A DNA stretch of 35,711 bases from Candidatus Woesearchaeota archaeon (lineage in GTDB: Archaea > Nanobdellota > Nanobdellia > Pacearchaeales > GW2011-AR1): assembly GCA_964530955.1 (NCBI GenBank), contig CAZHCL010000010.1, positions 1 to 35,711 on the forward strand. The letters run 5' to 3'. Made by a program: the position numbers and the translations under genes. This document shows positions 1 to 35,711 of this stretch, in pieces (within the stretch, counting starts at the first letter, position 1; each line of letters begins with the position of its first letter). The notes under the pieces were generated by a model, which saw only the letters and a list, made by a program, of their open reading frames with translations, ran no database searches and had not been told where the DNA came from.

Positions 1-59
1 TAAAATTTTACTATAAACAAATAGTGAATTTAAGGATAAAAGTTTAAATAGGTATTTTT

Positions 60-503
60 ATGATTAAATATATGGCAGAACAATTGAAAATAAAGGATTT
101 ACATCCAGTATTACAATTCTTCTTTGAAACTGGGGCAGAGGTTCAATGCGCTCTACAATCAAGTATTAAAGATGGTAAATTAGAAAAAACCGTTTTAAAT
201 CTTTCTGAGACAGATGAAGAAAATAGAGAAAAAATTGCAGGTTATCTGACCCCTTCTAAAGCTCAAAGAGAAATAGGTATATCTTACAAGTTTCCTATTT
301 ATGCAAGAGAGCACAGTTGGAGAGTTCATTTTGCATATATGAAAGGCAGAGAATTTTTTGAAACTTGTTCATTTGTGGTAAGTGGGGTTAAATCTGAACA
401 TGAAGGGCTTGCTCAATTAAGAGTGATTGCAAGCCAATTACAAAAGGTTTATGGATTATCTTATTCTCCAGAAGTTCTTAGAGATAGACAACCGCTTGCT
501 TGA
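60..503 (+). CDS. hypothetical protein
   Basis: 147-aa ORF with no recognisable motif; the start may be the ATG at 72. Confidence 0.6.
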   Translation: MIKYMAEQLKIKDLHPVLQFFFETGAEVQCALQSSIKDGKLEKTVLNLSETDEENREKIAGYLTPSKAQREIGISYKFPIYAREHSWRVHFAYMKGREFFETCSFVVSGVKSEHEGLAQLRVIASQLQKVYGLSYSPEVLRDRQPLA

Positions 504-570
504 GTTAATATTCTGATTTTGAAAGTATTAGTTTATAATTTAACAATTATTGGTAGATATAGTTGATATT

Positions 571-1329
571 TTAAGCTCTAGGAGTAACTCTCGGTTTTAT
601 TAGAAATGATTTTGATTTTCTATTGTATGATTTGATTTCCTTAGCTTTTATATGGGTGTCTTTTTCTAAAAACTCATTAAAGGATTTATATTCTCCAGTT
701 TCTTTTATGTCCATGTCATACAATTTCCAGTCATCAAAGCAGAAAATAGCTGGTTCAGTTATTAATGGAGCTAGAAAATCAAGAACAGTCTTTGACGAGC
801 TATAAGTATCACAATCAATAAAAACTATTCCTATTTTACCCAAGTCGTATCTTTTTATTGTTTTGTCATTAAGCGTTTTATCATACCAACCCTTTATCCA
901 AGTTATATTATTTGGATTAACACTTCTTCTCTTTAAACATGTTCTCATTTTTTCGAATGAACAACCATAGAATCCTTTTTTCAATACATCGTGTTCTTCA
1001 TCTGTACCTTTAGGTAATCCTTGGAAAGAATCAAATCCAAAAAATCTCATTGATTTAAGATTCATTTTCTTTGCAGTAAGATAAGCACTTCCGATAGATG
1101 AACCATTAAAAACACCAAACTCAAGATAATCGCCTATATCTTTTCCCTTAAAATCTTGAAGAGTTTTCATACAACCAGCAAAAAATGTTTTTAGAGTTTC
1201 AGGTGGGACTAAATTAATCTTACAAATATCATCAACATGACCTTTAGTCCAAGGAGAACCTGGAATAGGACTAAATCTTCTATAAAACTTTATTAATCTC
1301 CTCTTCATAGAACTATATCTAAAGCTCAT
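571..1329 (-). CDS. TylF/MycF-family (macrocin O-methyltransferase-like) SAM-dependent methyltransferase
   Basis: Motifs YLEFGVFNGSS, FDSFQGLP, KGWYDKTL, FIDCDTYSS and FDDW are typical of TylF. Confidence 0.85.
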   Translation of the reverse strand: MSFRYSSMKRRLIKFYRRFSPIPGSPWTKGHVDDICKINLVPPETLKTFFAGCMKTLQDFKGKDIGDYLEFGVFNGSSIGSAYLTAKKMNLKSMRFFGFDSFQGLPKGTDEEHDVLKKGFYGCSFEKMRTCLKRRSVNPNNITWIKGWYDKTLNDKTIKRYDLGKIGIVFIDCDTYSSSKTVLDFLAPLITEPAIFCFDDWKLYDMDIKETGEYKSFNEFLEKDTHIKAKEIKSYNRKSKSFLIKPRVTPRA

Positions 1330-1363
1330 AATTAATACAATTTTTTCATCTTTTTAATCTTTA

Positions 1364-1458
1364 TTATAGACACTTTGTAGACAAAAGCTAGATTATAGAC
1401 TAAGTAGTGGCTACCGATTCAGTCCATAAAATCAGAGATATCCATAAAGTGTCCACAA
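1364..1458. repeat. dyad-symmetric array of six TTRTRGAY boxes around a GTGGCTACCGA-containing spacer
   Basis: TTATAGAC 1364, TTGTAGAC 1375 and TTATAGAC 1393; inverted GTCCATAA 1422, ATCCATAA 1440 and GTCCACAA 1451; spacings 11/18 and 18/11; all three pairs are centred on position 1411. Confidence 0.85.
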
Positions 1459-1596
1459 GCACAAAAGAAAGATATTTAAAGCTTTAACACCTTTTTTAAT
1501 TGTAAAAGAGAAGTGTTGTTTCTTGATGGTCTTAATTAGTTGTTGCTTTGCATATTTTGTCTTAATCCTTGAAAGGTAACAAGGATTTATAAGCAT

Positions 1597-2736
1597 GTGA
1601 AACTAAAGTTTCACATGGTTGATATGTATAAAGAAATTGAAGTTTCATTTGAGAAGCAATTTGAACGAAAACTCCAGAAGGCACTGGACTACTCTCGTTT
1701 CAAAGAGAGAGGATTAAAGTCTAATCCTTTTAATATTGATTTTAGTGGAGACCCTTGGAAAGTGAAGGTAGGTCGAGATGAAGAATTAATTACTGGGATT
1801 GAAAGCCTTAAGGAAATGGCAGACAAGAATACCAAGATGCTCAATATCTTGGCTCCACATGGTTATGGAAAAACAACCTATGAAATTCTTCTTCATAGTT
1901 TGGCTATTAAGTACAATTCAGACTTAGGATTTGAAAAGATTTTATTTATTAGAAATACAACAGAATTTAAACAGTCATTTGTTGATAGTTCATTCACAGC
2001 AGATTCTGATGGAGAAATTATAAAGATACCTCCTAGACTATTTACAGAACTGAAAATGACTAACAAGCCTGCTCTACTTTTTATTGATGATGCAGATATA
2101 ATATTTCAAGATAATCCGAAGACCTTTACTGATGTAACTAATTTAAACAACGTTTTGATAGTTGCTGCCTGGAACAAATCTGCTTGGGAAAGAGCAAAGC
2201 ACATACCCGATGTTAAATTCCCTTCGGTGGAGATAATTATGCTTAATAGACTTTCAAACTCGCAATGTGCAGAAATGGTCCAAAAGAGAATTTCTGAATT
2301 CAAAATGAGCAAGAGAGCAGATAATCTTTTCTCGCAGGACGTTACAGAAACTTTAGCAAGATTAGCCAATGGTAGCCCTCATCGCATTATTCGATTAGCT
2401 AAACGCCTTTTAAGTTACATGCTAGATAAAGGTCTTTTAGAAATCAAGGTAAGCCCAGAGTTTGATGAATTTATAGCTAGTGCAGATGACATTAGTTATG
2501 AAAACTTGAAAAAGAAAATGGTTTCCTTGAGTGAAACTCAAAGGAAAATAATTGAAGAAATGAAAAAAATAGTCGAAGCGGATGCAACTAAAGTAGGAAC
2601 TTTGGTAGGAATAACAAGGGTTGGCGCTATGAAACAATTACATGAGCTTGAAAAAATAGGAATGGTAGTTTCAGTTACAAAAGATAAAAAGAAAATATTT
2701 CAACTAAGAGAGGAGATAGAATATGGAACAGAATAA
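1597..2736 (+). CDS. AAA+ ATPase with C-terminal winged helix (Orc1/Cdc6-like architecture, divergent)
   Basis: Walker A APHGYGKTT, Walker B LLFIDDAD, helical lid NGSPHRII, wHTH LSETQRKII...ATKVGTLVGITRVGAMKQLHELEKIGMV; the true start may be ATG 1615 or 1624. Confidence 0.75.
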   Translation: MKLKFHMVDMYKEIEVSFEKQFERKLQKALDYSRFKERGLKSNPFNIDFSGDPWKVKVGRDEELITGIESLKEMADKNTKMLNILAPHGYGKTTYEILLHSLAIKYNSDLGFEKILFIRNTTEFKQSFVDSSFTADSDGEIIKIPPRLFTELKMTNKPALLFIDDADIIFQDNPKTFTDVTNLNNVLIVAAWNKSAWERAKHIPDVKFPSVEIIMLNRLSNSQCAEMVQKRISEFKMSKRADNLFSQDVTETLARLANGSPHRIIRLAKRLLSYMLDKGLLEIKVSPEFDEFIASADDISYENLKKKMVSLSETQRKIIEEMKKIVEADATKVGTLVGITRVGAMKQLHELEKIGMVVSVTKDKKKIFQLREEIEYGTE

Positions 2737-2795
2737 AACAAAATTATCAACATATCATGAACCTTTTGGATTGTACTTATTTACTACATGAGGTA

Positions 2796-2878
2796 CACGC
2801 CGGCTAGACTCCGTTTGTTCAAGGAGGAAGCCGGACGTGGGCTTTGGGTTATGCTCCATTCGTAGAGGCGCATAATCC
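2796..2878 (+). ncRNA. putative structured RNA or 3' element with two GC-rich hairpins
   Basis: Hairpin 1: CACG/CGTG, CCGGCT/AGCCGG and CTCC/GGAG stems (2796-2839). Hairpin 2: GGGTTATGC/GCATAATCC (2846-2878) with one G-U pair favouring the + strand. Confidence 0.4.
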
Positions 2879-2908
2879 TTTGTCGACTTGACTATGATAC
2901 CATTGTTG

Positions 2909-3049
2909 CTATTTTGGCTTGATTTTTAAATCTTTCTTAATGAGGTCTTCTAAATAATCTGAAATATCTTTGCCAAGCTGAATGCAATGAATCTTTACCT
3001 CTTTCCAAAGAGCCTCATCAATCTTTAGGCTGGTCGATTTGCGAGCCAT
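2909..3049 (-). CDS. ribbon-helix-helix (CopG/Arc/MetJ-like) DNA-binding protein, 46 aa, not in the ORF track
   Basis: Manual translation MARKSTSLKIDEALWKEVKIHCIQLGKDISDYLEDLIKKDLKIKPK*: TSLKID strand, then two helices with the typical S..LE.LI pattern; TATA-like TTTATATA on the minus strand at 3071-3078. Confidence 0.8.
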   Translation of the reverse strand: MARKSTSLKIDEALWKEVKIHCIQLGKDISDYLEDLIKKDLKIKPK

Positions 3050-3054
3050 AGAGT

Positions 3055-3137
3055 TATAGTGTTATGGTGGTATATAAACATGTATGTTGTAGACTAATAA
3101 GGTTTAAATAGTGTTATGGGGGTATAGTGTTATGGTG
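3055..3137. promoter_or_regulatory. three ATAGTGTTATGG direct repeats (candidate RHH operators) in the divergent RHH/transposase promoter
   Basis: Exact 12-mers at 3056-3067, 3108-3119 and 3124-3135, flanking TATA-like boxes at 3071-3078 and 3103-3110. Confidence 0.65.
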
Positions 3138-3175
3138 TTATACAAACGAATAAATTCATATTCACAGGAGAAAAA

Positions 3176-4222
3176 ATGCCTTACTTTAGAAAGCCGATAA
3201 AATCATGGGAAATTAAGAAGCAATGGTTGAAGCAGTTAGAACAAGAAATAGAGAATAAGGAAAAACAAACCACTCTTTATGCTGGTGACGGAGAGATTCT
3301 TGCCAGAAGAGTTATGCCTTTGGATAAACCAGAAAAGTCTCTTGAGCAGGAAAAAGATAAGTTTATTGTAAATATGTCTGATTTCATAGACAGAATTGCA
3401 TTTGAAGAATTACAGGAATACGGACGACCTAGATTCAATTTAAGAGATATTATGAAATGTCTTTTGGTCATGAGTTACAACTGCATGTCTTACAGAAGGT
3501 CTGAATCTGATTTCAGGAGAATGAAAGAAGAGGAAGTTATTAGCGAGATTCCAAAGAAAAGTGTATTAAACAAATATGCCAATTCATTAGAAATTAACAA
3601 TCTCTTAGAAAAGTTAATACAATATTCAGCAACTTTCTTTGTTGAGAATGAATCTACTGTAATTGTAGACTCGACATGGTTTGCAATAAGAAACAAATAT
3701 TATGGCGGGTATGAAACCGTACATGACAAAAGAGGAGCTTCCCTTGATAAAGTCAGAAAGTTGCACATTTGTTGTTTGAAAAATAGCAAAATAATTTCTT
3801 GTGCTAAAGCTACGAAAGGCACTGAAAGTGACTTTAATATGTTTGAAGAGTTGGTCAGAACGACTATTAAAAGAGGATTCAATATTTCCAGATTGTTAGC
3901 AGATGCAGGATACAGTTCGAGAAATAATTATCTTATTTGCAAGGAATTAGGAATACTTAATGCTTTTATTGATTTCAAGAAGAATTCTTCAGTCAAGAGA
4001 AGCAAGAGCGCTCTTTGGCGTGAAAGAGTTAGGATGTGGAAAGAGCAGAAAGAACTCTGGCATGAGACTTATAGATTTAGAGTTGTGATTGAGGGCTTTT
4101 TTAGTGCAATAAAAAGAAAAGGTTTGATATACCTTAGGTCTAAAACTGAGACTGCACAGGACGTTGAATTGCTTTTGAAAGTTTTGGTTTACAATGTTTG
4201 TGTCATTGGGAGGTATACATAA
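3176..4222 (+). CDS. DDE transposase (IS5/IS4 superfamily, DDE_Tnp_1-like)
   Basis: IVDSTWF, RKLHIC, LLADAGYSS and W...YRFRVVIEGFFSAIKRK..LRSK..Q..E give a complete D-D-E triad; AGGAG upstream of the ATG. Confidence 0.88.
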   Translation: MPYFRKPIKSWEIKKQWLKQLEQEIENKEKQTTLYAGDGEILARRVMPLDKPEKSLEQEKDKFIVNMSDFIDRIAFEELQEYGRPRFNLRDIMKCLLVMSYNCMSYRRSESDFRRMKEEEVISEIPKKSVLNKYANSLEINNLLEKLIQYSATFFVENESTVIVDSTWFAIRNKYYGGYETVHDKRGASLDKVRKLHICCLKNSKIISCAKATKGTESDFNMFEELVRTTIKRGFNISRLLADAGYSSRNNYLICKELGILNAFIDFKKNSSVKRSKSALWRERVRMWKEQKELWHETYRFRVVIEGFFSAIKRKGLIYLRSKTETAQDVELLLKVLVYNVCVIGRYT

Positions 4223-4232
4223 AGATTAAAAG

Positions 4233-5087
4233 ATGAGAATATTAAATAAAATCATGGAAAAAGAAGAAGACGTTTTAGAGAGTATAAAAGAAATAAAAAA
4301 GGTTTTAGGTAAACCTTATTTTGAAACGAAAGATTTTATTTTGTATAATCTAGATTGTGTAGAGGCTATGGAAAAGATAAACAAAGAGATTATAAATCTG
4401 ACTATCACTTCTCCACCCTACAATATAGGCAAAGAATACGAAGAGGTTATGCCTGTTAATGAATATGTTAAATGGTCTCAGACATGGATAAACTTAATTC
4501 ATAAGATAACTAAAAATAACGGGTCATTTCTCCTAAATGTAGGTTATTTAGAAGTACCCAAAAAAGGTTTTGCTGTTCCAATTCCATATCTATTATGGGA
4601 CAAGACGCCTTTTTATTTAGTACAAGAGATAGTTTGGAATTATGGTGCAGGAGTGGCTACTAAATATACGTTATCTCCTAGAAATGAAAAAATCTTATGG
4701 TATACAAAAGATATGGAAAATTATACCTTCAACTTGGATGAAATTAGAGATAAAGATGTCAAATATCCAAATCAAAAAAAGAATGGAAAATTAAGATGCA
4801 ATACACTAGGGAAAAATCCTTCAGACGTTTGGCAAATTGCGAAGGTTACTTCTGGCACAGACAGGGCGTCAGAAGAAAGAGCGCCTCATCCAGCTCAATT
4901 CCCAGTAGATATGATTGAAAGAGTTATAAAAGGATTCAGCAATAAGGGTGATTTAATATTAGACCCATTTATAGGTTCTGGAACGACTGCGGAGGTAGCA
5001 ATAAAAAATGGAAGAAAGATTATCGGTTTTGAGATAAATAAGGTATATTGTGATTATATTATTGAAAGAATTAAAAAAATAGAATAA
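4233..5087 (+). CDS. type II DNA methyltransferase, N4/N6 beta class (M.ScaI-like)
   Basis: TSPPYNIGKEY, WNYGAG, HPAQFP and DPFIGSGTT; strongly resembles M.ScaI as I recall it (LGKPY.ET, VKYPNQKKNGKL). Confidence 0.92.
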   Translation: MRILNKIMEKEEDVLESIKEIKKVLGKPYFETKDFILYNLDCVEAMEKINKEIINLTITSPPYNIGKEYEEVMPVNEYVKWSQTWINLIHKITKNNGSFLLNVGYLEVPKKGFAVPIPYLLWDKTPFYLVQEIVWNYGAGVATKYTLSPRNEKILWYTKDMENYTFNLDEIRDKDVKYPNQKKNGKLRCNTLGKNPSDVWQIAKVTSGTDRASEERAPHPAQFPVDMIERVIKGFSNKGDLILDPFIGSGTTAEVAIKNGRKIIGFEINKVYCDYIIERIKKIE

Positions 5088-5096
5088 GTCTAACAA

Positions 5097-5687
5097 TTAT
5101 CTTTTATAAATTACAACTAATTTATATTTGTCTGCAAGGTTGCTTACACTGGCTTGTTGACCTGTTTCAGAAGATTGAGAAATCCAGTCAGAATGGTCCA
5201 ACCACCCAAATCTAATTAATCTTATTTGAGGATTAGTTGATTCGTCAAACTTCTCAAAGTTTACTGCAAGATAATATCCGCTTTTATCCTTCTTTGATGA
5301 ATTTCCTTTCTGTCCATAGCTTCGGTTACCAAAAATTTTATTTTTATTAGAAGACGTTTTTATCTCTACAGAATAGAAAGGGTTCGGCAAATAAACTAAG
5401 TCTTTCTCCCCAACATCTTTTTCCTTTTTCCATAACTTAGGGTATTTTGCCTTAAGTTTTAGTGGGATAAGTTCATGCAAAAAGAAGCCCATTATTTGAG
5501 GACTTGGAAATATGTCTTTTCCTATCTTAAAATGCTCTGTGCCTATGCCAGAATCAAATATGCTTTTCCAAGACTCAAGAGTAGCATCAGCCATATCTCT
5601 AAGCGACAATGGGTGTTTTTTAATAAGGTCTTGAGTTATAGAAAGCCAATTCTTCTCGGGTTGTCCTTCATATGGAGATGCGACCAT
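5097..5687 (-). CDS. type II restriction endonuclease, ScaI family
   Basis: SPY.G, PSPQIMGFFLHELIP, EKDLVY, SVEIKTSS, IFGNRSY, GYYLAVNFEK, RFGWLDHSDW and TGQQAS are characteristic of R.ScaI; convergent with the MTase. Confidence 0.85.
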   Translation of the reverse strand: MVASPYEGQPEKNWLSITQDLIKKHPLSLRDMADATLESWKSIFDSGIGTEHFKIGKDIFPSPQIMGFFLHELIPLKLKAKYPKLWKKEKDVGEKDLVYLPNPFYSVEIKTSSNKNKIFGNRSYGQKGNSSKKDKSGYYLAVNFEKFDESTNPQIRLIRFGWLDHSDWISQSSETGQQASVSNLADKYKLVVIYKR

Positions 5688-5718
5688 AAATACGGGAGAA
5701 TTAGATGATATTTAGACT

Positions 5719-5793
5719 TTATGGACAGTTTGTGGATGGTTTTAGGTGATTGTGGATAAGATGAGATTTTATGGACTGACTTGTGGCTACCGA
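5719..5793. repeat. half-array of four TTRTGGAY boxes followed by the GTGGCTACCGA core
   Basis: TTATGGAC 5719, TTGTGGAT 5730, TTGTGGAT 5750 and TTATGGAC 5769; core at 5783-5793; 5719-5737 is 15/19 identical to 1364-1382. Confidence 0.85.
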
Positions 5794-5805
5794 AAGATTT
5801 ATATA
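5790..5805 (+). promoter_or_regulatory. BRE-TATA promoter of the AbrB-cdc48 operon
   Basis: CCGAAAGA-TTTATATA matches the archaeal BRE/TATA consensus, 54 nt upstream of ATG 5859. Confidence 0.6.
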
Positions 5806-5858
5806 TCCGTGTATACGAGATGTGTATATACAAAAGATAACTTATACCTAAATAAAAA

Positions 5859-6383
5859 ATGACAGACATATTTGATGCGAGGATTTTATGCAAGAAATGC
5901 AACAAGGAAATGAAGCCTACTATTGTGAATCGCAATGGCTTGGAACTTAGAGCAATAGAATGTCCTAATTGCAAAGATAAAATAATTCATCCTGCTGACC
6001 TTAACGGGCTTGAGCAATTCAGAGACTTGAAGGATAAAAAATTTAATGTTAAACTGAGAATGGTTGGGAACAGCCATGCGATTTCTATACCAAAAGAAAT
6101 AATTGATTTCATGAGTGACAGGCACAAGGATATGCGCAGACAAATGGATGATATGGTAAGATTATGGTTTGATGATTTTGATACTCTGAAAGTAAGTTTC
6201 TTTGATGAAGAAATGAATCATGGTGCTGGGAGTATGCATAGTTCAGATGATGGAAACATAAAAAGAAGGGTTCATGACGATGGAAGAGGTAATATAGATG
6301 TTGTTGAAGAACAAACTTTAAATGAGCCCAACACATCCATCAAAAGAATAAGAATAAGAAAAATAAGGAGACAAGATGATTAA
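5859..6383 (+). CDS. zinc-ribbon plus AbrB/MazE-type DNA-binding domain protein
   Basis: CKKC...CPNC zinc ribbon; VKLRMVGNSHAISIPKEI swapped-hairpin signature. Confidence 0.8.
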   Translation: MTDIFDARILCKKCNKEMKPTIVNRNGLELRAIECPNCKDKIIHPADLNGLEQFRDLKDKKFNVKLRMVGNSHAISIPKEIIDFMSDRHKDMRRQMDDMVRLWFDDFDTLKVSFFDEEMNHGAGSMHSSDDGNIKRRVHDDGRGNIDVVEEQTLNEPNTSIKRIRIRKIRRQDD

Positions 6384-8919
6384 ACAAAATAGTAATGGTA
6401 ATGTTAGATTAAAAGTTGTAGAGGCATTGCAGGATGATGCTTACAAAGGCATTGCTAGAATAGATCCTAATTTAATGAAAGCTCTCGGTTTAGGAAGAGG
6501 AGATGTTGTTTCTATAAAAGGAAATAGAGAAACGGTTGCAATAGTTGATAGAGCTTATCCTGCTGATGTTGGAGAAGGAATAATAAGAGTTGATGGTTTA
6601 ATAAGAAGAAATGCAAAAACTGGAGTTGGAGAACTTGTTTCTGTCAAAAAGGCAAATGCAAAGCCTGCTCAGAAAATAATTATTGCTCCTGCACAACAAG
6701 GAATAATGGTTCATGCTGACCCTGAAATGCTTAAAGGAGGGTTACTTGGAAGAGCAGTTGTCAAGGGAGATATAATTTCTTTGGGAGGAGTTCAAAGAAG
6801 AAGAGATTTGATGAGCGAAGGATTCCCAGAACTGTTTGGCGGAGACTTTAATGATTTATTCGGAGGATTTGGATTTTCTGGAATGCAGCAGATAAAGTTT
6901 GTTGTTGTTTCTACTTCTCCGGCTCAGCAATGTGTAATAAGTGAAATTACAGAAGTAAATCTTAATTCTAAGGCGATGGAAGTTAGCGAAGAGACTGCTC
7001 CTGATGTTACCTATGAAGATATTGGAGGATTAACTGAGGAAGTGAGGAAGATAAGAGAAATGGTTGAACTTCCATTAAAGCATCCTGAAATTTTTGATAA
7101 ATTAGGAATAGAACCTCCAAAAGGAGTTATTCTTCATGGTCCTCCTGGAACAGGAAAGACATTGCTTGCAAAAGCAGTTGCAAATGAAAGCGAGGCTAAC
7201 TTTATTTTGCTCAATGGACCTGAAATAATGAGCAAGTTTTATGGAGAGAGTGAAAAAAAAGTAAGAGATATATTTGAAGATGCTGAGAAAAATGCGCCTT
7301 CAATTATATTCATTGATGAAATAGATGCCATCGCCCCTAAGAGGGAAGATGTTCAGGGCGAAGTTGAGAGAAGAGTTGTTTCACAATTGCTTACTATGAT
7401 GGACGGTCTAAAGAGCAGGGGAAGAGTAGTAGTTATCGGAGCTACAAATAGAATTAATTCAATTGACCCTGCATTGAGAAGACCAGGAAGATTTGATAGA
7501 GAAGTTGAAATTTCTGTTCCTGATAAGCACGCAAGATTAAACATACTCAAGATTCATACAAGAAACATGCCAATAGTTCCTCAGGTTAAGAAGAGCTATC
7601 TTGAAAGAAAAATAAATAATTTGACTCAAAGTTTGAAGATATTGGAAGAAGAGTTAAAGAAAATAAGTGATTCTGAAAGGAAAAAGGAAACTGAAAAGAG
7701 AATGGAAGAAATTGACACTCAGCTCTCTTATCTTAAGCCTCTAATGACTCAACTTATTGGAGAAGATAAAAAAGATGAAAAGACATTTAAGAGTTTCCCT
7801 GCTAGAGATCAGGATAATTTGAGATCTATTTTCAAGGAAAGTGCTCTTGAAGATCTTGCTGCAAAGACTCATGGTTTTGTCGGAGCCGACTTAAATGCTT
7901 TGACAAAGGAAGCTGCAATGAATGTTCTAAGGAAAATACTTCCTAGTTTGAAACTTGAAGAGGATAAGGAAATTCCAAAAGAAGTTCTTGATAAAATATT
8001 TATAACTAATGATGATTTTGAAGAGTCATTGAAAGTTGTAAGACCTAGTGCAATGAGAGAAGTTCTTGTTGAAACTCCAAATGTGGGATGGAATGATATT
8101 GGTGGTCTTGATAAGACTAAACAGGCGTTGAAAGAAGCTGTTGAATGGCCTATTCACAGAGCTGACGATTTCAAGAAATTGGGAATAAGAGCTCCTAGAG
8201 GAGTTTTGCTTTATGGACCTCCTGGAACAGGAAAAACCCTACTTGCAAAAGCAGTTGCAAAGGAATCAGAAGCTAATTTCATAAATGTTAAAGGACCTTC
8301 ACTGCTTAGCATGTGGGTTGGAAAGTCTGAGGAAGGAGTAAGAAAAGTATTTGAGAGAGCGAGACAGGTTTCTCCATGTATAATTTTCTTTGATGAAATA
8401 GATGCTCTTGCAGGAAGAAGAGGCGTTGAAGCTGGAACAAAAGTTACTGAAAGAGTTTTGAATCAGCTTCTTGCGGAAATGGATGGACTTGAAGGATTGA
8501 AAGATGTTACTATAATTGCTGCTACAAACAGACCAGATATGCTTGACCCTGCTTTGTTAAGACCAGGAAGATTTGACAGAATAATTCTTGTTGATGTGCC
8601 TGATGCAGAATCCAGAAAGAAAATACTTGAAGTCCATACAAAGAATACTCCTCTCGATAAGGATGTAAACATAAATGAAATAGTCAAGCTTACTGAGGGT
8701 TTTGTTGGAGCAGACATTGAAGGTTTAGTTATTGAAGCTGCTATGAGTGCTTTAAGAGAAAATAGAAAAGTAGTAACCAAAGCAGACTTTAGCGCGTCTC
8801 TTCAAAGAGTGACTCCTTCGGTTTCGATTGATACGGCTAAGAGATACAAGAAGATGGAAGAATATTATCTTAAGAGCGCAAAGGCAGGCGTAGAAGTGGG
8901 ACCGTTATATACTGGTTAA
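6376..8919 (+). CDS. cdc48: CDC48/VAT-family AAA+ ATPase
   Basis: N-domain plus two AAA modules ([15 protein letters not shown] twice, [36 protein letters not shown]). Confidence 0.97.
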
Positions 8920-9941
8920 TTTTTAGTAGTAATTATCTTTTCCTTTTCACTCAGAATTATTGTATGCTCTGCTTGTGCAACTTTTCCTTTTCCGGTTTCT
9001 ACAAGCTGAGGGTAATGATGCAAAAGCGAAGCTTCTTCAATTCTTTTTAGAGCTAGCAAGCCTCTCGCCCCGAACTTTTTATATATCCAACGGGAACAGA
9101 ATGGAAGTGTGCTATACTCTTCTTTTATGAATGAAAGAACTTCTCTTGAAAAGCTATCTCTTACATTTCCTTCTTTTTCAAGATGGTAAATTCCAGATAA
9201 TCTGCCATCTCTTACTTCTCCTAATCCATTTGTTGAGAATGGTTCTATTGCAAAAACTCCCTGTCCTATTGGCTTTTGCTGGGAATTATCATAATTTGGT
9301 ATTGTTGTGCCTGCATGAAGATTATACTTTTCTATTGAATGACCTGATAAATTTGAAACCGGCTGGAAATTGAAAGATTTTATATTTCTTTCAATTATTT
9401 TTCCTATTTCTGAGATATTCTTTGAGGCTGAAACATATTCTGTAGCTTCTTTGAGTGCTTTCTCCGCTGATTCTATGAGCTTTCTATTTTCCTCTGAATT
9501 TTCCAAGTCAAGTGAAAATGCAGTATCGGCCACATATCCATCAATATGCACTCCTAAATCAACTTTAAGCAAGCCATGTGCTAATGAGGAATCATTAAAT
9601 GATGGTGTCGAGTGGGCAGCCACTTCATTTATTGAAAGAGTTACTGGAAATGCTGGCTTTCCTCCAAGTTCAATAATTTTTGCTTCTATTTTTTCAGATA
9701 TCTCAATGAGGGGCATGTCTTTTTTTATGAATCCTCTTGCAAATTTTATTGCCTGGACAGCAATTGTTCCCGCTTTTTTCAGTTTTTCTATTTCTTCTTG
9801 GCTAATTTCATCATACTCATCCGATTCTTCTCTGCTTTTCTTGCTTTCTGAGGCAATTTTAGCTTGATTTGTGCTTACATTTTGAAGAGCCTTATTCTTT
9901 AATCCAAATGTGCTTGCTCCTCCATACTGCTTTTCTGTCAT
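8916..9941 (-). CDS. map: type II methionine aminopeptidase
   Basis: AAHSTP, KVDLGVHIDGYVADTA, SGHSI..Y.LHAG, FAIEPF and AQAEHT metal-binding motifs. Confidence 0.95.
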   Translation of the reverse strand: MTEKQYGGASTFGLKNKALQNVSTNQAKIASESKKSREESDEYDEISQEEIEKLKKAGTIAVQAIKFARGFIKKDMPLIEISEKIEAKIIELGGKPAFPVTLSINEVAAHSTPSFNDSSLAHGLLKVDLGVHIDGYVADTAFSLDLENSEENRKLIESAEKALKEATEYVSASKNISEIGKIIERNIKSFNFQPVSNLSGHSIEKYNLHAGTTIPNYDNSQQKPIGQGVFAIEPFSTNGLGEVRDGRLSGIYHLEKEGNVRDSFSREVLSFIKEEYSTLPFCSRWIYKKFGARGLLALKRIEEASLLHHYPQLVETGKGKVAQAEHTIILSEKEKIITTKN

Positions 9942-9978
9942 GGGTTTATGAGAAAATATGAGTTTAAAAAGTGTTTTA

Positions 9979-10431
9979 TTACTTGATTTTCAATCTTCTG
10001 TCTTTTGGGACATAATTAAACAAAGTATTTCCATTTGATCTGCCGCAGCCGAAGAAATCTCCCCTACTTCTTATCGCATATATATTCTGAGGAAGATTTA
10101 GTTCTATGTCATTTCCTCTTATCCAGGCGTGCAATTGCTTTTCATCCAATTCTGCTATGTTTGTCTTTATCTGGGGAGAAAAAAGATGGGTGGCATCAAA
10201 ACTCAATCTGAATTCATTCTCTCTTTTTAATATGTAAAGACCTACCAGTTCTACATTAGCTATATCTTGTATTTTTAGTATTTCTTCTTTTGAAAGTGAG
10301 CCTGAGAATGCTCTTATTCTTTCCTTTCCTGATTCTATTAACAAATAGGGTAAGTCAGTTATTCCAAATTCTTCTTGCAAAGATTTTATTATCTCTCTTT
10401 TCTCAGGCGTTTTTATAAAATGAATGTTCAT
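9979..10431 (-). CDS. NIP7/PUA-like RNA-binding protein associated with the NOP2/RsmF methyltransferase
   Basis: RLSFDATH..., W.RGNDI and DFFGCG...LFNYVPKDRR resemble the RsmF C-terminal/PUA-like module; overlaps the upstream MTase stop by 4 nt. Confidence 0.6.
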   Translation of the reverse strand: MNIHFIKTPEKREIIKSLQEEFGITDLPYLLIESGKERIRAFSGSLSKEEILKIQDIANVELVGLYILKRENEFRLSFDATHLFSPQIKTNIAELDEKQLHAWIRGNDIELNLPQNIYAIRSRGDFFGCGRSNGNTLFNYVPKDRRLKIK

Positions 10432-11387
10432 TCTACTTCCTCCAATAAGGTCATCTTAGAAACAAAAAAGCCTTCACTATCGTTGTCCTGGGGGTAAATT
10501 CTGCAACATTTTTCTACTTCTGCATTATATATATCTTCTCTCCATTTGGTTACTCCTTTCCTGCATTTTAATGGAAGATTTATTGATTCTACTTTTACTG
10601 GGAAATTCTTTAATGCAAAGTCAACTATATCCTCATTTTCTTCCGGGCTATGGGTGCATGTTGAATATACCAATGTTCCGTCTTTCTTTAGGCATTTAAG
10701 AGCAAAGGCCAAAAGTTTCTTCTGCTGTCTTGATAAGTTCTTTAAAACTTTTTCATTCCACATTAGAAATGTTTTTGCGCTTGAACGCAGCGTTCCTTCA
10801 CCAGAGCAGGGAGCGTCAAGAAGTATTTTATCAAATTTTATATTATTTTTTGAAAAGCTTGAGCAAAGACCAATCGCATCATTTTTTGTTACAATTTCAT
10901 TTGTTACTCCACATCTTTCAAGATTTGAGGCAAGTATTGCTATTCTTTCCATTTTCAAGTCGTTTGCAAGCAATGTGCCTTTATTTTCCATTTTTGCTGC
11001 AATTTGAGTTGTCTTTGAGCCAGGTGAAGCGCAAACATCTAGTACAAGCTCTCCAGGTTTAGGGTCAAGAGCAATTACTGACATCATTGATGAAATTTCT
11101 TGGATATAGTAATACCCTAGTACATGTTCCAATGCATTTCCTAACTCTCCAGGCATTAAATCCTGTTCAATCAAAATAATTTCAGGGTAGGGAGCATAAG
11201 GTTGAGTGACTTTCCATCTTTTACTTAGTCTTTCAATAAGTTCATTTGGAGTTATCTTAAGAGTATTGCATCTTATGAAATTTCTAGGTGGAGTATGTAT
11301 TATTTCTGAAAATTTTGCAAAATCTTCCTTATCAGGCATTAAAAGTTCCATTCTGTTTCTGAATCTTTCTTTCATTTCTGGCTTCAT
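10428..11387 (-). CDS. RsmB/NOL1/NOP2/Sun-family RNA m5C methyltransferase
   Basis: YYIQEISSM, VLDVCASPGSKTTQ, ILLDAPCSGEG and VYSTCT (both catalytic Cys present). Confidence 0.95.
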   Translation of the reverse strand: MKPEMKERFRNRMELLMPDKEDFAKFSEIIHTPPRNFIRCNTLKITPNELIERLSKRWKVTQPYAPYPEIILIEQDLMPGELGNALEHVLGYYYIQEISSMMSVIALDPKPGELVLDVCASPGSKTTQIAAKMENKGTLLANDLKMERIAILASNLERCGVTNEIVTKNDAIGLCSSFSKNNIKFDKILLDAPCSGEGTLRSSAKTFLMWNEKVLKNLSRQQKKLLAFALKCLKKDGTLVYSTCTHSPEENEDIVDFALKNFPVKVESINLPLKCRKGVTKWREDIYNAEVEKCCRIYPQDNDSEGFFVSKMTLLEEVE

Positions 11388-11491
11388 GAATTTTAGTCGT
11401 ATTTAGGGGTTTTAAGTCTGGCGGTTTGACTATTTTATTATTTGTTTTATAATACACAAAAAGCTTTAAACTGGAATTATCAGCATTTTTT

Positions 11492-12337
11492 ATGAGATAT
11501 TTTTTAGTTTCAGACATACACGGAAATCTTGAAGCTCTTCAGGCAGTCATGGAAGATATGAATAGGAACTATAAACCTTCTTTTTCAAAAAAAGGTAAGG
11601 ATAGACTTGGCAATCTGGGAGATATTATTGGTTATATACCTAATCCAAATGAGGTTATGGATATTGTTTTCCCTATAGCTAGTTTTAATCTTATTGGCAA
11701 TCATGATATGGCTGTTTCATCCAATGAGTATCAGAGTTTTAATCGAGATGCTCTTTGGGCAATGGAATGGACTTTGAAGACTTTAACTGAGCCAAATCGC
11801 AAGAGGCTTGAGAGTCTTTTTGAAAGCGAGAGGTATACTTATTCACCTGACGGTTTAATATTTTCTCATAGTAATCCCGGCTACCCAAGAAATATGTCTG
11901 AGTATATACAATCAAAAGATGACGCATTCAATCTTTTTTTTGGTCATGGGGGTTTTGCTAGGAAAATTGCTTTTGCAGGCCATATTCATGCTCCTCAGAT
12001 TTATATTTCTAATAGGAATTTAGCTAAAGTTAAAAGTACTAAAGTAATGAATATTATTAGGGAAAAGAAGATTGATTTTATGGATCCATTGAAGACTCCT
12101 GTAGAAAGAGTTGTTAAATCTTTTAATCTTAAAGATGCTTTTTCTTCTTTAGTAGTTATTCCGAGTGTTGGGCAGCCTAGAGATAGATGCCCTCTTTCTG
12201 GTTATGCAGTTTTTGATACTGATACAAAAGTTGTTGATTTAGTTAGGGTCCCTTACGATATTCCCAAGACGCAGGAAAAAATGCGTAGGCTTAATTTTCC
12301 TGAGCATTTGATTCATAGGATTTCGATTGGTAGTTGA
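11492..12337 (+). CDS. calcineurin-like metallophosphoesterase
   Basis: SDIHGN, LGDIIGY, GNHD, SH, GHIH and SVGQPRD motifs. Confidence 0.9.
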   Translation: MRYFLVSDIHGNLEALQAVMEDMNRNYKPSFSKKGKDRLGNLGDIIGYIPNPNEVMDIVFPIASFNLIGNHDMAVSSNEYQSFNRDALWAMEWTLKTLTEPNRKRLESLFESERYTYSPDGLIFSHSNPGYPRNMSEYIQSKDDAFNLFFGHGGFARKIAFAGHIHAPQIYISNRNLAKVKSTKVMNIIREKKIDFMDPLKTPVERVVKSFNLKDAFSSLVVIPSVGQPRDRCPLSGYAVFDTDTKVVDLVRVPYDIPKTQEKMRRLNFPEHLIHRISIGS

Positions 12338-12367
12338 AACCTAAAAAAATAGCTTCAGTAAATGAGA

Positions 12368-12393
12368 GGCGCGAAGCGCCGAACGCGCGCGAC
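12368..12393. repeat. GC-rich mini-hairpin GGCGC-GAA-GCGCC in a convergent intergenic region
   Basis: Perfect 5-bp stem with a GAA loop at 12368-12380, followed by a CG-rich tail, in an otherwise very AT-rich spacer. Confidence 0.5.
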
Positions 12394-12476
12394 ATTAAAC
12401 ATATTTTATTATTTTAAGAAGCCAAAAAGGCTGTTAATATGAATTAAACGAAGCTGTTTGAAGAAGTAAAATTAAA

Positions 12477-13076
12477 TTACTTTCTGTAGATTACAATTGT
12501 ATCTTTATCAGTTCCTTTGGATTCCCAGGCCTTAAGAAAGAGATCTCTTTTAATAGGTAGGTAAGCCATTGGACTTACTATTCCAGGATTATGCACATAA
12601 ACATTTTCATCATCGTAACCAGTGATTGTGAGGAAGTGCCCGCTGAATCCGTCTTTTCCCGCAATTACGAACCAGTTTACTAAGGCGATAGGAATTGAGT
12701 CTTTTGAAACATAATTCAATAGTTTTTTTAGAGACATATTTTTTTCTTGAACTTCAATTTGCATCTCTTTAATTTCATCAGAGAGTTCTTTTAGAATTAT
12801 CTTTGCTTTGTCATGCGAGTATTTCTTGTAATATTCAATGTCGTCTTCTTCAGGATTAAAATTAGTTGTGGAGATAAATTTGGTTTTGAAGCCTAACTTT
12901 TTTGCTGCCCTTGCTATTCCGATTGACCATACTAGACCTGTGTCTATCTGTCTTTCTTCTTCAGAAATTTCTTTGAATGTATGCTCTTCTCCTAGATAAG
13001 CCAGAGCCATTCTTAGGGCGAGTGGACCGCAATCGGTGTCTTTTTCTGATTTGTAAAAGGGTACTTTTATTTTCAT
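12477..13076 (-). CDS. peptidase C39-like (papain-fold) protein
   Basis: DCGPLALRMALAYLG and GHFLTITGYDDENVYVHNPG; Cys and His present, Asn at the usual Asp position. Confidence 0.8.
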   Translation of the reverse strand: MKIKVPFYKSEKDTDCGPLALRMALAYLGEEHTFKEISEEERQIDTGLVWSIGIARAAKKLGFKTKFISTTNFNPEEDDIEYYKKYSHDKAKIILKELSDEIKEMQIEVQEKNMSLKKLLNYVSKDSIPIALVNWFVIAGKDGFSGHFLTITGYDDENVYVHNPGIVSPMAYLPIKRDLFLKAWESKGTDKDTIVIYRK

Positions 13077-13085
13077 AAATATAAA

Positions 13086-13730
13086 TTAAGGATTCTTTCT
13101 TACTACCATGCCTATTCTTGTTAAATTAGTTGGAAAATATTTCATAGAAAGAGGTATAAATGATACTTCATGCCCCATTTCTTCTATAATCTTTTTCATT
13201 TCAGTTAAAGGGATGTTGCTATATTGATATTCATCAGAAGTCAATTTTCCGATAATCCATTCATTCATTTCTAAATTAATTAAATATCTCTTAGGTTTTA
13301 TAAGATCTAATAGTTTTTTTATTGTTTCTTCTTTATTTTTTGAGTAACCTATTGTAGCTCCTACACAAACAATATCAAATGACTCTTTTTCTAGATAATT
13401 TGAAGAGTTATCAAGGAGAGTAACTTTATCAGGGGTAGATATATCGGATATAGCTACAGAAATTTTATCTTTGCTGATTCCCCTTTTTTCAGCATTATGA
13501 ATTGTTTGATACAGAAACTTTTCTAAAATATCTGTAGCAAATAAGGTTGATTTTGGGAACTTTTCTATTAATTGCAAACCAATTACTCCTGTTCCACAGC
13601 CAACTTCTAATATCTTGTTGTTATCTTTTAACTCTAAGTCGAGATCATTTACAAATTTAGATATGGATTTTTCAAAGCCGCAAATTTGCATAACAAACTT
13701 ATATAGTTTGTATATATCTTTTTCAGCCAT
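13086..13730 (-). CDS. class I SAM-dependent methyltransferase
   Basis: ILEVGCGTG motif I, ATDI motif II, FDIV motif IV. Confidence 0.8.
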   Translation of the reverse strand: MAEKDIYKLYKFVMQICGFEKSISKFVNDLDLELKDNNKILEVGCGTGVIGLQLIEKFPKSTLFATDILEKFLYQTIHNAEKRGISKDKISVAISDISTPDKVTLLDNSSNYLEKESFDIVCVGATIGYSKNKEETIKKLLDLIKPKRYLINLEMNEWIIGKLTSDEYQYSNIPLTEMKKIIEEMGHEVSFIPLSMKYFPTNLTRIGMVVRKNP

Positions 13731-13787
13731 GATTACACCTCTTTTCTTACTATTTCATATCAGTTTATTAATCTTGCTGTTGTTTAT

Positions 13788-16127
13788 TTAGAACAATGTT
13801 TTCTGTTTTGTGCCTTTCATGATTTCATCGAAGCTTTCACCAAGAAGGGAAAGAACCTGATTTGCAATGGGCATGATTTGCTTTTGAATATAATGGTCAT
13901 AATCTATTTTGTGCCTTAGCTTTTGGATTGGTTCTGGACCTTCAGTCGTTATATAATATTCAATCGTGTTAGATTCAAGTGAATCAAGCTGTCTCGCAGC
14001 TTTAACATGAGGAGGGGTTGTTTTAGTGTATTCTGCCAAGTCTTTTCTTATTGATTTTCTGTAAATGAGAAGTGAATCCAACTGACCTGCTCTTATTTTC
14101 TTTACATATTCTTTGATAAATTTATCTATGGGCTCTCCGTGGAATGTCTTGGTGAGCAATTCTCTTTGGAAATCTCCTGCTGCTTCAGTCCAGTCTCCTC
14201 TTATCGCTTCCAAACCTACAATTTCAAGAATTTCCTTTCCATCTTCAATCTTTAATCCAGCGTAACGCTTCTTTGCGGCAACGGCTATTTCATCATCTTT
14301 TATTTTTATTCTTGTGTTTGGAAACATAAGTGAAAGATATTGCTTTTCAAACTGAATTTCAAGGAAAGACTCTCTATTGAAGTTGTTTTTTACATACTTT
14401 TTGTAATATTCATTTATTTTGTCCTGAATTTCTTTTCCAAGGGTATGGGCCTTTTCCTTCGTCAATCCAGAGTCTACGAAAACTGAATCTGTGTCGCTGT
14501 ATATTACTTTTTTACTGAATTTTGATTCTATTTCTTTTGCAGTATTCTGAATAATAAATCTTGCAAAAGTAGTTATTGAGTTTGCCATGTTGAAGTCAAA
14601 ATATCTGCAATTTGGAGAGGCGAGAACGCCCCAGAATGAATTCATTATTATTTTAATTGCATAATTTGATAATTCTCTTTTCTCTTTCTTTGCTTGCTCT
14701 CTGGCTGCATGAAGTCTTTTGATTATTACTGGCAGAATTCCATCAGTATTTCTGAAAAACTCATGATTTGGAGATTCAATTGCTCCTTTCTCTGCTTTCT
14801 TCAGATGAGAGGCAGGGTCTATATTAAATGTATTAAGTATTGAGGGATAAAGAGACTTGAAATCAAGAACAAGAATGTTTCTGTATATTCCTGCTTCTGG
14901 AAGTTTGACATATCCTCCGGTTATTTTAGTTTCTTTTTGTGTAAATGTGGTTGTTGGAGAGACTATTTTTCTTTTATGTGCTTCCCTGATGTAAAGAGAA
15001 TCAAATGCAGCCACAGAGGAAGTTATTTTATTGAGTGGCATTCCTGTGAGTTGGGATCTTTCAACAGCAAGGTCTACCATCTTAGTTTCCATCATTATTT
15101 CATAGGCTAGCTGGCAGTCCATGAGATTGTATTCTACCAATCTCTGCTGGTTTTTGCTGAAAAGAGATTCTATTTCCTTATGTCTGTCCTTTCCCTTGAG
15201 AAGTTTTCCTTTTTTTAAGAGTGCTTGTGAAACATCTTCCAACGTATAAGAGTCAAAGCTAGCTGTTTTTATTGATGGTGCTTCTTTTATAAAAGGGTCT
15301 CTTATCATATTTAATGCATCAAGAACCATTCTCCCGGGAACATTTGCTGTAGATGACCTGAAGAAGTTATTTTCTAATCTTAATGTTGCTTCTTCGTTTG
15401 TTCTTCCTATGTTAAATGGTATTTTATGTTTTTTAAATAGGTTTTTCAGAAATGCAAGATCAAAATCAATCATGTTCCAACCAGTTATTATATCGGGGTC
15501 AAATTTTATCAGTTCTTCTTTAAATTTTTCTAGACATTCTTCCTCTGTCTTGCAGGAAACTGCATTTTTGACTTTCTGGGATGAGACAAGAAAGTTTTTT
15601 TCATAATTTTCGGAGTAAAGACCTATACAAAAAAGACTTCCAATGTCTTTTGAGGACTCGGTATCTATTGAAATTATTTTCAGCTTTGGCTTGAAGTCAG
15701 AAGGCTTGACTTGTGCATTTTTGTAAACTCGGTCTATCATTTCTGATGATTCGTAATCGCCGTTTATCTCTAACGAGCCAAGTAGATTCATGTCCATCAT
15801 GAATCTTGAAACTGGTTTAATATCTGATTCATAATTTTCTATTTCCATTTTGTGTAAAAGCGAAGATAATTTGTTAAGTTCTGTTTGGTTTTCAGCACTA
15901 ATTTTTATAACTTCTTTTCCCTCAAAGTTTGAAAAGTCTACATTTTCTGTTTTGAATTTGCTCAGGAGCTTTTTTGCTTTAGGTTCATCTGATTTTTTTA
16001 TGAAGAAATAGGGCTCAAGCCAGTGGATTGAAACAAAAGATTGGTCGTTTTCAAGCCTGCCAAAGAGCCTTATCTGTGTCTTGCCCTCAATATTTTCATA
16101 ATCTGCGTCAACAATAAATCCCTTCAT
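13788..16127 (-). CDS. polB: family B DNA polymerase with 3'-5' exonuclease
   Basis: Exo I/II/III (IDTE, GWNMIDFD, YNLMD), motif A DFKSLYPS, motif B KIIMNSFWG, motif C YSDTDS, KKRYAG. Confidence 0.96.
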   Translation of the reverse strand: MKGFIVDADYENIEGKTQIRLFGRLENDQSFVSIHWLEPYFFIKKSDEPKAKKLLSKFKTENVDFSNFEGKEVIKISAENQTELNKLSSLLHKMEIENYESDIKPVSRFMMDMNLLGSLEINGDYESSEMIDRVYKNAQVKPSDFKPKLKIISIDTESSKDIGSLFCIGLYSENYEKNFLVSSQKVKNAVSCKTEEECLEKFKEELIKFDPDIITGWNMIDFDLAFLKNLFKKHKIPFNIGRTNEEATLRLENNFFRSSTANVPGRMVLDALNMIRDPFIKEAPSIKTASFDSYTLEDVSQALLKKGKLLKGKDRHKEIESLFSKNQQRLVEYNLMDCQLAYEIMMETKMVDLAVERSQLTGMPLNKITSSVAAFDSLYIREAHKRKIVSPTTTFTQKETKITGGYVKLPEAGIYRNILVLDFKSLYPSILNTFNIDPASHLKKAEKGAIESPNHEFFRNTDGILPVIIKRLHAAREQAKKEKRELSNYAIKIIMNSFWGVLASPNCRYFDFNMANSITTFARFIIQNTAKEIESKFSKKVIYSDTDSVFVDSGLTKEKAHTLGKEIQDKINEYYKKYVKNNFNRESFLEIQFEKQYLSLMFPNTRIKIKDDEIAVAAKKRYAGLKIEDGKEILEIVGLEAIRGDWTEAAGDFQRELLTKTFHGEPIDKFIKEYVKKIRAGQLDSLLIYRKSIRKDLAEYTKTTPPHVKAARQLDSLESNTIEYYITTEGPEPIQKLRHKIDYDHYIQKQIMPIANQVLSLLGESFDEIMKGTKQKTLF

Positions 16128-16254
16128 TTTTATCCTAAGATAAAGGTGTTTTATAATTTATCTGTTTGCATTTTTCTCATTTCTTTATTGTATAAAGTCA
16201 TTTCTTAGTAGTGACATATGCAAAGGTTTAAATATCTAGTAACTTGTTCTTATT

Positions 16255-16722
16255 ATGCACCATCACACACATAGAGAGGGCAAACTTGTATTGGGCGTAG
16301 ATAATTTTGTAATTGAAGTAGTTACTACGGTCATTCCTCATGGAAAGGTCAGGTCCGATTTAGGAGATTATTATATTTCTTCTGGTGAACTTAGAACTCA
16401 GGAAACTCCTGGAGCTGAATGGAAAACTACTCTTCCTGTAGGAATTTATTCTCATTCTCGTGAATTTCCCATAGCTAGTTATCATGAATATCTCTCTTAT
16501 GAGCATAAGCCTTCTGCGAGTGAACAACTTGACGATACCAAAAATTGTTTTGGAAACCTCGTAAAAAAACTAAATTCAAGTATGGATTTGTTGGAAGCTA
16601 GGTTTGATGAATCTACTAGTAGAATTACTTTTGGTCAGCCTGAAAGGGATAAAAAACCTAAAAATGTTTCTCATGAGCATGCTGCCAGTCTTTTTGCTGA
16701 AATGTATAAGGCTGCGGTATAA
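16255..16722 (+). CDS. hypothetical protein
   Basis: 155-aa ORF filling the polB-fen gap, preceded by TATA-like TTTAAATA; no recognisable motif. Confidence 0.55.
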   Translation: MHHHTHREGKLVLGVDNFVIEVVTTVIPHGKVRSDLGDYYISSGELRTQETPGAEWKTTLPVGIYSHSREFPIASYHEYLSYEHKPSASEQLDDTKNCFGNLVKKLNSSMDLLEARFDESTSRITFGQPERDKKPKNVSHEHAASLFAEMYKAAV

Positions 16723-16761
16723 AGAGTTAAATATTTAAGATTCTTCTCAATATTATATAAC

Positions 16762-17769
16762 ATGGGTTTGCAAATAGGAGATATTGTTCCACGAAAAGAA
16801 GTAAAGTTTGAGGAGCTTAAGGGCAAAGTAATAGCTGTGGACGCATTTAACGCTCTTTATCAGTTTTTATCAAGCGTAAGGCAGCCAGATGGAACCCCTC
16901 TTATGGATAATAAGGGTAGAGTGACTAGTCATTTGTCTGGTCTTTTTTACAGGAATCTTGCTTTGCTTTCTGAAGGGATTAGGTTAATTTATGTTTTTGA
17001 TGGAGAGTATCATTCTCTAAAGGGAAAGACTCATGAAATAAGGCAGGAGGCTAAGGATGCTGCGAAAGAGAAATATGAGCAGGCTGTTGAAGAACAGGAC
17101 ATTGAAGCAATGGGAAAGTATTCCAGAGGGTTTATCAAACTTAATTCTGAGATGATTGCTGAAAGCAAAGAACTTCTTGAATCGATGGGGATTGCTGTTG
17201 TGCAGGCTCCCGGAGAGGGAGAGATGCAATGTGCAGAACTTGTTAAGATGGGAGAGGCTTATGCTGTCGGCTCTCAAGATTATGATGCTCTTGCTGTTGG
17301 TGCTGATAGACTTATCCAGAATCTTACTCTTTCAAGAAAAAGAAAAACCCCAAGCGGATTTGTTTATATTGCTCCTGAGATGCTCGAATATCAAAAGTTG
17401 CTTAATGAACTTGCCATTGACCCTGATCAATTTATTTCTCTTGCAATTCTCGTTGGGACTGATTTTAATCCTGGAGGAATAAAGGGTATAGGCCCTAAAA
17501 AGGCGCTTGCTCTTGTAAGACAGAAAAAGTATCCTGTTGAAATATTTAAAGAAGTTGAAGAAAGGCTTGAGTTTAACTGGCAAGAAGTATTTGAGATATT
17601 TAAGAAGCCTAATGTGAAAAGGGAGAAAGTTGTTTTTCCCAAAGTAGATGAAGATAAGATTAAGGAAATACTTGTTACAAGACATAACTTTTCAACTGAA
17701 AGAGTTGAAAAGCAGCTTGAAAAGCTAAATGATGTTAAGAAACAGAGTGCTCAGAAAACTTTGTTTTAG
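16762..17769 (+). CDS. fen: flap endonuclease 1
   Basis: IAVDAFNALYQFL, RVTSHLSGLFYR, YVFDG, APGEGEMQ, SQDYD and GTDFNPGGIKGIGPKKAL. Confidence 0.97.
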   Translation: MGLQIGDIVPRKEVKFEELKGKVIAVDAFNALYQFLSSVRQPDGTPLMDNKGRVTSHLSGLFYRNLALLSEGIRLIYVFDGEYHSLKGKTHEIRQEAKDAAKEKYEQAVEEQDIEAMGKYSRGFIKLNSEMIAESKELLESMGIAVVQAPGEGEMQCAELVKMGEAYAVGSQDYDALAVGADRLIQNLTLSRKRKTPSGFVYIAPEMLEYQKLLNELAIDPDQFISLAILVGTDFNPGGIKGIGPKKALALVRQKKYPVEIFKEVEERLEFNWQEVFEIFKKPNVKREKVVFPKVDEDKIKEILVTRHNFSTERVEKQLEKLNDVKKQSAQKTLF

Positions 17770-17803
17770 AAAAGGATTTAAACATTGCATTTCATAAAAA
17801 TAT

Positions 17804-18343
17804 ATGAAAAAGGGATTTGCTTTGGTTTTTTTGTTAATTGTTTTATGCAATTTTGCATTGGCTGCCGAATCTACGCAAACTTTTCAGAATAATGTTGATA
17901 ATGCAATAACTACTCAGGTTAGCGTGCCTGCTAATCTGCAGATTCCTGCCAGAATATTGTTTGGATTTAACTCATCATTGGAAATAAGTCTGCAGAATTT
18001 GACCGTGCTTGTAATATTGTTTATTATTGTATTACTGATAGTTCATGAACTGGCTGTATTAATTTCCTCAAGAAATGGATTCATTGCTTGGGCGCTAGCT
18101 TTAGTTATTACCTGTTTGGTATCTTCTTCAGGAGGACTTCTTGGTGCAACTGCTTTTATTACTTCTAATATTGCGACACAGGGAGTTATCTCTCTTGCAT
18201 CATCAATACTTGTTTTGATTATTATTGCTTTTATTATTCTTTATCTCCTGAAAAAGATAGACCAAGAAAATGATACTCTCAGAAATGAGATGGCTGGTTT
18301 AAAAGTAGGAATTTCAAGCAAAAGCAAGATTTTCAAAGATTAG
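17804..18343 (+). CDS. multi-pass membrane protein of unknown function
   Basis: MKKG plus hydrophobic signal-like N-terminus, several TM segments and a charged C-terminal tail. Confidence 0.75.
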   Translation: MKKGFALVFLLIVLCNFALAAESTQTFQNNVDNAITTQVSVPANLQIPARILFGFNSSLEISLQNLTVLVILFIIVLLIVHELAVLISSRNGFIAWALALVITCLVSSSGGLLGATAFITSNIATQGVISLASSILVLIIIAFIILYLLKKIDQENDTLRNEMAGLKVGISSKSKIFKD

Positions 18344-18347
18344 CTTC

Positions 18348-19040
18348 TTAGGCTAAATCCTGTCCTTCCTTTACTCCCTTGACAAAAGCTTTTGCTTCAG
18401 AAACGCTTCTTTCAAGTTCTGCTCTTTTCTTTGCAGCTCTAACTGCCTTTATCTTACTTGAAATAGTTGCATCAATATAGTAAAATATTACCAGTATAAT
18501 AAATATTGAAAACCACATTATAAGACGTATCCACCAGACTTGCTGATTCATTATTATCTTAAGGACTGAGGCAGTTATTACCTTTAGTAAAGTTGCTTGC
18601 GCAACCAGTATCGCTATTCCAATGCTGATAATAAGAGCCTTCCAGCCTGATTGTGGGAAATATACTTTAAGAATTTTATAAGATATAACAAGCAAGAACA
18701 TCCAAAAGAGCAAGGTAAGGAAAAATGTGAGAGAAATGCTATATTGCTCATTGAAAAGAACAATAAATATTAATTGGTTTGTCATGAAAAAAGAATGTAT
18801 TTGTCCAATTACGGGGATTTTCGCTATCACGTTGCTCCATTCCTGAGATAAATACTGGTTTCTGATGCTATCTGCAGTTTGCTGAATATTGTTTGCTGTT
18901 TGCTGTGCACTATTCAGCTGATCCTGCAAGGCTTGTGTTGATGAAGTGTCTGCTGAGACGAAAGATAATATGTTACTAAGAAAAGTTGGCAGAATTAAGG
19001 ATATTAATAAGATACTCAGCAATGCACCTTTATTTTTCAT
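18348..19040 (-). CDS. multi-pass membrane protein of unknown function
   Basis: MKNKG signal-like start, Q/N-rich helix, 3 or more TM segments and a basic coiled tail. Confidence 0.75.
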   Translation of the reverse strand: MKNKGALLSILLISLILPTFLSNILSFVSADTSSTQALQDQLNSAQQTANNIQQTADSIRNQYLSQEWSNVIAKIPVIGQIHSFFMTNQLIFIVLFNEQYSISLTFFLTLLFWMFLLVISYKILKVYFPQSGWKALIISIGIAILVAQATLLKVITASVLKIIMNQQVWWIRLIMWFSIFIILVIFYYIDATISSKIKAVRAAKKRAELERSVSEAKAFVKGVKEGQDLA

Positions 19041-19080
19041 CTAATCAGCAAGGAATCCCAATTTTTAAAGATTTAGGAAA

Positions 19081-19911
19081 CTAGAATGATTGCCACTCTC
19101 TATAGTTTCCACCGAGTTCGTTTTGTCTCTTAACTAGTCTGTTCCACTTCGCCTTTAATGGTTTTGCTATTGTTTCATTTGGAGCACTTAGTATTTGTTC
19201 TCTAATTTCTTCTAGTTCGCTTGTTACTTGTGCTAAAGCTTCGGCATTTGCAGACTCTCTGGCGTTTTTAACTTGCTGTCTGAACAAGAAGAAGTAAATT
19301 TTATTGTCCCACAAGAACATTATTCCTGCCAGAATAAGAACTATTATGTATATCCACTGTCCATTTATTCCAACACTTGACCATGAACCTATTATTTTCA
19401 TTACTAACACCACTATGAAAATTATCCAAAGAAGTTTGCTTGTAAAATTCCTTCCTTCTTCGTGTTCCTTCTTGGATATAATTGCTATAAGAATGAAAGG
19501 AATTATGGCTGTAAGTGTTATTCCCAGAGCACTATATGACACTATTACTGTGTAAACATCTTGTGCATTCAAGTATAATGTAGCCAATAATCCAATTATT
19601 ATTGATATTGCCCATTTTACATATACATGCTGACTTATATATGGGATAAAATCAGAAATAGCATATATAATTAAAGCAATTAAGAAAAAAATCAATATCT
19701 TTGCGAAACCAATATTATTAAAGTTTAAAAATGCATTAAGAAAACTTCCATCTCCGTTGAATATGTTTGAGATCCCATTACCGATGTTAGATGCAACTTG
19801 TCCTGGTGAAGGAACACTAGTAGTATCGGCAGCAGAAACGAAAGACAGCGCTACAAATGATAGAAGAAGAGAAGCAATAAAGCAAAAAACTACCTTACCC
19901 ATTTTTTTCAT
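19081..19911 (-). CDS. multi-pass membrane protein of unknown function (paralog of 20041-20826)
   Basis: Signal-like start, ~5 TM segments, FAKIL...ISIIIGLLA..Y...Y.ALG...IPF pattern and a C-terminal coiled coil. Confidence 0.8.
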   Translation of the reverse strand: MKKMGKVVFCFIASLLLSFVALSFVSAADTTSVPSPGQVASNIGNGISNIFNGDGSFLNAFLNFNNIGFAKILIFFLIALIIYAISDFIPYISQHVYVKWAISIIIGLLATLYLNAQDVYTVIVSYSALGITLTAIIPFILIAIISKKEHEEGRNFTSKLLWIIFIVVLVMKIIGSWSSVGINGQWIYIIVLILAGIMFLWDNKIYFFLFRQQVKNARESANAEALAQVTSELEEIREQILSAPNETIAKPLKAKWNRLVKRQNELGGNYREWQSF

Positions 19912-20040
19912 ATTCTACCTACAGTGAACGGCTTTATAAATCTTTTTCTTAAAAAGTCGTTTAACCCTAGTGATGATTTAAAAAAGATACCTTTAATTAA
20001 ACAGAGGAATGTTTTTAAAGTTCTTTCGATTAGAAAAAAG

Positions 20041-20826
20041 ATGAAAAGAGGAATTTATGGCTTGTTTGCTTTATTGGCATTTAGTCTAATTTTTGCAATT
20101 CCTTCTGCTTCTGCGCTTATGGATGTAGGTAGTTTTATCACTAATGTTATTCAGAGCATTGAAAGTATAGGCACCCCAATATTTAGCGCTCTTTTTGGAA
20201 TATATCAGTCTGATGAATTTTTGTTCGCCAAAATATTGCTCTTTGTTCTTTTGTTTATTCTTATAAAGATAGGAATTAAAGCTACACCTAAATTAGGAGA
20301 GAAGCCAGCGATAGTTAATATTATTTCTCTTGTTATTTCATTGTTTGCCATAAGGTATATCTCTGAAAATGATTTGACTAGAGGAATTTTCTTGCCTTAT
20401 GGAACTTTAGGGGTAGCCATCGCAACTCTCTTACCTTTTGTGATATACTTCTTTTTTGTTGAAAAGACTATTTCTTCAGGTGCAGGAAGGAAAATGGCTT
20501 GGCTCTTGTTTGTTGTGATATTCTCTGCTTTGTGGTTTAATCGTGTAAACTCTCCAGAAGGTCTCCCAGATGTATCGAACTACATTTATATGGCTGTTGT
20601 TATTCTTGGAGTAATTCTATTCTTCTTTGATAAAGCTGTTAAGAAATATTTTGACAGAAGGGCTAATTATGCGAGCGTGATTAGTGCTATCAATAGAAAA
20701 ATTCTTGATTTGCAGTATAAATATGATCGTTATATAAATATTGATAATGATATTGCTAAAGAGGAAAGGAAAAAGATACTTAAGCAGATAAAAGAATTAG
20801 AGGATGAGAAACACAAGTATAGTTGA
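20041..20826 (+). CDS. multi-pass membrane protein of unknown function (paralog of 19081-19911)
   Basis: MKRG signal-like ATG at 20041 preferred over the GTG at 19924; FAKIL...ISLVISLFA..Y...YGTLG...LPF pattern. Confidence 0.8.
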   Translation: MKRGIYGLFALLAFSLIFAIPSASALMDVGSFITNVIQSIESIGTPIFSALFGIYQSDEFLFAKILLFVLLFILIKIGIKATPKLGEKPAIVNIISLVISLFAIRYISENDLTRGIFLPYGTLGVAIATLLPFVIYFFFVEKTISSGAGRKMAWLLFVVIFSALWFNRVNSPEGLPDVSNYIYMAVVILGVILFFFDKAVKKYFDRRANYASVISAINRKILDLQYKYDRYINIDNDIAKEERKKILKQIKELEDEKHKYS

Positions 20827-20861
20827 TAATTTAGAATAATATTAGATAAAATAATTAATTT

Positions 20862-21125
20862 TTACTTTCCTAATCGTCTAAAACCTACGACTTCTTTGCC
20901 TTGATAAATAGGAACTTCAGCTGATTTTTGGCTTGAACTGCCCGATTTCATTATAGGGATTATCCCGATAACAACTATTACTAGTCCTATAATCATCAGA
21001 ACGGTGTTCGATATGGATGCTGGAATGAATTTAAGTGCCGTTCTGAGAGCTGGAACTACTCCTAATGCAATCACTACTACTCCAAGAACTGCTGCGATAT
21101 AACCTATGATTTTTCCTATCCCCAT
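20862..21125 (-). CDS. small two-TM membrane protein
   Basis: Two hydrophobic segments and a VPIYQGKEVVGFRR C-terminal beta-hairpin-like tail. Confidence 0.75.
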   Translation of the reverse strand: MGIGKIIGYIAAVLGVVVIALGVVPALRTALKFIPASISNTVLMIIGLVIVVIGIIPIMKSGSSSQKSAEVPIYQGKEVVGFRRLGK

Positions 21126-21230
21126 TTTTCCTCTCTTTTATACTATTATCTTAATAAACTAATATTTAAATGTTTCTTGTTCCTCGTATTATTCAGTTAG
21201 GTATTTAAGCTAAATTTGATAATTTTATTC

Positions 21231-22004
21231 ATGGAAGGATATGATATTATCGGGAATATTGCCATTGTAAAGTTTGATAGGAAGGAAAGCAGCAAAGGTA
21301 AAAAATTATTTGCTAAGAAGTTGCTCTCTCAGCATAAAAGCCTTTTGACTGTTCTTGAAAAGAAAAGTAAGTTTAGCGGAAGATTGAGAACATTAAAAAC
21401 TTCATTTATTTCTGGAATGAAAACTAAAGAGGCTATTTACAAGGAGAATAATTGTTTTTTTAGATTGAATGTTGATACTTGTTATTTTTCCCCTCGACTA
21501 GGTAATGAGAGGCTTGAAATTGCTAAAAAAATAAAGAAAGGAGAGAATGTGCTTGTCCTATTTGGGGGGGTTGCGCCTTTTGCAATTGTGATTGCAAAGA
21601 ATTCTTCTGCTGGAAAAGTGGTTTCTGTTGAACTGGGTAGAGAATGCAATAAATATGCTCTTGAAAATGTAAAGAAGAATAAGCTGACTGGAAAAGTAGA
21701 TATTGTTCAGGGAGATGTCAGAAAAGTGCTTCCTAAAATGAAAGAGAAATTTGACCGGATTGTAATGGCAAGGCCAAATCTTTCTGATTCTTTCTTGGAT
21801 GTCTCTTTTCCTAAAATAAAGAAAAACGGAGTAATTCATTATTATGGGTTTTATCCTGAAAGCGAAGTTGAAAATTTAAAGAAGTTGATTGAGCAGCAGG
21901 CTAAAAAGGCAAAGAAGAAAATTAAAATACTAAAGATAAAGAAAGCAGGAGATATAGGGATGAGGAAATTCAGGTATAGGGTAGATTTTAAAGTACTTAA
22001 TTGA
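21231..22004 (+). CDS. Trm5/Tyw2(Taw2)-family tRNA SAM-dependent transferase (Met-10+-like)
   Basis: YDIIGNIAI, KENNC.F.L.V...YFSPRL..ER, VLFGGVAPFAI, GDV and FDRIVM; ATG 21231 preferred over TTG 21216. Confidence 0.85.
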   Translation: MEGYDIIGNIAIVKFDRKESSKGKKLFAKKLLSQHKSLLTVLEKKSKFSGRLRTLKTSFISGMKTKEAIYKENNCFFRLNVDTCYFSPRLGNERLEIAKKIKKGENVLVLFGGVAPFAIVIAKNSSAGKVVSVELGRECNKYALENVKKNKLTGKVDIVQGDVRKVLPKMKEKFDRIVMARPNLSDSFLDVSFPKIKKNGVIHYYGFYPESEVENLKKLIEQQAKKAKKKIKILKIKKAGDIGMRKFRYRVDFKVLN

Positions 22005-22605
22005 TAATATCTACATTAAGAGAGCCACCGAATCTTTTTTGGTAATTGTTATAATTTTCTGGAGTGTTGTCTGCTTTAAGTCTTTCAATTTGAGTTTCAA
22101 GATTGAATCCTGGAAAAATAGATTTGAGCGCTTTTTCTATTGATTCATAACCTAAATTTGTGTGTAAGGGTCTATCTGATCTTATTTTACTTCCTGGAAA
22201 CCTAACGAACTTGACTTGGCGAATGTCTTTCCTTCCATCATACTCTCCTCTTCCTACTTTAGCTATATTTCCGCTATGATAATTAATGTAATACTTTCCC
22301 GTAGGGTCTGTAAATTCAACTGCGAAGTGGAGTCTATTGAATGGGAATTCTCTTGTTTTTTCATGTTCTTCTATTGCTAAGGCGCATTCAATTTCTTTTT
22401 CTTTTATTTTTGCCATTGAAGCTAGTGAAAGGTCCAGGCAAGGGTTCATGAAGAAAGTATTTCCTTCTTTGATTATTATATTTCCTGAGCGTTTTGCAAA
22501 CAATCTGTCTACTTCCTCGTTTGTCCAGGGAACGCGTAGAATTAATCTATCTATTTCTTCTATTAATCTATATGCAAAAATTATCCCTTCTGTTCTAGCT
22601 TCCAT
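21997..22605 (-). CDS. hypothetical protein
   Basis: 202-aa ORF; Cys (NPCLD) and His (LHFAVE) spacing is faintly transglutaminase/papain-like. Confidence 0.55.
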   Translation of the reverse strand: MEARTEGIIFAYRLIEEIDRLILRVPWTNEEVDRLFAKRSGNIIIKEGNTFFMNPCLDLSLASMAKIKEKEIECALAIEEHEKTREFPFNRLHFAVEFTDPTGKYYINYHSGNIAKVGRGEYDGRKDIRQVKFVRFPGSKIRSDRPLHTNLGYESIEKALKSIFPGFNLETQIERLKADNTPENYNNYQKRFGGSLNVDIIN

Positions 22606-22659
22606 AAATTTTATTCAATGAAGAACGTTTTAATCTTTGTTATAATCTATTATTCTATT

Positions 22660-25272
22660 TTATAACTTTATATCTGCTTTTACTGCCGAAGGGGCTTCTC
22701 CGCCATGCCAGGTAAATCTTGGTCTTACTCTTATTGGATAAATTCTTTCTGAATTGTCATCTAAAAGCAAAGCTGAACCTTTCAGTGATGGTAGATTGTC
22801 CATTTGTTGCTTTATATTTTCTAAAAGATAGGTCTGCATTATTTCATTCAATGCTTCTATGTCTGGTTTCGCCGTAACTCTGTGCGCTATTACTATATCT
22901 GACTGGGTCATTACATCTTTATGTATTTGCCCTGGCTGTTGGGTTGCAAGGACGAGAGAAATCCCTGGCTGTCTTCCTTCTCTTAGGAGTTGTATTAATG
23001 AATCGCTTGCGGGAGTTTTACCTTCTTTTGGAAGAAACTCGTGAGCTTCATCAATAAATATCCAAATTAAAGGTGCATTGTCTCCTGATTTGTAAGATAA
23101 ATAATCTTGCCCATGTTGAATGGCTTCCATTTCCTCTTTTCTCCTTTCATCCATCCTTGCTTGGAAAAGTTTTTTACATATTATACTTATAACCAGTGCT
23201 CTGACATTGAAAGAGCCTATTGAACTGTAAACAGAGACATCAAGAATAGTTGAAGCTCCCCTGGTTGCGAGATCTGATATTTCTGTTCCTATATTTGTTC
23301 TTGCGAAAATTCCCCAGGTGTCTGCTGCCTTAAATAATGAAGATGCTATTTCTTTTGTTTCTGGCGATGCATCAGTGTCTTTTGCTATGGCCTCAATTAT
23401 ATCTGAAATTGAAAACGTAGAGGATGCTTCTTTAAGTGAGGTTATTATTCTTTCTATTAAAGCAGCTGTTAAGGTTGTGAATTGAAGGTTGAATAACTGG
23501 GTCCAGTCTTCTGCTTCAAGTTCTGATGCTTTCAATGCGAAGGTTGAATCGAAGGGTATTCCCTTGAGCTTGTATTCATCTACTTTTCCAAACGGAACGA
23601 AAACTTTTACAGGCAAAGCTTTAGTTTTTAATTCCCATTCTTTTAGTAATGAAGAATCTTTTTCATTTTCATACTTCATTGTCCAGAATATTCCCATCGT
23701 ATCAAAAATCAATGAAGCGATATTCTTTGAAGTCTCGCTTGGCAAAGAAGATATTTCTTCAGCTATTGCTCCTAGAGTGTAGCTATTGTGTACAATAATA
23801 TCATTTGCTACAAAATTATGGTTTTTTGGAACGCAGATATCATAGACAGTAAACTCTCCTTCTAGGATTTCCATAGACATAATCTCGTCCCAGAATATGT
23901 CTGACTGCGCCAAAGTCATCAACGGATTTGAATTTTCTACTTTTGCCACTTGCATAAGAGTTTGCCTTGATGGGGCGTAAAACATTCTTTCTCTCATTGC
24001 TTTTGGATGTTTATATCCTAATTCTCTTCCTATGTCAGTCCAGTTTTTTGGTTTGTACATTTCCCAAACTTCTTTCGGTATCGTATCTATATTGGGATTT
24101 CTTTGCTTTGAAGATATTTCTTTTTTTGCAATCATTTGTTTTTCTGCCTTCACTCCAAAAAAGCCTATTTCTTCTATGAATTTCAGCGAATTCTCTGCGT
24201 TAATGACAAGTTCATAAGCATCAAATATTTTATCGTTGTTTTTTACTTTTTTACTTCTTAGTTTAGATATTACTCCAAATCTCAGCAATAAATCCTGCAC
24301 TTGCTTAATCATTTTATTAGAAGAAGAGGCGTAAGACATTTGCCAATAGTTATTTGTCTTGAATATGCTTCCATCACAACTAAATAACCTATTTAGGAAA
24401 AGTGAAAGCTTATCTTTTTTCAATTTCATTATATTGTCTGAAAGATTTTTTTCAACAGATAGTTTGTTATATAATCCTTCTCTCTCAATTAATTCTCTGA
24501 TACTTCTTTTCTTGTAAACATTTTTAGCTCCCTTTATGAATTGTCCGAATTTATTTCTTCTTTCATCTTTTTTTAAAACTTGATTTTGCCATTTCGGGGA
24601 AGAAATTCTATAATGGGCTTCTCTTTCTTTTATTAACTTTAGAGATTCATCAAACTTATTTAACGATTCAGAAAATTCATTGACTATTTTTTCATCATTA
24701 TTAGCAAATAGGACAATTGATTTTGTGTGTCCTTCTGCTATTAAATAAGCAAGAATTTTTATTTCATGTTCTGGCATTTCTTTCTCTCCAAAAGCAGGTA
24801 TTCTTCTAGGCGTTGCAATTCTACTTCCAATGGTCAGTTTTTGTGTTTCTTCCCAACCCTTTATTGTCAATAGTGGATGTTCTGGAGTAAGCTTAATTTC
24901 TTTTCCACTTCTTAGTCTTAACTTGATAAGTTTGTTAGTTTTTCTTGAAAAGAAATCTGACTTTTCTGCTTGTTCTATTTTTAATTGGTCATTCAAAGAA
25001 ATAATTCTTTCTGTATTTTTTTCTAAATATTTTATAGGAACTTGTGAGCCATTTGCTAATGTTATCAATGTGTCTTCATGCAAACACTTGCCACTTCCCC
25101 TCTTACCAGCTATCATAATTACGTGGGATCTTGCAACATCCATCCAAATTTTGTTTGAAAGTGATGTGTAGTTTCCCATCTTTACATATCCTTTACCAAG
25201 AAATATTAATCCTTTGTCACCAAATTTTTCCTTGTCTGCACTGTCTCTTCCAACTAAAATATCAAACGCCAT
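22660..25272 (-). CDS. HerA/FtsK-like (DUF87-type) P-loop ATPase, interrupted by an intein
   Basis: Walker A GKRGSGK|S, IFDTMG, Walker B WIFIDEAH and REGRQPGISLVLATQQP; spliced product 436 aa. Confidence 0.88.
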   Translation of the reverse strand: MAFDILVGRDSADKEKFGDKGLIFLGKGYVKMGNYTSLSNKIWMDVARSHVIMIAGKRGSGKCLHEDTLITLANGSQVPIKYLEKNTERIISLNDQLKIEQAEKSDFFSRKTNKLIKLRLRSGKEIKLTPEHPLLTIKGWEETQKLTIGSRIATPRRIPAFGEKEMPEHEIKILAYLIAEGHTKSIVLFANNDEKIVNEFSESLNKFDESLKLIKEREAHYRISSPKWQNQVLKKDERRNKFGQFIKGAKNVYKKRSIRELIEREGLYNKLSVEKNLSDNIMKLKKDKLSLFLNRLFSCDGSIFKTNNYWQMSYASSSNKMIKQVQDLLLRFGVISKLRSKKVKNNDKIFDAYELVINAENSLKFIEEIGFFGVKAEKQMIAKKEISSKQRNPNIDTIPKEVWEMYKPKNWTDIGRELGYKHPKAMRERMFYAPSRQTLMQVAKVENSNPLMTLAQSDIFWDEIMSMEILEGEFTVYDICVPKNHNFVANDIIVHNSYTLGAIAEEISSLPSETSKNIASLIFDTMGIFWTMKYENEKDSSLLKEWELKTKALPVKVFVPFGKVDEYKLKGIPFDSTFALKASELEAEDWTQLFNLQFTTLTAALIERIITSLKEASSTFSISDIIEAIAKDTDASPETKEIASSLFKAADTWGIFARTNIGTEISDLATRGASTILDVSVYSSIGSFNVRALVISIICKKLFQARMDERRKEEMEAIQHGQDYLSYKSGDNAPLIWIFIDEAHEFLPKEGKTPASDSLIQLLREGRQPGISLVLATQQPGQIHKDVMTQSDIVIAHRVTAKPDIEALNEIMQTYLLENIKQQMDNLPSLKGSALLLDDNSERIYPIRVRPRFTWHGGEAPSAVKADIKL
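23785..25086 (-). mobile_element. intein with LAGLIDADG homing endonuclease (434 aa)
   Basis: Starts CLHEDT after GSGK; block B LTPEHPLLT; LAYLIAEG and FLNRLFSCDG; LLLRFG; ends YDICV...NFVANDIIVHN followed by Ser. Confidence 0.95.
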
Positions 25273-25368
25273 GAATTATTCAGAATAACATATTTATTAA
25301 ATGTTTTGAGTTCTGCAAAGCAAATCTTTCAAAAGGTTTTTAAAGTAGAAGATTTTGAGAGTGGCATT

Positions 25369-26373
25369 ATGGCTGAACATACTGAAAAAAAGAAAGAAGA
25401 TGTCATCGAGATTCCTGTTGGAAGTTTTCTTAGAAAAATAAGGAACAATCCTTGGATCATTGCATCAATTGTTCTTTTTGTTTTGCTTATTATCTCTCTT
25501 TTCATGAGAAGTGGAGTTTCAGGACAGGTAAGTGCAAATCAAGCTGGTCAGAATCTTGTTTCTTTTATTAATGGTTTAGGAAATGGACAGGCACAGCTTG
25601 TTTCTTCTGTGCAGCAGGGATCTCTTTACAATGTAACTGTTAATTATCAGTCACAAAAAATTTCTGTTTATGTTACATTGGATGGAAAGAATTTAATTAC
25701 TCAGCCAGTTCCTCTTACTTCTGGTTCTTCTGGTAATCAGGCGGCTAGTGGTTCAGGTAATGTTGCATCGACTCAAAGAGTCAATATTACTATTGGAAAT
25801 GCTCCAGTTATAGGGAATGTAAGCGCTCCAGTTACTATTGTTGAGTTTGCAGATTTTTCATGCCCTTATTGTGAGGCTGCATCTGGAGATAATGCTCAAA
25901 TGAGCGCCGCAATGCAACAGCAAAGTTCTGGGTGGGAGCCAATAGTTACTAACCTTATGAAGGATTATGTTGCTACGGGTAAAGTAAGATTCGCAGTTAA
26001 ATATGATATAGGACATACTGGAGGGCATCCCGCTCAATTAGTTGCATGGTGTTTGAATGATCAGAGTTCTGCTCTTTATTGGAAGTTTTATTCAGACACT
26101 TTTGCTCACCAGAGTGCAGATACTGAAAATATTACTTTGATGGAAAGCGATGCTAAGTCTCTTGGAGCAGATATGGTTAAGTTACAGAGTTGTCTTGACT
26201 CCAATAAATATCAATCAAGATTTGATCAGGAACAGAGCGAAGCTACTAAGGCAGGAGTTTCTGGAACACCAGCATTCTTTATTAATGGAAGATTGGTTGA
26301 GGGAGCAGTTCCTTATTCACAATTCAAACAAATTATAGATTCTGAATTAAATAGCCAAACTGGAGGTTATTAA
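25369..26373 (+). CDS. membrane-anchored DsbA/thioredoxin-fold oxidoreductase
   Basis: N-terminal TM, VTIVEFADFSCPYC and GVSGTPAFFING; ATG 25369 preferred over TTG 25306. Confidence 0.9.
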   Translation: MAEHTEKKKEDVIEIPVGSFLRKIRNNPWIIASIVLFVLLIISLFMRSGVSGQVSANQAGQNLVSFINGLGNGQAQLVSSVQQGSLYNVTVNYQSQKISVYVTLDGKNLITQPVPLTSGSSGNQAASGSGNVASTQRVNITIGNAPVIGNVSAPVTIVEFADFSCPYCEAASGDNAQMSAAMQQQSSGWEPIVTNLMKDYVATGKVRFAVKYDIGHTGGHPAQLVAWCLNDQSSALYWKFYSDTFAHQSADTENITLMESDAKSLGADMVKLQSCLDSNKYQSRFDQEQSEATKAGVSGTPAFFINGRLVEGAVPYSQFKQIIDSELNSQTGGY

Positions 26374-26374
26374 A

Positions 26375-26764
26375 ATGAATATATCTGAATTGAAAGCAGG
26401 ACAGGGCAAGGTTGATGTCGAAGTTAAAGTTAAGAGTATGGCTGAGCCAAGAGTTATGCAGAAGTATGGTAAGGAACTTAAGGTTGCAAATGCGGTGGTT
26501 GGAGATGAGTCTGGAGAAATAACTTTAACATTGTGGAATGCTGATGTTGATAAGGTTCATGCTGGTGACACTTTGAAGATAACAAATGGTTATGTTTCTG
26601 AGTTTAACGGCAAGAAGCAGCTTACATCTGGAAAGTTCGGAAAGCTTGAAGTTGTTTCTGGCGAGGGTTCTGAGGAACCAAGCGAAGACATGCCTGAAGA
26701 GCCTAAGACTGCAAAGGGAAAGAAACCAAAGAAGACTGAAGATATTGAAGAAGTTGAGTTTTAA
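26375..26764 (+). CDS. ssb: single OB-fold ssDNA-binding protein with acidic tail
   Basis: ISELK...V.V.V, VANA.VGDESG.I.LTLW and NGY..EFNG..QL..GK; acidic C-terminus. Confidence 0.88.
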   Translation: MNISELKAGQGKVDVEVKVKSMAEPRVMQKYGKELKVANAVVGDESGEITLTLWNADVDKVHAGDTLKITNGYVSEFNGKKQLTSGKFGKLEVVSGEGSEEPSEDMPEEPKTAKGKKPKKTEDIEEVEF

Positions 26765-27228
26765 ATAATTCTTAATATATCACTAACTGTTTCTATAGTA
26801 TAGCTTGGCTGACCCGTCTCTTGATTGGGAATTTCGTGAGAGTATTCTCCTCTTCTAATCCATGCGGTCGGGCATTGGAGTTCATTTCCTATTTTTATTC
26901 CTCTTAGTGTTCTGTCATCTACTAATAATGTATTTCTGTTGGATATTTGTTCATTCGGACTGTTATGCCTGAGATTCATTAAATGCATGCACATAAGATA
27001 CTGACTTGCATCTTTAGTTTTGTTAATGACTACATGGTCAAAATATTTTGTCAATCCAGAACTTTCTATTTCTACTTTTCTTGAATTATCATTTTTTGTT
27101 AAAGAAACTAAACTCATTCTTACTCCTTTTTTCTGCAAAGCTGAAAGAGTTTGCTCTGAATCTGGAAAAAGTCCTATATCTCGTTGGTATAATGTTCCAA
27201 TCCAGTCAAGAATAACTGCCTTTATCAT
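26761..27228 (-). CDS. HAD-superfamily hydrolase
   Basis: KAVILDWIGTLY motif I variant, SLVS motif II, LVDDR, GNELQCPTAWI; ATG 27228 preferred. Confidence 0.75.
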   Translation of the reverse strand: MIKAVILDWIGTLYQRDIGLFPDSEQTLSALQKKGVRMSLVSLTKNDNSRKVEIESSGLTKYFDHVVINKTKDASQYLMCMHLMNLRHNSPNEQISNRNTLLVDDRTLRGIKIGNELQCPTAWIRRGEYSHEIPNQETGQPSYTIETVSDILRII

Positions 27229-27306
27229 AAAAACCAATTTGATAATAGCCTTATAATCCTTTTTATCTTTCACAAGCTTTAAAACCCTTGGATGATTATT
27301 ATAAAA

Positions 27307-27924
27307 ATGAAATATACTTTACCTAAGTTGTCTTATGATTATGGTGCATTGGAGCCGTTTATAGATGCTAGAACTATGGAAATTCATCATACAAAGCATC
27401 ATCAGACTTATGTTGATAAGCTTAATGAGGCTTTAGCTAAGCACCCCGAGATTGCTGATAAGCCTTTGAACGAACTTCTTGCAAATATTAATTCTGTTCC
27501 CGAAGATATAAGGATTGCAGTTAAAAATCATGGTGGAGGACATTTGAATCATTCTTTGTTTTGGGAATTGCTCGCAAAGGATATTCCTGCCAAAGGAAAA
27601 GTTGTTGATGCCATAGGTAAAGAATTTGGAAGTCTTGATAAGTTTAAGGAACAGTTTTCAACTGCTGCGCTCGGAAGATTCGGAAGCGGATGGGCTTGGC
27701 TTGTTTTGAACAAGGAAAAACTTGAAATTTATTCCACTGCAAATCAGGATTCTCCTTTAATGGAAGGAAAAACTCCCTTGCTTGGGATTGATGTCTGGGA
27801 GCATGCATACTATTTGAAGCATCAATCAAATAGAAAAGCTTATGCAGAATCTTTCTGGAATGTTGTGAATTGGAAGAAGGTCGATGAACTTTATTCTTCT
27901 ACACAAAAAAATAAAAAGAAATAA
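27307..27924 (+). CDS. sodA: Fe/Mn superoxide dismutase (Mn-type signature)
   Basis: [36 protein letters not shown] and DVWEHAYY. Confidence 0.95.
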
Positions 27925-29097
27925 TTATTTCTTAATAAAAGCAATTTCATCTTCGGTAAGACGCAATTGTTCTTGCACGGCGGGCTTTTGAATAATCATT
28001 TTAATCATCTGGAAATCTCTCATTGCTCTCTTTGTTGAGCAATGAACGTATTTGGCATATTTCTTTGAAATTGTCTTCTTTTTTTCCATCTTTTGATTGT
28101 TAAGCCATATTTTTAATATTCTTTTTGGAGGTTCATACTTTGTGAATGATTGTGGCATTGAGTTTGTTTTTGCGAATGAGATTCCTGCGCTCTGGAAAAT
28201 ATTCTGGTAAATCAAAAATCTCCAGGATTGATTCTTGTAAATTCTTCCTCTGAATACGTCTGCTTTTCCTAGAGCATAATATGCTTTAGCAAGAGCTTCA
28301 TTTTTGTATTCTTTTGGAATATTCTCCTCAAGCCAGAGCAAAATTTCATCCAATGACATTTTTGTTGAGTCAAATATGTCTAGGAAGGGTTGTCTTTCCT
28401 TGAATATTTTTTTAAGTATATTGAAAATGTTATCTTCAACATCTCTTCTCTCTAGAGTGTCTACTTCACTAATATCTCCTCCAGCATAGCTTTGTAGGTC
28501 ATTTAACGCTGCTCTTATGTCACCCTGTGATTTGATTGCTATTTTGTTTAGGAAAGAGATATCTTTTTTTATTCCTTCATTATCTGCCACTCTTCTGAGA
28601 ATTTCAACTATGGTTATTGTTTGGAGAGCTTTCATTTCAACAATCTTGCATTTCTGCCTTAGCTGGGAGAGTTTTGACTGCCAGACGTCATTGCAGGTCA
28701 TTATCATAGGAAATTTTGTTGTTTCTACCAATCTCATCAATTCTGCTATGCCCCCGATATCTGTGCCTGTGACTCCATCAACTTCATCAACAAGCAATAT
28801 CTTTCCTTTTTTGAAGAGACTCATCTGCTCTGTCGCTGGCTTTAAAACTATTTCTAACTGCGCTCGGTTTCTTAAGTCTGAGGAATTAAGCTCCAGAACT
28901 TCAAGGTCATTTTCTTTTGCTGCTGCCAATGCAAGAGAGGTTTTTCCCGTTCCTGCAGGTCCATAAAGGATGAGCGCTTTCTTTTTTGGGAATTCTTTGA
29001 TGAATTTTTTAACTTCATCGACAGCAGGATCCTGCTTTATTATATCAAAATATTTTTTTATCCTATACTTCTCAGCAAGGCTGTTATGTTTTATCAT
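27925..29097 (-). CDS. rfcL: replication factor C large subunit
   Basis: AEKYR, GPAGTGKT, LELNSSD, LVDEVD, GDIRAALNDL, WLEENIP and AYYAL.KADVF.GRI. Confidence 0.93.
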   Translation of the reverse strand: MIKHNSLAEKYRIKKYFDIIKQDPAVDEVKKFIKEFPKKKALILYGPAGTGKTSLALAAAKENDLEVLELNSSDLRNRAQLEIVLKPATEQMSLFKKGKILLVDEVDGVTGTDIGGIAELMRLVETTKFPMIMTCNDVWQSKLSQLRQKCKIVEMKALQTITIVEILRRVADNEGIKKDISFLNKIAIKSQGDIRAALNDLQSYAGGDISEVDTLERRDVEDNIFNILKKIFKERQPFLDIFDSTKMSLDEILLWLEENIPKEYKNEALAKAYYALGKADVFRGRIYKNQSWRFLIYQNIFQSAGISFAKTNSMPQSFTKYEPPKRILKIWLNNQKMEKKKTISKKYAKYVHCSTKRAMRDFQMIKMIIQKPAVQEQLRLTEDEIAFIKK

Positions 29098-29122
29098 TTT
29101 AGTCACCTTCTTTTATCATTTT

Positions 29123-30091
29123 TTAAAGAGTCTTGCCCTGACCCGCAAGAACGAAGGACGCAAGCAAAGATTGCAATTGTACGAATTCATCACTTCCCTC
29201 AGTCATTCTGAATTCAACTTCACCCGTTTTTTCAGTTAATCTTACCTTTATTTCTGGTTCTATCTGGAGATTCCAGATTTCTTTCTGGATTGCTTTTATT
29301 AATTCTTGTCCTGATACTGATTCTTTTAGAACTACATCTAGAAGCTTGTCTCTGGCGCTTACAAAGTCTCCTGCTAATGCATAATCTAGAATGACTCTTA
29401 TTCCTGAAGGTTTTGTTGAGGAAGAAATCATATTAATCATTTCTGAATTTATGTCTGGAGAAATCGATGCTGTTGCCTGAAGGAGATTTATTGCTCTCCT
29501 ACAATCACCTTCACTTGATTCATATAATGTCTGGAAAGCGCCATCATCAACTTTTAATTTTTCTTTTTCAGCTATTTTCTTAATTACTTCTGCAACATCT
29601 TTTTTCTCAAGCAATTTGAATCTGAAAACTACACATCTTGATTGTATTGGGTCTATTATTGAAGATGAATAATTACATGACATTATGAATCTGCAGGTAT
29701 TGGTGAAATTCTCCATTGTTCTTCTCAATGCTTGCTGGGCTTCCTTTGTGAGTGCGTCTGCTTCATCAAGAAATATTACCTTAAATGGGATATTTTCTAT
29801 AGCTTTTGTTCTGGCAAAGTCTTTTACCTTTTGTCTTATAACATCAATTCCCCTCTCATCAGAAGCATTTAGCTCGAGATAGTTATCTCTCCAGGTTTCT
29901 TTGAAAAGTTCTTTAACAATTATTAATGCCAGGGTAGATTTTCCTGTTCCTGCAGGTCCTGCGAACATAAGGTGAGGGATATTCATAGATTGCACAAGTG
30001 ATTTGACTCTCTTCAGTATTTCTTGCTGGCCAACCACCTCTTCAAATTTTGACGGACGATATTTCTCTGTCCATATTTCACTCTGACTCAT
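29123..30091 (-). CDS. rfcS: replication factor C small subunit
   Basis: WTEKYRP, PHLMFAGPAGTGKST, ELNASDERGID, LDEADALT..AQQALRRTME and IQSRC. Confidence 0.97.
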   Translation of the reverse strand: MSQSEIWTEKYRPSKFEEVVGQQEILKRVKSLVQSMNIPHLMFAGPAGTGKSTLALIIVKELFKETWRDNYLELNASDERGIDVIRQKVKDFARTKAIENIPFKVIFLDEADALTKEAQQALRRTMENFTNTCRFIMSCNYSSSIIDPIQSRCVVFRFKLLEKKDVAEVIKKIAEKEKLKVDDGAFQTLYESSEGDCRRAINLLQATASISPDINSEMINMISSSTKPSGIRVILDYALAGDFVSARDKLLDVVLKESVSGQELIKAIQKEIWNLQIEPEIKVRLTEKTGEVEFRMTEGSDEFVQLQSLLASFVLAGQGKTL

Positions 30092-30117
30092 AATAGATTT
30101 GAGAAAAGAGTTTTTAT

Positions 30118-30143
30118 AAAGATTGTTGTTGTGAACAATCTTT
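30118..30143. terminator. 10-bp inverted repeat between rpl41e and rfcS (terminator- or operator-like)
   Basis: AAAGATTGTT (30118-30127) pairs with AACAATCTTT (30134-30143); adjacent to a TTTATAAA box. Confidence 0.4.
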
Positions 30144-30171
30144 AATCTCTCTTATTTAAAAATAAGACTAA

Positions 30172-30288
30172 TTAGGCTGATCTTAATCTATGTAGTCTTC
30201 TTCTACGCTTTTCTTTTCTAATACGCTTTCTCTGCCACTTCCAGCGCATTTGTCTCTTCTTCTTCCAGCGCCTAGATGATCTTTTCAT
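30172..30288 (-). CDS. rpl41e: ribosomal protein eL41/L41e (eS32), not in the ORF track
   Basis: Manual translation MKRSSRRWKKKRQMRWKWQRKRIRKEKRRRRLHRLRSA*, which carries the MRWKW..KR.R signature. Confidence 0.88.
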   Translation of the reverse strand: MKRSSRRWKKKRQMRWKWQRKRIRKEKRRRRLHRLRSA

Positions 30289-30338
30289 TAATTGAATAAA
30301 AAAAAGAGGTTTATAAAGGTTTTCGCTCAGTATAATAT

Positions 30339-31091
30339 ATGGGATTTTGGCCTGTTGTTGAAAATGTACTCAGAAATTCTGATATTGTCATCCTAGTATT
30401 AGACGCGAGAATGCCTGAGCTATCGAGAAACAGCGAGCTTGAAAGAAAAGTTGTTGAACTTGGAAAAGAATATGTTTCTGTTTTTACTAAAATAGACCTG
30501 ATTAGTAGCAAAGTTCTCTCTGAATTAAGGAAAAAATATCCTAATGCATTCTTTGTTTCAGGAACAAGGAACATAGGAATTGGTGCATTGAGAAAATATT
30601 TGCAAATAACTGGAAAAAGAATAAGAATTGCAGAGCCAAGAATAGGAGTTGTAGGATATCCTAACCTTGGAAAGAGTGCTATAATAAATGCTCTCGCCAG
30701 AAGGGCCAGAGCAGCCATTGCAGACATGCCAGGAACTACAAGAGGAGTTCAATGGATTAAGGTAAGCAATTTAATGATATTAGATTCTCCAGGAGTTATT
30801 CCCTATGAAGATAAAAGTTCTAAGTTAATTCTTCTTGGGAGCAAACATGCTCAAAAAACACATCAGCCTGGAAAAGTTGCTTGTGATGTTATCCGAATGT
30901 TTATTGAAAGTAATAAATCTGCTTTGGAAAAGCATTATAAAATAGAAATTAAGGAAGGTCAGGAAGAATATGACATTTTACTCGATATAGGAAGGAAGAG
31001 AGGATTTCTTAAGAGGGGCGGAGAGGTTGATGAGACCAAAACTGCTATTTTTATAATTCAGGATTGGCAGAAAGGAAAATTAGTTATATAA
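30339..31091 (+). CDS. circularly permuted ribosome-biogenesis GTPase (RbgA/YlqF family)
   Basis: G4 TKID precedes G1 GYPNLGKS, G2 PGTTRG and G3 DSPG. Confidence 0.92.
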   Translation: MGFWPVVENVLRNSDIVILVLDARMPELSRNSELERKVVELGKEYVSVFTKIDLISSKVLSELRKKYPNAFFVSGTRNIGIGALRKYLQITGKRIRIAEPRIGVVGYPNLGKSAIINALARRARAAIADMPGTTRGVQWIKVSNLMILDSPGVIPYEDKSSKLILLGSKHAQKTHQPGKVACDVIRMFIESNKSALEKHYKIEIKEGQEEYDILLDIGRKRGFLKRGGEVDETKTAIFIIQDWQKGKLVI

Positions 31092-31105
31092 TTTTATAAT
31101 TAAAG

Positions 31106-31197
31106 TGAGCCAGCAGGCCGGGTTAAGGGATCCTGCCAGCTCATGCATGAATAAAAATAGGCTCTTTTAAAACTATGCTTTGCTTATAGTTTTAAAA
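31106..31197. terminator. two hairpins in the convergent GTPase/disA intergenic region
   Basis: GC-rich stem at 31106-31143 (12 bp on the minus strand with tandem G-U) and a perfect 12-bp AT-rich inverted repeat at 31165-31176 and 31186-31197. Confidence 0.5.
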
Positions 31198-31205
31198 CGA
31201 TAAAA

Positions 31206-32297
31206 CTAGCGAAGCTGCCAGGGATTAAGCTTTATCTTTTCTATTTCTTCCTTGAGAAGATTGGCTTTTTCTTCACCAATTACTTCAAAATATGCTTTTG
31301 CACTTGAATGGAGTATTCCTCCAAGAGAACCCTTAGCTTTGATGAGTTTTGCTATATCCTGCTCTGGCAAAAGTGTTTTTGAGAGTATTCTCCACCCGGG
31401 TATCAATTTTCTTTCTGAAAGTGTTTCGTAGGCAAGGGAGTTAAGTATCTTTTCTTCATCAAGTATTTCATCATAGGAGAGAGTTTCTAGAAGATTTCTT
31501 GTTCTTTTAACATCTAAATTAGTGTAGTCTTTTATTACCAAACTAGTTTCCTTGTCGATTCCAGATATTATTTCTTTCAGTCTTGTTTTGAGAAGAGGAC
31601 CTTCACTTCCTAGTTCAACTATGAATCTTTTTAGGTCTTCTGCTATTTTTTGGATTAATCTACCTTTTTGGATGACCAAAACTGCCTGTTCAACATTGTG
31701 ATAATTTCTAAGCTCTAATTTATTAAGTTTGTCAAGATAGGAGTCAAACAGTTCTCTCTGCTTTTCAAGCATCTGAATATTTTCATTTACTTTTCTTCTT
31801 ATGTCTTCAGTGCTTTTTACAGGATATTTTATATTTCTGTAATAAAGATTAATATCGTGCTTTTTTTCAGAAATTGCTATGGTTATTCCCTTTGTCTGTT
31901 TTGCAGTTCTCTCTGCCGCTTTGTGTCTTGTTCCTGTTTCAGAGGTTTTTATCTTAGAATCTGGTGTAAGAAGGACATTTGCGTAGTCAATTCTTTTCAC
32001 ATCCTTAGAGAGAACGATTGCTCCGTCCATTTTTGCTAACTCTGCGACTCTTTGAGGGGTAAATCTGCAGTTAACTCGGAATCCTCCGTCAATAAGAGGC
32101 AAGAGATCATCATTGTCTATTACCATCAGGGCTCCTTTTCCTCCTTTAAGTGCAAGTTCGATTGCTCCTCTAAGGTTTGTACCGGGGGCTATCATTTTAA
32201 GCACTGAGAAAAACTCCTCTTCTGTTACTTTTGCATTATTATTACCATTTGTTTTTGAGGGAATAATAGTTTCCTGCACCTCTTTTTTAGTTTCCAT
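31206..32297 (-). CDS. disA: DNA integrity scanning diadenylate cyclase DisA
   Basis: APGT.LR, FTPQR..ELAKMDGAIVL, ETGTRHKAAERTAKQ, linker helices and a degenerate C-terminal HhH; ATG 32297 preferred. Confidence 0.92.
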   Translation of the reverse strand: METKKEVQETIIPSKTNGNNNAKVTEEEFFSVLKMIAPGTNLRGAIELALKGGKGALMVIDNDDLLPLIDGGFRVNCRFTPQRVAELAKMDGAIVLSKDVKRIDYANVLLTPDSKIKTSETGTRHKAAERTAKQTKGITIAISEKKHDINLYYRNIKYPVKSTEDIRRKVNENIQMLEKQRELFDSYLDKLNKLELRNYHNVEQAVLVIQKGRLIQKIAEDLKRFIVELGSEGPLLKTRLKEIISGIDKETSLVIKDYTNLDVKRTRNLLETLSYDEILDEEKILNSLAYETLSERKLIPGWRILSKTLLPEQDIAKLIKAKGSLGGILHSSAKAYFEVIGEEKANLLKEEIEKIKLNPWQLR

Positions 32298-32426
32298 AAT
32301 TATTTTCACTTTTTTCAAACACCCTAAGTATTTAATCTTTTTCAAAAATATTTTTAAATCTTTCGTTTAAATAAATTAATTAAACGAATCAAAAACCTAT
32401 TTAAACCGCGTTTTCTTTTACAGTTT

Positions 32427-33764
32427 ATGATAAAAATTCATTCTATAGGTGGTTATAATGAGGTTGGAAAAAATATGACTGCTCTTGAAATAGACGATGA
32501 TGTTATTCTTTTTGATGCAGGGCTATTTCTTCCAGCTATTGTCGGTGTTTCTGAAAGAGAGAAGATACCTACTGAGAAAGGAATGAGATCTCTTGGTGCA
32601 TTGCCCGATGATTTGTATTTGGAAACTCATAATCTAAGGGATAAGGTAAGGGCTATTTTGGTTTCTCATGCGCATTTGGATCATGTGGGCGGAATTCCTT
32701 ATATTGCTCCTAGATACAGAGCTAATGTTGTCGGGACTCCTTTCACCATGGCTGTTTTGAAAAGCCTTCTCAATGATAATAATCATAAAATGAATAATAA
32801 CATTATTTCTGTAAATCCAGATAATTCCTACACAGTCAAGGGTAAAAATAGAAGTTATAAGGTAGAATTCATAAATATGACTCATTCGACAATACAAAGT
32901 TCAATAATAGCAGTTCACACTCCCGAGGGAGTTGTTCTTTATGCAAATGATTACAAGTTAGACAATACTCCAGTTTATGGCGATAAGCCTAATTATCATA
33001 GACTTAAGGAATTGGCTAAATCTGGGGTTAAAGCACTTATTGTAGACTGTTTATATGCTCCTGATGATAGAAAAACTCCTTCTGAAAAGATAGCTAAAGG
33101 TCTTCTTGAAGATGTATTTCTTTCTACAGATAATCATAATGCTGGAATGATTGTAACCACATTTTCTTCTCATATTGCCCGATTAAAAACAATAACTGAA
33201 CTGGGAAAAAGACTCAATAGAGAGGTTATATTTTTGGGAAGAAGTCTTAACAAATATGTTTCTGCAGCAAAAGATGTTGGTAAAGCTCCTTTCATAAATG
33301 ACATTAAGCTGATAATGTATAGAAAACATTTGGAAAGAACTTTGAAAAATGTTAATAAGATGAAAAAGAATTATCTTATTGTTTGCACAGGTCATCAGGG
33401 AGAACCTGGTTCTATTCTTGATAGAATGGCTAGGAATCAGTTGCCTATAAAGTTAACCGCACAAGATCATATAATATTTTCTTCAAAAACGATTCCAACT
33501 CCTACAAATGAGGAGAATAGACAGCAGCTTGAAAAAAGGCTTAAGAAGCATCAGGTAAGAATATTTGACAATGTTCACGTTTCAGGTCATGGTGGCAGAG
33601 AGGATTTAAGAGATTTGATAAAACTTGTGCAGCCCCAGCATGTTATTCCTTCTCATGGTGATTTGAAGAAGCTTACTGCTGGAGCGAGTCTTGCCGTAGA
33701 AATGGGATATAAACTTAACAAGACTGTGCATTTGATGCAGAATGGACAGGAACTGCAGATTTAA
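32427..33764 (+). CDS. rnj: ribonuclease J (beta-CASP metallo-beta-lactamase)
   Basis: GGYNEVGKNMT, SHAHLDHVG, HST, DYKLD, TTFSSHIARL, TGHQGEP and HVSGH. Confidence 0.96.
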   Translation: MIKIHSIGGYNEVGKNMTALEIDDDVILFDAGLFLPAIVGVSEREKIPTEKGMRSLGALPDDLYLETHNLRDKVRAILVSHAHLDHVGGIPYIAPRYRANVVGTPFTMAVLKSLLNDNNHKMNNNIISVNPDNSYTVKGKNRSYKVEFINMTHSTIQSSIIAVHTPEGVVLYANDYKLDNTPVYGDKPNYHRLKELAKSGVKALIVDCLYAPDDRKTPSEKIAKGLLEDVFLSTDNHNAGMIVTTFSSHIARLKTITELGKRLNREVIFLGRSLNKYVSAAKDVGKAPFINDIKLIMYRKHLERTLKNVNKMKKNYLIVCTGHQGEPGSILDRMARNQLPIKLTAQDHIIFSSKTIPTPTNEENRQQLEKRLKKHQVRIFDNVHVSGHGGREDLRDLIKLVQPQHVIPSHGDLKKLTAGASLAVEMGYKLNKTVHLMQNGQELQI

Positions 33765-33973
33765 TCTGAACAGAAGTTAGACCAGCATTCTGCAGAGCAG
33801 TAGGCGAAGCCACATGGGCTGGCATAGAATTTACCGAAGTTTCTGTGTCTGTATTCTGTCTTGATTCTTCTGTCATCATCAATCATGAAAGAAGGTACTC
33901 TCAAAGATTTCCTATCATTTGCGCAGGTCATCTCAAGGCTATCTCCCTCAAAAAGCTTTTCTAGTGCAGTCAT
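33761..33973 (-). CDS. small Cys-rich protein, possible treble-clef zinc finger
   Basis: CAND...CGFAYCSAECW pattern; fills the gap and shares a TTAA stop overlap with rnj. Confidence 0.5.
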   Translation of the reverse strand: MTALEKLFEGDSLEMTCANDRKSLRVPSFMIDDDRRIKTEYRHRNFGKFYASPCGFAYCSAECWSNFCSD

Positions 33974-34129
33974 AACAAAGAGAGGATTCGAGTATACTTA
34001 TTCCTTTTCAATATAAAATATATTCAATCAATAGTGAAAAAATGAAAATTGGAGAAAGCTTTTTTATCAATGTTTATTCGCTAGCAATCAAAACATTTAA
34101 ATCAACCTTTTTTCTAACAAAGAAGTAAA

Positions 34130-34600
34130 ATGAGAGATGAAATACAGGCTGGTCTGAAAAATGCCCTTGAAAGGGGTTCAAGTCTTGAAGAGGCAGTTCA
34201 GAGTTTTATAAGCGCAGGTTATAATCCTGTTGAGGTAAAAGATGCAGCAAGCACTTTGGCTCCAGGTACTTTGCCTATTACTCAAGCTGACAAACCAGCT
34301 AATAATTCTGCTGTCAAGAATATGAATAATCCTTCCATGGATTCAAATGTCATGAAAACATTTACTACTCAGCAACCTTTCTCACAATTTTCAGGTCAAA
34401 AACCTTTCCAGAGTCAGAACAGTCAAAGTCAGGTGGTTGCTCCTTCTAACCCAGTTAATCCTGCAGGCGAGCTTCAGCCTAAGAGCTCAAAAAAGAAGTG
34501 GATTATAATAGTAATAGTTCTTCTTGTTCTTATTGTTGGAATAGTTGGACTGCTTCTCTTTTCTAACAATCTTTTAGATTTATTTTTGAGTAAATTGTAA
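34130..34600 (+). CDS. C-terminally anchored membrane protein with a low-complexity linker
   Basis: Helical N-domain (LERG.SLEEA..S.I.AGY), Q/S/N/P-rich linker, KKK followed by a TM helix. Confidence 0.8.
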   Translation: MRDEIQAGLKNALERGSSLEEAVQSFISAGYNPVEVKDAASTLAPGTLPITQADKPANNSAVKNMNNPSMDSNVMKTFTTQQPFSQFSGQKPFQSQNSQSQVVAPSNPVNPAGELQPKSSKKKWIIIVIVLLVLIVGIVGLLLFSNNLLDLFLSKL

Positions 34601-34602
34601 CC

Positions 34603-35352
34603 ATGGCTAAATCTTTAATTCATAGTTTGAAGGAATCTGGAAAATCTTTTGTAAAAAATCCTCTTATTTTTCTTCCTAGTTTGATTGCTATGCTTATTCT
34701 TAGCATTTTATCAGAGTTATCAACAAAATTTAATTCTATTATTGGGAATAGCAATTCTTTTCTTGTGACTGGATGGTTTGTTCTTTTCTCTGCGATTTGT
34801 CTTCTTATGCTTTCATATTTCTTTGCAGGATTGATTGGTCTATGTTTTGCTTCAATAAAGGGGAAAATAAAGTCTAGTGATTTTTTCAGCAACGCTAATA
34901 AGTACTGGTTAAAGAATTTTATCATCATCATAGTGATGGTCATTTTCTTTGATATTTTGCAGTTAGTTTCCGTATATGGTGCCTACTTTATAGGGAAGTC
35001 TCTTTCTTTGAGCCTTGGCTCTGCTAAATTACTTCTTTTCTTTATTTACTTTGCAGGTTTAATCGGATGGCTTATATTCTTTACTTTTGCAAATTTCTTT
35101 TTAATAGAAAGAGGATTTGGACTTATGGGAAGCATAAAGAAAAGCTTTTCATTTGTTAAATTGCACTATATCGAAGTTCTTGTTTTGAGTGTTGGATTTT
35201 TTATAATCTTACAAATCACTACATATCTTGATTCAATTGCTGTCTTTAATTTAATCAAATTGGGAGAACTTCTTGCAACCATAATTGTTTATCCTTATCT
35301 TGCTCTCATCCTTGCCTTTTTTTTATACGGCAACACTGAAAAGGAGAGATAA
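34603..35352 (+). CDS. multi-pass membrane protein
   Basis: About 5-6 hydrophobic segments; ..SIKKSF...K pattern of small archaeal membrane proteins. Confidence 0.75.
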   Translation: MAKSLIHSLKESGKSFVKNPLIFLPSLIAMLILSILSELSTKFNSIIGNSNSFLVTGWFVLFSAICLLMLSYFFAGLIGLCFASIKGKIKSSDFFSNANKYWLKNFIIIIVMVIFFDILQLVSVYGAYFIGKSLSLSLGSAKLLLFFIYFAGLIGWLIFFTFANFFLIERGFGLMGSIKKSFSFVKLHYIEVLVLSVGFFIILQITTYLDSIAVFNLIKLGELLATIIVYPYLALILAFFLYGNTEKER

Positions 35353-35711
35353 TGATATACGAGCCTGCTGAAGATTCATTTCTTCTTGCTTCGGTAGTTA
35401 AGAAATTTTCTAAAGATAAGTACGTTCTCGATATGGGAAGCGGTTCTGGTGTCATAGCTCTTGCTGCTAAGGAAAACGGAGCTAGAGATGTTCTTGCAGC
35501 AGATATTAATGAGGAAGCAGTCAAACATATTCAAGATAAGGGAGTTAATGCTATTCAGTCAAATCTTTTTGAGAAAATAAAAGGAAAATTTGATGTTATC
35601 GCATTCAATCCTCCATATTTGCCTAGGGATGAAAATGAGGACAAAGAATCTTCTTTGATAACTAGCGCGGGGAAGGAACCTGAGGAAATTATTCTCCGTT
35701 TTTTGAAGAAA
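35352..35711 (+). CDS. HemK/N6AMT1-related protein methyltransferase (partial, runs off the window end)
   Basis: MIYEPAEDSFLL, VLDMGSGSG, AADIN, SNLF and FNPPY; TAATG overlap with the previous gene. Confidence 0.9.
   Translation, partial: MIYEPAEDSFLLASVVKKFSKDKYVLDMGSGSGVIALAAKENGARDVLAADINEEAVKHIQDKGVNAIQSNLFEKIKGKFDVIAFNPPYLPRDENEDKESSLITSAGKEPEEIILRFLKK

Follow-up and report, generated by a model that had tools for sequence, protein, structure and literature searches.

Genes of the locus

The window, that is, the whole stretch of 35,711 nt under analysis, contains close to its start a compact block of genes bordered by repeats. Its forward-strand gene at 3176–4222 codes for an apparently intact IS5-like DDE transposase of 348 amino acids, as judged from its match to PF01609 (E = 7e-15), from the NCBIfam models and from its catalytic residues. 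The best NCBIfam model is that of IS5 (NF033579), with 92.5 bits, under its cut-off of 140 bits, and the remaining IS5, ISNCY and IS1182 models gave lower scores. In an alignment of nine sequences, residues D165, D243 and E306 are invariant together with Y299, R302 and K313, in such a way that both the DDE triad and the YREK signature are present; a match to DDE_Tnp_4 was weak. No tyrosine or serine recombinase domain was detected in any ORF of the block that was scanned, supporting that the transposase is, as predicted from the encoded proteins and as claimed in the preliminary description, the sole recombinase of the block.

Divergently from the transposase gene, a reverse-strand gene (2909–3049) codes for a ribbon-helix-helix (RHH) regulator of the Arc/CopG type, 46 amino acids long, which matches an Arc-like repressor of PHROG and has homologues in the equivalent position at the related loci L025, L026, L046 and L048. 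The divergent promoter region (3048–3147) shows repeated operator-like TATAGTGTTATGG boxes (repeat family D7), with analogous repeats in L025 and L026, and most likely the RHH protein represses this shared promoter through them. On the other side of the transposase gene, a gene for an N4/N6 DNA methyltransferase (4233–5087, forward strand; PF01555, N6_N4_Mtase, E = 3e-57) is adjoined by a reverse-strand gene for a ScaI-family restriction endonuclease (5097–5687; PF09569, RE_ScaI, E = 3.5e-77), both of matching families, so that they form a ScaI-type restriction-modification (RM) pair. This pair could stabilise the block and defend the host. The genome shows no avoidance of AGTACT (100 sites observed versus 101.6 expected), which fits a recent arrival or a different specificity. 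That the RHH and transposase genes alone form a separate small insertion sequence (IS) was ruled out, as no inverted ends were seen around 2909–4232 and the methylase gene begins just 10 nt past the transposase stop codon.

The leftmost gene (1615–2736, forward strand) codes for an AAA+ ATPase of 373 amino acids with a C-terminal winged helix, similar to Orc1/Cdc6. Walker A, Walker B and sensor motifs are present, and its best match among sequences of solved structures is Cdc6-1 from Sulfolobus (2qby_A, E = 3e-11). The top Foldseek matches are ORC1 and Cdc6, with TM of only about 0.4 for a predicted model of pLDDT 60, and TnsC is also among the fold matches; Atlas structure matches to ORC1-type proteins reached TM of 0.58–0.61, and hhalign against the Orc1/Cdc6 of the host gave 93.8%. 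No Cdc6_C or Cdc6_lid match (PF09079, PF22703) was found in Pfam, where the sole match was a weak nSTAND_NTPase5 under the cut-off, and members of the ATPase family match generic HTH models of the MarR or TrmB type. A canonical Orc1/Cdc6 is encoded elsewhere in the genome. Domain and profile matches thus agree with the initiator-like ATPase, RHH gene and RM pair of the preliminary description.

Two further features accompany the ATPase gene. A palindrome, CATGTGAAACTAAAGTTTCACATG (1594–1617, forward strand), lies over its start codon right after a TATA-like box, and the same GTNAC-spacer-GTNAC arrangement was found at the start codon in every homologous locus read; it would be an operator. At the 3' side of the gene, a GC-rich element with two hairpins (2796–2880, forward strand) is kept in L026 and L036, where eight predicted pairs maintain pairing through two-sided changes; this segment had no match in Rfam or in a tRNA search.

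Ends and target-site duplication

The flanking repeats previously pointed out are real. They consist of a 25-nt direct repeat (1393–1417 and 5769–5793; repeat family D13), identical at 21 of 25 positions, and of a perfect 15-bp inverted repeat (1419–1433 and 5765–5779), both read in the sequence. The 11-bp "core" of the former, GTGGCTACCGA, exists at just two sites of the 761-kb genome, both corresponding to these repeats, and a genome scan detected clusters of at least three TTRTRGAY boxes only at 1364–1458 and 5719–5776. When the first 7 kb of the window were scanned for 9-bp direct repeats abutting inverted ends, a single solution was obtained, the perfect repeat GTGGCTACC at 1407–1415 and 5783–5791, next to ends that match at 14 of 16 positions, and none of 200 shuffles gave such a case. 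From the scan and from reading the sequence, GTGGCTACC is a perfect target-site duplication, and the remaining two bases of the core match by chance.

The element limited by this duplication, named here element B, extends over 1416–5782 (4367 bp), which corrects the limits of 1364–5793 given before. Its termini have repeats of 18 bp, 15 of them perfect, and TTATGGAC-type boxes, three at the left and four at the right. The left end (1416–1458, forward strand) contains the terminal repeat GATTCAGTCCATAAAATC and two further inverted boxes at 1440 and 1451, and 41 nt of it match the left end of a relative at locus L048 with 80% identity. The right end (5719–5782, forward strand) contains four TTRTGGAY boxes, terminates in GATTTTATGGACTGACTT and shares 85% identity with its L048 counterpart across 75 nt. 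The outermost three nucleotides of both ends are unlike (GAT versus AAG), which counts against a transposon. The boxes at 1364–1406 (forward strand), i.e., the outer half of the left array, are outside element B and belong to a second, related element, A, whose right end they form, with three TTRTAGAC boxes terminating in ...GACTAAGTA; this end aligns with those at the right of L046, L048 and element B, except that one box segment is missing. That GTGGCTACC could be part of both right ends was ruled out by L048, whose homologous right end finishes with ...GACTGACTT, its own duplication coming next.

We therefore interpret the block, with a probability of around 0.87, as a unit transposon of 4367 bp, i.e., an insertion sequence with passenger genes, driven by the DDE transposase and carrying the RM pair and the ATPase along. 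Its content goes far beyond that of a simple IS (transposase only, about 1–1.5 kb), as the ATPase, the RHH protein, the methylase, the restriction enzyme and the RNA-like element come on top. The end and duplication structure, the moved relatives and the accessory gene content described below support the view of the block as a discrete selfish element, so that the preliminary description recognised a genuine element and mis-assigned its mechanism, which it took for recombination between att-like arrays releasing a 4376-bp circle.

According to that proposal, the arrays would be attL and attR of a site-specific integrative element, and recombination at the 11-bp core would free a circle with a symmetric attP-like site. 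With its six boxes, the symmetric array at 1364–1458 does resemble attP, as does the identity over 11 nt, and tandem integration would be compatible with a P-O-P' left site. We nevertheless hold this to be extremely improbable, as the block lacks an integrase, and homologous elements elsewhere are bordered by unrelated duplications of 9–10 bp with no common core. Moreover, the identity is reduced to 9 bp, the duplication length of the family, plus GA, the dinucleotide with which the left end begins, in L048 too, and with which the BRE of the host also begins. Nothing calls for core-to-core recombination or for a circle, and relatives with duplications of their own have these boxes too, as terminal and subterminal repeats.

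Relatives, cargo and insertion site

The transposase of L048 is 73% identical to that of element B, and this relative has both ends homologous and its own 9-bp duplication, ATTCAAGAC. A relative of 5174 bp is common to L046 and L047 with 99.98% identity, and both flanks differ between the two copies, each with its own duplication, supporting that relatives of element B have moved. Target duplications are of 9 bp in L048 and L026, and of 9–10 bp in L046 and L047. Some relatives are located in virus-like contigs. Boundaries were also sought in 1.5-kb flanks of eight further transposase loci (L050–L057), and none were found. A search for exact ends of the element B type in 121 genomes of the family gave 8 matches (2 from the window itself and 6 elsewhere), a background level when compared with 12 control matches, and at most two of them look real.

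The three clade-1 elements seen, including element B, all keep the RHH gene, the IS5-like DDE transposase, the methylase and the restriction enzyme, and the same cargo slot in this layout holds three different RM types among relatives. The gene combination, previously presented as a possible new family, is instead a mosaic of exchangeable cargo. The ATPase was not found in 40 related genomes, 16 of them from the same genus, so it is not a core gene.

Homologues of the ATPase were found within two other kinds of transposons with inverted repeats and target duplications, L026 (duplication CGCAAGGAG) and L028 (duplication CTAATTGAC, with an IS6-like transposase), and therefore it is most likely a passenger, dispensable for transposition. 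A search for the ATPase, RHH and transposase together between similar arrays had been proposed before. An order in which the ATPase gene precedes a small, oppositely oriented DNA-binding gene and then a transposase gene does recur with three different transposases and backbones, and the ends of L026 and L028 are unrelated to those of element B. This recurrence could mean that the ATPase is more than cargo, and within the same transposon it could be a partner in transposition that selects the target or regulates the process, as TnsC, MuB or IstB do. The presence of TnsC among its fold matches, the 3 + 4 repeated end boxes, as in Tn7, and the precise target register of element B also point in this direction. 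We consider such a role unlikely, since the closest relatives of the transposase (73–79% identity) moved without this ATPase, insertion at the promoter edge is also shown by a sister clade in its 57-bp MITEs and plain IS copies, and a distant homologue is encoded in a virus-like contig beside Hjc and ligase genes, without transposon boundaries around.

The architecture of the ATPase, the inverted boxes directly 5' of its gene and the AT-rich DNA after these boxes could alternatively correspond to a captured plasmid-type replicon, in which the six-box dyad at 1364–1458 would be the origin, its ORB-like boxes the binding sites of the adjoining ATPase, and the right array a second half-origin. 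This is very improbable, given that the same boxes are the ends of L046 and L048, both lacking the ATPase, that the outer three boxes come from a different element and have a different sequence (TAGAC), that the inverted halves are separated by only about 21 bp that are not AT-rich, and that the homologues in L026 and L028 are in transposons with unrelated ends.

The right copy of the target duplication is followed by a BRE-like GAAAGA and the TATA box TTTATATA of the host (5792–5805, forward strand), which precede a conserved AbrB-like/cdc48 operon; a CGAAAG-TTTAWATA promoter upstream of the AbrB homologue was found in most same-genus loci read. Elements A and B each terminate 9 nt ahead of this BRE/TATA. 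Synteny with the genus begins only at the AbrB promoter, and a search of 16 same-genus genomes did not reveal the tylF-like gene to the left of element A; the gene that ancestrally adjoins AbrB is the one on contig C23. Thus the tylF side, previously taken for the host flank, belongs to another accessory element. No box clusters were present at 15 same-genus loci with an AbrB homologue, which rules out that the arrays are operators or an origin conserved in relatives, or that relatives keep the arrays without the cargo. The 9-bp core was absent upstream of the AbrB promoter in the same-genus loci read, and G003 keeps only CTACC. None of the genomes searched had an exact empty site for element B, which counts against the transposon and is explained by flank A, present in this genome only; the pre-insertion sequence predicted before is equally predicted by transposon excision.

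In the sister IS clade, the 57-bp MITEs and plain IS copies show the same promoter-edge register at many promoters. For the clade of element B the cases are three (A, B and L047), and promoter targeting rests on these few because at most two of the matches in the 121 genomes look real. The landing of element B exactly against the end of element A is unlikely by chance and would need a putative targeting, a further point against the transposon interpretation. No paper describing landing at the promoter edge before BRE/TATA was found in a full-text literature search.

For the unit transposon, the following mechanism can be proposed. The transposase would recognise the terminal repeat and the subterminal boxes, being the probable box-binding protein, and insertion through a 9-bp staggered cut would generate the duplication. 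The RHH protein would keep the shared promoter region repressed, while the RM pair and the ATPase, the latter followed by the RNA-like element, would travel as passengers, these roles of the RHH protein, ATPase and RNA-like element being putative. Element B would have inserted right beside the older element A, into the 9 bp preceding the BRE/TATA, in such a way that the AbrB-cdc48 promoter stays intact.

Comparison with known systems and significance

The bacterial IS903 group of the IS5 family has a DDE_Tnp_1 transposase with the signature Y-x2-R-x3-E-x6-K, short inverted ends and a 9-bp duplication, in a single ORF of about 1 kb. Element B shares the DDE_Tnp_1 domain, the DDE/YREK signature, the short inverted ends and the duplication length with IS903, and the end of the sister clade, GGCTTTGCAC..., resembles the IS903 start, GGCTTTG. 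Unlike IS903, element B has 4.4 kb, five passenger or regulatory genes, repeated subterminal boxes and a divergent RHH gene, it resides in a DPANN archaeon with relatives in virus-like contigs, and its transposase scores below the NCBIfam cut-off for IS5. The eukaryotic PIF/Harbinger elements combine an IS5-related transposase with a second small DNA-binding protein (Myb/SANT), subterminal repeats and a 3-bp duplication. Element B has a similar combination, the DDE_Tnp_4 match being weak, but with a putative RHH partner and 9 bp duplicated. Yeast Ty3-type integration is targeted to promoters, where a constant spacing separates the inserted end from the TATA box that TBP and a TFB-type factor occupy; the end of element B is likewise at a fixed TATA distance, although it is a DNA transposon.

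As in Tn7, Mu and IS21, element B unites a DDE enzyme with an AAA+ ATPase, and has several transposase-type boxes per end and asymmetric ends. It differs from them in that its transposase belongs to the IS4/IS5 type (DDE_Tnp_1), not rve, the duplication is of 9 bp, not 5 bp, and the ATPase, with a winged helix of the Orc1/Cdc6 type, is dispensable in close relatives. The AAA+ domain, lid and winged helix recall archaeal Orc1/Cdc6 proteins with their ORB-box origins, by remote profile and fold similarity, but the corresponding Pfam matches are missing, the adjoining boxes are transposon ends and the host has its own canonical protein.

Bacterial transposon-like mobile RM units, with RM genes between terminal inverted repeats and 8-bp target duplications, have been described in Xanthomonas and Neisseria (Furuta, Abe and Kobayashi 2010, PMC2853133). 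Element B resembles them in its RM genes between inverted ends with a short duplication, and differs in encoding its own transposase and regulator, in its archaeal host and in the swapping of RM types at the same slot among close relatives. A survey of 2019 (Krupovic et al., PMC6563490) described archaeal IS-like transposons with one or two genes, and counted composite passenger-carrying DNA transposons as a class that had gone undetected in archaea. Compared with the classes of that survey, element B has a transposase and passengers within one pair of inverted ends, six genes in total, in a DPANN archaeon.

Element B and its relatives thus represent passenger-carrying transposons in DPANN archaea and virus-like contigs, and an RM system together with an Orc1/Cdc6-like ATPase is an unusual cargo for archaea. 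Three RM types in one slot provide a concrete route for defence or addiction genes between archaea with tiny genomes and viruses, and an Orc1/Cdc6-like gene on three transposon backbones bears on the spread of extra initiator genes, and perhaps origins, in archaea. Element B is also a cargo-bearing case of exact placement before BRE/TATA. As a tentative and rather doubtful extension, these DPANN transposons might be an undescribed class of archaeal cargo elements that aim at a 9-bp target before BRE/TATA, presumably sensing DNA bound by TBP/TFB, carry exchangeable RM systems back and forth between hosts and their viruses, and spread a cassette of ATPase and structured RNA. If this were true, the cassette could initiate replication or establish regulation at any site of landing, or contribute to the choice of target.

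Termini and gene content of element B

Both repeats of the preliminary description were recovered at the block edges, the 25-nt direct repeat with 21 of 25 positions identical and the 15-bp inverted repeat as a perfect one. In the host genome (761 kb in 26 contigs, 34% G+C, the window being the entire contig C10), GTGGCTACCGA occurs only twice, at these same edges, and clusters of the TTRTRGAY box are found only at 1364-1458, with six boxes, three in each orientation, at spacings of 11, 18, 29, 18 and 11 nt, and at 5719-5776, with four boxes, all forward. The terminal boxes of element B, an IS5-like DDE transposon with passenger genes, are of the TTATGGAC type. At L048, a locus with a closely related transposase, the element is bounded by a 9-bp target duplication as ...ATTCAAGAC/GATTCAGTCC...GGACTGACTT/ATTCAAGAC... 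(slashes mark the termini), and the window read in this register gives GTGGCTACC/GATTCAGTCC...GGACTGACTT/GTGGCTACC. A blind scan for a duplication plus inverted ends returned a single solution, with these boundaries, and none in 200 shuffles. Because of this double agreement, we delimit element B, as predicted from sequence, at 1416-5782.

The 11-bp "core" previously assigned to att-like arrays is really the 9-bp duplication GTGGCTACC, from which the duplications of the relatives differ, and its extra GA arises because the left end and the host BRE happen to open with these two bases. The predicted site free of B reads ...GACTAAGTA-GTGGCTACC-GAAAGATTTATATA. The perfect duplication and the intact ends suggest that the insertion is recent. 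The lack of genome-wide avoidance of the ScaI site AGTACT (100 observed versus 101.6 expected, thus not under-represented) would fit a recent arrival too, or a different specificity. In this genome, under-representation was seen for several GC-rich palindromes.

Element B encodes an AAA+ ATPase with a winged helix (1615-2736, plus strand; domain search and motifs), an Arc-like ribbon-helix-helix (RHH) protein of 46 aa (2909-3049, minus; match to an Arc-like repressor) and, all from domain searches, a DDE_Tnp_1 transposase (3176-4222, plus), an N6_N4 methylase (4233-5087, plus) and a ScaI-family endonuclease (5097-5687, minus). The transposase keeps D165, D243 and E306, together with the Y-R-E-K signature. 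The block is preceded by a TylF-like methyltransferase (571-1329, minus; family search) and followed by an AbrB-like gene (5859-6383, plus; a weak match only) and cdc48 (6376-8919, plus; domain search). The assignment of a protein binding the boxes at the ends of B is putative, as are the roles of the RHH protein and of the RNA-like element.

A second element and the border with host DNA

The inner half of the left array (1416-1458) is the left end of B. Apart from one missing box segment, the outer half (1364-1406) can be aligned to the right ends of B and of the elements at L048 and L046, and its boxes show TAGAC where the others have TGGAC. This outer half is the right-hand terminus of another, related element, A, and B therefore entered the 9 bp directly following the terminus of A. 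The body of A comprises the tylF-like gene and an ORF at 60-503 with no family, and it extends past the contig edge. The first 22 bases of C23, a small contig of the same genome carrying the ancestral AbrB neighbour (reverse complement; contig start CATTAGGTCCATTAAAAAGGTT), match the L048 left end by eye at 12 of 16 positions. The flank of this left-end-like start differs from GTGGCTACC. One further element end or more probably lies in the part of the island that falls in the unassembled gap between C23 and the window. An ENA contig of 5914 nt (L024), an independent assembly of element B, has its first base at window position 1388, within the right end of A; either population variation on the left side or simply low coverage could explain this.

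The ATPase is not a core gene: a search of 40 relatives, including 16 of the same genus, did not find it. Those 16 genomes gave no match to the tylF-like gene either, and 15 of them have the AbrB-like gene. In a translated comparison, synteny with three same-genus genomes begins around 5850 and extends rightwards, and the upstream neighbour of AbrB in the three is a homologue of C23. Based on these absences, on the start of synteny and on the location of that neighbour, the window is accessory throughout from 1 to about 5791. None of the same-genus AbrB loci read has a box cluster, which argues against arrays retained by relatives devoid of the cargo. The conserved host promoter starts at CGAAAG-TTTAWATA. 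The intergenic spot upstream of AbrB is an insertion hot spot, carrying other inserts of 4.2 kb in G010 (L022, 10020-14270) and 1.3 kb in G003 (L023, 4850-6190), both relatives. The G010 insert is unrelated DNA, and that of G003 has a small ORF pair resembling, as judged from translations, an SpoVT/AbrB-type antitoxin and a RelE-like toxin. In most same-genus loci read, the stretch from the TATA box to the start codon of the AbrB-like gene (5806-5830 in the window) also contains a GTATAC-type palindrome, or two of them, likely the autoregulatory operator of the AbrB-cdc48 operon.

Transposase relatives and the promoter register

A word-indexed protein search yielded about 195 homologues of the transposase, the few with a named source coming from Nanoarchaeota, Pacearchaeota, an uncultured archaeon and one Parcubacteria. 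The three closest are 79, 75 and 73% identical. For the first and third, the contigs, both of virus- or plasmid-like appearance, keep the order RHH, transposase, methylase and restriction enzyme of B. The restriction-modification genes themselves are an N6_N4 methylase and a ScaI enzyme in B, an N6_N4 methylase and an unnamed 348-aa protein in L046, and a C5 methylase and a HaeIII enzyme in L048. The ends of B and L048 are 85% identical over 75 nt on the right and 80% over 41 nt on the left. L046 and L047 have 5174 bp in common at 99.98% identity with both flanks different, and the duplication is TTATATACA(T) around one copy and ATAATGGTT(A) around the other.

To the right of B come the 9-bp duplication, GAAAGA and TTTATATA, in that order, and the terminus of A stood in the identical promoter register before B arrived. 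Ends of a sister IS clade (GTGCAAAGCC) share this register ahead of several different genes: at the AbrB promoter (G007, G009 and L033), at a tRNA-Ser gene (L025) and at genes whose products, judged from translations, are TBP-, RpoH- and L21e-like, including 57-bp MITEs with their own duplications. Each of these MITEs is a pair of GGCTTTGCA... inverted ends, and they were found in family genomes at L086, L134, L143 and L127, with one side of each lying 15 nt before a TATA box. Duplications of 9 bp flank those of L086 (CCACTCTTA, upstream of the gene with the L21e-like product), L134 (two copies) and L143; the L127 flanks mismatch. Over 121 family genomes, a TATA-like 8-mer begins exactly 15 nt past the sister-clade terminus at 14 of 96 sites, against a background of 0-2 per offset. 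In B's own clade, the register holds for A, for B and, with an offset of one, for L047, but not for L048, and L046 is ambiguous; further copies found in the 121 genomes were too few for this test, and support is thinner than for the sister clade. We infer that targeting may be guided by a factor.

A solo end-like sequence, GTGCAAAGC(C/T), was also seen 15 nt before the AbrB-like TATA in L004 (G007), L017 (G009) and L033 (4118-4127), the first two from genomes of the same genus and the third a contig from Hainich. These could be sister-clade remnants or a single old inherited insertion.

The ATPase as probable cargo and the archaeal setting

Eight close homologues of the ATPase were found, and 61 cluster representatives in an exhaustive search. 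The family profile matched Sulfolobus Cdc6-1 best (E 3e-11) and aligned to the host's own canonical Orc1/Cdc6 with 93.8% probability. A fold search with a weak model (pLDDT 60) placed ORC1 and Cdc6 first, with TnsC, RuvB and RFC also matched, and the Atlas model aligned with ORC1-type proteins over its whole length (TM 0.58-0.61). Given these profile and fold matches, the ATPase looks like a protein that works like, or at least resembles, the Orc1/Cdc6 type, yet it is not classifiable as one, since a family-model search found neither the Cdc6 lid nor the winged-helix signature in it.

The homologue of L026 lies in a transposon with ends GG(T/C)(C/T)TTGCACAGA, duplication CGCAAGGAG and a transposase that shares just 29% identity with that of B. 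The L028 homologue is in a third kind of transposon (5208-9802; ends TGAATTGTTGCGTTAG (TGAATTGTTGC...), duplication CTAATTGAC), which encodes a C5 methylase besides its IS240/IS6-like transposase and is inserted within the transposase gene of another IS. The L025 homologue probably lies likewise in a bounded transposon, the contig being cut there. A distant homologue is encoded next to Hjc and ligase genes on a virus-like contig and is not enclosed by transposon boundaries. The ATPase might instead act as a transposition factor, but the closest relatives of the transposase moved without it, which makes that role improbable and favours a passenger cassette, to which we give a probability of roughly 60%; on either reading its role is inferred.

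In all homologues read, the ATPase start codon is overlapped or immediately preceded by a GTNAC-spacer-GTNAC palindrome, which itself follows a TATA-like box (window 1594-1617; equivalents in L025, L026, L028, L032, L033 and L036), likely an autoregulatory operator or a translational hairpin. Just downstream of the gene, a GC-rich two-hairpin element (window 2796-2880; L026, 3044-3128; L036, 1328-1398) retains eight predicted pairs through two-sided changes among three sequences only, with G-U pairs that favour the plus strand; an Rfam search gave no match. The equivalent place holds a different conserved hairpin in L025 and L032, and a tRNA-Gly gene in L033.

The mechanism of B is of the IS5-superfamily type, and its 9-bp duplication is in common with the IS903 group. 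In bacteria, restriction-modification genes within inverted repeats, with short duplications, have already been described (PMC2853133). According to a 2019 survey, composite DNA transposons with passenger genes had not been detected in archaea, whose IS-like transposons it describes as having one or two genes (PMC6563490). Since the mechanism is IS5-type and such cargo is known in bacteria, with the archaeal setting as the difference, B is a known type of transposon in mechanism and not a separate category.

Follow-up and report, generated by a model that had tools for sequence, protein, structure and literature searches.

A mirror-symmetric six-box array as the probable junction of two cargo-transposon ends at an archaeal promoter edge

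The window, by which we mean the whole stretch of DNA that was analysed (35,711 nucleotides), is the entire contig C10 of a Candidatus Woesearchaeota archaeon genome (G000), which comprises 761 kb in 26 contigs at 34% G+C and is estimated to be 83% complete. At its left edge lie a hypothetical gene of 147 aa (60-503, + strand), which has no Pfam or NCBIfam match, and a gene for a TylF-like methyltransferase (571-1329, - strand; PF05711, 1.1e-10). An array of six short boxes follows at 1364-1458. To the right of the array come the genes for an AAA+ ATPase with a C-terminal winged helix (1597-2736, + strand), a 46-aa ribbon-helix-helix (RHH) protein (2909-3049, - strand), a DDE transposase (3176-4222, + strand), an N6/N4 DNA methyltransferase (4233-5087, + strand; PF01555, 3e-57) and a ScaI-type restriction endonuclease (5097-5687, - strand; PF09569, 3.5e-77), with a GC-rich non-coding stretch between the first two. 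Beyond them stands a host operon consisting of a 174-aa gene and cdc48, whose promoter, with its TATA box at 5798-5805 (+ strand), aligns with that of a relative, G007.

The array comprises three TTRTAGAC boxes on the + strand, which start at 1364, 1375 and 1393, and three inverted boxes, which start at 1422, 1440 and 1451. The spacings of 11 and 18 nt in the first set are mirrored by spacings of 18 and 11 nt in the second, about a midpoint at base 1411. Direct reading and pattern scans thus reproduced both the positions and the spacings of the six dyad-symmetric boxes that the original prediction had described. A scan of all 761 kb of the genome counted 262 instances of TTRTRGAY, and the Poisson expectation for six such motifs in any 95-nt window is ~1e-6 genome-wide. 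A genome-wide scan for clusters of this motif, which had been proposed as a check, found them confined to the two halves of the array and one further site: with a relaxed box motif, the only same-orientation clusters of at least three boxes in the genome are at 1364-1400, 1422-1458 and 5719-5776. The AT-rich stretch that lies past the array contains TATA-like elements and, by its sequence, is probably a promoter and leader region.

The transposase is IS5-like (DDE_Tnp_1, PF01609; Pfam, 7.2e-15) and keeps the invariant DSTW, DxGY and Y-2-R-3-E-6-K motifs, with the conserved residues D165 and D243 present. Its gene is single-copy in this genome. The best-scoring IS family among the NCBIfam models is IS5_2 (NF033579), at 92.5 bits against a curated cut-off of 140. 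A tblastn search of plasmids with the transposase returned only weak matches (24-31% identity, annotated 'transposase'), and a link to IS903 itself is putative.

We found that the genes from the ATPase to the endonuclease, together with the GC-rich stretch and the RHH gene, are contained in a complete transposon of 4,367 bp, element B (1416-5782), which has two ends, an inverted repeat, a target duplication and an intact transposase. The methyltransferase and the endonuclease form a ScaI-type restriction-modification pair and are cargo of B. The left end of B (1416-1458) consists of a 6-nt terminus (1416-1421) followed by the boxes at 1422, 1440 and 1451, that is, at 0/18/29 from the terminus inward. 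The right end (5719-5782) carries boxes starting at 5719, 5730, 5750 and 5769 and a 6-nt terminus at 5777-5782; from this terminus inward, its four boxes lie at 0/19/39/50. The terminal inverted repeat is perfect over 15 of 15 nt (1419-1433 versus 5765-5779), and the two box sets are likewise inverted with respect to each other. B is flanked by a direct target duplication, GTGGCTACC(GA), of 9-11 bp: the left copy is at 1407-1415, with the exact repeat extending to 1417, and the right copy is at 5783-5791, with the exact repeat extending to 5793. A whole-genome search for the 11-mer found two occurrences only, at 1407 and 5783, and at both it begins 14 nt past the start of the last box. Outward of B's right terminus, the host-operon TATA box starts at position 15 (counting from 0), such that it is separated from the element by the 9-bp duplication and 6 nt.

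The 174-aa gene and cdc48, to the right of the block, are syntenic in most relatives. In G007, a 448-aa gene lies divergently upstream of the 174-aa gene; its orthologue in G000 starts 126 nt from the end of another contig, C23, and homology between the two genomes restarts at the promoter just to the right of the 11-mer. The ATPase, transposase, methyltransferase, ScaI-type, TylF and 147-aa genes have no match in four syntenic loci of relatives. Relatives lack the whole 5.8-kb block but keep the promoter, and the DNA to its left is too diverged for a base-exact empty site. Judged by these sequence comparisons, the block is an accessory insertion.

A hot spot lies upstream of the 174-aa/cdc48 operon (L032:3800-4170; L028:10017-14150). 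The island found there at L032 carries a methyltransferase gene, tRNA-Gly and an ATPase homologue, and it stops at the promoter of this operon, ~16 nt further upstream than the G000 block does when measured to the TATA box; G010 has three unrelated genes (167, 79 and 1062 aa) in this space. Between the TATA box and the 174-aa start codon (5806-5858 in the window) lie palindromes that contain GTATAC and are conserved in L027, L028 and L032. The 174-aa protein contains a zinc ribbon and a weak AbrB/MazE-like match, and thus may regulate itself.

Homologues of the transposase were found in 57 of the 300 other genomes of the order. We oriented 13 loci on the transposase, which yielded the complete elements L058, L059, L061, L063 and L064 (3.2-5.1 kb) and single ends at L054, L057 and L062. 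The transposases of L057-L059 and L061-L064 are 42-49% identical to that of B, that of L054 is 57% identical, and at least six related genomes are represented. Fifteen ends from nine loci have a common architecture, in which a 6-nt terminus leads into a GTCCATAAA-like box and additional boxes follow at a distance. The left ends of the family carry boxes at 0/18-19/29-30, and the right ends of the related elements carry them at 0/19/39 or 0/19/30. Exact direct repeats flank L059 (10 nt), L064 (12 nt) and L061 (11 nt), and L058 is without a clean duplication; assuming a 6-nt terminus at each end, we read the three repeats as target duplications of 9-10 bp. Cargo varies by element and includes genes for proteasome-like, membrane, wHTH and methyltransferase proteins. 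Many of the elements also have a divergent RHH gene, and small homologous genes occupy the position of the RHH gene in L064 and L054.

These data bear on the suggestion in the original prediction that the array could be a recombination site. If it were the attachment site of an integrative element, a tyrosine or serine recombinase would swap strands within a shared core, the boxes would serve as arm-type sites, and the six boxes together would make up a complete attP-like site where two tandem elements meet; the shared exact core with its flanking box arrays, and the half-array with a core at the far end, do fit such a tandem integration. However, every ORF within 1416-5782 is accounted for, and none encodes an integrase or resolvase of either the tyrosine or the serine recombinase class. 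In addition, the sequences that border the core on its inner side form a perfect inverted repeat, as transposon ends do, and the supposed core is wholly different between related elements and measures 9-12 nt, like a target duplication. The only gene common to all elements is the DDE transposase. An attachment site is consequently very improbable: the array is a recombination site only in the sense that its boxes are terminal and subterminal repeats of DDE-transposon ends, and not in the sense of an integrase-type att site, for which 1416-5782 encodes no recombinase.

The gene directly to the right of the array had given rise to a different proposal, that of a novel origin beside an initiator gene. 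The ATPase has a weak match to PF25199, and its start is likely the ATG at 1615 rather than the GTG at 1597. Only seven homologues were found in a library of 5.8 billion proteins, and the ATPase was not found in 60 relatives; an identical protein, known from a 5.9-kb contig, is among the closest homologues. Pfam, NCBIfam and PDB sequence searches revealed no sequence similarity of the ATPase to Orc1/Cdc6. PDB sequence searches with either the ATPase or the transposase gave nothing significant, and viral contigs contained no relatives of either protein. In a structural model of the ATPase (pLDDT 61), ORC/Cdc6, RuvB, RFC and NLR ATPases match about equally well (TM ~0.4), and the modelled fold appears to be that of a generic AAA+ protein.

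A replication origin or iteron set that has the ATPase as its initiator and serves either the chromosome or the element when excised as a circle would be in keeping with the position of the ATPase gene beside the array and with the presence of ORC/Cdc6 chains, such as archaeal 2qby_A, among the best fold matches of the ATPase model. However, these fold matches are to generic AAA+ proteins on a low-confidence model. Furthermore, no box cluster occurs within 600 nt upstream of the ATPase homologues at L031, L032 and L033, and at L032 and L033 none occurs on the whole contig; conversely, related elements with the same boxes carry no ATPase. By sequence, then, the boxes travel with the transposase and not with the ATPase, and iterons for the ATPase were rejected as a candidate on these grounds. 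The centre of the array (1401-1421) has ~43% G+C and is not AT-rich, and searches of the relatives did not recover the locus. We judge an origin at the array to be extremely improbable, and the proposal of a novel origin found no support.

The genome carries a canonical orc1/cdc6 gene elsewhere, at C6:7107-8198, which matches TIGR02928 at 423 bits; the ATPase of the window gives no TIGR02928 hit. Directly upstream of orc1/cdc6 (L011:1020-1215), an AT-only tract of ~60 nt lies between ORB-like TTCCATGGAAA-type inverted repeats, and by sequence this region is a candidate chromosomal origin. The boxes of the array differ from these repeats; the original prediction had noted that the boxes do not match the canonical ORB. 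A chromosomal origin at the array was also considered and rejected, given that the ATPase and the block are not in the relatives searched and that orc1/cdc6 and ORB-like repeats are on C6.

The boxes might instead serve mainly to control the divergent promoters of TylF and the ATPase as a cooperative operator, bound by the RHH protein or by the winged helix of the ATPase, with their position at the ends of elements being secondary. The start of the TylF gene (1329) is only 35-77 nt from the nearby boxes, and the TylF promoter must therefore overlap them; moreover, motifs of the end type are found again between the RHH and transposase genes (3048-3147), a hint that regulation may be shared. On the ATPase side, in contrast, a TATA-like box at 1583-1590, which is probably the promoter, and a palindrome at 1597-1614 precede the start at 1615, and both are at least 125 nt downstream of the array. 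An operator for the ATPase, as had been suggested, is thus unlikely. It also counts against an operator that the same boxes are found at both ends of elements with unrelated neighbouring genes, and that the boxes of B's right end face no promoter of their own. As the primary explanation an operator is quite improbable; such a role is nevertheless compatible with the boxes being transposon ends, and the one does not exclude the other.

The palindrome before the ATPase gene spans 18 nt, lies between the TATA-like box and the start, and is of the type GTGAAAC, 3-4 nt, GTTTCAC (GTAAC/GTTAC in homologues). It is kept in four of four loci (1583-1617 in the window, L031 ~9990-10010, L032 ~2675-2692 and L033 ~740-760) and, going by this conservation, is probably an operator for the ATPase's own winged helix. 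The GC-rich stretch in the spacer between the ATPase and RHH genes (2790-2880) is predicted to adopt a structure of two stable hairpin domains (-44.1 kcal/mol, z = -3.26). It has no Rfam match at gathering or E-value thresholds and is not a tRNA. In its place at L032, tRNA-Gly(TCC) and a different GC-rich stretch come after the ATPase homologue. The RHH protein, which has a weak RHH_1 match, is encoded divergently from the transposase, and the operator-like repeats between the two genes include one end-type box (3087-3094) and a motif of ~12 nt that is present three times. The same spacer contains differing repeats in related elements (GTTATGG-like in L063 and L062, and others in L054, L058 and L053), which suggests that they are element-specific RHH operators.

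The left half of the array belongs to a second element, A, whose end occupies 1364-1406: the boxes are at 1364-1371, 1375-1382 and 1393-1400, and the 6-nt terminus is at 1401-1406. From terminus 1406 inward, the boxes lie at exactly 0/18/29, as in the left ends of B, L058 and L063. Because this is the spacing of a left end, A is probably inverted and head-to-head with B. The sole DNA that separates the termini of the two elements is the left copy of B's target duplication. A runs leftward off the contig, and what is visible of it is this end and the TylF and 147-aa genes. The TylF gene, which reads inward from A's end and was not found in 40 relatives, is probably cargo of A. We found neither the other end of A, nor its transposase, nor a third copy of the 9-mer, nor further copies of the element in the G000 assembly. 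We infer that A is probably a whole element in inverted orientation, head-to-head with B; since its second end and transposase are missing from the assembly, it could also be a solo end or a relic.

Together, these results indicate that the array is the junction of two cargo-transposon ends that face each other across one 9-bp target, a reading to which we assign a probability of roughly 85%. Each box (GTCCATAAA-like, read from the terminus inward) would be a terminal or subterminal repeat of IS5/IS903-like DDE transposons with passenger genes. The spacings of 11 nt and 18-20 nt correspond to about one and two helical turns and would suit cooperative binding by the transposase; the boxes most likely bind the transposase of their own element in this manner, which would assemble a transpososome. 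The RHH protein is an alternative box binder. On the reading of two facing ends, the mirror symmetry arises because both ends share the 0/18/29 spacing and both elements used one 9-bp target, and the use of the same target twice leaves the termini exactly 9 bp apart.

We propose that two elements could have come to share one target as follows. The family would insert with a duplicated target, then ~6 nt, then a TATA box, that is, at the upstream edge of a host BRE/TATA; here, the promoter hit would be that of the 174-aa gene/cdc48 operon. Because such an insertion would spare the promoter along with one copy of the target, the site would stay open to a second element, which would displace the first. 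The product of a double insertion would be, in order, target, A, target, B, target and promoter, and a third copy of the target is predicted to lie in the unassembled gap. The order of the two insertions and the manner in which the promoter edge would be recognized are conjectural parts of this scheme. Two pattern searches of the 300 genomes of the order for head-to-head multi-box junctions gave matches at the level of the reversed-pattern control, and of the 24 candidate loci fetched, none had multi-box arms at the junction. Double hits are therefore rare.

Insertion at promoter edges is consistent with the flanks of other family members. The motif TTTAWAWA was present 14-17 nt outside at least one terminus in five of the five complete elements tested: on the right of B, on the left of L059 and L061, and on both sides of L058 and L064. 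The flank of L054 contains a near-match. The chance of such a motif is ~0.7% per element, a figure that takes the whole locus as background and is thus too optimistic, in that an intergenic background would raise it, and that applies to few elements. No TATA motif was found in the flanks that have one usable end, namely those of the right ends of L057 and L062 and of the left end of L063. L063 (G083:C1) is a possible exception to promoter-edge insertion; the DNA just outside its left end resembles a tRNA gene's 3' portion rather than a TATA box. The target has TATA-like boxes on both sides, ~6-8 nt away, in L064 and L058.

Promoter-edge targeting would explain why A and B share one target. An alternative is that insertion is directed by a resident end, for which the geometry is identical to that of promoter targeting (box, 6 nt, 9-mer). 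It is also conceivable, and we hold it as somewhat unlikely, that the choice of target uses the geometry of end recognition, with a box 6 nt from the donor cut and a TATA box ~6 nt from the target cut. In that case the transposase, or a complex that reads DNA bent by TBP/TFB, would treat the BRE/TATA or a resident terminal box as a pseudo-end, and the second element would be drawn to the ideal, symmetric target (end box, 6 nt, 9-mer, 6 nt, TATA) that the first had produced on insertion. If so, the six-box array would be natural evidence that an archaeal transposon family, seemingly undescribed, targets promoter edges or resident ends with base precision.

The elements resemble the IS903 group and the IS5 family in their single DDE_Tnp_1 transposase with Y-2-R-3-E-6-K, in their terminal inverted repeats and, for the IS903 group, in a target duplication of ~9 bp. 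The target duplication of IS903 is 9 bp. An IS5 model is the best in NCBIfam, yet its score remains below the cut-off, as given above. In contrast to these insertion sequences, which are ~1 kb long and have one simple inverted repeat, the elements described here are 3.2-5.1 kb long, contain passenger genes and have three or four spaced boxes at each end; they also often include a divergent RHH gene and insert beside TATA boxes. Several transposase-binding sites at each end are found in Tn7, phage Mu and Tn552/Tn5053. The likeness to these systems lies in the three sites at one end and four at the other, in their fixed spacing, in their inversion between the ends and in the presence of cargo. 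However, Tn7, Mu and Tn552/Tn5053 use rve-type RNase-H-fold transposases and AAA+ partners (TnsC, MuB), whereas the transposase here is of the IS4/IS5 type and the AAA+ gene is not conserved among related elements and, for this reason, is probably cargo.

Two ends that face each other across a spacer of the length of the target duplication are also known from IS30, which integrates next to its own inverted repeats and into hot spots (PMC9333248). Its abutted junctions are of the IRL-IRR type only, have a 2-bp spacer and arise via copy-out-paste-in (PMC9333248). In the present case, by contrast, the ends come from diverged elements, both are probably of the left type and the spacer is 9 bp; a shared promoter target explains the junction without targeting of ends. 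The array shares with archaeal oriC the inverted repeats beside a gene that encodes a winged-helix AAA+ protein. It differs in having neither the ORB consensus nor an AT-rich unwinding element between its arms, in that its locus is not conserved in relatives, and in that orc1/cdc6 and ORB-like repeats are elsewhere, on C6.

Literature searches found no published description of this cargo-transposon family, which is apparently undescribed. What is new is the multi-box architecture of the ends and the double hit on one promoter-edge target. This family carries restriction-modification and other accessory genes between archaea of the Woesearchaeota type, and the anatomy that the locus adds for it consists of a 6-nt terminus and three or four boxes at each end: a terminal box of the GTCCATAAA type and others 18-20 and 29-40 nt away. 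The double hit, taken with the TATA motifs 14-17 nt outside one terminus of every complete element tested, would be compact evidence from nature that elements insert at the upstream edge of archaeal core promoters, and insertion of this kind would set cargo genes beside host promoters without destroying them. The analysis also removes a false candidate origin, and the reading of its neighbouring gene as an 'initiator', from a DPANN genome.

The right end of the window (~35560-35711) shares two near-contiguous exact stretches, which together span ~85 nt, with the end of contig C20 (~5296-5382). From this overlap in sequence, contigs C10 and C20 probably adjoin.
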